A program made the position numbers and the translations under genes. Shown here piece after piece: positions 1 through 12,672 of a DNA stretch of 12,672 nt. The notes below the pieces were generated by a model. It was not told where the DNA came from. It worked only from the letters and a program-made list of their open reading frames with translations, and searched no databases. The DNA is taken from the UHGV virus genome UHGV-1790737. One strand, given 5' to 3'. The stretch comes from a virus. Numbering within the stretch: position 1 is the stretch's first letter; every line of letters starts with the position of its first letter.

Positions 1-42
1 GCTTGTAATGGGGTAAGTGATAACAGATGTCTGGAAATATAG
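1..42 (+). CDS. insD: IS2 transposase OrfB (InsD) C-terminal codons, 5'-partial at window edge
   Basis: Frame 1 reads ...SDNRCLEI then TAG at 40-42, the same C-terminus as the minus-strand transposase at 11780-12672. Confidence 0.7.
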   Translation, partial: ACNGVSDNRCLEI

Positions 43-53
43 GGGCAAATCCA
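1..53 (+). mobile_element. IS2 right-end fragment (element continues left of the window)
   Basis: Positions 27-53 (tgtctggaaatataggggcaaatcca) are the reverse complement of the terminus of the IS2 copy at 11769-11794. Frame 1 over 1-42 translates to [13 protein letters not shown]-stop, matching the C-terminus of the transposase encoded on the other copy. Identification as IS2 is from recalled InsD and terminal sequence. Confidence 0.8.
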
Positions 54-150
54 GTTACGTCGCTGGACATATGCTGGCGGTAAGCAATGGAAAGGTCTCA
101 TGACTCGTCGTGAGATTGAGCGTGAAATCTGTTTGTGGGGTCAGCAATGA
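54..150 (+). pseudogene. Endolysin 3' remnant (SAR/T4-type lysozyme, phage 21 R / RrrD-like), 5' part replaced by IS2
   Basis: Frame 1 from about 52 reads [32 protein letters not shown]-stop, which I recall as the C-terminus of the phage-21-type lysozyme family. All three + frames carry stops within 1-42, so no N-terminal part exists here. The TGA at 148-150 overlaps the Rz ATG at 147 (ATGA), the usual R-Rz junction. Confidence 0.6.
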
Positions 151-611
151 ACAGAGTAACCGCGATTATCTCCGCTCTGGTTATCTGCATCATCGTCTGC
201 CTGTCATGGGCTGTTAATCATTACCGTGATAACGCCATTACCTACAAAGCCCAGCGCGACAAAAATGCCAGAGAACTGAAGCTGGCGAACGCGGCAATTA
301 CTGACATGCAGATGCGTCAGCGTGATGTTGCTGCGCTCGATGCAAAATACACGAAGGAGTTAGCTGATGCGAAAGCTGAAAATGATGCTCTGCGTGATGA
401 TGTTGCCGCTGGTCGTCGTCGGTTGCACATCAAAGCAGTCTGTCAGTCAGTGCGTGAAGCCACCACCGCCTCCGGCGTGGATAATGCAGCCTCCCCCCGA
501 CTGGCAGACACCGCTGAACGGGATTATTTCACCCTCCGGGAACGACTGGTAATGATGCAGGCCCAACTTGAAGGTGCTCAGCAATACATAACCGAGCAGT
601 GTTTAAAGTAA
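147..611 (+). CDS. rzpR: Rz i-spanin (inner-membrane spanin subunit), 154 aa
   Basis: Translation [60 protein letters not shown]... has an N-terminal TM helix and coiled-coil periplasmic domain and is near-identical to my recollection of lambda Rz. ATG at 147 is preferred over the in-frame GTG at 135 because it overlaps the upstream stop. Symbol given by analogy to Rac. Confidence 0.9.
367..552 (+). CDS. rzoR: Rz1 o-spanin (outer-membrane lipoprotein), embedded in the +1 frame of Rz
   Basis: The 61-aa product [24 protein letters not shown]...[18 protein letters not shown] has a lipoprotein signal with lipobox VVGC and a proline-rich mature region. It lies entirely inside Rz in another frame, the classic Rz/Rz1 arrangement. 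Confidence 0.85.
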
Positions 612-748
612 AATCTTAACTACAATATGATTCATTTTGATGATTGTTTCATAAGGAACAGTGAAGTAAGATCTAAGAGGAGTTAAATTTTATACAGTAT
701 AATCATAATATTGCAGCAAGGTGGTTATAATTGAAAGAATATTTAGAT

Positions 749-2206
749 ATGAATACATCTCATGTAAGAGTTGTTACTCATATGTGTGGGTTCCTGGTTT
801 GGCTCTATAGTCTTTCAATGTTGCCACCAATGGTTGTAGCATTGTTTTATAAAGAAAAAAGCCTGTTCGTTTTCTTTATAACTTTCGTTATATTTTTTTG
901 TATTGGTGGCGGAGCGTGGTATACAACTAAGAAATCTGGCATTCAATTACGTACCCGTGATGGGTTTATTATAATTGTAATGTTTTGGATTTTGTTTTCT
1001 GTTATTAGTGCATTCCCTTTATGGATTGACTCAGAACTTAATTTAACGTTCATTGATGCTCTGTTTGAAGGGGTTTCTGGAATAACAACAACAGGAGCAA
1101 CTGTAATTGATGATGTTAGTTCATTACCTCGGGCATATTTGTACTATCGGTCACAGTTAAATTTTATAGGTGGTTTAGGAGTTATTGTTCTGGCGGTTGC
1201 TGTATTGCCATTATTGGGTATTGGTGGTGCAAAGCTTTATCAGTCAGAAATGCCGGGGCCATTTAAGGATGACAAACTCACTCCCCGCCTGGCCGATACG
1301 TCACGGACACTGTGGATAACTTATTCTTTATTAGGTATTGCTTGTATTGTCTGTTATAGACTTGCAGGAATGCCTTTGTTTGATGCTATTTGTCACGGGA
1401 TTTCCACAGTTTCGCTTGGTGGTTTCTCAACTCATAGCGAGAGTATCGGATATTTTAATAACTATTTGGTTGAGCTGGTGGCTGGTTCTTTTTCCCTGCT
1501 ATCGGCTTTCAACTTCACTCTTTGGTATATTGTTATTAGCAGGAAAACGATAAAACCTTTAATCAGAGATATTGAACTTCGTTTCTTTCTGTTAATAGCC
1601 TTAGGGGTGATCATTGTTACCTCTTTCCAGGTCTGGCATATAGGTATGTATGACTTGCATGGAAGTTTTATTCATTCGTTTTTTCTTGCCAGCTCCATGC
1701 TCACTGATAATGGTTTAGCTACGCAGGATTATGCAAGCTGGCCCACGCACACGATAGTGTTTTTGCTGTTGTCAAGTTTCTTTGGGGGATGTATAGGTTC
1801 AACTTGTGGTGGAATTAAGTCACTTCGATTTCTTATACTTTTCAAACAAAGCAAACACGAGATAAATCAGCTTTCTCATCCCAGAGCGTTGTTGAGTGTA
1901 AATGTAGGAGGGAAGATAGTTACAGATCGTGTAATGAGGTCTGTATGGAGTTTCTTTTTTCTTTATACTCTCTTCACGGTGTTTTTTATACTGGTGTTAA
2001 ATGGTATGGGATATGATTTTCTTACATCATTTGCAACAGTGGCTGCATGTATTAATAATATGGGATTAGGTTTTGGGGCTACTGCATCGTCATTCGGAGT
2101 GCTTAATGACATTGCAAAATATTTAATGTGCATAGCTATGATTCTTGGTCGCCTTGAAATTTATCCTGTTATTATATTGTTTTCAGGTTTTTTTTGGCGC
2201 TCCTAA
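749..2206 (+). CDS. trkG: TrkG, Trk-system potassium uptake membrane protein (TrkH/TrkG family), 485 aa
   Basis: Polytopic membrane protein beginning MNTSHVRVVTHMCGFLVWLYSL..., with GxG-type selectivity-filter-like motifs (TTTGAT, LGGFS, GLGFG). It matches my recollection of Rac-prophage TrkG. The gene and flanks are markedly AT-rich against ~50% GC phage neighbours. ATG at 749 is preferred over the TTG at 731 used by the ORF track. Confidence 0.93.
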   Translation: MNTSHVRVVTHMCGFLVWLYSLSMLPPMVVALFYKEKSLFVFFITFVIFFCIGGGAWYTTKKSGIQLRTRDGFIIIVMFWILFSVISAFPLWIDSELNLTFIDALFEGVSGITTTGATVIDDVSSLPRAYLYYRSQLNFIGGLGVIVLAVAVLPLLGIGGAKLYQSEMPGPFKDDKLTPRLADTSRTLWITYSLLGIACIVCYRLAGMPLFDAICHGISTVSLGGFSTHSESIGYFNNYLVELVAGSFSLLSAFNFTLWYIVISRKTIKPLIRDIELRFFLLIALGVIIVTSFQVWHIGMYDLHGSFIHSFFLASSMLTDNGLATQDYASWPTHTIVFLLLSSFFGGCIGSTCGGIKSLRFLILFKQSKHEINQLSHPRALLSVNVGGKIVTDRVMRSVWSFFFLYTLFTVFFILVLNGMGYDFLTSFATVAACINNMGLGFGATASSFGVLNDIAKYLMCIAMILGRLEIYPVIILFSGFFWRS

Positions 2207-2292
2207 TATATGGCTGATTTATAATTGTGAGTTTAATATTATGTTGACTCACTCATTGATCCAATACTTAACTTTACCAGCAACACCTCCGC

Positions 2293-2327
2293 CCCCAGTA
2301 GCACTGGCTGCTGGGGTGCGTTTTATT
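2293..2327 (+). terminator. Putative intrinsic terminator downstream of trkG
   Basis: Ten-bp stem ccccagtagc (2293-2302) pairing with gctgctgggg (2307-2316), including one G-U pair, around loop actg, then tgcg and ttttatt (2321-2327). The U-tract is offset 4 nt from the stem, so strength is uncertain. Confidence 0.4.
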
Positions 2328-2343
2328 CATAAAGCAAGGATGT

Positions 2344-3135
2344 ATGAGCGAGAAATTAAAGATAGTCTATCGCCCATTACAAGAATTGTCACCGTATGCG
2401 CACAACGCCAGGACGCACAGCCCTGAGCAGGTGGCACAACTGGTAGAAAGTATTAAGCAATTCGGCTGGACTAATCCGGTGCTGATTGACGAAAAGGGCG
2501 AAATTATTGCGGGTCACGGTCGTGTTATGGCGGCTGAAATGCTCAAAATGGATTCTGTTCCGGTCATTGTTCTGTCTGGCCTGACGGATGAGCAGAAAAA
2601 GGCGTACCGCCTGGCAGATAATCGCCTGCCGATGAATGCTGGCTGGGATGAAGATCTGTTGCGGATGGAGCTGTCGGACCTAATCAATGCTGATTTTGAT
2701 GTCTCCCTGACAGGCTTCATCCCGACAGAAATTGATGAACTGTTGACGGATGTTTTGCCCGGTACAGGAAATGAGGAGGAGCCGTATACGACGAAAATTG
2801 ATACGCCTGTTTATGAGCCGTCGGGCGGTAAACCGGATATCAGTGAACTGTACGACGATACGAAAACGCAGGAGCTGATCAGCCGGATACGTTCGGCTTC
2901 CCTTGAGCCTGATATTGAGAAATTCCTCCTGTGTGCGGCAGAACGTCACACGGTGTTTAATTTCAGCAGAATTGCGGACTATTACGCTCACGCCCCCGCT
3001 GAAATTCAGTGTTTTTTCGAGGAGTCGGCGCTGGTGATCATTGATTATCAGCAGGCTATTGAAAATGGATTTGTCCGGATGACGCAGCGCATGGTGGAGA
3101 TCATGCATGGTGGTGAGGAGGAGGAATATGCGTGA
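2344..3135 (+). CDS. ParB/Srx N-terminal domain protein (ParB-like nuclease/NTP-binding fold) with uncharacterised acidic C-terminal domain, 263 aa
   Basis: N-terminal ~90 aa has the ParB/sulfiredoxin signature, including GHGR (nt 2512-2523) followed by VMAA, i.e. a GxxRxxA-type motif. C-terminal ~170 aa is acidic with no family I recognise. SD-like agga sits 4 nt upstream of the ATG. By position after trkG this corresponds to Rac ynaK, which I recall as a short truncated gene in K-12. Confidence 0.85.
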   Translation: MSEKLKIVYRPLQELSPYAHNARTHSPEQVAQLVESIKQFGWTNPVLIDEKGEIIAGHGRVMAAEMLKMDSVPVIVLSGLTDEQKKAYRLADNRLPMNAGWDEDLLRMELSDLINADFDVSLTGFIPTEIDELLTDVLPGTGNEEEPYTTKIDTPVYEPSGGKPDISELYDDTKTQELISRIRSASLEPDIEKFLLCAAERHTVFNFSRIADYYAHAPAEIQCFFEESALVIIDYQQAIENGFVRMTQRMVEIMHGGEEEEYA

Positions 3136-4060
3136 TGATTTTTGCGCCTTTATTCTGACTCACGGGCGACCGGACAAAGTTCTGACTTACCGGACGTTGC
3201 GTCGTGCTGGCTATACCGGGAAAATTTTTATCGTTGTTGATGATGAAGATAAGACACGGCATCAGTACATGGCTGAATTTGGTGAACAGGTGCTGGTGTT
3301 TTCCAAAACCGATATCGCCAGTCGTTTTGACGAAGCCGATAATTTCTGTGACCGCCGCTCAATTTTTTACGCCCGTAATGCCTGTTTCGACCTGGCAAAA
3401 CTGGTCGGGTGTAAATACTTCATTCAGCTCGATGATGATTATCACGAGTTCCAGTTTCGGGTGGATCGCAACTATGACCAGGCCTATTTCCCGATAAGGA
3501 AACTGGATGCGATCCTTTCTGAAATGCTGGCGTACTACGAATCAATACCTGCTCTTTCCATCGCTATGTCGCAGGGCGGGGATTTTCTTGGTGACAATGG
3601 CGGCCATGCTTCGTGGGTGAAACGCAAGGCAATGAACAGCTTTATCTGTTCGGTTGATCGACCGTTCTCATTCATGGGGCGCATTAACGAGGATGTGAAT
3701 ACGTACACGAATCTCGGTCGCTGTGGTGAATTGTTTATGACGATCGGTGCTGTCCAGTTAGGGCAGAAACAGACGCAGAAAAACAGCGGCGGAATGACCG
3801 AGCTGTATCTGGATTCCGGAACCTACGTTAAAAGTTTTTACTCCGTCATGTATGCGCCGTCGTGCGTAAAAATTTCACTGATGGGTGCCAGCCATAAACG
3901 CATTCACCATCAGGTCACCTGGAACAACGCTGCAGTAAAAATCCTTCACGAAAAATACAGGAAGAAGACACCCTGCATATCAATGGGGGTGACAAATGAT
4001 TCCGTATTCGAAAGTCGAGTCTCTGGCAGCGTGCCGGATGACTGCACAACAAATCGCTGA
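3128..4060 (+). CDS. Uncharacterised 310-aa protein translationally coupled to the ParB-like gene (ydaY-like position)
   Basis: ATG at 3128 is preceded by a strong SD (ggagg, 3117-3121, 6-nt spacing) and overlaps the upstream TGA (3133-3135) by 8 nt. Protein begins MRDDFCAFILTHGRPD and carries acidic clusters (VVDDED, QLDDDYHEF). I cannot assign a family from sequence alone. The ORF-track start at 3107 is rejected in favour of the SD-supported ATG. Confidence 0.8.
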   Translation: MRDDFCAFILTHGRPDKVLTYRTLRRAGYTGKIFIVVDDEDKTRHQYMAEFGEQVLVFSKTDIASRFDEADNFCDRRSIFYARNACFDLAKLVGCKYFIQLDDDYHEFQFRVDRNYDQAYFPIRKLDAILSEMLAYYESIPALSIAMSQGGDFLGDNGGHASWVKRKAMNSFICSVDRPFSFMGRINEDVNTYTNLGRCGELFMTIGAVQLGQKQTQKNSGGMTELYLDSGTYVKSFYSVMYAPSCVKISLMGASHKRIHHQVTWNNAAVKILHEKYRKKTPCISMGVTNDSVFESRVSGSVPDDCTTNR

Positions 4061-4247
4061 CGTTCTGGATGTTGATCTGAACCGACTGAAAGAAAATCGG
4101 GAAGCAATGACAGATTTTTATGCGGCCATCCGTAAGGGCAGAGCGAAAGGTGAAGCCGAGTTACGAGCGGCATTGTTTAAGCTTGCCAGAAAAGGGGATG
4201 CCTTTGCTCTGCGCGAACTACTCAGGGTGGATAAAAATCAGGACTAA
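3996..4247 (+). CDS. Small helix-turn-helix DNA-binding protein (83 aa) immediately upstream of the small terminase
   Basis: ATG at 3996 follows a G-rich SD (gggggtga, 3985-3992). HTH-like segment SLAACRMTAQQIADVLDVD. Its stop at 4245-4247 is 3 nt before the terS ATG. Overlaps the 3' end of the preceding gene by 65 nt; the alternative ATG at 4038 has no SD. Confidence 0.6.
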   Translation: MIPYSKVESLAACRMTAQQIADVLDVDLNRLKENREAMTDFYAAIRKGRAKGEAELRAALFKLARKGDAFALRELLRVDKNQD

Positions 4248-4250
4248 CTG

Positions 4251-5345
4251 ATGAGCAGACCGGACTGGGGGGCGTTGCAGCAGGAGTATATTGCTGAATA
4301 CACCCGCTCCGGTATATCTCCGGTGGCATGGTGTGAAGCAAGGGGACTGAATTACGCAACAGCCCGTCGTTACATCAAAAAAACTCCGAAAAATGCGCAG
4401 ACAGAAATGCGCAAAACTGCGCAAAAAAGTGCGCAGAAAAAATCTGCGCAGACTGCACAAAAGCGGAACGAAAAATCTCAGGAAAAAAAGCCAGTATTCG
4501 ATGCGGGCCTGAATGAGGGCGACGCGGAGGAATTTTCGTTCTGTCCCGATGAATTCGGCATTTCTGACCAGCAGGCTAAGTTTGCGATGCTTGTTGCTCA
4601 GGGTAAAAAGCCGACAGAGGCGTACCGACTAGCCGGTTATGAGGGGCAAGGTGCGACAGCTAACAGCAACGCCAGTCGTATGCTTAGAAATGCCAGGGTT
4701 TATCGTGCTATCAGCTACTTCCGCAATCAGTACCAGAAACGCTATACCGCAGACCTGGATTTACTGGTGAGCCAGTTGATGGTCATTGTCCAGGCCGACC
4801 CCAATCAGTTGGCACAATTTCGCCGTGTTAACTGCCGTTATTGCTGGGGCGAGAATCATCTCTACCAGTGGCGTGATATTGCAGAATTCGATAAGGCTGC
4901 GGCACAGGCCTCCAGAGATGGTAAACCCGAGCCGGAATATGGAGGCCTCGGCTTTGTTGATAACGCCATACCCAATCCGGATTGCCCGAAGTGCTGCGGT
5001 GAGGGAACGGGACAGCTTTATATGGCTGATACCACACTGCTTGATGGGGATGCGCGGCAATTATATGCAGGGTCAAAGCTCGGAAAATACGGTGTTGAGA
5101 TCCTGCTGGAGGATAAGGCTGCCGCCCGGCGTGAATTGTTGCGTTTGCTTTCTGCTGGCGGGGCATTATGTGCAGATAAGCGGCTACAGGAACTGGAAAT
5201 TGAACGGCGCAGAATAGAAAACCAGAAGCTGCACAAAGAGATCGAAACGGTGGAAGATAATGAACATCCCCAGCCTGTGGCGATCAATATTAATGTGGTT
5301 GATGCCAGAGTAAGGAGTGATGAAGATGATCTCTCCGACGCTTAA
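4251..5345 (+). CDS. Terminase small subunit (Terminase_2-like core) with N-terminal HTH, Lys/Gln-rich linker, Cys-cluster region and C-terminal coiled coil, 364 aa
   Basis: Central segment QQAKFAMLVAQGKKPTEAYRLAGYEG...ATANSNASRMLRNARVYRAISYF resembles the small-terminase (Terminase_2) signature as I recall it. It sits directly upstream of, and overlaps, the large terminase. Extra features: CRYC...CPKCC cysteine cluster and coiled-coil tail. Confidence 0.8.
   Translation: MSRPDWGALQQEYIAEYTRSGISPVAWCEARGLNYATARRYIKKTPKNAQTEMRKTAQKSAQKKSAQTAQKRNEKSQEKKPVFDAGLNEGDAEEFSFCPDEFGISDQQAKFAMLVAQGKKPTEAYRLAGYEGQGATANSNASRMLRNARVYRAISYFRNQYQKRYTADLDLLVSQLMVIVQADPNQLAQFRRVNCRYCWGENHLYQWRDIAEFDKAAAQASRDGKPEPEYGGLGFVDNAIPNPDCPKCCGEGTGQLYMADTTLLDGDARQLYAGSKLGKYGVEILLEDKAAARRELLRLLSAGGALCADKRLQELEIERRRIENQKLHKEIETVEDNEHPQPVAININVVDARVRSDEDDLSDA
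4394..4458. repeat. Array of five palindromic TGCGCA hexamers (plus a TGCACA variant) inside the 5' part of terS
   Basis: TGCGCA at 4394, 4408, 4418, 4430 and 4445, and TGCACA at 4453, embedded in A-rich spacers. The array encodes the AQK/AQT-rich linker of TerS. Confidence 0.6.
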
Positions 5346-6627
5346 TGTGCCTCAGGCGCGATTTCTTTCAATGCCCCATAAATTTAAAGCCTATATTGCT
5401 GGTTTTGGCTCGGGCAAAACATGGGTTGGGTGTGGCGGCATATGCAAGGGGATTTGGGAGCATCCAGGTATAAATCAGGGATATTTTGCGCCAACGTATC
5501 CCCAAATTCGCGATATTTTTTACCCTACAGTGGAAGAAGTTGCTGCTGACTGGGGATTGAACGTAAAAATTAATGAGGGAAATAAAGAGGTTCACTTTTA
5601 TTACGGACGCCAGTATCGGGGAACCACTGTCTGCAGATCGATGGAGAAGCCACAAACGATCGTCGGTTTCAAAATTGGTAATGCGTTGGTGGATGAACTG
5701 GACATTTTGCCGAAGGAAAAAGCCAGAACGGCGTGGCGCAAGATAATTGCACGTATGCGTTATAAGATTGATGGACTTCGCAACGGTATTGACGTTACAA
5801 CCACGCCGGAAGGATTCAAATTTGTCTACGAGCAGTTTGTTAAAGCCGTGCGTGAAAAAACAGAGCTGGCCTCACTGTATGGTCTGGTGCAGGCATCTAC
5901 TTTCGATAATGAAAAGAACCTGCCAGCAGATTACATTCCTTCGCTTCTTGAATCATACCCTCCAGAGCTGATTAAAGCCTATCTTCGAGGACAGTTTACT
6001 AACCTGACAAGTGGTACTGTTTACCATCAGTTTGACCGGAAACTGAATAATTGCGAAGAAGTGGAGCAGCCAGGGGAGCCGATTTATATTGGGATGGATT
6101 TTAACGTTGGAAAGATGGCGGGAATCGTCCATGTGCTGCGTTTGGGGCTTCCATGTGCGGTAACTGAAATCATCAATGCCTACGATACGCCGGATATGAT
6201 CCGCCTCATTAAAGAACGCTTCTGGCTGTATGATGGGAATGATTACCGGAAAGTGAGGGAAATTTATATTTATCCAGATGCTTCCGGGGACTCCAGAAAA
6301 TCAAGTAACGCAAGTACGACGGATATAGCCCAGCTTAAGCAGGCTGGTTTTAACGTTGTGGTGAACAGCTCGAACCCGCCAGTAAAAGATCGCGTTAACT
6401 CAATGAATGCAATGTTCTGCAATGCCAATGGTGAGCGTCGCTATAAAGTTAATGTGAAGCGTTGCCCGTTATATGCCGAATCTCTGGAGCAACAGGTCTG
6501 GGATGAGAAGGGGGAGCCTGATAAAAAATCTGGCAATGATCACCCGAATGATGCCGGAGGTTATTTCATCGTTAAGCAATTCCCTATTGTCAAACCGACC
6601 GGAAGAGTCACATCACTTCGGATTTAA
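5326..6627 (+). CDS. Terminase large subunit (ATPase/nuclease), about 433 aa
   Basis: Walker A-like motif AGFGSGKT near the N-terminus, acidic motifs in the C-terminal half consistent with a nuclease domain, and position after terS. SD aggag (5313-5317) favours ATG 5326 over the in-frame GTG 5317 and ATG 5320. Overlaps the terS stop. Confidence 0.88.
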   Translation: MISPTLNVPQARFLSMPHKFKAYIAGFGSGKTWVGCGGICKGIWEHPGINQGYFAPTYPQIRDIFYPTVEEVAADWGLNVKINEGNKEVHFYYGRQYRGTTVCRSMEKPQTIVGFKIGNALVDELDILPKEKARTAWRKIIARMRYKIDGLRNGIDVTTTPEGFKFVYEQFVKAVREKTELASLYGLVQASTFDNEKNLPADYIPSLLESYPPELIKAYLRGQFTNLTSGTVYHQFDRKLNNCEEVEQPGEPIYIGMDFNVGKMAGIVHVLRLGLPCAVTEIINAYDTPDMIRLIKERFWLYDGNDYRKVREIYIYPDASGDSRKSSNASTTDIAQLKQAGFNVVVNSSNPPVKDRVNSMNAMFCNANGERRYKVNVKRCPLYAESLEQQVWDEKGEPDKKSGNDHPNDAGGYFIVKQFPIVKPTGRVTSLRI

Positions 6628-6629
6628 TT

Positions 6630-8036
6630 ATGGCTGATATATCAACACCCAACCTCGACTATAACGATATGCTGGAGGCGTGGGATATTAACGACGCACT
6701 GATGGGCGGTACGCTTGAAATGCGCAGGCAGGGGGAAAATTATCTCCCAAAATGGCCTAACGAAGATGAAGACGCTTATAAAAAACGCCTGTCTGTGGCT
6801 ACGCTACTTCCTGTGTATGAAGAAAGCATCAAGCAAAATATTGGGCGCATATTTGCAGAGCCGACAGTATTGAGTGAGGAAACGCCGGCAAAAATCAGGG
6901 AATATGCAGAAAATATCGACATGGAGGGGAGCCGACTGGATGTGTGGGCGCAGCAATTTTTCAGCCTCGCATTTCAGTATGGTGTGGCACATGCGCTGGT
7001 GGACTATCCACGAACGGATATGAAAGAGATTCGGACAAAAGCCGATGAAAACGCGACCGGTGGTCGTCCGTACGTTACGATGCTGAATCCACGCCAGGTT
7101 ATTGGATGGAAATCGAAAGTTGAAAAAGGGAAAGTTGTTCTCACTGATTTGCGTATAAAAGAGGTCATCATTATTGATGGTGATGATTTCGGGCAGAAGA
7201 AGGTGGAGCAGATCCGCCATATTATGCCCCGTCGAGTTGAAATTTATCGACGTAGCGAAGGCACTAATGGCGAATCTGTCTGGACGCTTCATGAGTCATG
7301 GAATACCAGCCGTGATGATATTCCTCTGGTAACACTGTACACGAAGAAAACAGGATTTATGCGTGGTACACCGCCATTGCTTAATCTTGGCTTGCTGAAT
7401 ATCAAGCACTGGCAAAGCCAGAGCGAGCAGGACAATATTCTTCATGTTGCCCGCGTTCCATTGCTGGTGGCCTACGGGCTGGACAGGAATGAAGAACTGA
7501 CGGTTGGTGCATCCACCGCTACGATTTTTGAGGACAGAACAAAAAATGGCCTCGAATATGTTGAACATAGTGGCGCAGCGATAGAATCTGGCGAAACATC
7601 ACTTGAGAAGCTGGAAAATCAGATGCGTCATGCCGGCGCTAAACTTCTGCGTGCTGAAAATACATCCACCAAATCTGTTGATCAGACTAATGAAGAGCGA
7701 ATGCAGGAAAACTCGCCGCTTTATACAATGGCGAACTCCCTCGAAGATGCCCTCGATAATATTCTCCAGATAATGGCGGAATGGATCGGAGAGAGTTGCG
7801 GTGGCAATGTGGATGTGCGCACTGAACTGGATGTATCTGCCCAGGTGTTTGACTCATCCTCCGCGCTGGCTGTTCAGTCATTGCGTCAGGGCGGTGATAT
7901 ACGTCAGATTGATGCGGTTCGGGTGTTGCAGGCGTTGAAATTTATCGATCAGGATTCCCGTCCAGAGGAAGTGATCGATGAATTAAAAAATCAGAGTGTA
8001 ATGCTGATGGAAATCAATGATGCAAACCGTGAATGA
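6630..8036 (+). CDS. Portal protein (DUF4055-type), 468 aa
   Basis: Begins 3 nt after the terL stop. Size and position (terL, then this, then MuF-like) are canonical for a portal. Sequence resembles the DUF4055 portal class as I recall it; not verified by search. Confidence 0.7.
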   Translation: MADISTPNLDYNDMLEAWDINDALMGGTLEMRRQGENYLPKWPNEDEDAYKKRLSVATLLPVYEESIKQNIGRIFAEPTVLSEETPAKIREYAENIDMEGSRLDVWAQQFFSLAFQYGVAHALVDYPRTDMKEIRTKADENATGGRPYVTMLNPRQVIGWKSKVEKGKVVLTDLRIKEVIIIDGDDFGQKKVEQIRHIMPRRVEIYRRSEGTNGESVWTLHESWNTSRDDIPLVTLYTKKTGFMRGTPPLLNLGLLNIKHWQSQSEQDNILHVARVPLLVAYGLDRNEELTVGASTATIFEDRTKNGLEYVEHSGAAIESGETSLEKLENQMRHAGAKLLRAENTSTKSVDQTNEERMQENSPLYTMANSLEDALDNILQIMAEWIGESCGGNVDVRTELDVSAQVFDSSSALAVQSLRQGGDIRQIDAVRVLQALKFIDQDSRPEEVIDELKNQSVMLMEINDANRE

Positions 8037-9132
8037 ACGGCTGCGTGATGAATCAATTGCTCATGCAGTCTGGATATCCCGCTATAGCACTGGCGTGGCT
8101 GCCAGAATGGTGAAAATACTGAATGACAGCGATGCGGAACTTACTGCTCGCCTGCTGATAGCACTGGACAGCCTCGATCCAGGTAGTTTTACCGTTAAGC
8201 GCCTGGAGTCACTTCTGGCGAGCGTCAGAGAGGTTAACCGCACTGCTATTAACAGCATGTTTACCAGTCTCTCCGGAGAGCTGAACGAGCTGGCAATTTA
8301 TGAGGCTGGTTATCAGTTAAGTCTGTTTGATTCTATGCTACCTGATTTTGTTGCTGATGTTCACCCTCTGGTTGGTATCTCTCCTGATGCACTTTATGCC
8401 GCTGCAATGGCGCGACCATTCCAGGGACGACTGCTCAGTGAGTGGGCCTCAGATCTTGAGGCGGATCGGCTCAGACGCATAACAAATACAGTGCGTCAGG
8501 GTTTTTTGCTGGGGGATACCAATGAGCAGATCGCAAGAAAAATTCGGGGACATGTCAGTAAGGGATTTCAGGATGGTGCATTGCAGATGAGCCGGGCTAA
8601 TGCGGCCAGCATTGCAAAAACAGCGGTTGGACATCTTGCTGCTACTGCCCGTGAGAGTTTTGCCAGCGCGAATAATGATTTGATTAAGGGTAAGCAATGG
8701 TTATCAACGCTTGATAATCGTACTACGCCACAATGTCGAATCAGGGATCGCCTCAAATATACGCTGAATAATAAACCTGTAGGTCACAGCGTGCCTTATT
8801 TGCAGGGGCCGGGAAAAATTCATTTCTGCTGCCGCTCAACGGAAACGTTCATTCTGAAATCAGCGAAGGAACTGGGTATTGATGTTCGCGATATTTCCCC
8901 GGCTGAGCGGGCCAGCATGGATGGCGTGATGGCCGGAGATACAACCTACAGGGAATGGTTTTTGCGTCAGCCTTACACCAGACAAAAACAGATTGTGGGG
9001 GAAACCCGAGCAAAGCTGATTCGGGATGGTGGTATGTCGCCAGATGAATTTTACACCGATAAAGGCGAATGGCTGACGCTGAAGCAGCTCCGTGAGCGTG
9101 ATGCACAGGTATTCAGAAAAGCAGGGATTTAA
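8017..9132 (+). CDS. Head morphogenesis protein (Mu F / SPP1 gp7-like minor capsid protein), 371 aa
   Basis: Overlaps the portal stop by 20 nt. Position between portal and scaffold, and length, are typical of MuF-like head morphogenesis proteins. Family assignment is from gene order plus general sequence character. Confidence 0.7.
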   Translation: MMQTVNERLRDESIAHAVWISRYSTGVAARMVKILNDSDAELTARLLIALDSLDPGSFTVKRLESLLASVREVNRTAINSMFTSLSGELNELAIYEAGYQLSLFDSMLPDFVADVHPLVGISPDALYAAAMARPFQGRLLSEWASDLEADRLRRITNTVRQGFLLGDTNEQIARKIRGHVSKGFQDGALQMSRANAASIAKTAVGHLAATARESFASANNDLIKGKQWLSTLDNRTTPQCRIRDRLKYTLNNKPVGHSVPYLQGPGKIHFCCRSTETFILKSAKELGIDVRDISPAERASMDGVMAGDTTYREWFLRQPYTRQKQIVGETRAKLIRDGGMSPDEFYTDKGEWLTLKQLRERDAQVFRKAGI

Positions 9133-9152
9133 ATAAATCATTTATTACAACA

Positions 9153-9178
9153 GGCTACCTTCGGGTGGCCTTTTTTAT
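9153..9178 (+). terminator. Intrinsic terminator between the head morphogenesis and scaffold genes
   Basis: Stem ggctacc (9153-9159), loop ttcg, stem ggtggcc (9164-9170, one G-U pair), then tttttt (9171-9176) and att. Confidence 0.7.
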
Positions 9179-9236
9179 TGCTGCGATCCGGATGGTGAGC
9201 AGCGTAACTGTCGGAAGACTTAAACCAGGTACTAAT

Positions 9237-10001
9237 ATGAAACTGAAAACGGTCGAGATTAACGGAAAACAATACGCAGAAATTGATACTGCTGGCCTGC
9301 CAGTTTATGTGCACGACGATGGTAAAGAAATTGGCTTCGATGCACCGCTGGCGACAAAAAAAATTACAGAGCTTAATGGCGAGGCAAAAAATCATCGCCT
9401 GGCTAAAGAAGCTGCAGAGGAAAAACTGGCTAAGTTTGCCGCTATCGAAGACCCGAAGAAGGCGATCGAGGCACTGGAAATGCTGTCAAAAATCGACCAG
9501 AAAAAGCTGCTCGATGCGGGACAGGTTGACCAGGTTAAGGCAGAAATTACGAAAAATTTTCAGCAGCAATTAGATGAAGAAAAGCAACGCTCTCAGATGC
9601 TGGAGAAGCAGCTTTACGATTCTATGATTGGCGGTAGTTTTGCGGGTTCAAAATATATTGCCGATAAAATTGCGATCCCGGCAGATTTATTACAAGCCCG
9701 CTTCGGGCAGGCATTCAAAGTGGAAGAAGGGAGGATCGTTGCTTATGACGCTTCCGGCAACAAAATTTATTCCCGCGCGAAGCCTGGCGAACTGGCGCAG
9801 TTTGATGAGGCGCTGGAGTTCCTTGTCGAAAATTACCCTCAGAAAGACTACATCCTGAAAGCCAGTGGCAACAATGGCGGCGGCTCCCGTCCGACACAGC
9901 ATGATATTGGTCAGAAAACGATGAAACGCTCTGCTTTTGATGCACTGGATGTTGCAGGTAAGCAAAACGCATTGAAAGACGGTATCACAATCGTTGATTA
10001 A
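9237..10001 (+). CDS. Putative scaffolding protein, 254 aa
   Basis: Lies between the MuF-like and major capsid genes. Charged, coiled-coil-rich middle (EKLAKFAAIEDPKKAIEALEMLSKIDQKKLLDAG...QQQLDEEKQRSQMLEKQLYD). ATG 9237 is chosen because the ORF-track start at 9165 lies inside the terminator hairpin; the SD is weak, so the start is uncertain. Confidence 0.55.
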   Translation: MKLKTVEINGKQYAEIDTAGLPVYVHDDGKEIGFDAPLATKKITELNGEAKNHRLAKEAAEEKLAKFAAIEDPKKAIEALEMLSKIDQKKLLDAGQVDQVKAEITKNFQQQLDEEKQRSQMLEKQLYDSMIGGSFAGSKYIADKIAIPADLLQARFGQAFKVEEGRIVAYDASGNKIYSRAKPGELAQFDEALEFLVENYPQKDYILKASGNNGGGSRPTQHDIGQKTMKRSAFDALDVAGKQNALKDGITIVD

Positions 10002-10099
10002 CACATTTGTCAGCTTCCGGATGGGAGCTGGTGTCAGGGCTGGATAGCTCATTACTCCATCTATTCACAATTACGCAAATTTTTAAGGAATATTTAATT

Positions 10100-11239
10100 A
10101 TGGCTGGAAATACCCTGACCGGGTTGATCCCGACTATTTATACCGCCCTGGATGTTGTATCCCGTGAGCAGGTAGGTTTTATCCCTGCGGTAGCAAAAAA
10201 CGCAAAAGCTGACGCCGCAGCAAAAGATCAGACGGTAACCGCGCCAGTTGCGCCTGAGGCGAAAACCGAAGATATCGTACCGGGGCCGTCAGCTCCGAAT
10301 ACCGGTGATCAAAATATTGGCACTGTTGATGTAAAAATTACTAAATCCAAAATGGCACCGGTTAAATGGAATGGTGAAGAACAACTGGCTCTTGGCCCTT
10401 CAGGGACTTACAACACCATTCTGGCTGATCAGTTCAAGCAGGCTTTTCGCGCCCTTGCAAACGAGGTTGAGGCTGATCTTGGTGCGTTGTATTTCGGTGC
10501 TTCCCGCGCCGTGGGAACCGCAGGGACAACGCCGTTTGGTGTTAAAGATGATCTTTCTGATGCTGCTCTGGCTCGTCAGGTTCTGGAGGATAACGGCGCA
10601 CCGACAACCGATCTGCAGATGGTGCTTGGCTCCACTGCCATTGCTAATTTGCGCGGAAAACAGTCTGTATTGTTTAAAGTGAATGAATCCGGCACTGAAC
10701 AGCTACTGCGTGAGGGCGTGTTGGGGCGTCTGGAGGGATTCAATATTCACAGTTCGGCAGGTGTGAAACGAGCGCCAAAGGTTGCTGCAACTGGTTATCT
10801 CGTGAATGGAGAGAAAAAAGAAGGCGATGTTCTTATTTCCATTGATACTGGTTCGGGGAGTATTTCTGCAGGTCAGATTGTTACGTTCGCTGGTGATCCG
10901 AATCAGTATGTTGTGGCAGCAGCGACCAGCAATCTGATTACTCTTGCAGCGCCCGGACTGCGTCAGGATCTGGCCGATGATACTGCCATCACAGTTGTTG
11001 GGGCCTTTACTGCAAATATGGCGTTTGATCGCAACGCGTTTCTGCTGGCATCCCGTACTCCGGCAATGCCGGAAGGTGGCGATAATGCTGATGATGTAAT
11101 GAATGTTACGGACCCGATTTCAGGGATTACGTTCCAGATTGCACTGTATCGTCAGTATCGCCAGGTGCGCTATGAAGTTGGACTGGCATGGGGTGTTTCA
11201 TCAGTGAAGCCGGCACATGGTTGTCTGATTCTTGGTTAA
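10100..11239 (+). CDS. Major capsid (coat) protein, 379 aa
   Basis: Follows the scaffold gene and is followed by a strong terminator. ATG 10100 is preceded by SD-like aagga (10085-10089). Size and Gly/Ala/Thr-rich composition fit a coat protein. The ORF-track extension to 10007 is rejected. Confidence 0.8.
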   Translation: MAGNTLTGLIPTIYTALDVVSREQVGFIPAVAKNAKADAAAKDQTVTAPVAPEAKTEDIVPGPSAPNTGDQNIGTVDVKITKSKMAPVKWNGEEQLALGPSGTYNTILADQFKQAFRALANEVEADLGALYFGASRAVGTAGTTPFGVKDDLSDAALARQVLEDNGAPTTDLQMVLGSTAIANLRGKQSVLFKVNESGTEQLLREGVLGRLEGFNIHSSAGVKRAPKVAATGYLVNGEKKEGDVLISIDTGSGSISAGQIVTFAGDPNQYVVAAATSNLITLAAPGLRQDLADDTAITVVGAFTANMAFDRNAFLLASRTPAMPEGGDNADDVMNVTDPISGITFQIALYRQYRQVRYEVGLAWGVSSVKPAHGCLILG

Positions 11240-11249
11240 ACATTCAAAC

Positions 11250-11269
11250 GGGGCTTCGGCCCCATTTTT
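11250..11269 (+). terminator. Intrinsic terminator after the major capsid gene
   Basis: Stem ggggc (11250-11254), loop ttcg, stem gcccc (11259-11263), then a and ttttt (11265-11269). Confidence 0.7.
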
Positions 11270-11281
11270 AATGGGGGGCAT

Positions 11282-11458
11282 ATGGCCGGATTAACTAAAG
11301 AGCAAAGAGCACAGCGTGAAGCCGCACAAAAAACGCAAATTGAGTTAGTGGTTATGGTGACCGATTATCAGATGTTTCCCGGCGCACCAACTATCGCTAA
11401 TGTTCATCCTGATGAAGTTGACAACTGGAAGGCTATGGGCTGGAAAACTCAGGAGTAA
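11282..11458 (+). CDS. Small hypothetical protein (58 aa), absent from the ORF track
   Basis: ATG at 11282 is preceded by a G-run SD (11273-11278). Translation MAGLTKEQRAQREAAQKTQIELVVMVTDYQMFPGAPTIANVHPDEVDNWKAMGWKTQE. Its TAA (11456-11458) is 3 nt before the next ATG (11462), suggesting coupling. Confidence 0.5.
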   Translation: MAGLTKEQRAQREAAQKTQIELVVMVTDYQMFPGAPTIANVHPDEVDNWKAMGWKTQE

Positions 11459-11461
11459 CAC

Positions 11462-11809
11462 ATGATCACTTACGTGACCTGTGATGACGTTGATAATGCG
11501 TTTGGGAACGCCTGGACGAGTGAGAACGCTAAAAATAAAGCTGTTTTAATGGCTAATGCCTGGCTTAATGGCTTCAACCTGAAAATTAACCCATCCCGTA
11601 TTCCGGAAGAGGTAAAACTTGCGGGAGCATATGCAGCCAGAATTGCCTCATTCGGTAAGTTGTTTCAGCAGAAAAATGATTCTGGCGTTGTTATCAGTAA
11701 AGCCGTGTCGGCTGACGGGGTCAGTGTATCGAAATCATTTTCTGAGTTGCCAGCAAACAGCACTGCATTGGATTTGCCCCTATATTTCCAGACACCTGTT
11801 ATCACTTAA
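11462..11809 (+). pseudogene. Phage structural gene (head-completion/connector candidate by position) truncated by IS2; the last ~13 codons are read from IS2 sequence
   Basis: ORF MITYVTCDDVDNAFGNAWTSENAKNKAVLMANAWLNGF... runs in frame across the IS2 boundary at 11768/11769, so the native reading frame is interrupted after ~102 codons. The functional call is positional only. Confidence 0.55.
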
Positions 11810-12672
11810 CCCATTACTGGCTTGCTGCCGTAGATATTCCCGTGGCGAGCGATAACCCAGTGCACTATGCGGATGCCATTCGTTATAATGCTCGAACGCC
11901 TCTGCAAGGTTCTTTGCTGCCGTTAACCCGTCTGGTTTGGGCATGACACTGATGTAGTCACGCTTTATCGTTTTCACGAAGCTCTCTGCTATGCCGTTAC
12001 TCTCCGGACTCCGCACCGCCGTGCTCTTCGGTTCAAGCCCCAACATCCGGGCAAACTGCCGTGTTTCATTAGCCCGGTAGCATGAACCATTATCCGTCAG
12101 CCACTCTACTGGAGACGCCGGAAGCTCGTTGCCGAAGCGGCGTTCCACCGCTCCCAGCATGACGTCCTGTACTGTTTCACTGTTGAAGCCGCCCGTAGTG
12201 ACCGCCCAGTGCAGTGCCTCACGGTCACAGCAGTCCAGCGCGAACGTGACTCGCAGTTTTTCTCCGTTATCACAGCGGAACTCGAACCCGTCAGAGCACC
12301 ATCGCTGATTACTTTCTTTCACAGCCACTCTGCCTGTATGTGCCCGTTTCGATGGCGGTACAGCAGGTTTTCGCTCAAGCAACAGCGCATTCTGGCGCAT
12401 GATCCGGTAAACACGTTTGGCATTGATCGCAGGCATACCATCAAGTTCTGCCTGTCTGCGAAGCAGCGCCCATACCCGACGATAACCATACGTGGGCAGC
12501 TCTCCGATAACATGGTGTATACGGAGAAGCACATCCGTATCATCAGTGTGACGACTGCGGCGGCCATCCATCCAGTCATCGGTTCGTCTGAGAATGACGT
12601 GCAACTGCGCACGCGACACCCGGAGACAACGGCTGACTAAGCTTACTCCCCATCCCCGGGCAATAAGGGCGC
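11769..12672 (-). mobile_element. IS2 (partial; continues beyond the right window edge), inverted relative to the left copy
   Basis: Terminus tggatttgcccctatatttccagaca at 11769 onward, and the encoded InsD transposase. The terminal 53 nt are about 92% identical (4 mismatches) to the reverse complement of 1-53. Confidence 0.9.
11780..12672 (-). CDS. insD: IS2 transposase OrfB (InsD), 5'-partial (N-terminus beyond window)
   Basis: Minus-strand translation ...[70 protein letters not shown]...[36 protein letters not shown] matches IS2 InsD as I recall it (DDE integrase-type). The frame remains open to the window edge at 12672. Confidence 0.9.

Follow-up and report, generated by a model that had tools for sequence, protein, structure and literature searches.

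Two inverted IS2 copies interrupt late genes of a Rac-like Escherichia coli prophage on a single metagenome contig

The Rac prophage of Escherichia coli K-12, which no longer carries a head module between ynaK and ydaY, shares the gene order holin-rrrD-Rz-trkG-ynaK...ydaY with the locus analysed here, as do its fuller relatives (for example ON470595). Compared to K-12 Rac, the present copy retains the head module and carries IS2 in two genes, rrrD and the gene for the head-tail adaptor Ad1. Two inverted IS copies around cargo genes are also the layout of composite transposons of the Tn10/Tn5 type. In IS2, the IRL is exclusively a recipient end without donor function, and minicircles do not arise from derivatives that have two left ends (PMC3299598). 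The whole stretch of DNA that was analysed, 12,672 nucleotides in length, is referred to here as the window. It has IS2 sequence at both extremities, and most probably this reflects two independent, ordinary IS2 insertions in an E. coli Rac-like prophage, seen on one whole short-read contig.

In its entirety the window is a short-read metagenome contig, derived from an E. coli strain that carries a Rac-like lambdoid prophage. From position 1462 onward it is byte-identical to ena:ERZ654457:NODE_574_length_12672_cov_10.1, a contig of exactly the same length, with ~10x coverage and a name in SPAdes format. The 11.7 kb between the IS2 copies aligns without gaps, at 99.4-99.6% identity, to the prophages of strains F163, 2EC1 and 210205630, and the phage record vB_EcoS-683R6 (ON470595) is 99.5% identical over essentially the whole of this segment. 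Places covering at least 80% of the window were found by megablast in 696 of 5,426 complete E. coli genomes; ~13% of complete E. coli genomes carry a prophage of this type with at least 99% identity. The region has the makeup of a Rac-like late region, with a colinear lysis cassette, trkG, ynaK and head module, on which Pfam and PHROG agree.

All of the phage genes lie on the plus strand. Following the interrupted rrrD are an intact gene for an Rz-type spanin/lysis protein (147..611; PF03245, 3.5e-53), an intact trkG potassium transporter gene carried as phage cargo (749..2206; PF02386, 4e-144; the mechanical ORF starts at 731), an intact gene for a 263-aa ParB_N-domain protein homologous to ynaK (2344..3135), and a homologue of the TAGT-family (TET-associated) glycosyltransferases (3107..4060; PF20691, 3e-35; phrog_842, 7e-104). 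The original prediction referred to the last two as a ParB-like pair; the second is actually the TAGT-family protein. Every frame of the head module (4251..11458) is open, as judged from Pfam and PHROG matches and the ungapped 99.4-99.6% alignment to uninterrupted prophages. It encodes a small terminase (4251-5345), a large terminase (5317-6627), a portal-like DUF4055 protein (6630-8036), a Mu F-like minor head protein (8017-9132), a scaffold-like DUF6651 protein (9165-10001), a P22-type major capsid protein (10100-11239) and a 58-aa protein (11282-11458).

The left IS2 copy is visible for only 53 nt, comprising the right end of the element (IRR; 1..53, plus strand, the reverse complement of the IRR), with the IS body running leftward outside the contig. 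Of orfB/InsD it includes the final 13 codons (1-39) and the stop codon (40-42), and its tip, ...GGGGCAAATCCA at 42-53, ends with CCA-3' at base 53. These 53 nt are identical to IS2 in ~100 complete-genome records (annotated as IS2 family transposase) and to the end of a full 1331-bp IS2 in strain DA33133, and, judged by sequence, they belong to a near-canonical IS2 allele. On the right, 904 of 1331 nt are visible (11769..12672, minus strand); this is the IRR-proximal part of an IS2 isoform, with the IRR starting at 11769, and the element is broken by the contig end at IS coordinate 428. Its orfB is open from the contig end to the stop at 11780-11782 (297 codons; mechanical ORF 11780..12619), and encodes HTH_21, rve and rve_3 domains; orfA and the site of the programmed -1 frameshift would lie past the contig end. 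At 904/904 positions the visible part agrees with an isoform that strain 210205630 carries in full (1331 bp), with perfect target-site duplications (TSDs), and for which the PGAP label is just “IS3 family transposase” (WP_102384962.1). As the canonical reference we used the PGAP-annotated IS2 of strain 2EC1, and applied an isoform threshold of at least 95% nucleotide identity; the left copy matches this reference at 52/53 positions and the right copy at 880/904 (97.3%), so that both lie within IS2. Across IS2 references, the right isoform is 97.3% identical over the visible 904 nt and 97.7-97.9% identical when full-length copies are compared.

Positions 42-53 and 11769-11780 both match TGGATTTGCCCC, the IS2 IRR with its CA-3' end, and the sole inverted repeat of at least 20 nt in the window has arms at 5-53 and 11769-11817 (49 nt, 96% complementary). 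The prediction of an inverted pair with IRR tips facing inward is thus borne out by the ends at 1-53 and 11769-12672, as are the four differences between the terminal 53 nt of the copies and, from the translated ends, the differing InsD C-termini. The further claim that these are not fresh copies of one element also agrees with the data, the right copy being a 97.3-97.9% isoform and the left 53-mer a near-canonical allele. The predicted extent of ~900 nt for the right copy is accurate (904 nt), while the start that it implies, ~11771, is 2 nt away from the actual one.

Prophages without either insertion, a comparison that the original prediction had proposed, include that of F163, which has an intact rrrD and an intact 131-aa Ad1 gene. 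Set against F163, each IS2 does cut a phage gene, as claimed; these are the rrrD endolysin gene on the left and the gene for the head-tail adaptor Ad1 on the right. The left IS tip abuts rrrD nt 402, and the 3' remnant of the gene (54..150, plus strand) consists of the last 31 full codons and the stop, parted by IS2 from the first ~134 codons; intact RrrD corresponds to the phrog_7 endolysin (1e-68). The pentanucleotide GTTAC adjoining the tip (54..58; rrrD nt 402-406) is the expected right-hand copy of a 5-bp target duplication, whose left-hand copy would lie outside the window. In PSJ-16, an IS2 isoform is found at the same rrrD pentanucleotide in the opposite orientation, with GCTAC on both sides, and the other rrrD insertions of IS2, in 2EC1, 210205630 and PSJ-16, are complete with 5-bp TSDs. 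Many other rrrD sites carry IS2 in other strains. All loci retrieved through the Rz protein of the window have an intact lysozyme gene.

For the far side of the left IS2, in this site and orientation, a fusion of RrrD residues 1-135 to an IRL read-through is predicted, and exactly this protein is encoded by E. coli KTE102 and by three contigs. The KTE102 protein points to rrrD nt 1-406 with IRL next to it, and its tail is consistent with the IS2 allele in which the 53-mer of the window occurs; the existence of the protein lends indirect support to the left copy being complete. The pentanucleotide at nt 402-406 has been struck in both orientations by different IS2 alleles (window, PSJ-16 and KTE102). 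It could be that rrrD, and GYTAC at this position in particular, is an IS2 hot spot, or that knock-outs of prophage lysis genes are positively selected, and that IRR-IRR joining could delete the 11.7-kb block, a set of ideas that we hold to be unlikely. By a rough estimate, the chance of a shared site among ~12-25 events in 498 nt is P ~0.1-0.45, and the coincidence is therefore weak evidence for an rrrD hot spot. If true, the idea would mean IS-driven domestication of prophages through IS2 knock-outs of their lysis genes, and the transposase could join the two donor-competent inward IRR ends, with deletion of the 11.7-kb block.

On the right, the first 102 of the 131 codons of the Ad1 gene are present (11462..11768, plus strand; phrog_493, E=7e-49), and the IS tip abuts nt 307 of the gene, after codon 102, by comparison with F163. 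The reading frame continues for 13 codons into the IS, to a stop at 11807-11809, giving a 115-aa fusion protein, and the same product is called in two metagenome assemblies. Adjoining the tip is the pentanucleotide TGCAT (11764..11768), as expected of the left-hand copy in a 5-bp target duplication; its partner would lie beyond the contig end. The second assembly carries the same right junction, ends 55 nt inside the IS, and is 99.9% identical to the window across 10.2 kb. Its locus begins at window position 1237, short of the left junction; the 772 nt to the left of this locus on the scaffold would place the scaffold start at ~465, by arithmetic rather than by direct sight. Neither a second copy of TGCAT nor the outer-right junction was found in exact-pattern scans of metagenome, viral and genome collections or in a peptide look-up. 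The exact look-up of the predicted outer-right fusion peptides (43, 41 and 29 aa), which found none, is uninformative because ORFs so short are rarely called.

Both contig ends fall within IS2, a multicopy repeat, and the contig ends there because the assembler could not cross such repeats. Since the contig breaks inside IS2, the symmetric bracket reflects assembly more than biology, and the idea that the copies bracket the whole segment, as originally proposed, mostly describes the points at which assembly of the short metagenome reads came to a halt, the window being the whole contig. The situation resembles the repeat-induced contig breaks of de Bruijn graph assemblies, except that the right end reaches 904 nt into the IS instead of about one k-mer; presumably the isoform can be told from other copies along part of its length. 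We also considered that the right end might lie one k-mer (k=55) past the last mismatch with canonical IS2, but it lies 349 nt past it. A general caution for window-based scans follows: where an entire short-read contig serves as the window, assembly leads one to expect repeats at both ends, and these are no sign of a bracketing architecture.

Under the reading that we favour, the insertions would be two independent events of ordinary copy-out/paste-in transposition by different IS2 variants, with a near-canonical allele entering rrrD at nt 402-406 and a 97-98% isoform entering the Ad1 gene after codon 102. Each insertion truncates one late gene, leaving trkG and the remaining genes intact. 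Both junctions lie exactly at IS tips, as real transposition predicts, and an independent assembly has the same right junction; the linkage of the two junctions is seen on a single 10x contig. We infer that each copy spans the full length of the IS and has 5-bp target duplications, and that both reside in the same genome. In megablast searches with the whole window and with each junction, the exact left or right junction was found in 0 of 5,426 complete E. coli genomes. The top whole-window matches, when considered as counterparts of the window, turned out to be artefacts that join IS2 elsewhere in rrrD.

One or both IS copies might instead not be simple complete insertions, having arisen by IS2-mediated deletion, inversion or nesting, with unrelated DNA beyond or a truncated IS. 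The rrrD region of relatives has indeed been much reworked, with a nested IS2-in-IS2 and a deletion from ynaK to the terminase in PSJ-16, and ISEc52 adjoining IS2 in 2EC1; moreover, the expected outer junctions are absent from every collection scanned. However, the inner-left and inner-right junctions, like the outer-right one, gave zero hits in exact-pattern scans of the same metagenome, viral and genome collections, and the negative outer-junction scans therefore say little. The predicted outer-left fusion protein is present in KTE102, and each comparator IS2 examined is 1331 bp long with a perfect 5-bp TSD. Such a rearrangement thus appears unlikely. Still less probable is an assembly chimera, in which the junctions would come from different co-resident E. 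coli strains with near-identical prophages, or the left 53 nt would be a graph artefact. The contig is metagenomic with only ~10x coverage, the prophage type is as common and as conserved as described above, and the second assembly with the right junction does not extend to the left one. Against this, the 11.7 kb aligns ungapped to single genomes, and the left junction lies exactly at the IS2 tip, next to a pentanucleotide used as an IS2 target in PSJ-16 and KTE102, which favours a real insertion over a random mis-join.

The original prediction also raised the possibility that the IS-bounded block could move as a composite unit. As a functional composite transposon, the 11.7 kb with an IS2 copy on either side would mobilise trkG and the ParB_N and TAGT genes together. 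In its favour, cargo genes are flanked by two inverted IS copies, and an Rz-trkG-ynaK' fragment is present on plasmids of several genera. The plasmid trkG fragment is, however, just 2.7 kb long and lies in an int-xis...tfa prophage remnant beside IS26, with no IS2 bounds, and in none of the plasmids does coverage of the block reach 80%. Plasmid trkG fragments that might start at the IS2 site were considered as well and rejected, as rrrD runs on upstream in those plasmids. With the IRR tips facing inward, the outer ends are both IRL, which is donor-inactive in IS2, and the composite transposon is therefore disfavoured; going by the published work on IS2 (PMC3299598), the unit would lack transposition-competent outer ends. 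The right junction is not found in any of the 5,426 complete genomes, and an IS2-[11.7 kb]-IS2 unit was not found in a second context in these genomes, in plasmids, or in viral, metagenome and genome scans. Unlike transposons of the Tn10/Tn5 type, the window thus has donor-inactive outer ends, and the unit has no known second location. We consider the composite unit extremely improbable, and the rule that both outer ends are IRL offers a quick way to dismiss IS2 “composite transposons” with such geometry. Inversion of the segment via homologous recombination between the copies is possible, a change that short reads cannot show.

With two independent insertions as the preferred explanation, rrrD and the Ad1 gene are truncated, and this copy of the prophage should therefore be unable to lyse the cell normally or to attach tails to its heads, as far as can be predicted from its genes. 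The original suggestion that the IS2 copies account for the defect of the prophage goes somewhat too far: for lysis and head-tail joining it is plausible, but of the prophage no more than ~12 kb can be seen. The case shows one Rac-like prophage copy losing these two functions while trkG is retained, and its significance is small and mainly one of housekeeping. IS2 insertions in prophage late genes are ordinary prophage decay, which is known biology, and no new mobile unit is involved. The copies in the window resemble simple insertions of IS2 (IS3 family, IS2 group), with which they have in common the IRR with its CA-3' tip and, in the right copy, an OrfB with HTH_21, rve and rve_3 domains, and they share 97-100% nucleotide identity with annotated 1331-bp IS2 copies, from which no mechanistic difference is seen.

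The window carries IS2 sequence at both of its ends. Bases 1-53 (...GGGGCAAATCCA) give the IS2 right inverted repeat (IRR) in reverse complement and hold the final 13 codons of orfB. The second IRR (TGGATTTGCCCC...) begins at 11769, 2 nt away from the start first assigned to it, and IS sequence continues through the last base, 12672 (904 nt), with a minus-strand orfB frame that runs open from the end of the contig down to its stop and encodes a product with HTH_21, rve and rve_3 domains. These 53-nt ends, which differ at 4 positions, are the sole inverted repeat of at least 20 nt in the window, and the original prediction of two inverted IS2 ends holds apart from the right-hand start. Using the 1331-bp copy of strain 2EC1 (named IS2 family element by PGAP) as the canonical reference, the left 53-mer matches at 52/53 positions and the right 904 nt at 880/904. 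About 100 complete-genome records contain IS2 copies that match the left 53-mer at 53/53, one of them the copy of strain DA33133 with its target duplication GATCC; the right 904 nt are identical (904/904) to a 1331-bp isoform of strain 210205630. At full length, 28-30 of the 1331 positions distinguish the two forms. Judged by sequence, the left and right IS2 are distinct alleles and not sisters from one recent transposition event, as had been proposed from their ends.

Between the tips, 11,715 nt align gap-free, at 99.4-99.6% identity, to prophages of strains F163, 2EC1 and 210205630 that lack both insertions, and at 99.5% over essentially full length to the phage record vB_EcoS-683R6; of 5,426 complete E. 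coli genomes, 696 have a match that spans 80% or more of the whole window. Comparison to uninterrupted references shows that each IS2 cuts a phage gene, in agreement with the original prediction. The left tip adjoins nt 402 of the endolysin gene rrrD (phrog_7, 1e-68), of which only the final 31 full codons are left in the window, and the right tip adjoins nt 307 in a 131-aa gene with a match to the head-tail adaptor Ad1 (phrog_493, 7e-49), creating a 115-aa fusion ORF. The reading frames in between are open: Rz, the cargo gene trkG (749-2206, plus strand), a ParB_N protein (2344-3135), a TAGT-family glycosyltransferase (3107-4060), the small and large terminases, the portal, a Mu F-like minor head protein (8017-9132; PF04233), a scaffold-like protein, a P22-type capsid protein and a 58-aa protein. 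What had been taken for a ParB-like pair is one ParB_N-domain protein and one TET-associated glycosyltransferase (TAGT) protein (PF20691, 3e-35; phrog_842, 7e-104). These two genes may form a DNA-modification module between trkG and the terminase; no TET/JBP gene was found in the window.

Some annotations of this region deserve comment. In complete genomes, ynaK (6456-6713 of L001 and 6293-6550 of L003, both comparator prophage loci) is called by PGAP as a 258-nt pseudogene “missing C-terminus”. The ynaK DNA aligns ungapped and at 99.5% with window 2344-3135, an intact 263-aa ParB_N ORF, and the pseudogene call is probably an annotation artefact of the truncated K-12 YnaK reference. The Mu F-like protein at 8017-9132 is named “NAD+--asparagine ADP-ribosyltransferase” in related phage records. 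A direct repeat with the common core GTTGAAATTTATC is present in three copies (2137-2165, 7220-7248 and 7918-7946); these have 69-76% identity to the reference copy, are scattered in unrelated genes, and are probably due to chance.

From 1462 on, the window is identical to ena:ERZ654457:NODE_574_length_12672_cov_10.107870, a contig of the same length, and it is therefore an entire short-read metagenome contig. Since short-read contigs end at unresolved multicopy repeats, IS sequence at both ends is to be expected, and the bracketing of the whole segment is a property of the assembly as much as of the genome. A simple k-mer argument does not fit the exact right-hand contig stop. The 115-aa fusion protein, when looked up, was present on two contigs, NODE_574 being one. 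The other, a scaffold from a second metagenome (ERZ28624341, MEHT18-1 scaffold_624), is 99.9% identical to the window across 10.2 kb, with a scaffold gap of 100 N within the small terminase gene; it has the same Ad1::IS2 junction and ends 55 nt inside the IS. This suggests one E. coli lineage in two samples, and as the assemblies are independent, the right insertion is real and recurrent. The linkage of both junctions depends on a single 10x contig, which could be a chimera of two strains, but the precise tip-to-target junctions speak against a random mis-join and we consider a chimera very improbable.

Neither exact junction was found among complete E. coli genomes, nor any of four junctions scanned in metagenome, viral and species-representative genome collections. 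The protein expected from a simple left IS2 insertion, in which RrrD residues 1-135 run into the left inverted repeat (IRL) with the tail ...DQLLDWPPESPDNQYHLFK, was also used as a query. This predicted 151-aa fusion is an exact match to EOW10389.1 of E. coli KTE102, on 3 contigs, and the IRL of the IS2 allele with the window's 53-mer encodes the same tail. Thus IS2 at this rrrD site and orientation, with the remaining rrrD beyond it, occurs in nature. If complete, the left 1331-bp IS2 would be preceded by rrrD nt 1-406, ending ...GATCAGTTAC/TAGACTGG, and the right 1331-bp IS2 would be followed by CCAGTCTA TGCAT TGCTTGAACC..., the 3' end of Ad1, and the next tail genes.

IS2 insertions in rrrD are common, and all three examined are complete with perfect 5-bp duplications: nt 269 in strain 210205630 (TCAAA), nt 290 in strain 2EC1 (CAACG) and nt 402-406 in strain PSJ-16 (GCTAC; 375-3041 of its locus). 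Apart from the PSJ-16 copy, these lie at 2723-4053 of L001 and 4001-5331 of the comparator locus L002. Window 54-58 (rrrD nt 402-406) is the same pentanucleotide site as in PSJ-16, where IS2 lies in the opposite orientation, so that GYTAC has been used in both orientations. The PSJ-16 isoform hosts a nested second 1331-bp IS2 isoform (duplication ATCAG), and that prophage lacks the segment equivalent to window 2770-5181, from ynaK to the terminase. Given the IS clutter that surrounds rrrD in PSJ-16 and 2EC1, one or both copies in the window may instead be truncated or rearranged and border on unrelated DNA; weighed with the KTE102 match, we regard this as unlikely. In 18 complete genomes the 3' part of rrrD has an IS2 right end no more than 600 nt upstream, at no fewer than 10 distinct distances, and further insertions were detected from the IRL side. 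Repeated insertion could arise by chance, from a hot spot, or through selection against lysis. There is no clear target motif for IS2 (PMC5009759), and by a rough estimate one shared site among the events seen could well be chance. Recurrent use of rrrD is the only mildly unusual point of the window.

The arrangement is most simply explained by two independent copy-out/paste-in insertions of IS2, one inactivating the endolysin gene, the other inactivating that of the head-tail adaptor, and both leaving the trkG cargo unharmed. From the truncations we infer that both functions are lost. It had also been suggested that the block could move as a composite unit. This fails because the inward IRR tips put an IRL at both outer ends, and the IRL is exclusively a recipient end without donor function; derivatives of IS2 that have two left ends form no minicircles, while those with two right ends do (PMC3299598). 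A second location for an IS2-bounded unit was not found. Plasmids share at most a 2.7-kb Rz-trkG-ynaK' piece (6001-8709 of L007 and L008, 5001-7709 of L009, all plasmid loci), 99.2% identical to window 56-2764. These IncA and IncHI1B/IncY plasmids are from Citrobacter, Klebsiella, Enterobacter and E. coli, and the piece is within an int-xis...tail-fibre-assembly prophage remnant near IS26, Tn5403 and ars genes, and is not IS2-bounded. A functional composite transposon is therefore extremely improbable. In principle, transposase could join the two inward IRR ends and delete the block. RecA-mediated inversion between the copies is plausible, as the two alleles would share a 667-bp identical run between mismatches at IS coordinates 109 and 777 if the left copy is of the full-length DA33133 type. 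Short reads carry no signature of an inversion between inverted IS copies (PMC5009759), and the inner junctions of the window are the same in both isomers.

Overall, the original observation is confirmed and its interpretation only partly supported. What the window shows, on sequence grounds, is a common Rac-like prophage in ordinary, IS2-mediated decay, seen at the edges of one short-read contig, and such decay is already known biology.

Follow-up and report, generated by a model that had tools for sequence, protein, structure and literature searches.

Which part of a lambdoid prophage is missing from the Rac element of Escherichia coli K-12, and how was it lost? The initial annotation read the DNA studied here (UHGV virus genome UHGV-1790737; the whole stretch of 12,672 nt is called the window) as a Rac-type prophage that keeps a packaging and head module gone from K-12. 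Judged by its sequence, the window is very probably a piece of the late operon of a full-size, Rac-type lambdoid E. coli prophage. Positions 147–11769 code for Rz/Rz1, TrkG, a ParB-like protein, a glycosyltransferase, TerS, TerL, portal, MuF, a scaffold-like protein, the major capsid protein and head-tail adaptors, all on the forward strand, as is every feature given below except the second insertion sequence.

The window opens with the right end (IRR) of an IS2 copy (1–53, ending in ...GGGGCAAATCCA) that lies in the lysozyme gene rrrD, whose 3' remnant (54–150) is colinear with rrrD of the F163 prophage (NZ_OY754349.1; 18602–19099 of the extracted F163 locus). The full-length i-spanin Rz (147–611, 154 aa; PF03245, E = 3.7e-53) contains in its +1 frame the o-spanin lipoprotein Rz1 (367–552), which is K-12 RzoR (100% by tblastn), and is followed by the low-GC moron trkG, a K+ transporter gene (749–2206; GC 0.35–0.41; PF02386, E = 3.8e-144) whose product is 99.8% identical to K-12 TrkG by tblastn. 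Next come full-length ynaK, encoding a 263-aa protein with a ParB/Srx N-terminal domain (2344–3135; PF02195; phrog_620, E = 1e-90), and the gene for a 310-aa GT-A glycosyltransferase of the TAGT family (3128–4060; PF20691, E = 3.3e-35; phrog_842, E = 7e-104), the start of which overlaps the ynaK stop by 8 nt. A small conserved ORF in the gap before TerS (4038–4247; longest ORF, 3996–4247) is annotated in relatives and matches part of a TerS family (phrog_309, E = 8e-23).

The packaging and head genes comprise the terminase small subunit TerS (4251–5345, 364 aa; PF03592, E = 3.5e-8; phrog_51, E = 8e-76), the large subunit TerL with Terminase_6 N and C domains (5326–6627; PF03237, E = 1e-32; PF17289, E = 5e-10), a DUF4055-type portal protein (6630–8036; PF13264, E = 5.6e-45) syntenic with the HK639 portal gene, a MuF-like minor head or head morphogenesis protein (8020–9132; PF04233, E = 1e-8; phrog_241, E = 3e-182) and a DUF6651 protein that is probably the scaffolding protein (9237–10001; PF20356, E = 1e-60; phrog_206 'head scaffolding', E = 3e-22). 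These are followed by a P22-coat-like major capsid protein (10100–11239; PF11651, E = 1.4e-12; phrog_283, E = 2e-136), a small conserved head-region ORF of 58 aa (11282–11458; phrog_1514, E = 3.5e-43) and the gene for head-tail adaptor Ad1 (11462–11769; phrog_493, E = 2e-39), which is cut at about codon 103 of 131 by a second, partial IS2 on the reverse strand (11770–12672). In this copy, TGGATTTGCCCCTATATTTCC... is the reverse complement of the IRR; it contains the transposase gene orfB (11780–12619, reverse strand; rve and HTH_21 domains) and runs off the window. The Pfam and PHROG matches bear out the terminase, portal, MuF, scaffold and capsid calls of the initial annotation; it ends the module at 10001, where the scaffold-like gene stops, but the capsid gene follows and the module reaches 11769. 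From TerS to the coat protein all genes are open reading frames in the expected order, with no gaps relative to F163, and from their family assignments we infer headful packaging and scaffold-assisted capsid assembly.

Within the K-12 Rac region (NC_000913.3 1411899–1434958), only window positions 167–2597 find a match (2431 bp, 99.3%, NC_000913 1423200–1425630; blastn), that is, Rz from about codon 8, Rz1, trkG and the first 85 or so codons of ynaK. From position 2598 onward, neither blastn at word size 7 nor tblastn with 14 window proteins returned any K-12 Rac match, DNA or protein, and the same searches of the whole Rac region yielded no remote head-gene remnants. K-12 Rac thus lacks the remainder of ynaK, the TAGT gene, TerS, TerL, portal, MuF, the scaffold-like gene, capsid and adaptors, together with the start of Rz and the lysis genes upstream of it; K-12 rzpR is without the first ~21 nt of Rz, with the left junction at window 167/168 at a TA microhomology. 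Relative to F163, K-12 shows three clean gaps, at 11204–19115, 21547–33106 and 34865–43215 of the extracted F163 locus, and the junction sequences of the first two each have a 2-bp microhomology. The deletion that removes the head module spans 11,560 bp, and K-12 Rac is colinear with the F163 prophage on both sides of it. Its left breakpoint lies at 2596–2599, between …GAGCAGAA and AAAGGCG…; a three-way comparison of the junction shows AA as the 2-bp microhomology. To the right of the deletion, K-12 (17630–19389 of the Rac extract) aligns to F163 33107–34864 at 98.4%, a flank that 11,560 bp separate from the ynaK breakpoint in the full-size F163 copy; the identities of the two K-12 flanks to F163 are 99.6% and 98.4%. 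This colinearity around the deletion supports the core of the initial reading. K-12 Rac is very probably a deletion derivative of a full-size Rac-type prophage, in which one illegitimate recombination at a 2-bp microhomology fused ynaK at codon ~85 with the interior of a tail assembly chaperone gene, creating the K-12 'ynaK' and 'ydaY' ORFs and taking out all packaging, head and neck genes together with the tail tube gene. A 7.9 kb upstream deletion, an 8.35-kb deletion among the tail genes and the insertion of an IS5 complete the K-12 state.

Full-size copies allow the window to be placed. Over window positions 52–11770 (1–11770 in 2EC1), the prophages of F163 and 2EC1 (NZ_CP047571.1) align without gaps at 99.4–99.6% identity and with identical gene order, F163 at 99.6%. 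The F163 prophage is integrated in ttcA; one flank holds ttcA and intR-xisR-ralR-recT-recE-racC and the opposite flank the tail genes as far as tfaR, and 2EC1 has the same layout at ttcA. Both prophages also have kilR and sieB among their early genes. The window's own Rac lineage is probably integrated in ttcA as well, with intR, recET and racC, a placement that rests on these near-identical relatives, since the window itself has no attachment site, integrase or recET. The genes shared with K-12 (Rz/Rz1, trkG and the 5' end of ynaK) are near-identical DNA, and the K-12 sequence to the right of the deletion is contiguous with the module in the full-size copies. Among 5,426 complete E. coli genomes, the K-12 breakpoint junction is undeleted in 1,099, at least 80% of the window is present in 696 and the K-12 junction is found in 348; in a spread sample of K-12-junction genomes, all 14 had a K-12-like name and/or a genome size of 4.58–4.69 Mb. 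The result mainly serves to correct a K-12-centred view: the textbook 23-kb 'Rac' arose by deletion in one lineage, whereas prophages of full size, with this head module, are the common state in E. coli. Full-size Rac-like prophages are already in the literature (PMC5917428, PMC4632033, PMC6379469), so the initial interpretation is right but already known.

Two other accounts of the K-12 comparison bear on the identity of the lost genes. The initial annotation gave the order rzpR-rzoR-trkG-ynaK-ydaY, which agrees with the K-12 annotation, and took the gene after the ParB-like gene to be ydaY, with K-12 colinear through 2344–4060 and diverging only afterwards. The order from Rz to the ParB-like gene is indeed that of K-12, but the next gene is not ydaY: K-12 homology ends at 2597, and 3107/3128–4060 encodes a TAGT-family enzyme that is absent from K-12, with no tblastn match in K-12 Rac. 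The proposed K-12 homology over 2344–4060 therefore holds for 2344–2597 and fails for 2598–4060, which has no K-12 counterpart; this part of the reading falls, and the main idea is not overturned. The ydaY of full-size copies comes next after the tail tube gene, ~10 kb further on than the ParB-like and TAGT genes, and matches a tail assembly chaperone family (phrog_313, E = 5e-47). By sequence comparison, K-12 ydaY is the tail assembly chaperone gene that lay across the deletion, now without its 5' part, and its start codon comes from ynaK sequence. With blastn and tblastn against K-12 Rac both refuting it, colinearity through ydaY has a negligible chance of being right. Nor does K-12 run straight from ydaY to tail-fibre remnants, as had been supposed, as a tape-measure fragment (ynaA), where the separate 8.35-kb deletion lies, precedes lom and the tail-fibre genes. 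K-12 'ynaK' and 'ydaY' are thus deletion artefacts, a truncated ParB-like gene (the first 254 nt, 2344–2597, ~codons 1–85) and a truncated tail-chaperone gene whose start codon is borrowed. RefSeq calls the intact 263-aa ynaK a pseudogene 'missing C-terminus' in the three strains inspected, plausibly with the truncated 87-aa K-12 YnaK as its reference. The other account takes the window's head module for a later mosaic replacement and gives the K-12 ancestor another one, in which case loss of this one would not follow. Lambdoid prophages do swap modules, and many loci with close ParB-like, TAGT and TerS genes have a TerL without detectable similarity to that of the window. Rac-SA53 (KU052037.1), described as full-sized and Rac-like (PMC5917428), differs in its head module, carries toxin genes in place of trkG, and shares with window positions 2344–11770 only ~730 bp within TerS (8%), at 90% identity. 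Since 'Rac-like' prophages are mosaic in this way, what the actual K-12 ancestor carried between its flanks is inferred from those flanks. Rac-SA53 is reportedly the LT-II-encoding full-size Rac-like prophage of Jobling. Both K-12 breakpoints, however, are intragenic; the parts that K-12 lacks of ynaK and of the tail assembly chaperone gene are contiguous with the head module in F163, 2EC1 and 210205630; and the near-identity of the K-12 flanks to F163 and the 696 genomes holding most of the window speak further against replacement, which we consider very unlikely. Deletion from a full-size prophage carrying this module is the preferred reading.

The copy in the window is itself defective through IS2 in rrrD and Ad1. 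Its description as less decayed has to be qualified, given these insertions in the lysozyme and head-tail adaptor genes. Both genes are intact in F163 (Ad1, 396 nt), and 2EC1 shares with the window only the rrrD insertion, at the same site, annotated there as IS2. The two IS2 copies are mutually inverted, the second with its IRR end toward the phage genes; most relatives align from window base 52 only, and colinearity with F163 stops at 11770. No genome carrying both insertions was seen among the relatives inspected or the best matches listed. Matches among the latter that seem to span 52–12672 do so through an IS copy in rrrD in the opposite orientation. The window covers nothing beyond the two IS2 copies, and the segment between them could be inverted or moved. 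A composite-transposon-like IS2 unit of 11.7 kb, or an IS2-mediated inversion, moved off the Rac locus would fit two copies that face the segment with their IRR ends and a pair of insertions found together in none of those relatives or matches. In 2EC1, however, the prophage with the left IS2 at that rrrD site is in place at ttcA, and there is no sign of translocation within the window; it is simpler to assume that a decaying prophage was hit twice, independently, by an IS, and mobilization by IS2 is unlikely.

Of the whole locus, only the ParB-like/TAGT pair and the sites of recurrent deletion within it might lead to new biology. The ParB-like protein scores 28.9 bits against PF02195 (cut-off, 26.3), in keeping with a ParB/Srx N-terminal domain; its residues 7–93 match Spo0J/ParB structures (E = 2e-5), and the closest relatives of its N-domain include ParB-DNA-methyltransferase fusions, which it matches at their N-terminus (phrog_498, E = 1e-50). 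A partition protein would be expected to have a ParA ATPase as partner and a setting in plasmid or chromosome segregation; no ParA is annotated in F163, 2EC1 or vB_EcoS-666R9. The TAGT protein scores 122.3 bits against PF20691 (cut-off, 27.5) over profile positions 4–205 of 205, and its DDD motif (D102–D104), of the DXD type characteristic of the family, is invariant in 12 homologues; a GT-A fold is reported for this family (PMC13216743), and a search for solved structures matching the protein by sequence found none. Full-length Pfam and PHROG matches and a common DXD motif link it to the T2/T6 beta-glucosyl-HMC-alpha-glucosyltransferase and other TAGT (PF20691) enzymes. Because no 5-hmC pathway, TET, alpha-GT or beta-GT is seen in the window or among the annotated genes of the full-size prophages, the sequence places it among the 'solitary TAGT' phages, a class with unassigned substrate (PMC13216743). 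In the papers searched, nothing relevant to a ParB+TAGT pairing or to ynaK was found. The pair occurs just upstream of the terminase genes in phages of differing head types. Two narrow, apparent deletion hot spots fall within it, at ~2832–2844 and ~3817–3832, and could mark site-specific DNA breaks, for example cuts by terminase or a ParB-type nuclease, from which E. coli would repeatedly shed morphogenesis genes rightwards with trkG retained. Single-strand DNA structure at the two hot spots does not stand out (z = 0.14 and −1.3, neither significant). At one of them, a GTAAACC string suggested an invertase site of the Gin/Pin type; this was rejected, as the right-hand partners have only 0–5 nt in common with the left end. 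Speculatively, the pair (2344–4060) may be a packaging-linked DNA-glycosylation cassette of temperate phages that works without 5-hmC or TET, the ParB/Srx domain bringing the glycosyltransferase to DNA, in line with its presumed role in ParB-methyltransferase fusions, and the hot spots being site-specific breaks; we think this improbable.

Finally, we compared the head module with those of known phages. None of the phage records matched is an isolated virion with this exact module. Ten 'phage' records at 99.4–99.5% are prophage predictions from clinical isolates, and that of 'Salmonella phage SPF_0923' holds the host genes sitABCD, uspF and ompN. From TerS through the Ad1 adaptor, gene order and similarity point with high probability to a DNA-packaging and head-assembly module of the HK639 type. 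The viable lambdoid phage HK639 (NC_016158.1) has its head genes in the order of the window (TerS, TerL, portal, head morphogenesis protein, a gene at the DUF6651 position, major head protein, small ORF and Ad1), and its major head protein is 75% identical to the window capsid protein. It differs in its early region and integrase, and its annotation shows neither trkG nor the ParB-like/TAGT pair ahead of the terminase genes.

The window is an ordinary segment of a widespread and previously described full-size Rac-type prophage. The 47-kb prophage of Escherichia coli F163 (L002) matches window positions 52-11770 at 99.6% identity without gaps, and is itself full-size Rac, flanked on one side by ttcA and intR-xisR-rcbA-ralR-recT-recE-racC-kilR-sieB and on the other by tail genes through tfaR; strain 2EC1 has the same layout. 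The K-12 Rac region (L001) matches only 167-2597 (99.3%; blastn down to word size 7), and tblastn of 14 window proteins against that whole region matched Rz, Rz1, TrkG and YnaK residues 1-89, with no match anywhere in it for the other proteins. The initial annotation, which proposed a Rac-like prophage retaining a packaging and head module absent from K-12, is right in outline, given the F163 match and the absence from K-12 of sequence from 2598 onward. Its equation with K-12 Rac holds over 167-2597, and whole-region alignment gave no match for 2598-4060.

All long open reading frames (ORFs) between 135 and 11809 lie on the + strand and were assigned by Pfam and PHROG searches. They encode Rz (147-611; PF03245, E 4e-53) with embedded Rz1 (367-552; 100% identical to K-12 rzoR), TrkG (749-2206; PF02386, E 4e-144), a 263-aa ParB/Srx N-domain protein, YnaK (2344-3135; PF02195), and a 310-aa TAGT-family glycosyltransferase (3128-4060; PF20691, E 3e-35; phrog_842, E 7e-104). 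These are followed by a small ORF (4038-4247; phrog_309, partial), TerS (4251-5345; PF03592, phrog_51), TerL (5326-6627; Terminase_6 N and C domains), a DUF4055 portal (6630-8036; PF13264), a MuF-like head morphogenesis protein (8020-9132; PF04233, phrog_241), a DUF6651 protein with an additional match to a scaffolding PHROG (9237-10001), a P22-coat-like major capsid protein (10100-11239; PF11651, phrog_283), a 58-aa ORF (11282-11458; phrog_1514) and the head-tail adaptor gene Ad1 (11462 onward; phrog_493). GC content falls to 0.35-0.41 at trkG versus ~0.47-0.53 in the rest of the window. The interval from Rz to the ParB-like gene behaves like a moron site: it holds low-GC trkG in the window (612-2343) and a KilA-N gene with LT-II-type enterotoxin A/B genes in a related prophage (L005 1495-3332).

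Alignment of K-12 with F163 shows three clean gaps: 7.9 kb between the 3' end of ydaW and the start of Rz (L002 11204-19115); 11,560 bp comprising the rest of ynaK, the TAGT gene, the complete set of packaging, head and neck genes, the tail tube gene and the 5' part of the gene for the tail assembly chaperone (L002 21547-33106); and 8.35 kb from tape measure to lom (L002 34865-43215). K-12 lomR also bears an IS5 insertion. The two junctions whose sequences were read have 2-bp microhomologies, TA for the 7.9-kb and AA for the 11,560-bp deletion. The window carries 9.2 kb (2598-11769) of this 11.56-kb stretch. The gene following the ParB-like gene, named ydaY in the initial annotation, is instead the TAGT gene at 3128-4060, which has no K-12 counterpart. 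The ydaY homologue follows the tail tube gene and precedes the tape measure gene in F163, 2EC1, 210205630 and vB_EcoS-666R9; its full ORF reaches 153 aa and belongs to a tail assembly chaperone family (phrog_313, E 5e-47). K-12 ydaY (L001 17622-17981) is this chaperone gene (L002 32997-33458 in F163) lacking its 5' part, and its ATG derives from ynaK sequence immediately left of the deletion junction. RefSeq flags ynaK as a pseudogene 'missing C-terminus' in three inspected strains, F163 (L002 21293-22084), 2EC1 (L003 21456-21713) and 210205630 (L010 6755-7012), although the 263-aa ORF is intact; use of the truncated 87-aa K-12 YnaK as reference is a plausible cause.

Of 5,426 complete E. coli genomes, 696 carry 80% or more of the window, 1,099 are undeleted across the K-12 breakpoint and 348 have the K-12 junction. 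All 14 of a spread sample of the last group, including MG1655, DH5alpha, J53 and ER1709, resemble K-12 in name and/or in genome size (4.58-4.69 Mb). The B strains BL21 and C41 break 23 bp earlier than K-12, and thus represent a separate deletion event. Full-size Rac-like prophages have been explicitly described (PMC5917428, which cites Jobling 2016 and Casjens 2003; also PMC4632033 and PMC6379469), so the finding is not new.

The ParB-like and TAGT genes (2344-4060) overlap by 8 nt, and the glycosyltransferase belongs to a highly conserved family in which a DDD motif is invariant. A YnaK homologue lies directly upstream of the TAGT gene in 85/85 related loci examined (L005-L009, L011-L090), most of which are close relatives and hence not independent evidence. 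The more informative cases are L007, L008 and L009, where TAGT is only 60-65% identical and the head modules are unrelated: Terminase_4, a PF03354 TerL and an HK97-type capsid in the first two, and a lambda GpA-type terminase in L009. The two genes travel together directly before the terminase genes, even in phages whose terminase, portal and capsid are of unrelated types. ParB-DNA-methyltransferase fusions (phrog_498, E 1e-50) have an N-terminus that the YnaK N-domain matches. The annotations of the F163, 2EC1 and vB_EcoS-666R9 prophages include no TET, alpha-GT or beta-GT, and no hmC/TET pathway is visible there, and 'solitary' TAGTs are of reportedly unknown function (PMC13216743). The pair may reasonably be assigned a putative DNA-modification role.

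Many protein-cluster representatives are chimeric, joining N-terminal YnaK or TAGT to a different downstream gene. Breakpoints concentrate at YnaK residues 163-167 (window ~2832-2844; at least 13 of 23 visible junctions) and TAGT residues 230-235 (~3817-3832; at least 14 of 21), counting distinct junctions among the matches listed, irrespective of kinship and for breakpoints late in each protein only. Right-hand partners include TerS, MuF, the tail tube gene, gpK, gpJ, lom, stfR, tfaR and the host sitA side, and certain right-hand sites also recur. Contigs contain real deletions, for example trkG-ynaK'-'lom-stf-tfa-pin. Four DNA junctions, ending at …CCGGATA|, have left ends ...GGTAAACCGGATA or the variant GGTAAGCCGGATA, with microhomology of 0-5 nt. 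Among complete genomes, however, at most 34/993 break within 2779-2898. Neither hot spot coincides with the K-12 breakpoint, and no DNA secondary structure accounting for them was found at either site; speculatively, the pattern could arise if DNA broke at a specific site and the ends were then joined through short homology. One chimeric 402-aa E. coli ORF (P0203) has ~237 N-terminal residues of TerL followed by YnaK residues ~100-263; this reverses genome order and implies duplication or rearrangement rather than simple deletion.

Every gene from Rz through the 58-aa ORF is open and colinear with F163. This prophage copy is nonetheless defective, because IS2 interrupts rrrD and Ad1: one copy, whose right end makes up positions 1-53, sits in the lysozyme gene rrrD, and a second, oppositely oriented IS2 (11770-12672) truncates Ad1. 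The two inverted copies flank the phage segment with IRR ends pointing inward. rrrD is a recurrent IS2/IS3-family target, hit at the same site in 2EC1 (L003 17814-19042) and in opposite orientation in 210205630 (L010 3012-4240).

No isolated virion with exactly this sequence was found; phage records at 99.4-99.5% identity are predicted prophages, one of which includes host genes. This record, ON032529.1 (L098, 'Salmonella phage SPF_0923'), begins within Rz, spans the entire late region and continues into host sitABCD, uspF and ompN; it represents either a prophage prediction with misplaced ends or DNA that was packaged in situ, rightwards from the prophage. Judging by family membership only, the window module would package DNA by the headful mechanism and assemble its capsid with a scaffold. 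In the viable lambdoid phage HK639 the head genes follow the same order and the capsid protein is 75% identical, which supports a head module of a functioning type.

Follow-up and report, generated by a model that had tools for sequence, protein, structure and literature searches.

Two genes of a Rac-like E. coli prophage, at positions 2344 to 4060 of the window, the 12,672-nucleotide stretch of virus genome UHGV-1790737 analyzed here, raise the question of what a ParB-like protein and the protein encoded beside it do together, and on what substrate. All features described below are on the plus strand. The first gene (ORF A; 2344–3135) is identified by ORF calling and phrog_620 as a full-length ynaK of 263 amino acids. 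The second gene (ORF B; 3128–4060) encodes 310 amino acids from the ATG at 3128; an alternative in-frame ATG upstream, at 3107, would give 317 amino acids. The ATG at 3128 is also the annotated start in deposited phage records, and homologs start with MRDDFCAF in the alignment. By direct sequence reading, this start codon is served by the Shine-Dalgarno-like GAGGAGGAGGAA (3115–3126). It lies 8 nt within ORF A, whose stop codon is at 3133–3135, and the resulting start/stop overlap ATGCGTGA (3128–3135) indicates translational coupling of the pair. Homologous pairs in other phages are also overlapping or abutting, and homologs of each gene number in the thousands. The original prediction of two real, coupled genes is borne out by these features.

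A terminator-like element, a GC-rich hairpin with a 10-bp stem (7 GC pairs) followed by a T-run, lies between trkG and the pair (2293–2316). It is the only terminator-like site found near the pair and, judged from its sequence, is probably the end point of the trkG moron transcript. No sigma-70-like site is found on the plus strand from 2207 to 2343, which leaves the pair without a promoter-like site before 2344. The missing promoter and the position of the sole terminator-like site after trkG suggest late expression, in which an antiterminated transcript would read through the hairpin. Downstream, the 3' end of the second gene is overlapped by 65 nt by an 83-aa TerS-like ORF (3996–4247; Pfam and PHROG scan). 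This is followed by TerS (4251–5345) and TerL (5317–6627), both with Pfam and PHROG matches. The packaging-gene matches across 3996–6627 are to phrog_309, phrog_51, Terminase_2, and Terminase_6N/6C, and the pair is the head of this packaging operon.

Of 5426 complete E. coli genomes, 889 (approximately one in six) contain at least 80% of the 1717-nt pair, which is also found in 10 deposited phage records with at least 99% identity. The original prediction regarded K-12 ynaK and ydaY as truncated remnants of the two genes. This is correct for ynaK, which consists of nt 1–264 of the ParB gene. It is not correct for ydaY, which is a tail-region gene joined to ynaK by a deletion. A literature search on ynaK found no functional study.

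The second protein had been described as lacking any assignable motif, which is not the case. It matches the Pfam TAGT family (PF20691) with an E-value of 3e-35 and 122.5 bits against a cut-off of 27.5, and the match spans residues 8–222 (nt 3149–3793) and profile positions 4–205 of 205. It also matches phrog_842 (E 7e-104). RefSeq and UniRef already name it 'GREB1-related protein' or TAGT domain protein, and PGAP names it 'GREB1-related'. The term 'uncharacterised' in the original prediction is therefore valid for function but not for family. In an alignment of 12 homologs, R14, D102–D104, and N187-E188-D189 are invariant. The acidic clusters VVDDED and QLDDDYHEF are present as predicted, and QLDDDY contains D102-D103-D104 (GAT GAT GAT; 3431–3439), which is the predicted GT-A DxD metal and nucleotide-sugar motif. 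An R...DDD...ED(Y/F) pattern is shared by phage GT-A DNA glycosyltransferases and JGT (bioRxiv 10.1101/2023.12.21.572611); in the 310-aa protein, the third position of the ED(Y/F) site is V, not Y/F.

The GT-A core of the AF2 model (residues 1–150 and 170–215) is mostly confident, and its top Foldseek matches in the PDB are the GT-A enzymes 6p61, K4CP, SpsA, and glycogenin. From sequence and model together, the 310-aa protein is confidently predicted to be a GT-A glycosyltransferase of the TAGT family. Residues 223–288, beyond the Pfam match, are basic (pI 9.6) and conserved in close homologs, and the last 22 residues are a tail specific to the E. coli lineage. A structural or packaging role for this protein is rejected. 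No NCBIfam or PADLOC model matches it, and these two collections give no sign of a catalogued defense or anti-defense identity. A literature search found no biochemical study of this TAGT subfamily.

The 263-aa partner is acidic (pI 4.5, net charge −25) and has three parts: a ParB/Srx N-domain, a disordered linker, and an acidic C-domain, which in the AF2 model occupy residues 1–136, 137–169, and 170–263. It is covered along its full length by phrog_620 (E 1e-90), and RefSeq names it 'ParB/Srx family N-terminal domain-containing protein'. The N-domain with its helical extension (2344–2751) is supported by Pfam, PHROG, and AF2/Foldseek. Pfam ParB_N (PF02195) matches residues 23–90 with 28.9 bits (cut-off 26.3), several further PHROG ParB families match the same domain, and phmmer matches it to Spo0J (1vz0) with an E-value of 2e-5. 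Its AF2 model has pLDDT values of 72–90, and its Foldseek matches are Noc, ParB, PadC, KorB, Srx, and SerK. The ParB/Srx signature in the original prediction is thus confirmed. The motif GHGRVMAA is present where it had been placed, at residues 57–64 (nt 2512–2535), and includes Box II GHGR (residues 57–60; nt 2512–2523). A Box III-like DN follows at residues 92–93. In close homologs, G57-H58-G59-R60 and D92-N93 are invariant. Among 45 diverse full-length partners, 37 retain the Box II arginine and 43 the Box III asparagine. The putative NTP-binding motifs (Box II GxxR, Box III xN) are therefore present in this domain.

By sequence, the N-domain has its closest relatives at the N-terminal ends of phage DNA methyltransferases. 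Residues 3–141 match positions 31–171 of 633 in the phrog_498 DNA methyltransferase profile (E 1e-50), and the N-terminus of the PADLOC MTase_II model matches at positions 13–151 of 436 (E 2.5e-38). A homologous N-domain is present in 528 phage records, which are mostly methyltransferase N-termini. No methyltransferase Pfam domain is found in the partner, in which the approximately 140 N-terminal residues alone match the methyltransferase profiles. A partition-type ParB (ParABS) is rejected, with a TIGR00180 score of 38.4 bits, below the cut-off of 58.45, for the N-domain only. Neither Pfam nor the AF2 model contains an HTH or other DNA-binding domain in the partner, and the annotations of the related prophage, phage c5, and phi jlb1 include no ParA. 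A pair of the IbrA/IbrB type, with a ParB-like protein and a PAPS reductase, is also rejected, as the second gene product matches only TAGT in Pfam.

The linker (residues 137–169) is predicted to be disordered, with pLDDT below 50. In cross-phylum alignments, it contains the motif Y148-T-T-K-I-D-T-P-V-Y157-E-P-S (2785–2823), with the general pattern Y-[T/S]-x-K...P-x-Y. Y148 and Y157 do not vary, P155 almost never does, and the aligned sequences shown have T or S directly after Y148. This motif may serve as a docking peptide or as an acceptor site. The conserved C-terminal partner domain, here called ParB_C, covers approximately residues 145–255 (2776–3108) and is followed by the acidic tail GGEEEEYA. 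The original prediction could not place this domain, and the same result is obtained here. ParB_C has no relatives in Pfam or NCBIfam, and a profile search against PDB sequences gives chance-level matches only, the best being a SusD-like protein (E 0.004). A ParB_C profile search returns 3162 proteins, and there are 1188 cluster representatives with an E-value of 1e-3 or lower. The best 120 of the 3162 matches are nearly all stand-alone proteins of about 130–140 aa without a Pfam match. Many ParB_C homologs are without any ParB domain.

The two genes are consistently found together. In a survey of TAGT loci having upstream DNA, the partner C-domain is encoded upstream in 59 of 60, and in a survey made through the partner domain, a TAGT gene is directly downstream in 78 of 78 loci. 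ParB_C constantly accompanies this TAGT subfamily, and the possibility, raised with the original prediction, that the genes are not co-conserved is contradicted by both surveys. The charges of the two proteins are complementary, with a median pI of 4.7 for the partner and 8.9 for the enzyme.

The original prediction considered the pair to be lambdoid moron cargo. A lambdoid-specific moron is rejected, since the pair is present in unrelated phage lineages. It precedes terminases of at least five unrelated families, in phages of Proteobacteria, Firmicutes, Bacteroidota, and Actinobacteria and in a haloarchaeal virus. These are the ParB-fused forms, which are located just upstream of the terminase in temperate phages, the haloarchaeal virus included. 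In phage c5, the pair forms the first two genes after cos. The stand-alone partner forms are found in large phages, beside DNA polymerase and within replication modules, where the pair is flanked by DNA polymerase A on one side and by the sliding clamp, RecA, or clamp loader on the other. Here, dUTPase and MazG are among the neighbors. Sugar-nucleotide genes adjoin the pair in a few loci, as do second TAGT copies. In one large-phage locus (L229), the partner domain and two TAGT genes are found with SHMT, CofD, a nucleotidyltransferase, and a weak Thy1 (ThyX-type) match. The pair is a widespread module rather than lambdoid cargo, and the moron at this locus is trkG. Conservation is 40–58% across bacterial phyla and 43% in the haloarchaeal virus, which argues for a universal substrate.

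To our knowledge, E. coli DNA contains no hydroxymethylated bases, and we know of no hydroxyl in canonical DNA that an O-glycosyltransferase could use. An enzymatic source of an acceptor was sought. No TET/JBP or thymidylate-synthase-type hydroxymethylase is found across the whole Rac-like prophage among the best 25 families listed, and neither a primary alpha- or beta-glucosyltransferase nor an hmC/hmU pathway is detected there. The complete phages c5 (31.8 kb) and phi jlb1 (38 kb) do not encode a DNA polymerase. They also contain no detectable hydroxymethylase of the TET/JBP or ThyX/ThyA type, and those of their hypothetical ORFs that were scanned (longest 208 aa) have no relevant Pfam match. 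Among the 204 nearest neighbors in diverse loci, no hydroxymethylase is found in the best 25 families listed.

Several known systems resemble the pair in part. The TAGT family includes the T2/T6 beta-glucosyl-HMC-alpha-glucosyltransferase, the base-J glucosyltransferase, and GREB1 (PMC7968844; bioRxiv 10.1101/2023.12.21.572611). As quoted in later papers, Iyer et al. 2013 (NAR 41:7635) gave the first definition of TAGT and suggested a role for ParB in directing modification enzymes. The 310-aa protein shares its Pfam family, GT-A fold, and R...DDD...ED pattern with the T2/T6 enzyme and other phage TAGT proteins, which are likewise viral and have expression tied to DNA metabolism. However, it is only 22–24% identical to the TAGT copies of T4-like (Aeromonas) phages. 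Unlike the T2/T6-type proteins, its subfamily has the conserved basic C-terminal segment, is always accompanied by ParB_C, and in the Rac-like prophage has no detected hmC, hmU, or primary glucosyltransferase pathway. Kinetoplastid JGT and human GREB1 belong, as distant relatives, to this GT-A clade, but their setting is eukaryotic and includes no ParB partner. JGT glucosylates hmU in DNA, whereas GREB1 O-GlcNAcylates a protein (PMC7968844; bioRxiv 10.1101/2023.12.21.572611). Phage GT-A enzymes are about 9% identical to JGT (bioRxiv 10.1101/2023.12.21.572611). Solitary TAGT-type glycosyltransferases are common in phages (288 of 753 GT-encoding phages in one survey), and approximately 65% of mined GT contigs are without a known base-modification partner (PMC13216743; bioRxiv 10.1101/2023.12.21.572611).

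The partner resembles a different system. ParB176 and its relatives are activators of phage thymine dioxygenases such as 5mYOX176 and are needed on double-stranded DNA (O'Toole et al., PNAS 2026, PMC13229309). Comparison of the AF2 model with the published description gives the same layout for both: an NBD, short helices, a disordered linker, and a CTD, with no DNA-binding domain. In both systems, the modifying enzyme is encoded beside the ParB-like protein, often near the terminase, and the NTP-motif residues are conserved yet apparently dispensable. The enzyme adjacent to the partner is a TAGT glycosyltransferase and not an Fe/2OG dioxygenase, and no TET_JBP is detected. The partner C-domain also occurs free-standing, and the two C-domains are likened by architecture, not by sequence. 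In the fusions of ParB-N to DNA methyltransferases (phrog_498; MTase_II; PF02195 + PF01555), the N-terminal ~140 residues are homologous to the partner, with 30–57% identity in hundreds of phages, and the genes are similarly positioned near packaging genes. The partner differs in that a novel adaptor domain follows its ParB module in place of a methyltransferase domain and the enzyme is separately encoded. The likeness to Mom of phage Mu is functional only. Mom is expressed late and modifies phage DNA post-replicatively, just before packaging, which leads to restriction evasion. Its fold (acetyltransferase-like) and chemistry (carbamoylmethylation of adenine) are unrelated to those of the pair, and it has no ParB partner.

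The pair is tentatively read here as a late-expressed, two-subunit, ParB-assisted DNA glycosyltransferase, a proposal that we hold at somewhat less than even confidence. The 310-aa GT-A TAGT enzyme would be the catalytic subunit, by homology, and would use an NDP-sugar through the DDD motif. The 263-aa partner would be a non-catalytic activator or adaptor, with its C-domain and linker motif docked at the enzyme's basic C-terminal extension. Such an interface is suggested by co-occurrence, by charge complementarity, and by the low confidence of the partner-facing regions of both proteins in the single-chain AF2 models. By precedent with the ParB-dependent thymine dioxygenases, the ParB/Srx N-domain may be a nucleotide-gated module that allows the enzyme to act on double-stranded DNA. 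The loss of the Box II arginine in 8 of 45 partners, together with the many homologs that have no ParB domain, indicates that NTP gating is not essential to the core reaction. With expression from an antiterminated late operon, directly before the terminase, progeny DNA would be marked shortly ahead of packaging, presumably for escape from host nucleases.

A DNA-directed two-component function, as in the original prediction, is the most plausible reading. It is supported by the TAGT match far above threshold, the GT-A fold, and the invariant R14, DDD, and ED residues. Characterized phage and kinetoplastid TAGT members also act on DNA, glycosylating hydroxymethylpyrimidines or the glucose on them (PMC13216743; PMC7968844; bioRxiv 10.1101/2023.12.21.572611). 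The obligate pairing in both surveys, with overlapping or abutting genes and complementary charges, points in the same direction, as does the constant location of the pair within DNA-handling modules (terminase, cos, DNA polymerase). The partner contributes an N-domain homologous to phage DNA methyltransferase N-termini, a layout matching the ParB activators of phage 5mYOX enzymes, and a Box II arginine retained in most sequences. Against this reading, canonical DNA offers no acceptor hydroxyl and no hydroxymethylase is detected in the scans described above, the partner is strongly acidic without a recognizable DNA-binding domain, the regions of both proteins that would face each other are modeled with low confidence, and GREB1, in the same family, glycosylates a protein. 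A more specific form of the DNA reading, which we consider doubtful, is that the sugar is placed directly on otherwise unmodified DNA (a canonical base, a Dam/Dcm-methylated base, the backbone, or the ends) without prior hydroxymethylation. ParB_C would then supply the missing acceptor-activating or base-presenting function.

Other explanations differ from the DNA glycosyltransferase reading mainly in the acceptor. The enzyme may instead O-glycosylate a protein. In the simplest case, this would be its own partner, modified at the Y-[T/S] site of the linker in the manner of glycogenin or GREB1, and the resulting acidic glycoprotein would function in replication, in packaging, or as a mimic of DNA. 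Known DNA-mimic anti-restriction proteins are acidic, as is the partner. A partner that is the substrate would explain the absolute co-occurrence without a modified DNA base, and the invariant Y148 and Y157, with T or S after Y148, lie in a segment predicted to be disordered. The TAGT member GREB1 is itself a protein O-GlcNAc transferase (PMC7968844). A docking peptide would show equal conservation, however, and the characterized viral and kinetoplastid members use DNA. The ParB N-domain is of the type fused to DNA methyltransferases, and the placement near polymerases and terminases, with a few second TAGT copies or sugar-nucleotide genes, resembles DNA hypermodification clusters. A protein target is unlikely on this evidence. 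The pair could also be an ordinary hypermodification step, with canonical TAGT chemistry on 5-hydroxymethyl-pyrimidines or an existing sugar and an acceptor made by an unrecognized phage or host enzyme. The absence of hydroxymethylated bases from E. coli DNA, as generally known, makes this quite unlikely, as do c5 and phi jlb1, which have neither a DNA polymerase nor a detectable hydroxymethylase, and the Rac-like prophage gene set, in which nothing suitable is seen among the best 25 families listed. In its favor are the precedent within the family (PMC13216743; bioRxiv 10.1101/2023.12.21.572611), the SHMT and weak Thy1 match beside two TAGT genes in L229, and the thousands of 5mYOX-like sequences that are missed by the Pfam TET_JBP model (PMC13229309).

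There is a slim chance that the target is a nucleotide, signaling molecule, or other small molecule, for example in blunting a defense signal or altering nucleotide pools, with the ParB/Srx domain binding NTP in a regulatory or catalytic role. Genuine enzymes (Srx, SerK) are known among ParB/Srx folds, which bind ATP, GTP, or CTP (PMC12704722). Both Srx and SerK are among the Foldseek matches of the N-domain, nucleotidyltransferases share the GT-A fold and appear among those of the enzyme, and dUTPase and MazG are neighbors in large phages. The Pfam match of the enzyme is nevertheless specifically to TAGT, and its DDD and ED motifs are those of a glycosyltransferase; the enzyme has no PADLOC match, and the ParB domain is often missing or degenerate. 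That the two genes have independent functions is extremely improbable. The first would encode a ParB-like packaging or partition accessory (a nuclease, or a helper for the pac site or the terminase) and the second a glycosyltransferase carried as unrelated cargo. ParB-like genes are common beside terminases, and deposited records label the first gene 'chromosome (plasmid) partitioning protein'. This explanation is largely refuted by the reciprocal co-occurrence in the two surveys, and it is also opposed by the translational coupling, by the lack of an HTH and of an annotated ParA, and by the ParB-less, stand-alone partner domain that still accompanies TAGT in replication modules.

The analysis identifies a large TAGT subfamily that is always found with a specific, unannotated partner domain. 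This domain is often fused to a ParB module of the kind also found on phage DNA methyltransferases. The presence of the pair in an inducible type of E. coli prophage makes it a tractable model. If the target is a protein, the enzyme would be a bacterial-virus counterpart of GREB1. If the target is DNA, ParB-assisted DNA modification would extend from oxidation and methylation to glycosylation, and the pair could expose a modification of temperate phages that is missed by ordinary sequencing and restriction analyses. If the sugar is placed directly on unmodified DNA, this would be a new DNA-modification chemistry in ordinary temperate phages of bacteria and archaea, carried by approximately one in six complete E. 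coli genomes.

The window covers the late part of a Rac-like prophage and matches an E. coli chromosome at 99.9% identity. Rz, with Rz1 embedded (135-611), is followed by trkG (731-2206), and a strong terminator-like hairpin (2293-2316) lies directly after trkG, 28 nt before the ParB-like gene. The gene pair (2344-4060) precedes the small terminase (TerS, 4251-5345), the large terminase (TerL, 5317-6627), the portal (6630-8036), a Mu-F-like protein (8017-9132), a scaffold-like protein (9165-10001) and a P22-type coat (10007-11239). The coordinates, 8-nt gene overlap (ATGCGTGA at 3128-3135), ribosome-binding site of the second gene (GAGGAGGAGGAA) and protein motifs of the original prediction are all present in the sequence. 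Since the hairpin trails trkG and there is no promoter ahead of the pair in the window, the pair is probably expressed from a late, antiterminated transcript. The position of the hairpin is consistent with trkG as a moron that has its own terminator, which the late transcript must read through. Of 5426 complete E. coli genomes, 889 carry the complete pair; 10 deposited phage records also contain the pair.

An 83-aa TerS-like ORF (3996-4247) overlaps the final 65 nt of the second gene; its sole match is to an internal part of a small-terminase family (phrog_309, positions 145-218 of 319). Homologues of the second protein run to about 288 aa, and the approximately 22 additional C-terminal residues of the E. 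coli protein are encoded in this overlap. At 364 aa, the small terminase is unusually long. Only 111 profile positions of Terminase_2 are matched across residues 122-316, which indicates extra sequence within the protein; its N-terminus weakly resembles an IS66 TnpA-type HTH. The Mu-F-like protein is named 'NAD+--asparagine ADP-ribosyltransferase' in a deposited phage record; Pfam gives Phage_Mu_F only. An IS transposase gene (HTH_21, rve and rve_3; 11783-12619, minus strand) is inserted just past the head genes, and a 115-aa ORF (11462-11809) falls short of the 131 aa of its counterpart in the intact phage record (L001 29119-29514). Together, these two features suggest that this prophage copy is probably disrupted.

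The 310-aa second protein had been described as lacking any assignable motif. Instead, it belongs clearly to the TET-associated glycosyltransferases (TAGT; Pfam PF20691, E 3e-35, profile covered in full) and matches PHROG 842 (E 7e-104). In its AlphaFold model the GT-A core is mostly confident, and a fold search returns GT-A glycosyltransferases as the top PDB matches. R14, D102-D104 and E188-D189 are invariant among homologues. These residues fit the R...DDD...ED(Y/F) pattern described in GT-A DNA glycosyltransferases from phages and in the base-J glucosyltransferase from trypanosomes (bioRxiv 10.1101/2023.12.21.572611), which identifies the 'QLDDDYHEF' cluster, by sequence, as the DxD motif.

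The first protein contains a ParB/Srx nucleotide-binding-type domain with helices (residues 1-136), a segment of predicted disorder (137-169) and an acidic conserved domain (approximately 145-255). The N-domain, which has 528 related phage records, is closest not to partition proteins but to the N-termini of DNA methyltransferases from phages (phrog_498, E 1e-50; PADLOC MTase_II, E 2.5e-38). A partition-protein identity is rejected: there is no HTH and the partition-protein model scores far under threshold. The linker carries the motif Y148-[T/S]-x-K-x-x-x-P-x-Y157, with both tyrosines invariant between phyla. The C-domain has no relative in Pfam or PDB. Its family comprises approximately 1200 clusters at 50% identity, and a profile search recovers >3000 proteins, of which the best-scoring 120 are almost all free-standing (approximately 130-140 aa). 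The Box II arginine is retained in 37 of 45 ParB-fused partners. The remaining eight (L010, L011, L020, L030, L032, L038, L058 and L061, several from Bacteroidales genomes) have GNGV, GNKT or VNKT at this site and retain the C-domain and the glycosyltransferase; NTP binding may have been lost in these lineages.

The pair occurs in two genomic settings. ParB-fused partners precede packaging genes, and the genes that follow encode small and large terminases belonging to at least five unrelated families. In the complete small Lactobacillus phage c5, the pair forms genes 1-2 after cos; in phi jlb1, TerS and TerL lie directly downstream. Haloarcula hispanica tailed virus 2 also carries the pair (43% identity). 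In the replication modules of large phages, free-standing partner domains occur with one or two glycosyltransferase genes directly after DNA polymerase A, with helicase, primase, sliding clamp, clamp loader and RecA nearby. A few loci also contain a UDP-glucose dehydrogenase, epimerase, nucleotidyltransferase or radical SAM enzyme. In two Firmicutes loci (L063 6860-7816 and L054 6840-7796), the gene for a 319-aa radical SAM protein directly follows the glycosyltransferase gene(s) and precedes the terminase genes. One 123-kb gut metagenome contig (L229 1-14631) encodes SHMT, a weak Thy1 (ThyX-type) match, DNA polymerase A, a free-standing partner domain, a CofD-family protein, an IspD/NTP_transf_3 nucleotidyltransferase and two TAGT genes. 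This cluster resembles a complex pathway of DNA hypermodification not described before.

Within the K-12 Rac prophage (L146 2501-3104, E. coli K-12 MG1655), the ParB-like gene is cut down to its first 264 nt, as ynaK. A deletion fuses ynaK to ydaY and tape-measure remnants, and the glycosyltransferase, terminase and head region are all absent. The suggestion that ynaK and ydaY are the truncated pair thus holds for ynaK; ydaY, which lies in the tail region of intact relatives, does not derive from the second gene.

A glycosyltransferase-led survey, with one genome per species, gives 62 loci in Proteobacteria, Bacteroidota, Firmicutes, Planctomycetota, Actinobacteria and other groups, with 39-58% identity outside the Enterobacterales. 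The partner C-domain is in the gene immediately upstream at 59 of the 60 loci having upstream DNA, the one exception having only a fragment of the glycosyltransferase. In the reciprocal, partner-led survey of viral contigs, the glycosyltransferase is directly downstream at all 78 loci with sufficient downstream DNA. The two genes are thus co-conserved in both directions, and two unrelated functions are very improbable and largely refuted. The enzyme is basic and the partner acidic (median pI 8.9 and 4.7), and the parts that would face each other (enzyme residues 216-310; partner linker and C-domain) are of low confidence in single-chain models. Given these features and the reciprocal co-occurrence, the proteins are read as a putative obligate heterocomplex.

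Every DNA-acting relative characterised so far depends on a hydroxymethylated pyrimidine, or on a sugar that such a base already carries. No TET/JBP dioxygenase or hydroxymethylase is among the matches listed (top 25 families) for the entire Rac-like prophage or for 204 nearest neighbours at diverse loci, and none is found in the complete c5 and phi jlb1 genomes, larger hypothetical ORFs included. SHMT and a weak ThyX-type match occur with the pair at one locus. Canonical hydroxymethylpyrimidine chemistry, from a source that escapes recognition, is rather unlikely. TAGT members include the T2/T6 enzyme that puts a second glucose on glucosyl-hmC and phage enzymes that glycosylate TET-generated 5hmC (PMC13216743; bioRxiv 10.1101/2023.12.21.572611), as well as JGT and human GREB1, whose target is a protein (PMC7968844; bioRxiv 10.1101/2023.12.21.572611). 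Protein glycosylation, for which the simplest target would be the conserved Y-[T/S] site in the partner itself, is unlikely, if slightly less so; a small-molecule target is a more distant prospect than either. The best-supported reading, at a little under even chances, is that the pair is a late-expressed, ParB-assisted nucleic-acid glycosyltransferase. Phage ParB-like proteins that lack a DNA-binding domain activate thymine dioxygenases on double-stranded DNA, and activation persists when their NTP-motif residues are mutated (PMC13229309). The picture is similar for the ParB-fused partners here, 8 of 45 of which lose the Box II arginine.

By sequence, both genes belong to known families; no characterisation of their combination and context was found in the literature searched. 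Many TAGT-type enzymes are 'solitary', with role unknown (PMC13216743; bioRxiv 10.1101/2023.12.21.572611). The value of this locus is that the role of a solitary TAGT enzyme can be tested directly in E. coli.

Follow-up and report, generated by a model that had tools for sequence, protein, structure and literature searches.

How small terminases (TerS) select viral DNA for packaging is a long-standing problem: the ring-type TerS with solved structures are weak DNA binders that show little preference for sequence, and the number of known pac sites is small. A terS gene in the virus genome UHGV-1790737 raises this problem in a particular form. Its product has 364 aa, and a first-pass annotation had described it as an atypically long small terminase with additional domains that might contribute to DNA recognition or to the regulation of packaging. 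What these additional parts are, and whether one of them could supply sequence specificity, is the question addressed here with the window (the whole analysed stretch of DNA, 12,672 nt) and with related loci from viral contigs and genomes.

The terS open reading frame (ORF) has an ATG start, located 3 nt after the end of the upstream ORF and with AGGA 7 nt before it, runs without interruption to a TAA and overlaps terL with its last 20 nt. The product matched Pfam PF03592 (Terminase_2) with 34.6 bits (cutoff 26.1, E = 3.5e-8) and phrog_51 over its full length (E = 8e-76), and PGAP names it 'terminase small subunit' (WP_000089450.1; 906 of 5,426 E. coli genomes). It is followed by terL, portal, a Mu-F-like protein, scaffold and a P22-type coat gene, and this position beside terL and the portal gene, together with the two profile matches, bears out its identification as a small terminase. 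The upstream ORF would be 83 aa long if read from the ATG at 3996, and it resembles the middle of another 'terminase small subunit' family, phrog_309 (positions 145-218 of 319, E = 8e-23). The closest phage relatives of TerL were found in Jersey-like, Kagunavirus-like and HK578-like siphoviruses, which are generally regarded as headful packagers. An insertion sequence adjoins the head genes of the prophage carrying terS, and this prophage may be defective. We hold the TerS identity and its modular anatomy (coordinates in the table below) with high confidence; on balance, we favour as the explanation of the whole that the product is a functional small terminase, built as a four-module mosaic, of a lambdoid and probably headful-packaging E. 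coli prophage.

Features of the terS region, in positions of the window
Feature	Position	Strand	Basis or remark
Small upstream ORF, 69 aa (PGAP)	4038..4247	+	PGAP hypothetical protein; phrog_309 match
terS, intact 364-aa small terminase ORF	4251..5345 (including stop)	+	ORF reading, Pfam, phrog, PGAP
N-terminal accessory HTH domain, aa 1-45	4251..4385	+	AF2 helices; weak IS66 TnpA-like match
Flexible linker, aa 46-103	4386..4559	+	AF2 low pLDDT; variable in relatives
TGCGCA(A/G)A array, candidate TerS-recognition (pac) site	4394..4459	.	Encodes Lys/Gln-rich linker
Terminase_2 / SF6 G1P-type HTH DNA-binding domain, aa 104-165	4560..4745	+	
Four-Cys alpha/beta insertion, aa ~183-287	4797..5111	+	Knuckles C195-R-Y-C198-W-G200 and C245-P-K-C248-C-G250-E-G252
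First CxxC knuckle, C195-R-Y-C198 codons	4833..4844	+	Sequence; invariant in family
Second CxxC knuckle, C245-P-K-C248 codons	4983..4994	+	Sequence; C249 codon (4995-4997) not conserved
Long helix, aa 289-336	5115..5258	+	AF2; G1P profile alignment
C-terminal tail, aa 337-364, PVAININVVDARVR...	5259..5342	+	Candidate TerL-docking segment
terL, large terminase, Terminase_6N + Terminase_6C	5326..6627	+	Pfam, phrog, PGAP

The length of 364 aa is indeed atypical for small terminases in general, as first described, and is normal within the protein's own family, in which core-only members have ~240-260 aa and members with the N-terminal module ~320-365 aa. It is extremely improbable that annotation, or a recent fusion, has joined two genes in this ORF, one for an HTH protein and one for a shorter TerS starting from an internal codon. 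Such a split is suggested by five loci (L073, L079, L095, L140 and L158) with a +/-1 frameshift in the A-rich linker and an intact core in the other frame, and by the TerS of phages F116 and Bcep22, which are without the N-terminal part. However, the frameshifts fall in homopolymer runs, a setting in which both sequencing error and decay are to be expected, and the ORF is continuous here, mostly 363-364 aa in 80 viral contigs with near-identical E. coli loci, and intact at most genome loci across species. In phages of Klebsiella and Yersinia, the same architecture persists at identities as low as ~35%. The two-gene alternative that the first-pass annotation had named as a possible refutation was thus not borne out.

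The anatomy was read from an alignment-based AF2 model of the monomer; a single-sequence model (pLDDT 50.8) was discarded as poor. The N-terminal region proposed earlier as HTH-like was modelled as three helices (residues 6-20, 24-30 and 35-38; pLDDT 89-96), and the segment N34-Y-A-T-A-R39-R-Y-I-K43 is its putative recognition helix. This domain (N-HTH) weakly matched an IS66 TnpA-like HTH (E = 2e-4, score under the cutoff), and searched alone against Pfam and NCBIfam it gave no significant family. The linker that follows has a pLDDT of 35-55 across aa 60-99 (<50 at aa 69-92), and its length and sequence differ among relatives, whole-repeat indels included. Some homologues bearing the N-HTH (e.g., P0161) have short linkers.

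Downstream of the linker, the PF03592 match above cutoff supports the Terminase_2-like core that had been proposed, and it is long in the protein (residues 122-316) and short in the profile (positions 19-129 only), which points to a large insertion in the core. A family profile aligned with SF6 G1P (3zqp; E = 4.6e-17) in two stretches on either side of this insertion, profile positions 11-91 with G1P chain residues 21-101 and positions 188-225 with residues 117-154, the second stretch being weak by itself (independent E = 0.5). TerS thus has the G1P-like HTH DNA-binding domain fold and, after it, the two oligomerisation core helices (148-181 and 289-336 in the AF2 model), here split by the insertion. 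The first part of the long helix matches the second core helix of SF6 G1P and the remainder is a coiled-coil-like extension, in line with the C-terminal coiled coil of the earlier description. A Foldseek search of the PDB returned no match under E = 0.3, and a structure search of BFVD returned other small terminases only. The phrog_32222 protein, a Terminase_2 TerS of the type without the zinc-type insertion, was considered as the same protein minus the insertion and set aside, as the alignment was unclean and the C-terminal halves differ; the case for an insertion therefore rests on the G1P profile alignment. Compared with TerS here, SF6/SPP1 G1P (PF03592; PDB 3ZQQ/3ZQP, 2CMP, 4ZC3) is ~145 aa long, lacks both the accessory HTH at the N-terminus and the linker, and has ~15 residues at the place where TerS has the ~95-residue four-Cys alpha/beta module.

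The DNA encoding the linker contains an array of hexamers. Exact copies of TGCGCA start at 4394, 4408, 4418, 4430 and 4445, followed by a degenerate sixth copy at 4454 that is TGCACA here and reads TGCGCA in relatives. Five of the nine TGCGCA sites in the window thus fall inside 59 nt, a clustering that random placement of nine sites reproduced in 0 of 100,000 trials, and the array is the sole place in the window where any hexamer reaches a density of at least four copies per 100 nt. One of the copies, at 4408, lies in a different reading frame. In Klebsiella phages whose TerS are 36-38% identical, six copies are spread across all three reading frames, and among genome loci from different species the copies were found in frames 2, 1 and 0 in 242, 78 and 18 cases, with array spacings of 7, 9, 12 and 14 nt all common. 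Given these mixed frames and spacings, the array is not a codon repeat. Synonymous sites are also constrained: before an Ala codon, the linker has T in 94% of cases and the rest of TerS in 43%, and the Ala codon is GCG in 93% versus 66%. The constraint acts on the DNA of the array and not on the encoded peptide, and the amino-acid composition of the linker is largely a by-product of the hexamers. The low-complexity basic linker noted in the first-pass annotation is therefore real as a Lys/Gln-rich, low-confidence segment and is better explained at the level of DNA. Within E. coli, as seen in the 80 contigs mentioned above, single hexamers decay (TGTGCA, TGCGCG and TGCACA variants) and copy number varies from 4 to 6; no single copy is essential.

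These observations bear on a simpler account, in which the repeats encode a Lys/Gln/Ala spacer that matters as peptide and grew by replication slippage, the DNA motif itself being functionless. The linker DNA is A-rich with homopolymer runs and its copy number shifts by whole-repeat indels, its AF2 confidence is low, and disordered basic linkers are frequent in DNA-binding proteins, all as this account would have it. Nevertheless, we consider it very unlikely. The hexamer is kept in three frames, where it encodes AQ, (L/M/V)R or CA, with distances between copies not divisible by 3, and synonymous positions in the linker are constrained. An E. coli variant (P0014/L090) in which the linker is partly read in another frame still has 4 of 5 TGCGCA copies, and hexamer identity switches along with a residue of the N-HTH, as described below. 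True codon repeats, as met in a reverse scan of viral contigs, have a strict 9- or 12-nt period in a single frame, unlike the array. In that scan, 68 of the 120 stretches with three close TGCGCA sit directly after an N-HTH; by inspection, two more follow an HTH with a variant helix, and in two the contig end cuts the HTH off.

The connection between the array and the N-HTH was evident in a covariation set of 83 loci. Of the 69 loci with Arg39, a residue of the putative recognition helix, 68 have TGCGCA arrays (mean of 4.9 copies per 150 nt versus a background of 0.107), and 14 of 14 loci with Lys39 have TGCGAA/TTCGCA arrays (mean of 5.0 versus 0.07), although these covariation events are not fully independent because the HTH adjoins the array and the two are co-inherited by linkage. 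Among the 43 positions of the N-domain, only position 39 separates the Arg and Lys array classes. The classes are also interleaved in sequence, which argues for repeated switches: L092 and L102 match at 41 of the 43 positions, and the former carries seven copies of TGCGAA and the latter four of TGCGCA. Stx phages form a third class, in which the helix NTARTRIK is followed by four copies of (C/T)GATCAT at 12-nt spacing. The HTH and array were found together on three TerS cores (phrog_51, phrog_32222 and phrog_370), making the N-HTH the constant partner of the array; the N-HTH occurs in Stx phages as well and is absent from the TerS of F116 and Bcep22. Judged from these sequence pairings, the hexamer array is probably the binding site of the adjacent N-HTH. 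The earlier suggestion that an extra domain takes part in DNA recognition is plausible in this form, with the additional N-terminal HTH as the contributor.

What such binding would be for is less certain, and a role of the array as a pac or recognition site has, in our estimate, somewhat better than even prospects. P22 and Sf6 have their pac sites inside terS. As a rule, pac lies within or at the start of terS in the headful phages that have been studied, as in SPP1, where direct repeats extend across the start of the gene (PMC4737164). The N-HTH could instead bind the array as an operator, for autoregulation of terS/terL or control of the late operon, a function for which its resemblance to transposase- and regulator-type HTHs (the sub-cutoff IS66 TnpA-like match) and the ability of intragenic sites to block transcription or translation might be invoked. 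We regard this as unlikely given that in every case the N-HTH is fused to a TerS, the cores being of three unrelated types, and that none of the loci examined has it as a free-standing regulator; in addition, a ring with many tethered HTHs fits an array of 4-9 sites. Ends of Stx-phage records within terS (phi345 and others) were considered as physical DNA ends and rejected, since the record had simply been opened at the terL start. Our literature search found no description of TGCGCA in connection with a terminase, or of pac repeats of this kind in terS; it turned up no virion-end data, and the paper on the Yersinia phage reports nothing on packaging.

The second addition to the protein, the insertion in the core, carries the Cys cluster that had been read as CxxC...CxxCC and as a possible metal-binding ribbon. 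Seven residues (C195, C198, G200, C245, C248, G250 and G252) show no variation across 104 cluster representatives of 26-52% identity, and F116 gp38 and Bcep22 gp36 retain them too, while C249 is replaced by A, D or N in homologues. The cluster thus holds up as a conserved core insertion with kept spacing in at least 104 representatives, with four Cys and not five, and the motif is CxxCxG...CPxCxGxG. Among the 150 best family matches, 114 have the CxxC...CxxC pattern and the other 36 are mostly truncated or frameshifted products that end before or miss aa 195-248. The family itself comprises at least 1,253 clusters (50% identity) at E up to 1e-10, phages F116 and Bcep22 among them. The module was modelled with a pLDDT of 97-98. 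Pfam gave no family for aa 165-290 at E up to 10, zinc-ribbon and DnaJ models included, and NCBIfam also gave nothing; in the absence of a match to a curated zinc-ribbon or DnaJ profile, the module is likened to such sites and not filed as a member.

From the conserved spacing, the four Cys are quite likely a metal (Zn) site, most likely a single structural Zn2+ coordinated by two CxxCxG knuckles of a type known from DnaJ or rubredoxin. Like the DnaJ Cys-rich, zinc-ribbon and rubredoxin sites, TerS has two CxxCxG(xG) knuckles with invariant Gly in an arrangement for one tetrahedral metal site; unlike the DnaJ Cys-rich domain, it has a single knuckle pair, ~46-60 residues apart, within the TerS core. 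The rubredoxin motif is CPxCG, and DnaJ-type structural Zn centres have CxxCxGxG. The CxxCxG and CPxCxGxG spacing of TerS is nearer to the latter, and this weighs against iron bound as in rubredoxins, even though these too have CxxC...CPxC knuckles. Iron is one of three ways in which the site might be something other than structural zinc, the others being a redox or disulfide switch and a DNA-contacting zinc ribbon that aids pac recognition; taken together, we judge them improbable. Nucleic-acid binding is common among zinc ribbons, the module has no solved homologue, so that its surface might serve such a role, and the herpesvirus proteins pUL28 and pUL56, DNA-recognition subunits of the packaging terminase, carry zinc fingers (PMC9611059), although these large, all-alpha proteins are not homologous to TerS. 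On the other hand, the module replaces the connection between the core helices of G1P, a position that points to a structural or oligomerisation role; the N-HTH is already a better candidate for specificity; and the core-only TerS of F116 and Bcep22 retain the Cys site without the HTH and array. Structural zinc is accordingly the assignment we retain as likely. Zinc in phage TerS had no mention in two reviews of small terminases and packaging motors, and our literature search found no description of it.

The C-terminal tail follows the type of TerL and not the type of core. A query with aa 301-364 found it in 32 of 32 Zn-core loci with a TerL >80% identical and also in L166, whose TerS core differs, whereas it was missing from loci with the closest Zn cores but another TerL. 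The tail matches phrog_29114.

In the mechanism that we propose, the three-helix HTH (aa 1-45) would sit on a disordered tether of ~55 residues, and the 5-6 TGCGCA copies in the DNA encoding this tether would be its own binding sites. With several HTHs per TerS ring, binding to the array on concatemeric DNA could be multivalent, and the pac region in terS would be marked in this way. In SF6 G1P, the DNA-binding domain binds weakly and without regard to sequence (PMC4737164), and the N-HTH would supply the specificity absent from the domain of this type in TerS, its second module (aa 104-165). The ~95-residue alpha/beta module between the two core helices, held by the four-Cys site, would form part of the oligomerisation core. 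Finally, the C-terminal tail may dock the cognate TerL, which would cut nearby, and packaging would begin.

Parts of this arrangement are found in other systems. The most similar proteins are Pseudomonas F116 gp38, Burkholderia Bcep22 gp36 and the TerS of BcepIL02, BcepMigl, DC1 and Erwinia PEp14, which share the Terminase_2 core with all four Cys and flanking Gly at 31-35% identity; they have ~260-270 aa, with neither the N-terminal HTH and its hexamer-array linker nor a C-terminal tail of the E. coli type. The SPP1 pac boxes, the P1 pac hexamers (TGATCA/G), lambda gpNu1 with the cosB R elements, and the P22 and Sf6 pac sites inside terS resemble the present system, in which short repeats are grouped in or next to terS and could be read by an HTH of the small terminase. 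The Stx-phage array contains GATC Dam sites, as does P1 pac. Unlike in known pac and cos systems, the sites here lie in tether-coding DNA directly after the HTH presumed to read them, and HTH and array move jointly between unrelated TerS cores. In lambda, the iterons of ori-lambda lie inside gene O, in its linker-coding part, and are bound by the N-terminal domain of O; O initiates replication and does not act in packaging, and it has no homology to TerS. One stretch in the reverse scan (L287) is a probable lambda O-type case.

We tentatively propose a joint reading of the two additions, whose chances we place slightly below even. In this reading, the N-HTH and its array would form a self-contained, horizontally exchanged cassette for pac specificity, hosted by Zn-type Terminase_2, plain Terminase_2, phrog_370 and Stx-phage TerS cores. 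Its code would be close to one residue for one base, with Arg39 reading TGCGCA, Lys39 reading TGCGAA and the TARTRIK helix reading GATCAT. Separately, the four-Cys module would give the first metal-stabilised core for oligomerisation on record among phage small terminases. The four-Cys insertion defines a large TerS subfamily without a solved structure and is a clear target for structural work.

For the selection of viral DNA by small terminases, these findings offer a candidate answer that can be tested: a tethered accessory HTH whose site array is written in the DNA of its own tether, with natural variants of specificity that are one residue and one base apart. If true, the pac sites of many Enterobacterales prophages, Stx phages included, would be predictable from sequence. 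Packaging specificity, and hence the DNA that is mobilised or transduced, would become readable and re-programmable. This would shed light on which parts of the chromosome become mobilised in lateral or generalised transduction, and would provide a means to redirect packaging in engineered phages.

The terS gene is a single ORF of 364 aa in the late region of a lambdoid prophage, with an AGGA 7 nt 5' of its ATG. A small upstream ORF ends 3 nt short of terS, and the terminal 20 nt of terS are shared with the large terminase gene, terL; the alternative considered in the first-pass annotation, that two genes had been run together, does not hold for this one continuous frame. The same DNA was found in 906 of 5,426 complete E. 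coli genomes, where the PGAP product name is "terminase small subunit", and the gene itself, being already annotated and common, is thus not new. Some database proteins (P0006, P0033 and P0035) have TerS fused with a tail-fibre domain (616 aa) or with the TAGT glycosyltransferase encoded upstream (565 aa). Errors of assembly or gene calling, or reading through a frameshift, probably account for them, not genuine fusion.

Among the neighboring genes, trkG is cargo within the prophage late region, like the trkG of the K-12 Rac prophage. The ParB/Srx-like and TAGT gene pair lies directly 5' of the packaging genes and may represent a DNA-modification module that could interact with packaging or restriction; no TET/JBP dioxygenase gene was present within the window. 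The small ORF preceding terS had no match in Pfam or NCBIfam and could encode a further accessory protein that acts in packaging or binds DNA. At the other end of the window, the IS3-family transposase ORF adjoins the 3' end of a 115-aa ORF or overlaps it. The counterpart of this 115-aa ORF measures 396 nt in NZ_AP022105.1, so a head-completion gene has probably been cut short by the IS, and the prophage copy in the window may be defective.

Features of the window and of the TerS protein (nt, window position; aa, TerS residue)
Feature	Position	Strand	Details
Rz-type lysis gene			first in gene order
trkG potassium-transporter gene	nt 731-2206	+	TrkH family, E = 4e-144; between lysis genes and ParB-like gene
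ParB/Srx-like gene	nt 2344-3135	+	overlaps TAGT glycosyltransferase gene
TAGT-family "TET-associated glycosyltransferase" gene	within nt 2344-4060	+	PF20691, E = 3e-35; phrog_842 "beta-glucosyl-HMC-alpha-glucosyltransferase"
Small ORF	nt 3996-4247 (PGAP start 4038)	+	hit to central part (positions 145-218 of 319) of phrog_309 "terminase small subunit", E = 8e-23
terS	nt 4251-5345	+	
Hexamer array	nt 4394-4452		five exact TGCGCA(A/G)A; start-to-start spacings 14, 10, 12, 15 nt
Degenerate sixth array copy	nt 4454		TGCACA; TGCGCA in relatives
terL	overlaps terminal 20 nt of terS		Terminase_6N/6C
Genes downstream of terL, in order			portal (DUF4055), Mu-F-like, DUF6651 scaffold-like, P22-type coat
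115-aa ORF	nt 11462-11809		
IS3-family transposase ORF	within nt 11462-12619	-	rve, rve_3, HTH_21 domains; last in gene order
N-terminal HTH	aa 1-45		three helices; weak IS66-TnpA-like match
Linker	aa 46-103		low model confidence; basic, Lys/Gln/Ala-rich
G1P-type DNA-binding domain	aa 104-165		family profile match to SF6 G1P (3zqp)
Inserted module	aa about 183-287		alpha/beta; pLDDT 97-98 (AlphaFold2 model)
Helix	aa 289-336		followed by C-terminal tail

An AlphaFold2 model of TerS, computed with 104 diverse homologues as input, was confident (mean pLDDT 85.6; about 97 across aa 100-300). The TerS family profile matched the SF6 small terminase G1P in two separate stretches (E = 4.6e-17): positions 11-91 of the profile aligned with chain residues 21-101, and positions 188-225 with residues 117-154; therefore about 95 profile positions replace about 15 residues of G1P. 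The Pfam Terminase_2 match, which spans TerS residues 122-316 with just 111 model positions, agrees with a large insertion. In the model the inserted module has strands at 188-193, 253-258, 272-278 and 281-286 and helices at 210-222 and 266-271, and it contains the motifs C195-R-Y-C198-W-G and C245-P-K-C248-x-G-x-G. No Pfam model matched the module, and none of the solved structures searched was similar at useful scores. Judged by Pfam match, fold, core helix and synteny, TerS belongs to the Terminase_2 family, within the F116/Bcep22-type subfamily defined by the four-Cys insertion.

An exhaustive HMMER search over 1.84 billion cluster representatives recovered 1,768 relatives; of these, 1,253 had E values no higher than 1e-10. 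CxxC-(30-70)-CxxC was present in 114 of the best 150, in keeping with the conserved Cys spacing that the first-pass annotation had called for; the other 36 were mostly truncated or frameshifted products ending before, or not covering, the Cys region. Across an alignment of 104 representatives of nearly full length, with 26-52% identity to the query, the sole invariant columns were C195, C198, G200, C245, C248, G250 and G252. These residues recur in the TerS of Klebsiella and Yersinia phages and in the proteins annotated as TerS in Pseudomonas phage F116 and Burkholderia phage Bcep22. On this conservation, the Cys cluster is considered a hallmark of the TerS family. Two CxxCxG(xG) knuckles with invariant glycines meet the needs of a single tetrahedral metal center, and we infer a structural Zn site stapling the insertion between two core helices, although the four Cys may instead bind iron, have a redox role or touch DNA directly. 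A structural Zn site would work like zinc-ribbon and DnaJ-type sites, but TerS was not filed with those families because their models do not match. Two terminase reviews (2022, 2026) mention zinc for herpesvirus subunits only, or not at all, and our literature search found no earlier account of a zinc-bearing phage TerS or of a phage TerS core with a conserved insertion of metal type.

The features listed in the first-pass annotation are all present in the ORF, and its interpretation was partly supported. The description stood, but the fifth Cys (C249, the second of its "CC") is not conserved, leaving four; the protein, described there as atypically long, is normal for its family; and the presumed low-complexity linker is best understood, from its coding sequence, as a DNA site array.

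The 12.7-kb window has nine TGCGCA copies, and five of them fall in this array, the sole spot where any hexamer occurs at least 4 times per 100 nt. The copy at 4408 is read in a different frame (aTG-CGC-Aaa, Met-Arg-Lys) from the others (xxT-GCG-CAx, Ala-Gln), and Klebsiella phages whose TerS is just 36-38% identical have six TGCGCA in the same place using all three frames. Across 80 genome loci of different species, mostly Enterobacterales, together with phage loci, arrays of up to 9 copies occurred in 68 of 69 loci with an R-type helix (Arg at TerS residue 39, in the putative N-HTH recognition helix), with a mean of 4.9 per 150 nt vs. a background of 0.107. Copies lay in frame 2 (242), frame 1 (78) and frame 0 (18), and spacings of 7, 9, 12 and 14 nt were each common. 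In linker Ala-Gln/His dipeptides a T precedes the Ala codon in 94% of cases vs. 43% elsewhere in TerS, and the Ala codon is GCG in 93% vs. 66%. Within E. coli the array varies from 4 to 6 copies and individual copies decay; in one variant (P0014, locus L090) the linker is partly in another frame, yet 4 of 5 copies are kept. Frame use, spacings, synonymous constraint and variants together show that selection acts on the DNA, not the peptide.

The P0014 linker regains frame after about 25 codons. In five other loci (L073, L079, L095, L140 and L158), +/-1 frameshifts occur in linker A7-A8 runs about 130-260 nt into terS, with the core beyond intact in another frame. Sequencing errors or decay could account for such shifts, as could slippage-prone tracts giving an HTH-only product.

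The array also covaried with the N-HTH. Where the array is of TGCGCA, the putative recognition helix has the sequence N-Y-x-x-A-R39-R-Y-I-K; in 14 of 14 loci with TGCGAA(T)/ATTCGCA arrays it has A-K39-R-Y-I-K. The latter arrays have 3-7 copies, often in the form of the palindrome TGCGAATTCGCA. Residue 39 alone among 43 N-domain positions separates the two classes, which are interleaved in N-domain sequence: a Trabulsiella locus (L092; Lys39, seven TGCGAA) and a Citrobacter locus (L102; Arg39, four TGCGCA) are identical at 41 of 43 positions. A third class comprises Stx-converting phages (VT2-Sakai, L172; also 933W-type), with an N-domain 53% identical and the helix N-T-A-R-T-R-I-K, directly followed (L172 2630-2690) by four (C/T)GATCAT at 12-nt spacing, each with a Dam GATC. 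These are reminiscent of the P1 pac hexamers, which are methylation-sensitive. The Stx-phage repeats encode IDHE/IDHK/TDHE/IDHD, and a remnant TGTGCA/TGCGCA pair lies further 3'.

The cassette of N-HTH and adjoining array was found on at least three TerS cores, namely phrog_51 (Zn type), phrog_32222 (Terminase_2 without the Cys module) and phrog_370 (without a Pfam domain), and because it is attached to different cores, the N-HTH rather than the G1P-type domain is the array's constant partner. In a reverse scan of viral contigs for three closely spaced TGCGCA copies, 68 of 120 stretches directly followed an N-HTH; by inspection, two more followed an N-HTH with a variant helix and two lay at a contig end cutting the HTH off, while the remaining inspected stretches were strict in-frame codon repeats or other contexts. 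A more distant N-terminal HTH (L175, 2090-2180; helix ESTLRKRIA) is followed by seven TGCGCA, and the cassette idea may thus reach beyond the RRYIK type. HTH and array, being adjacent, are kept together by linkage alone, which limits the covariation argument; that argument rests on all copies having changed in concert, on the interleaving of the classes and on frame independence. We found no earlier description of an HTH and self-encoded-site cassette with residue/base covariation.

At the other end of the protein, a tail similar to TerS aa 301-364 was present in 32 of 32 Zn-core loci with TerL >80% identical, whose cores are only about 46% identical. One locus (L166) has a phrog_370 core, yet the same tail and TerL, and the closest Zn cores (62-64% identity; L109, L113 and L151) have a different TerL and no tail. 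The tail follows TerL type, which fits the usual TerL-binding role of the TerS C-terminus.

Site arrays of this kind have parallels: pac lies inside terS in P22 and Sf6, P1 pac has hexamer arrays, and in lambda the origin sites bound by O form an array within gene O, in the stretch coding for the O linker. A winged-helix-like protein (L287, 2890-2990) whose own gene contains iteron-like repeats of 22 nt (TTTGCGCAGATTTACGCACTCG) looks like this lambda-O/ori type. The SPP1 pac site includes repeats across the terS start (PMC4737164).

Alongside the TerS anatomy, conservation, DNA-level constraint and covariation obtained here, we propose a packaging mechanism of which the metal, HTH-array binding, cleavage site and oligomer would be parts. 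TerS would oligomerize via its helical core, stabilized or extended by the Zn-stapled insertion, with the G1P-type domains supplying non-specific DNA affinity, as shown for that of SF6 (PMC4737164). On flexible tethers of about 55 residues, the N-HTHs would engage the concatemer at the 5-6 hexamers within terS, and this multivalent contact would give both avidity and sequence specificity. The tail would then recruit TerL, which would cut nearby and start headful packaging.

Follow-up and report, generated by a model that had tools for sequence, protein, structure and literature searches.

Within the small terminase gene of a Rac-like prophage, a compact array of palindromic TGCGCA hexamers probably serves as a pac recognition array like that of phage P1, in a phage that would package its DNA by the headful mechanism. 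The array, found in a 12,672-nucleotide stretch of viral DNA (the window), is a cis-acting DNA element and most likely that part of the pac site which the phage terminase recognizes, as judged from comparison of related sequences. An initial annotation had put it forward as a candidate pac or TerS recognition site, and that suggestion is supported both by conservation of the array at the DNA level and by its constant attachment to a PacA-like domain of TerS, from which we infer the pac role.

In the mechanism that we favor, an extra 44-residue three-helix domain would be tethered to the Terminase_2 oligomerization core through a disordered linker of roughly 55 residues, and several tethered domains of one TerS oligomer would bind the 5–6 closely spaced TGCGCA copies, which lie within the DNA encoding TerS's own linker. 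Avidity would be the source of TerS specificity, and recruitment of TerL would then lead to a cut near the bound array and the start of a headful packaging series. Binding of the hexamers by the domain, initiation of packaging by that binding, its stoichiometry, the position of the cut and the direction of packaging are all presumptive. A search of the literature on TGCGCA and terminases, the 933W pac, PacA-type small terminases and Stx-phage termini found neither a description of the array nor any phage with mapped termini that carries this domain together with an array.

The hexamer array and the terS gene

The five exact TGCGCA palindromes and one TGCACA variant described inside terS in the initial annotation are all present (Table 1), and the start of the array at 4394 stands. 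Its end falls at 4459 rather than 4458, and the copies are spaced 9–15 bp start to start (14, 10, 12, 15 and 9 bp) rather than 10–15 bp; the placement in the 5′ part of the gene holds, although nucleotides 144–209 of the 1095-nucleotide ORF correspond to its 5′ fifth and not its 5′ third. The array encodes residues 48–70 (NAQTEMRKTAQKSAQKKSAQTAQ), with four exact copies and the TGCACA variant read as xxT-GCG-CAx (Ala-Gln), and the copy at 4408 read in a different frame from the others, as aTG-CGC-Aaa.

Table 1. Coordinates of the array, its individual copies and the terminase genes in the window.
Feature	Position	Strand	Basis or remarks
terS, small terminase subunit, 364 aa	4251..5345	+	Pfam Terminase_2 E 3.5e-8, above cut-off; PHROG phrog_51 'terminase small subunit' E 8e-76
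N-terminal PacA-like three-helix (HTH-like) domain, aa 1-44 (MSRPDWG...NYATARRYIKK)	4251..4382	+	hhalign, PHROG, AlphaFold
Low-complexity linker, aa 45-100, between N-terminal domain and Terminase_2 core; array in first half	4383..4550	+	AlphaFold, relatives
Whole hexamer array (5 exact TGCGCA, 1 decayed copy, A-rich spacers)	4394..4459	.	Sequence scan
Hexamer 1, TGCGCA	4394..4399	.	In register, invariant in 61/61 close relatives
Hexamer 2, TGCGCA, frame differs (Met-Arg-Lys)	4408..4413	.	TGTGCA in 17/61, TGCGTA in 2/61 close relatives
Hexamer 3, TGCGCA	4418..4423	.	Invariant in 61/61 close relatives
Hexamer 4, TGCGCA	4430..4435	.	TGCGCG in 14/61 close relatives
Hexamer 5, TGCGCA	4445..4450	.	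Kept in 60/61 close relatives
Hexamer 6, decayed to TGCACA (one mismatch)	4454..4459	.	Exact TGCGCA at that position in 34/61 close relatives
Terminase_2 core of TerS, aa 122-316, with Cys4 insertion	4614..5198	+	Pfam, profile positions 19-129 of 141
terL, large terminase (nuclease/ATPase)	5317..6627	+	Pfam Terminase_6N E 1e-32, Terminase_6C E 5e-10

It is the clustering of TGCGCA that stands out. The window contains nine copies against a dinucleotide-shuffle mean of 5.8, such that the count itself is not unusual; five of them make up the array, within 57 bp, and four fall in the other 12.6 kb, and in the whole window TGCGCA is the sole non-homopolymer hexamer with five copies inside 65 bp. 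A 40-kb Rac-like prophage with an identical terS 5′ region has 15 copies, five in the array and with no second cluster, and at that background rate (10 per 40 kb) five or more copies would fall in one 65-bp interval with a Poisson probability of ~9e-12. The count of hexamers elsewhere that the initial annotation had called for thus finds neither the remainder of the window nor the 40-kb prophage similarly dense. This terS 5′ region is present in 914 of 5426 complete Escherichia coli genomes, about one in six, and Salmonella phage SPF_0923 and Escherichia phage vB_EcoS-666R9 have a terS with 97% identity to that of the window.

The Terminase_2 (PF03592) match of TerS scores 34.6 bits against a cut-off of 26.1, with relatives reaching E 6e-29, and a sequence identical to this terS carries the RefSeq label terminase small subunit. 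Directly 3′ lies terL, whose RefSeq start is the equivalent of 5326, followed by portal, MuF, scaffold and P22-like coat protein genes, a gene order in keeping with a pac phage. TerL is 40–51% identical to the TerL proteins of Kagunavirus, Jerseyvirus and Dhillonvirus siphophages, which are its closest relatives and are headful packagers, and among phages related through the TerS core is F116, a generalized transducer.

Pairing of the array with a PacA-like domain

The N-terminal domain of TerS is probably homologous to that of the P1 pacase subunit PacA, although the match is short: hhalign of the domain profile against PacA residues 3–40 gives a probability of 79% and E 1.6e-5 over about 38 aligned residues. 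The N-terminal 95 residues of TerS also match the PacA family phrog_1711 (E 3e-6), and the domain has reciprocal PHROG matches via phrog_1711 and phrog_370. Searches of the same 95 residues against Pfam and NCBIfam returned nothing past threshold, and only a sub-threshold match to an IS66 TnpA-type HTH; the AlphaFold model of residues 1–95 had no significant Foldseek match in the PDB (best E 0.7), the list consisting mostly of HTH DNA binders. In this model helices span residues 6–20, 24–30 and 35–38, with 10-residue block-mean pLDDT values of 74–89 over residues 1–40 and 51–60 from residue 41, and no secondary structure is predicted past residue 38. The linker varies in both length and sequence among relatives. 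A profile search with the 45-residue domain recovered only short ORFs of 44–79 residues, all of them terS genes interrupted inside the array by a truncation or a frameshift; the array region of terS is often broken or mis-called.

Both in IMG/VR prophages and in ~70 Enterobacterales species, the start of the first copy falls at nucleotides 134–149 of the ORF, right after the domain, and the array always begins 6–18 nucleotides past the 44-residue domain. The identity of the hexamer differs with a helix of the domain. An A-R-R-[YH] or A-H-R-Y helix is encoded at 95 unique loci, which have a mean of 3–8.5 TGCGCA copies and essentially no TGCGAA, whereas the 13 unique A-K-R-[YH] loci have, as means per helix class, 3–5 copies of TGCGAA(T) with 1–2 inverted TTCGCA and almost no TGCGCA. 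Stx phages, with the helix NTARTRIKM, carry four (C/T)GATCAT(G/A)A repeats with a 12-bp period at the same place. Across these loci the hexamer tracks the domain subtype, and independently of this both the C-terminal core of TerS and the family of TerL vary. Since domain and array adjoin physically they can be co-inherited by recombination, and their association and the correlation of subtype with hexamer could partly reflect linkage or a few ancestral events and not co-adaptation. We also considered the Arg/Lys position of the helix as a recognition code and rejected it, because P1 PacA has an A-R-R-Y helix and yet a TGATCA hexamer; this position alone is thus not a code.

Domain and array occur together on Terminase_2 cores from several clusters, on phrog_370 cores, on phrog_1206 TerS and on PacA; at one locus with a GC content of 57% (L174) the phrog_1206 TerS is paired with a PF03354-type TerL. 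Whether the PacA-like domain and the array in its linker DNA form a portable packaging-specificity cassette, with the hexamer classes TGCGCA, TGCGAAT, GATCAT and TGATCA as readable address labels, seems to us an evenly balanced proposition; the cassette would have been grafted onto at least four unrelated TerS families (phrog_51/Terminase_2, phrog_370 of Stx phages, phrog_1206 and PacA) with different TerL types. A reverse search of IMG/VR for TGCGCA triplets found that 60–63% of 121 sampled clusters adjoin the domain. In the 45–48 of 121 that lie on viral contigs without it, TGCGCA either belongs to an exact tandem repeat of an unrelated ORF (collagen-like GAQ, AAQ, DAQ) or forms an intergenic array in another phage.

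A DNA-level motif beside an HTH-like domain would also fit a regulatory operator, and sites within a factor's own gene are compatible with autoregulation: the N-terminal domain of TerS, or another regulator, could bind the array and control terS and terL by roadblock autoregulation or through late-gene timing, with no part in packaging. We regard this as unlikely. The homologous P1 domain belongs to the pacase, and the P1 hexamers are the pac site (PMC10028697). Moreover, small terminases, from at least four families, are the only proteins on which the domain cassette was found, always at the N-terminus, and other regulators lack it; at the 11 individually inspected loci, with at least five TGCGCA or a DW...[RK][RK] motif, domain and array occur only in terS ORFs.

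It is similarly improbable that the array is bound by some other protein, either a host nucleoid or regulatory protein or a phage product such as the ParB_N protein or the small HTH-like ORF (3996–4247) that are encoded just upstream of terS in the window. Klebsiella, Yersinia, Providencia, Stx and Aeromonas loci keep the array without those upstream genes, and have lysis genes preceding terS. A host factor would not be expected to yield hexamer classes that differ between prophages of one species and follow the TerS domain subtype, and Serratia fonticola carries both classes (TGCGCA in L095, TGCGAA in L099).

Conservation of the array as DNA

On the evidence of the sequences, the array is selected as DNA and not as peptide. 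It is kept in 101 of 123 unique related loci with 3–9 copies each, and persists between E. coli and Aeromonas over a distance at which spacers and adjoining synonymous sites have diverged; the motif is also present in relatives whose protein identity is 38% and in TerS of other families. Synonymous-codon shuffles of the window terS yield a mean of 0.73 TGCGCA against the five observed, and none of 2000 reaches five. Likewise, synonymous re-coding of nucleotides 120–300 in 13 diverse loci gives 0.2–1.0 copies against 3–7 observed, with the observed count reached by none of 2000 shuffles in every one of the 13. In the HTH-coding part beside the array, the window and distant loci share the codon for only about half of the conserved residues, and for 3 of 18 in the case of Brenneria.

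The hexamer is also not tied to one reading frame. In 108 unique loci the T of TGCGCA is at codon position 3, 2 or 1 in 379, 88 and 15 cases, respectively, and the three frames encode AQ, M/L-R-K/T and CA. The initial annotation had held that the array explains the odd AQK-rich linker, and this is supported by conservation of the motif beyond any need of the peptide and by its use of three frames. The linker composition, on this reading, is a by-product that arises when A-rich spacers and TGCGCA are translated in whatever frame they fall, and would be a clear case of a DNA signal dictating the sequence of a protein segment, not the reverse.

The spacers vary in length and sequence both within and between arrays, which argues against homogenization of whole repeat units. 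Spacings of 7, 9, 10, 12, 14 and 15 bp among relatives show no helical phasing, and in some relatives (L082, L109 and L145) a further group of copies follows a wider spacing. Of the six copies, numbers 2, 4 and 6 are polymorphic within the closest clade, and 5 of 36 hexamer sites are variable, about equal to the 8 of 41 in the spacers; many prophages of this clade may be defective.

Self-complementary hexamers could also pair in the terS transcript and tune its translation or stability. The 101-nucleotide segment of the window folds at −31.7 kcal/mol (z = −5.9 against shuffles) and relatives of the TGCGCA class have z values of −3.1 to −4.4, although any set of GC-rich palindromes is expected to fold strongly. 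The copies that pair differ by locus, and arrays of the same architecture have weaker z values (−0.6 to −3.3 in the TGCGAAT class, −1.5 in the Stx class), with many TGCGAAT copies being direct repeats that are unable to pair; moreover, invariant hexamers leave no compensatory changes to observe. An RNA-level role is therefore very unlikely in our estimation.

Least probable of all, and largely refuted by these sequence data, is an array with no function as DNA, in which slippage made a low-complexity repeat for a flexible Ala/Gln/Lys linker that is similar by descent or concerted evolution: Tandem Repeats Finder (TRF) reports weak periodicities of 10, 12 and 36 bp, a 10-bp unit (TGCGCAAAAC, with hexamer 2 at its left end) is duplicated in the frameshifted pseudogene of E. 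coli strain PSJ-36, the array is where many truncated or frameshifted ORFs end and the linker is predicted to be disordered, but the three frames give different peptides, synonymous shuffles never reach the observed counts, the hexamer is conserved and the unit is not, and the array is kept across genera with randomized neighboring synonymous sites.

Implications and comparison with known packaging systems

Pac sites are experimentally known for only a handful of headful phages. That of ES18, for example, is still unknown (PMC11260489), and the small number limits how well transduction, generalized or lateral, can be predicted and how phagemids for packaging can be designed. If the array is pac, a sequence rule follows, namely a PacA-like N-terminal domain and then 4–7 hexamer copies, and with this rule, if true, pac could be placed in Rac-like prophages, Stx-converting phages and many prophages of Klebsiella, Enterobacter, Serratia, Yersinia, Providencia and Aeromonas. 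If the cassette is portable, the sequence itself would reveal the pac sites of hundreds of prophages, among them Shiga-toxin phages, prophages in about one in six complete E. coli genomes, and phages of Klebsiella, Yersinia and Aeromonas; cross-packaging phages and mobilizable plasmids or islands could be predicted, and P1-style recognition would work without Dam control. The domain and hexamer pairs would also offer a natural series for studies of HTH specificity.

The initial annotation had cited P22 and SPP1 as precedents, for which P1, with hexamers inside pacA, is the more apt. The P22 pac is a single asymmetric, non-repeated site of about 17–22 bp inside gene 3. It resembles the candidate described here in lying within the TerS gene of a headful phage with a P22-type coat, and differs in being one site and not an array and in the family of its TerS; the P22 pac sequence (AAGATTTATCTGAAGTC) has no match with three or fewer mismatches in the window. 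In lambda the cosB R-sites are bound by the winged HTH of gpNu1, and in SPP1 and SF6 pacL and pacR are bound by G1P. As proposed here, an N-terminal HTH of an oligomeric TerS engages several short sites, repeated or bent, that lie within its own gene or close by, and positions TerL. The HTH is of another family, however, and in the TerS described here the Terminase_2 core contributes an HTH besides the PacA-like domain. The motifs also differ from the array and have no sequence similarity to it, those of lambda, a cos phage, being 16-bp R elements, and recognition in SF6 and SPP1 being reported as largely sequence-independent.

Closer parallels are seen in Stx phages of the 933W and VT2-Sakai type (phrog_370), in which the same N-terminal domain (51% identity) is followed directly by a repeat array in linker-coding DNA. 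Their four repeats have a strict 12-bp period and contain GATC as in P1, and the C-terminal core of their TerS has no Pfam match; we found no published account of the Stx-phage GATCAT array as pac.

The P1 pac is a 161-bp site within pacA containing seven TGATCA/G hexamers that are needed for pacase action (PMC10028697, PMC11260489; GenBank annotation) and required for P1 packaging, which synonymous re-coding lowered about 9-fold (PMC10028697). The hexamers are arranged as two clusters, of four and three, ~90 bp apart and flanking an IHF site and the cut sites, whereas here there is one cluster of 5–6 copies within 66 bp, ~12 nucleotides past the domain, and no IHF consensus (one or fewer mismatches) lies between 3425 and 6830. 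The P1 hexamer includes GATC, and TGCGCA does not; with no GATC between 4078 and 5098 of the window, control of the array by Dam methylation is impossible. P1 also has a PacA body and PacB in place of the Terminase_2 core and Terminase_6-type TerL. In both systems, nonetheless, palindromic hexamers are clustered in the 5′ part of the recognition-subunit gene, downstream of the sequence coding for an HTH-like domain, and in both they dictate an odd peptide, with 'DH' repeats in P1 and the Stx phages and 'AQ' here.

The TGCGCA array and the gene that carries it

Five exact TGCGCA hexamers and one TGCACA variant lie within the small-terminase gene terS, as the initial annotation had described, although the array extends to 4459, one base further than was thought, and occupies nucleotides 144-209 of the ORF. 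The start-to-start spacings across its A-rich spacers are 14, 10, 12, 15 and 9 bp, mostly but not entirely within the 10-15 bp first claimed, and are without helical phasing. The clustering is real and highly non-random. The overall count is ordinary, with four copies across the rest of the window, but TGCGCA alone among non-homopolymer hexamers reaches at least five copies in 65 bp in a scan of the window. The 40 kb Rac-like prophage of E. coli 14EC029, whose terS 5' region is identical and whose gene order leads from recE, kilR, racR and trkG through terS into the tail genes, has 15 copies, five within the array and ten unclustered, which bears out the supposed local enrichment; at this background rate the chance of at least five copies per 65-bp window is ~9e-12.

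Features of the packaging region and the genes upstream, in window coordinates
Feature	Position	Strand	Remarks
TrkH/TrkG-type potassium transporter gene	731-2206	+	inside prophage
ParB_N-domain gene	2344-3135	+	
TAGT glycosyltransferase gene	3107-4060	+	PF20691, E 3e-35
83-aa ORF directly 5' of terS	3996-4247	+	RefSeq: 69-aa 'hypothetical'
terS	4251-5345	+	
Exact TGCGCA copies	4394, 4408, 4418, 4430, 4445		inside terS
One-mismatch copy TGCACA	4454-4459		inside terS

A pac recognition element is our best hypothesis for the array and a probable one; this retains the pac/TerS reading of the initial annotation, but takes its precedent from P1 pac instead of P22 or SPP1. In the proposed mechanism a TerS oligomer would carry several PacA-like domains, each on a flexible linker, that bind the five to six hexamers cooperatively, and bound TerS would recruit TerL for a cut nearby and a headful series, the cut and the direction both being putative. 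The relatives of TerL are Kagunavirus, Jerseyvirus and Dhillonvirus phages and phage F116 is among those of the TerS core, all of which we take to be consistent with headful packaging. A literature search returned no description of a TGCGCA array and no mapped termini for a phage carrying one. A much less probable reading is an autoregulatory operator bound by the same TerS domain.

The terS product is a small terminase (Pfam Terminase_2 at aa 122-316, above threshold; phrog_51, E 8e-76) with three parts: an N-terminal segment of 44 aa, MSRPDWGALQQEYIAEYTRSGISPVAWCEARGLNYATARRYIKK; a low-complexity stretch from aa 45 to ~100, the first half of which, NAQTEMRKTAQKSAQKKSAQTAQ, is encoded by the array; and the Terminase_2 core. 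AlphaFold, given 45 aligned sequences as input, models aa 1-95 with helices at 6-20, 24-30 and 35-38 and nothing structured beyond residue 38; the 10-residue block means of pLDDT are 74-89 over aa 1-40 and 51-60 from residue 41 on. Foldseek returned no significant match to this N-terminal model; the nearest structures, none significant, are almost all helix-turn-helix (HTH) DNA binders. We note that the Terminase_2 match is broken by an ~85-aa insertion with the motif CxxC...CxxCC (C195, C198, C245, C248, C249; aa 195-249, window 4833-4997), which looks zinc-ribbon-like.

Downstream of terS are genes for TerL (Terminase_6N/6C), a presumed portal protein (DUF4055), a MuF-like protein, a presumed scaffold (DUF6651) and a P22-type coat protein. 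The terL gene overlaps terS by 20-29 nt (window 5317-5345), with candidate starts at GTG 5317, ATG 5320 and ATG 5326, the last being the RefSeq equivalent, and the overlap suggests translational coupling. Upstream lie a trkG-like gene, the ParB_N and TAGT genes, and a small ORF. The ORF at 3996-4247 aligns with phrog_309, 'terminase small subunit', over positions 145-218 of that family (E 8e-23), is missing from Klebsiella, Yersinia and Stx loci, and may be either a remnant or the gene for an HTH-like accessory protein of packaging. The ParB_N and TAGT (TET-associated glycosyltransferase) genes separate trkG from the packaging genes and may form a DNA-modification module in Rac-like prophages; no TET/JBP gene was found inside the window. 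The trkG-like gene looks like a moron, as in K-12 Rac; its counterpart in the matching E. coli prophage bears the annotation trkG, with the lysis genes on one side and the ParB-like gene on the other.

The N-terminal domain and the class of hexamer

Searching the 44-aa domain profile against IMG/VR yielded 80 loci, and against GTDB, with each species represented by one genome, 75, in hosts that include Escherichia, Shigella, Salmonella, Klebsiella, Enterobacter, Citrobacter, Serratia, Pantoea, Providencia, Xenorhabdus, Brenneria and others. Three to nine TGCGCA copies are present in 101 of 123 unique domain-bearing sequences, the first at ORF nt 134-149, directly after the domain. Aeromonas phage phiARM81mr, with a domain 58% identical, has seven copies, and a divergent terS on a 57% GC contig (L174; phrog_1206; domain reading DWHAIEADF...STLRKRI) adjoins a PF03354/PF20441 TerL and has 5-6 TGCGCA from ~nt 140, a layout as in the window. 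Conversely, 73-76 of 121 TGCGCA clusters in IMG/VR (three copies, gaps of no more than 10 nt) adjoin the domain, the remainder being exact tandem repeats in unrelated ORFs or intergenic arrays. Some contigs carry 4-5 irregularly spaced, apparently non-coding copies (L270 1892-1960, L212 1119-1190, L287 1554-1625; also L228, L258, L276 and L291), with no PacA-like domain detectable nearby; these may be binding arrays of other proteins, or pac sites parted from terS.

Three domain subtypes can be distinguished by the type of recognition helix. With A-R-R-[YH] (one A-H-R-Y; 95 unique loci), only TGCGCA follows the domain; with A-K-R-[YH] (13 unique loci) there are 3-5 TGCGAA(T) and ~2 inverted copies, often forming the palindrome TGCGAATTCGCA, and essentially no TGCGCA. 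The Stx-converting 933W/VT2-Sakai phages (>200 records; helix NTARTRIKM), with an N-terminal domain 51% identical to that of the window, have after it four (C/T)GATCAT(G/A)A at a 12-bp period (VT2-Sakai terS, L168 1330-1385), which encode IDHEIDHKTDHEIDHD and each hold a Dam site, like P1 pac. This GATCAT array is likely an unrecognised pac element of 933W/Sakai-type Stx phages, and the window array is one instance of a cassette that occurs in these phages too, as it does in many further prophages.

Hexamer classes are mixed within clusters of the C-terminal core (at least 45% identity), and Serratia fonticola harbours both classes (L095 and L099), so that class tracks the N-terminal domain, irrespective of host and of the remainder of TerS, with the caveat that linkage alone suffices to pair adjacent elements and that independent switches are few. 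Binding of the array by a host factor or an upstream phage protein is unlikely, since upstream genes differ among loci and motif class differs inside one host species.

Conservation of the hexamer as DNA

The motif is kept as DNA and not as peptide. Four exact copies and the variant in the window are read xxT-GCG-CAx (Ala-Gln) and the 4408 copy aTG-CGC-Aaa, and Klebsiella phages with TerS 38% identical have six copies at the equivalent place in three frames (TAQ, LRT, CA). Across 108 unique related loci the hexamer T falls at the third codon position 379 times, the second 88 and the first 15. Synonymous re-coding of nt 120-300 with each phage's own codon usage predicts 0.2-1.0 copies against 3-7 observed at 13 diverse loci, and at none of these loci did any of 2000 shuffles attain the observed count. 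Beside the array, in the HTH-coding region, the window and distant loci share only about half of the conserved-residue codons (3/18 for Brenneria). The spacers of related loci differ in sequence and length (7-16 bp) and the flanks are A-rich with otherwise weak preferences (-1 C in 53% and +1 purine in 88% of copies); with the hexamer alone kept, the pattern is unlike concerted evolution of a tandem repeat. That the hexamers act through mRNA structure is very improbable, for the TGCGAAT and GATCAT classes do not share the folding signal of the window (z = -5.9), and pairing partners vary. A peptide or slippage repeat with no DNA-level role is contradicted by the three frames, the shuffles, the diverged neighbours and the retention of the hexamer alone.

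In the closest clade, with 61 loci in register, copies 1 and 3 never vary and copy 5 is kept in 60; copy 2 reads TGTGCA at 17 loci and copy 4 TGCGCG at 14, and at copy 6 the hexamer is exact in 34 and TGCACA in 27. Either single copies are dispensable, therefore, or many such prophages are decaying. Mutations are also common in the array region (L002 1640-1700, from E. coli PSJ-36; also L061, L112, L117 and L125): the terS of PSJ-36 is frameshifted by an additional 10-bp unit, TGCGCAAAAC, A-run frameshifts occur in several genomes, and 182 short ORFs of 44-79 aa from the profile search are terS genes broken off in the array, though some of these cases may be homopolymer sequencing errors. Phage Rac-SA53 (L005 1450-1560) is annotated as a 'gpO-terS fusion by deletion' with its junction exactly at hexamer 2, and lacks the PacA-like domain and hexamer 1; if the array is pac, this prophage should be packaging-defective.

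Comparison with P1 PacA and pac

In hhalign the domain profile matches P1 PacA over aa 3-40 (probability 79%, E 1.6e-5), and the N-terminal 95 aa of the window TerS match phrog_1711 (E 3e-6), which PacA defines (E 4e-202); PacA also matches phrog_370, the Stx/Aeromonas TerS family. P1 pac is 161 bp inside pacA, with seven TGATCA/G hexamers in groups of four and three that flank an IHF site and the cleavage points (PMC10028697; PMC11260489; GenBank annotation), and packaging falls when the hexamers are synonymously disrupted (PMC10028697; PMC11260489). The first P1 group starts ~70 nt past the domain-coding part and forces the odd peptide IIDHSNDQHAGDH. Given the domain homology and the location of the P1 hexamers in pacA, the window array is best read as their counterpart.

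The two systems differ in several respects. Unlike P1 pac, the window array has no GATC, either within it or in the ~300 bp around it, and thus no Dam control; around and downstream of it, 4078-5098 is a GATC-free 1-kb stretch where ~4 sites are expected (average 49 per 12.7 kb). P1 pac is bipartite whereas the window has a single cluster, although a few relatives (L082, L109 and L145) have a second, wider-spaced group, and a consensus search found no IHF site near the array. In place of the PacA body, the window TerS has a Terminase_2 core with its own HTH. The array is probably a variant of the P1-type hexamer pac that has TGCGCA in one cluster, is independent of Dam and is joined to a Terminase_2 TerS.
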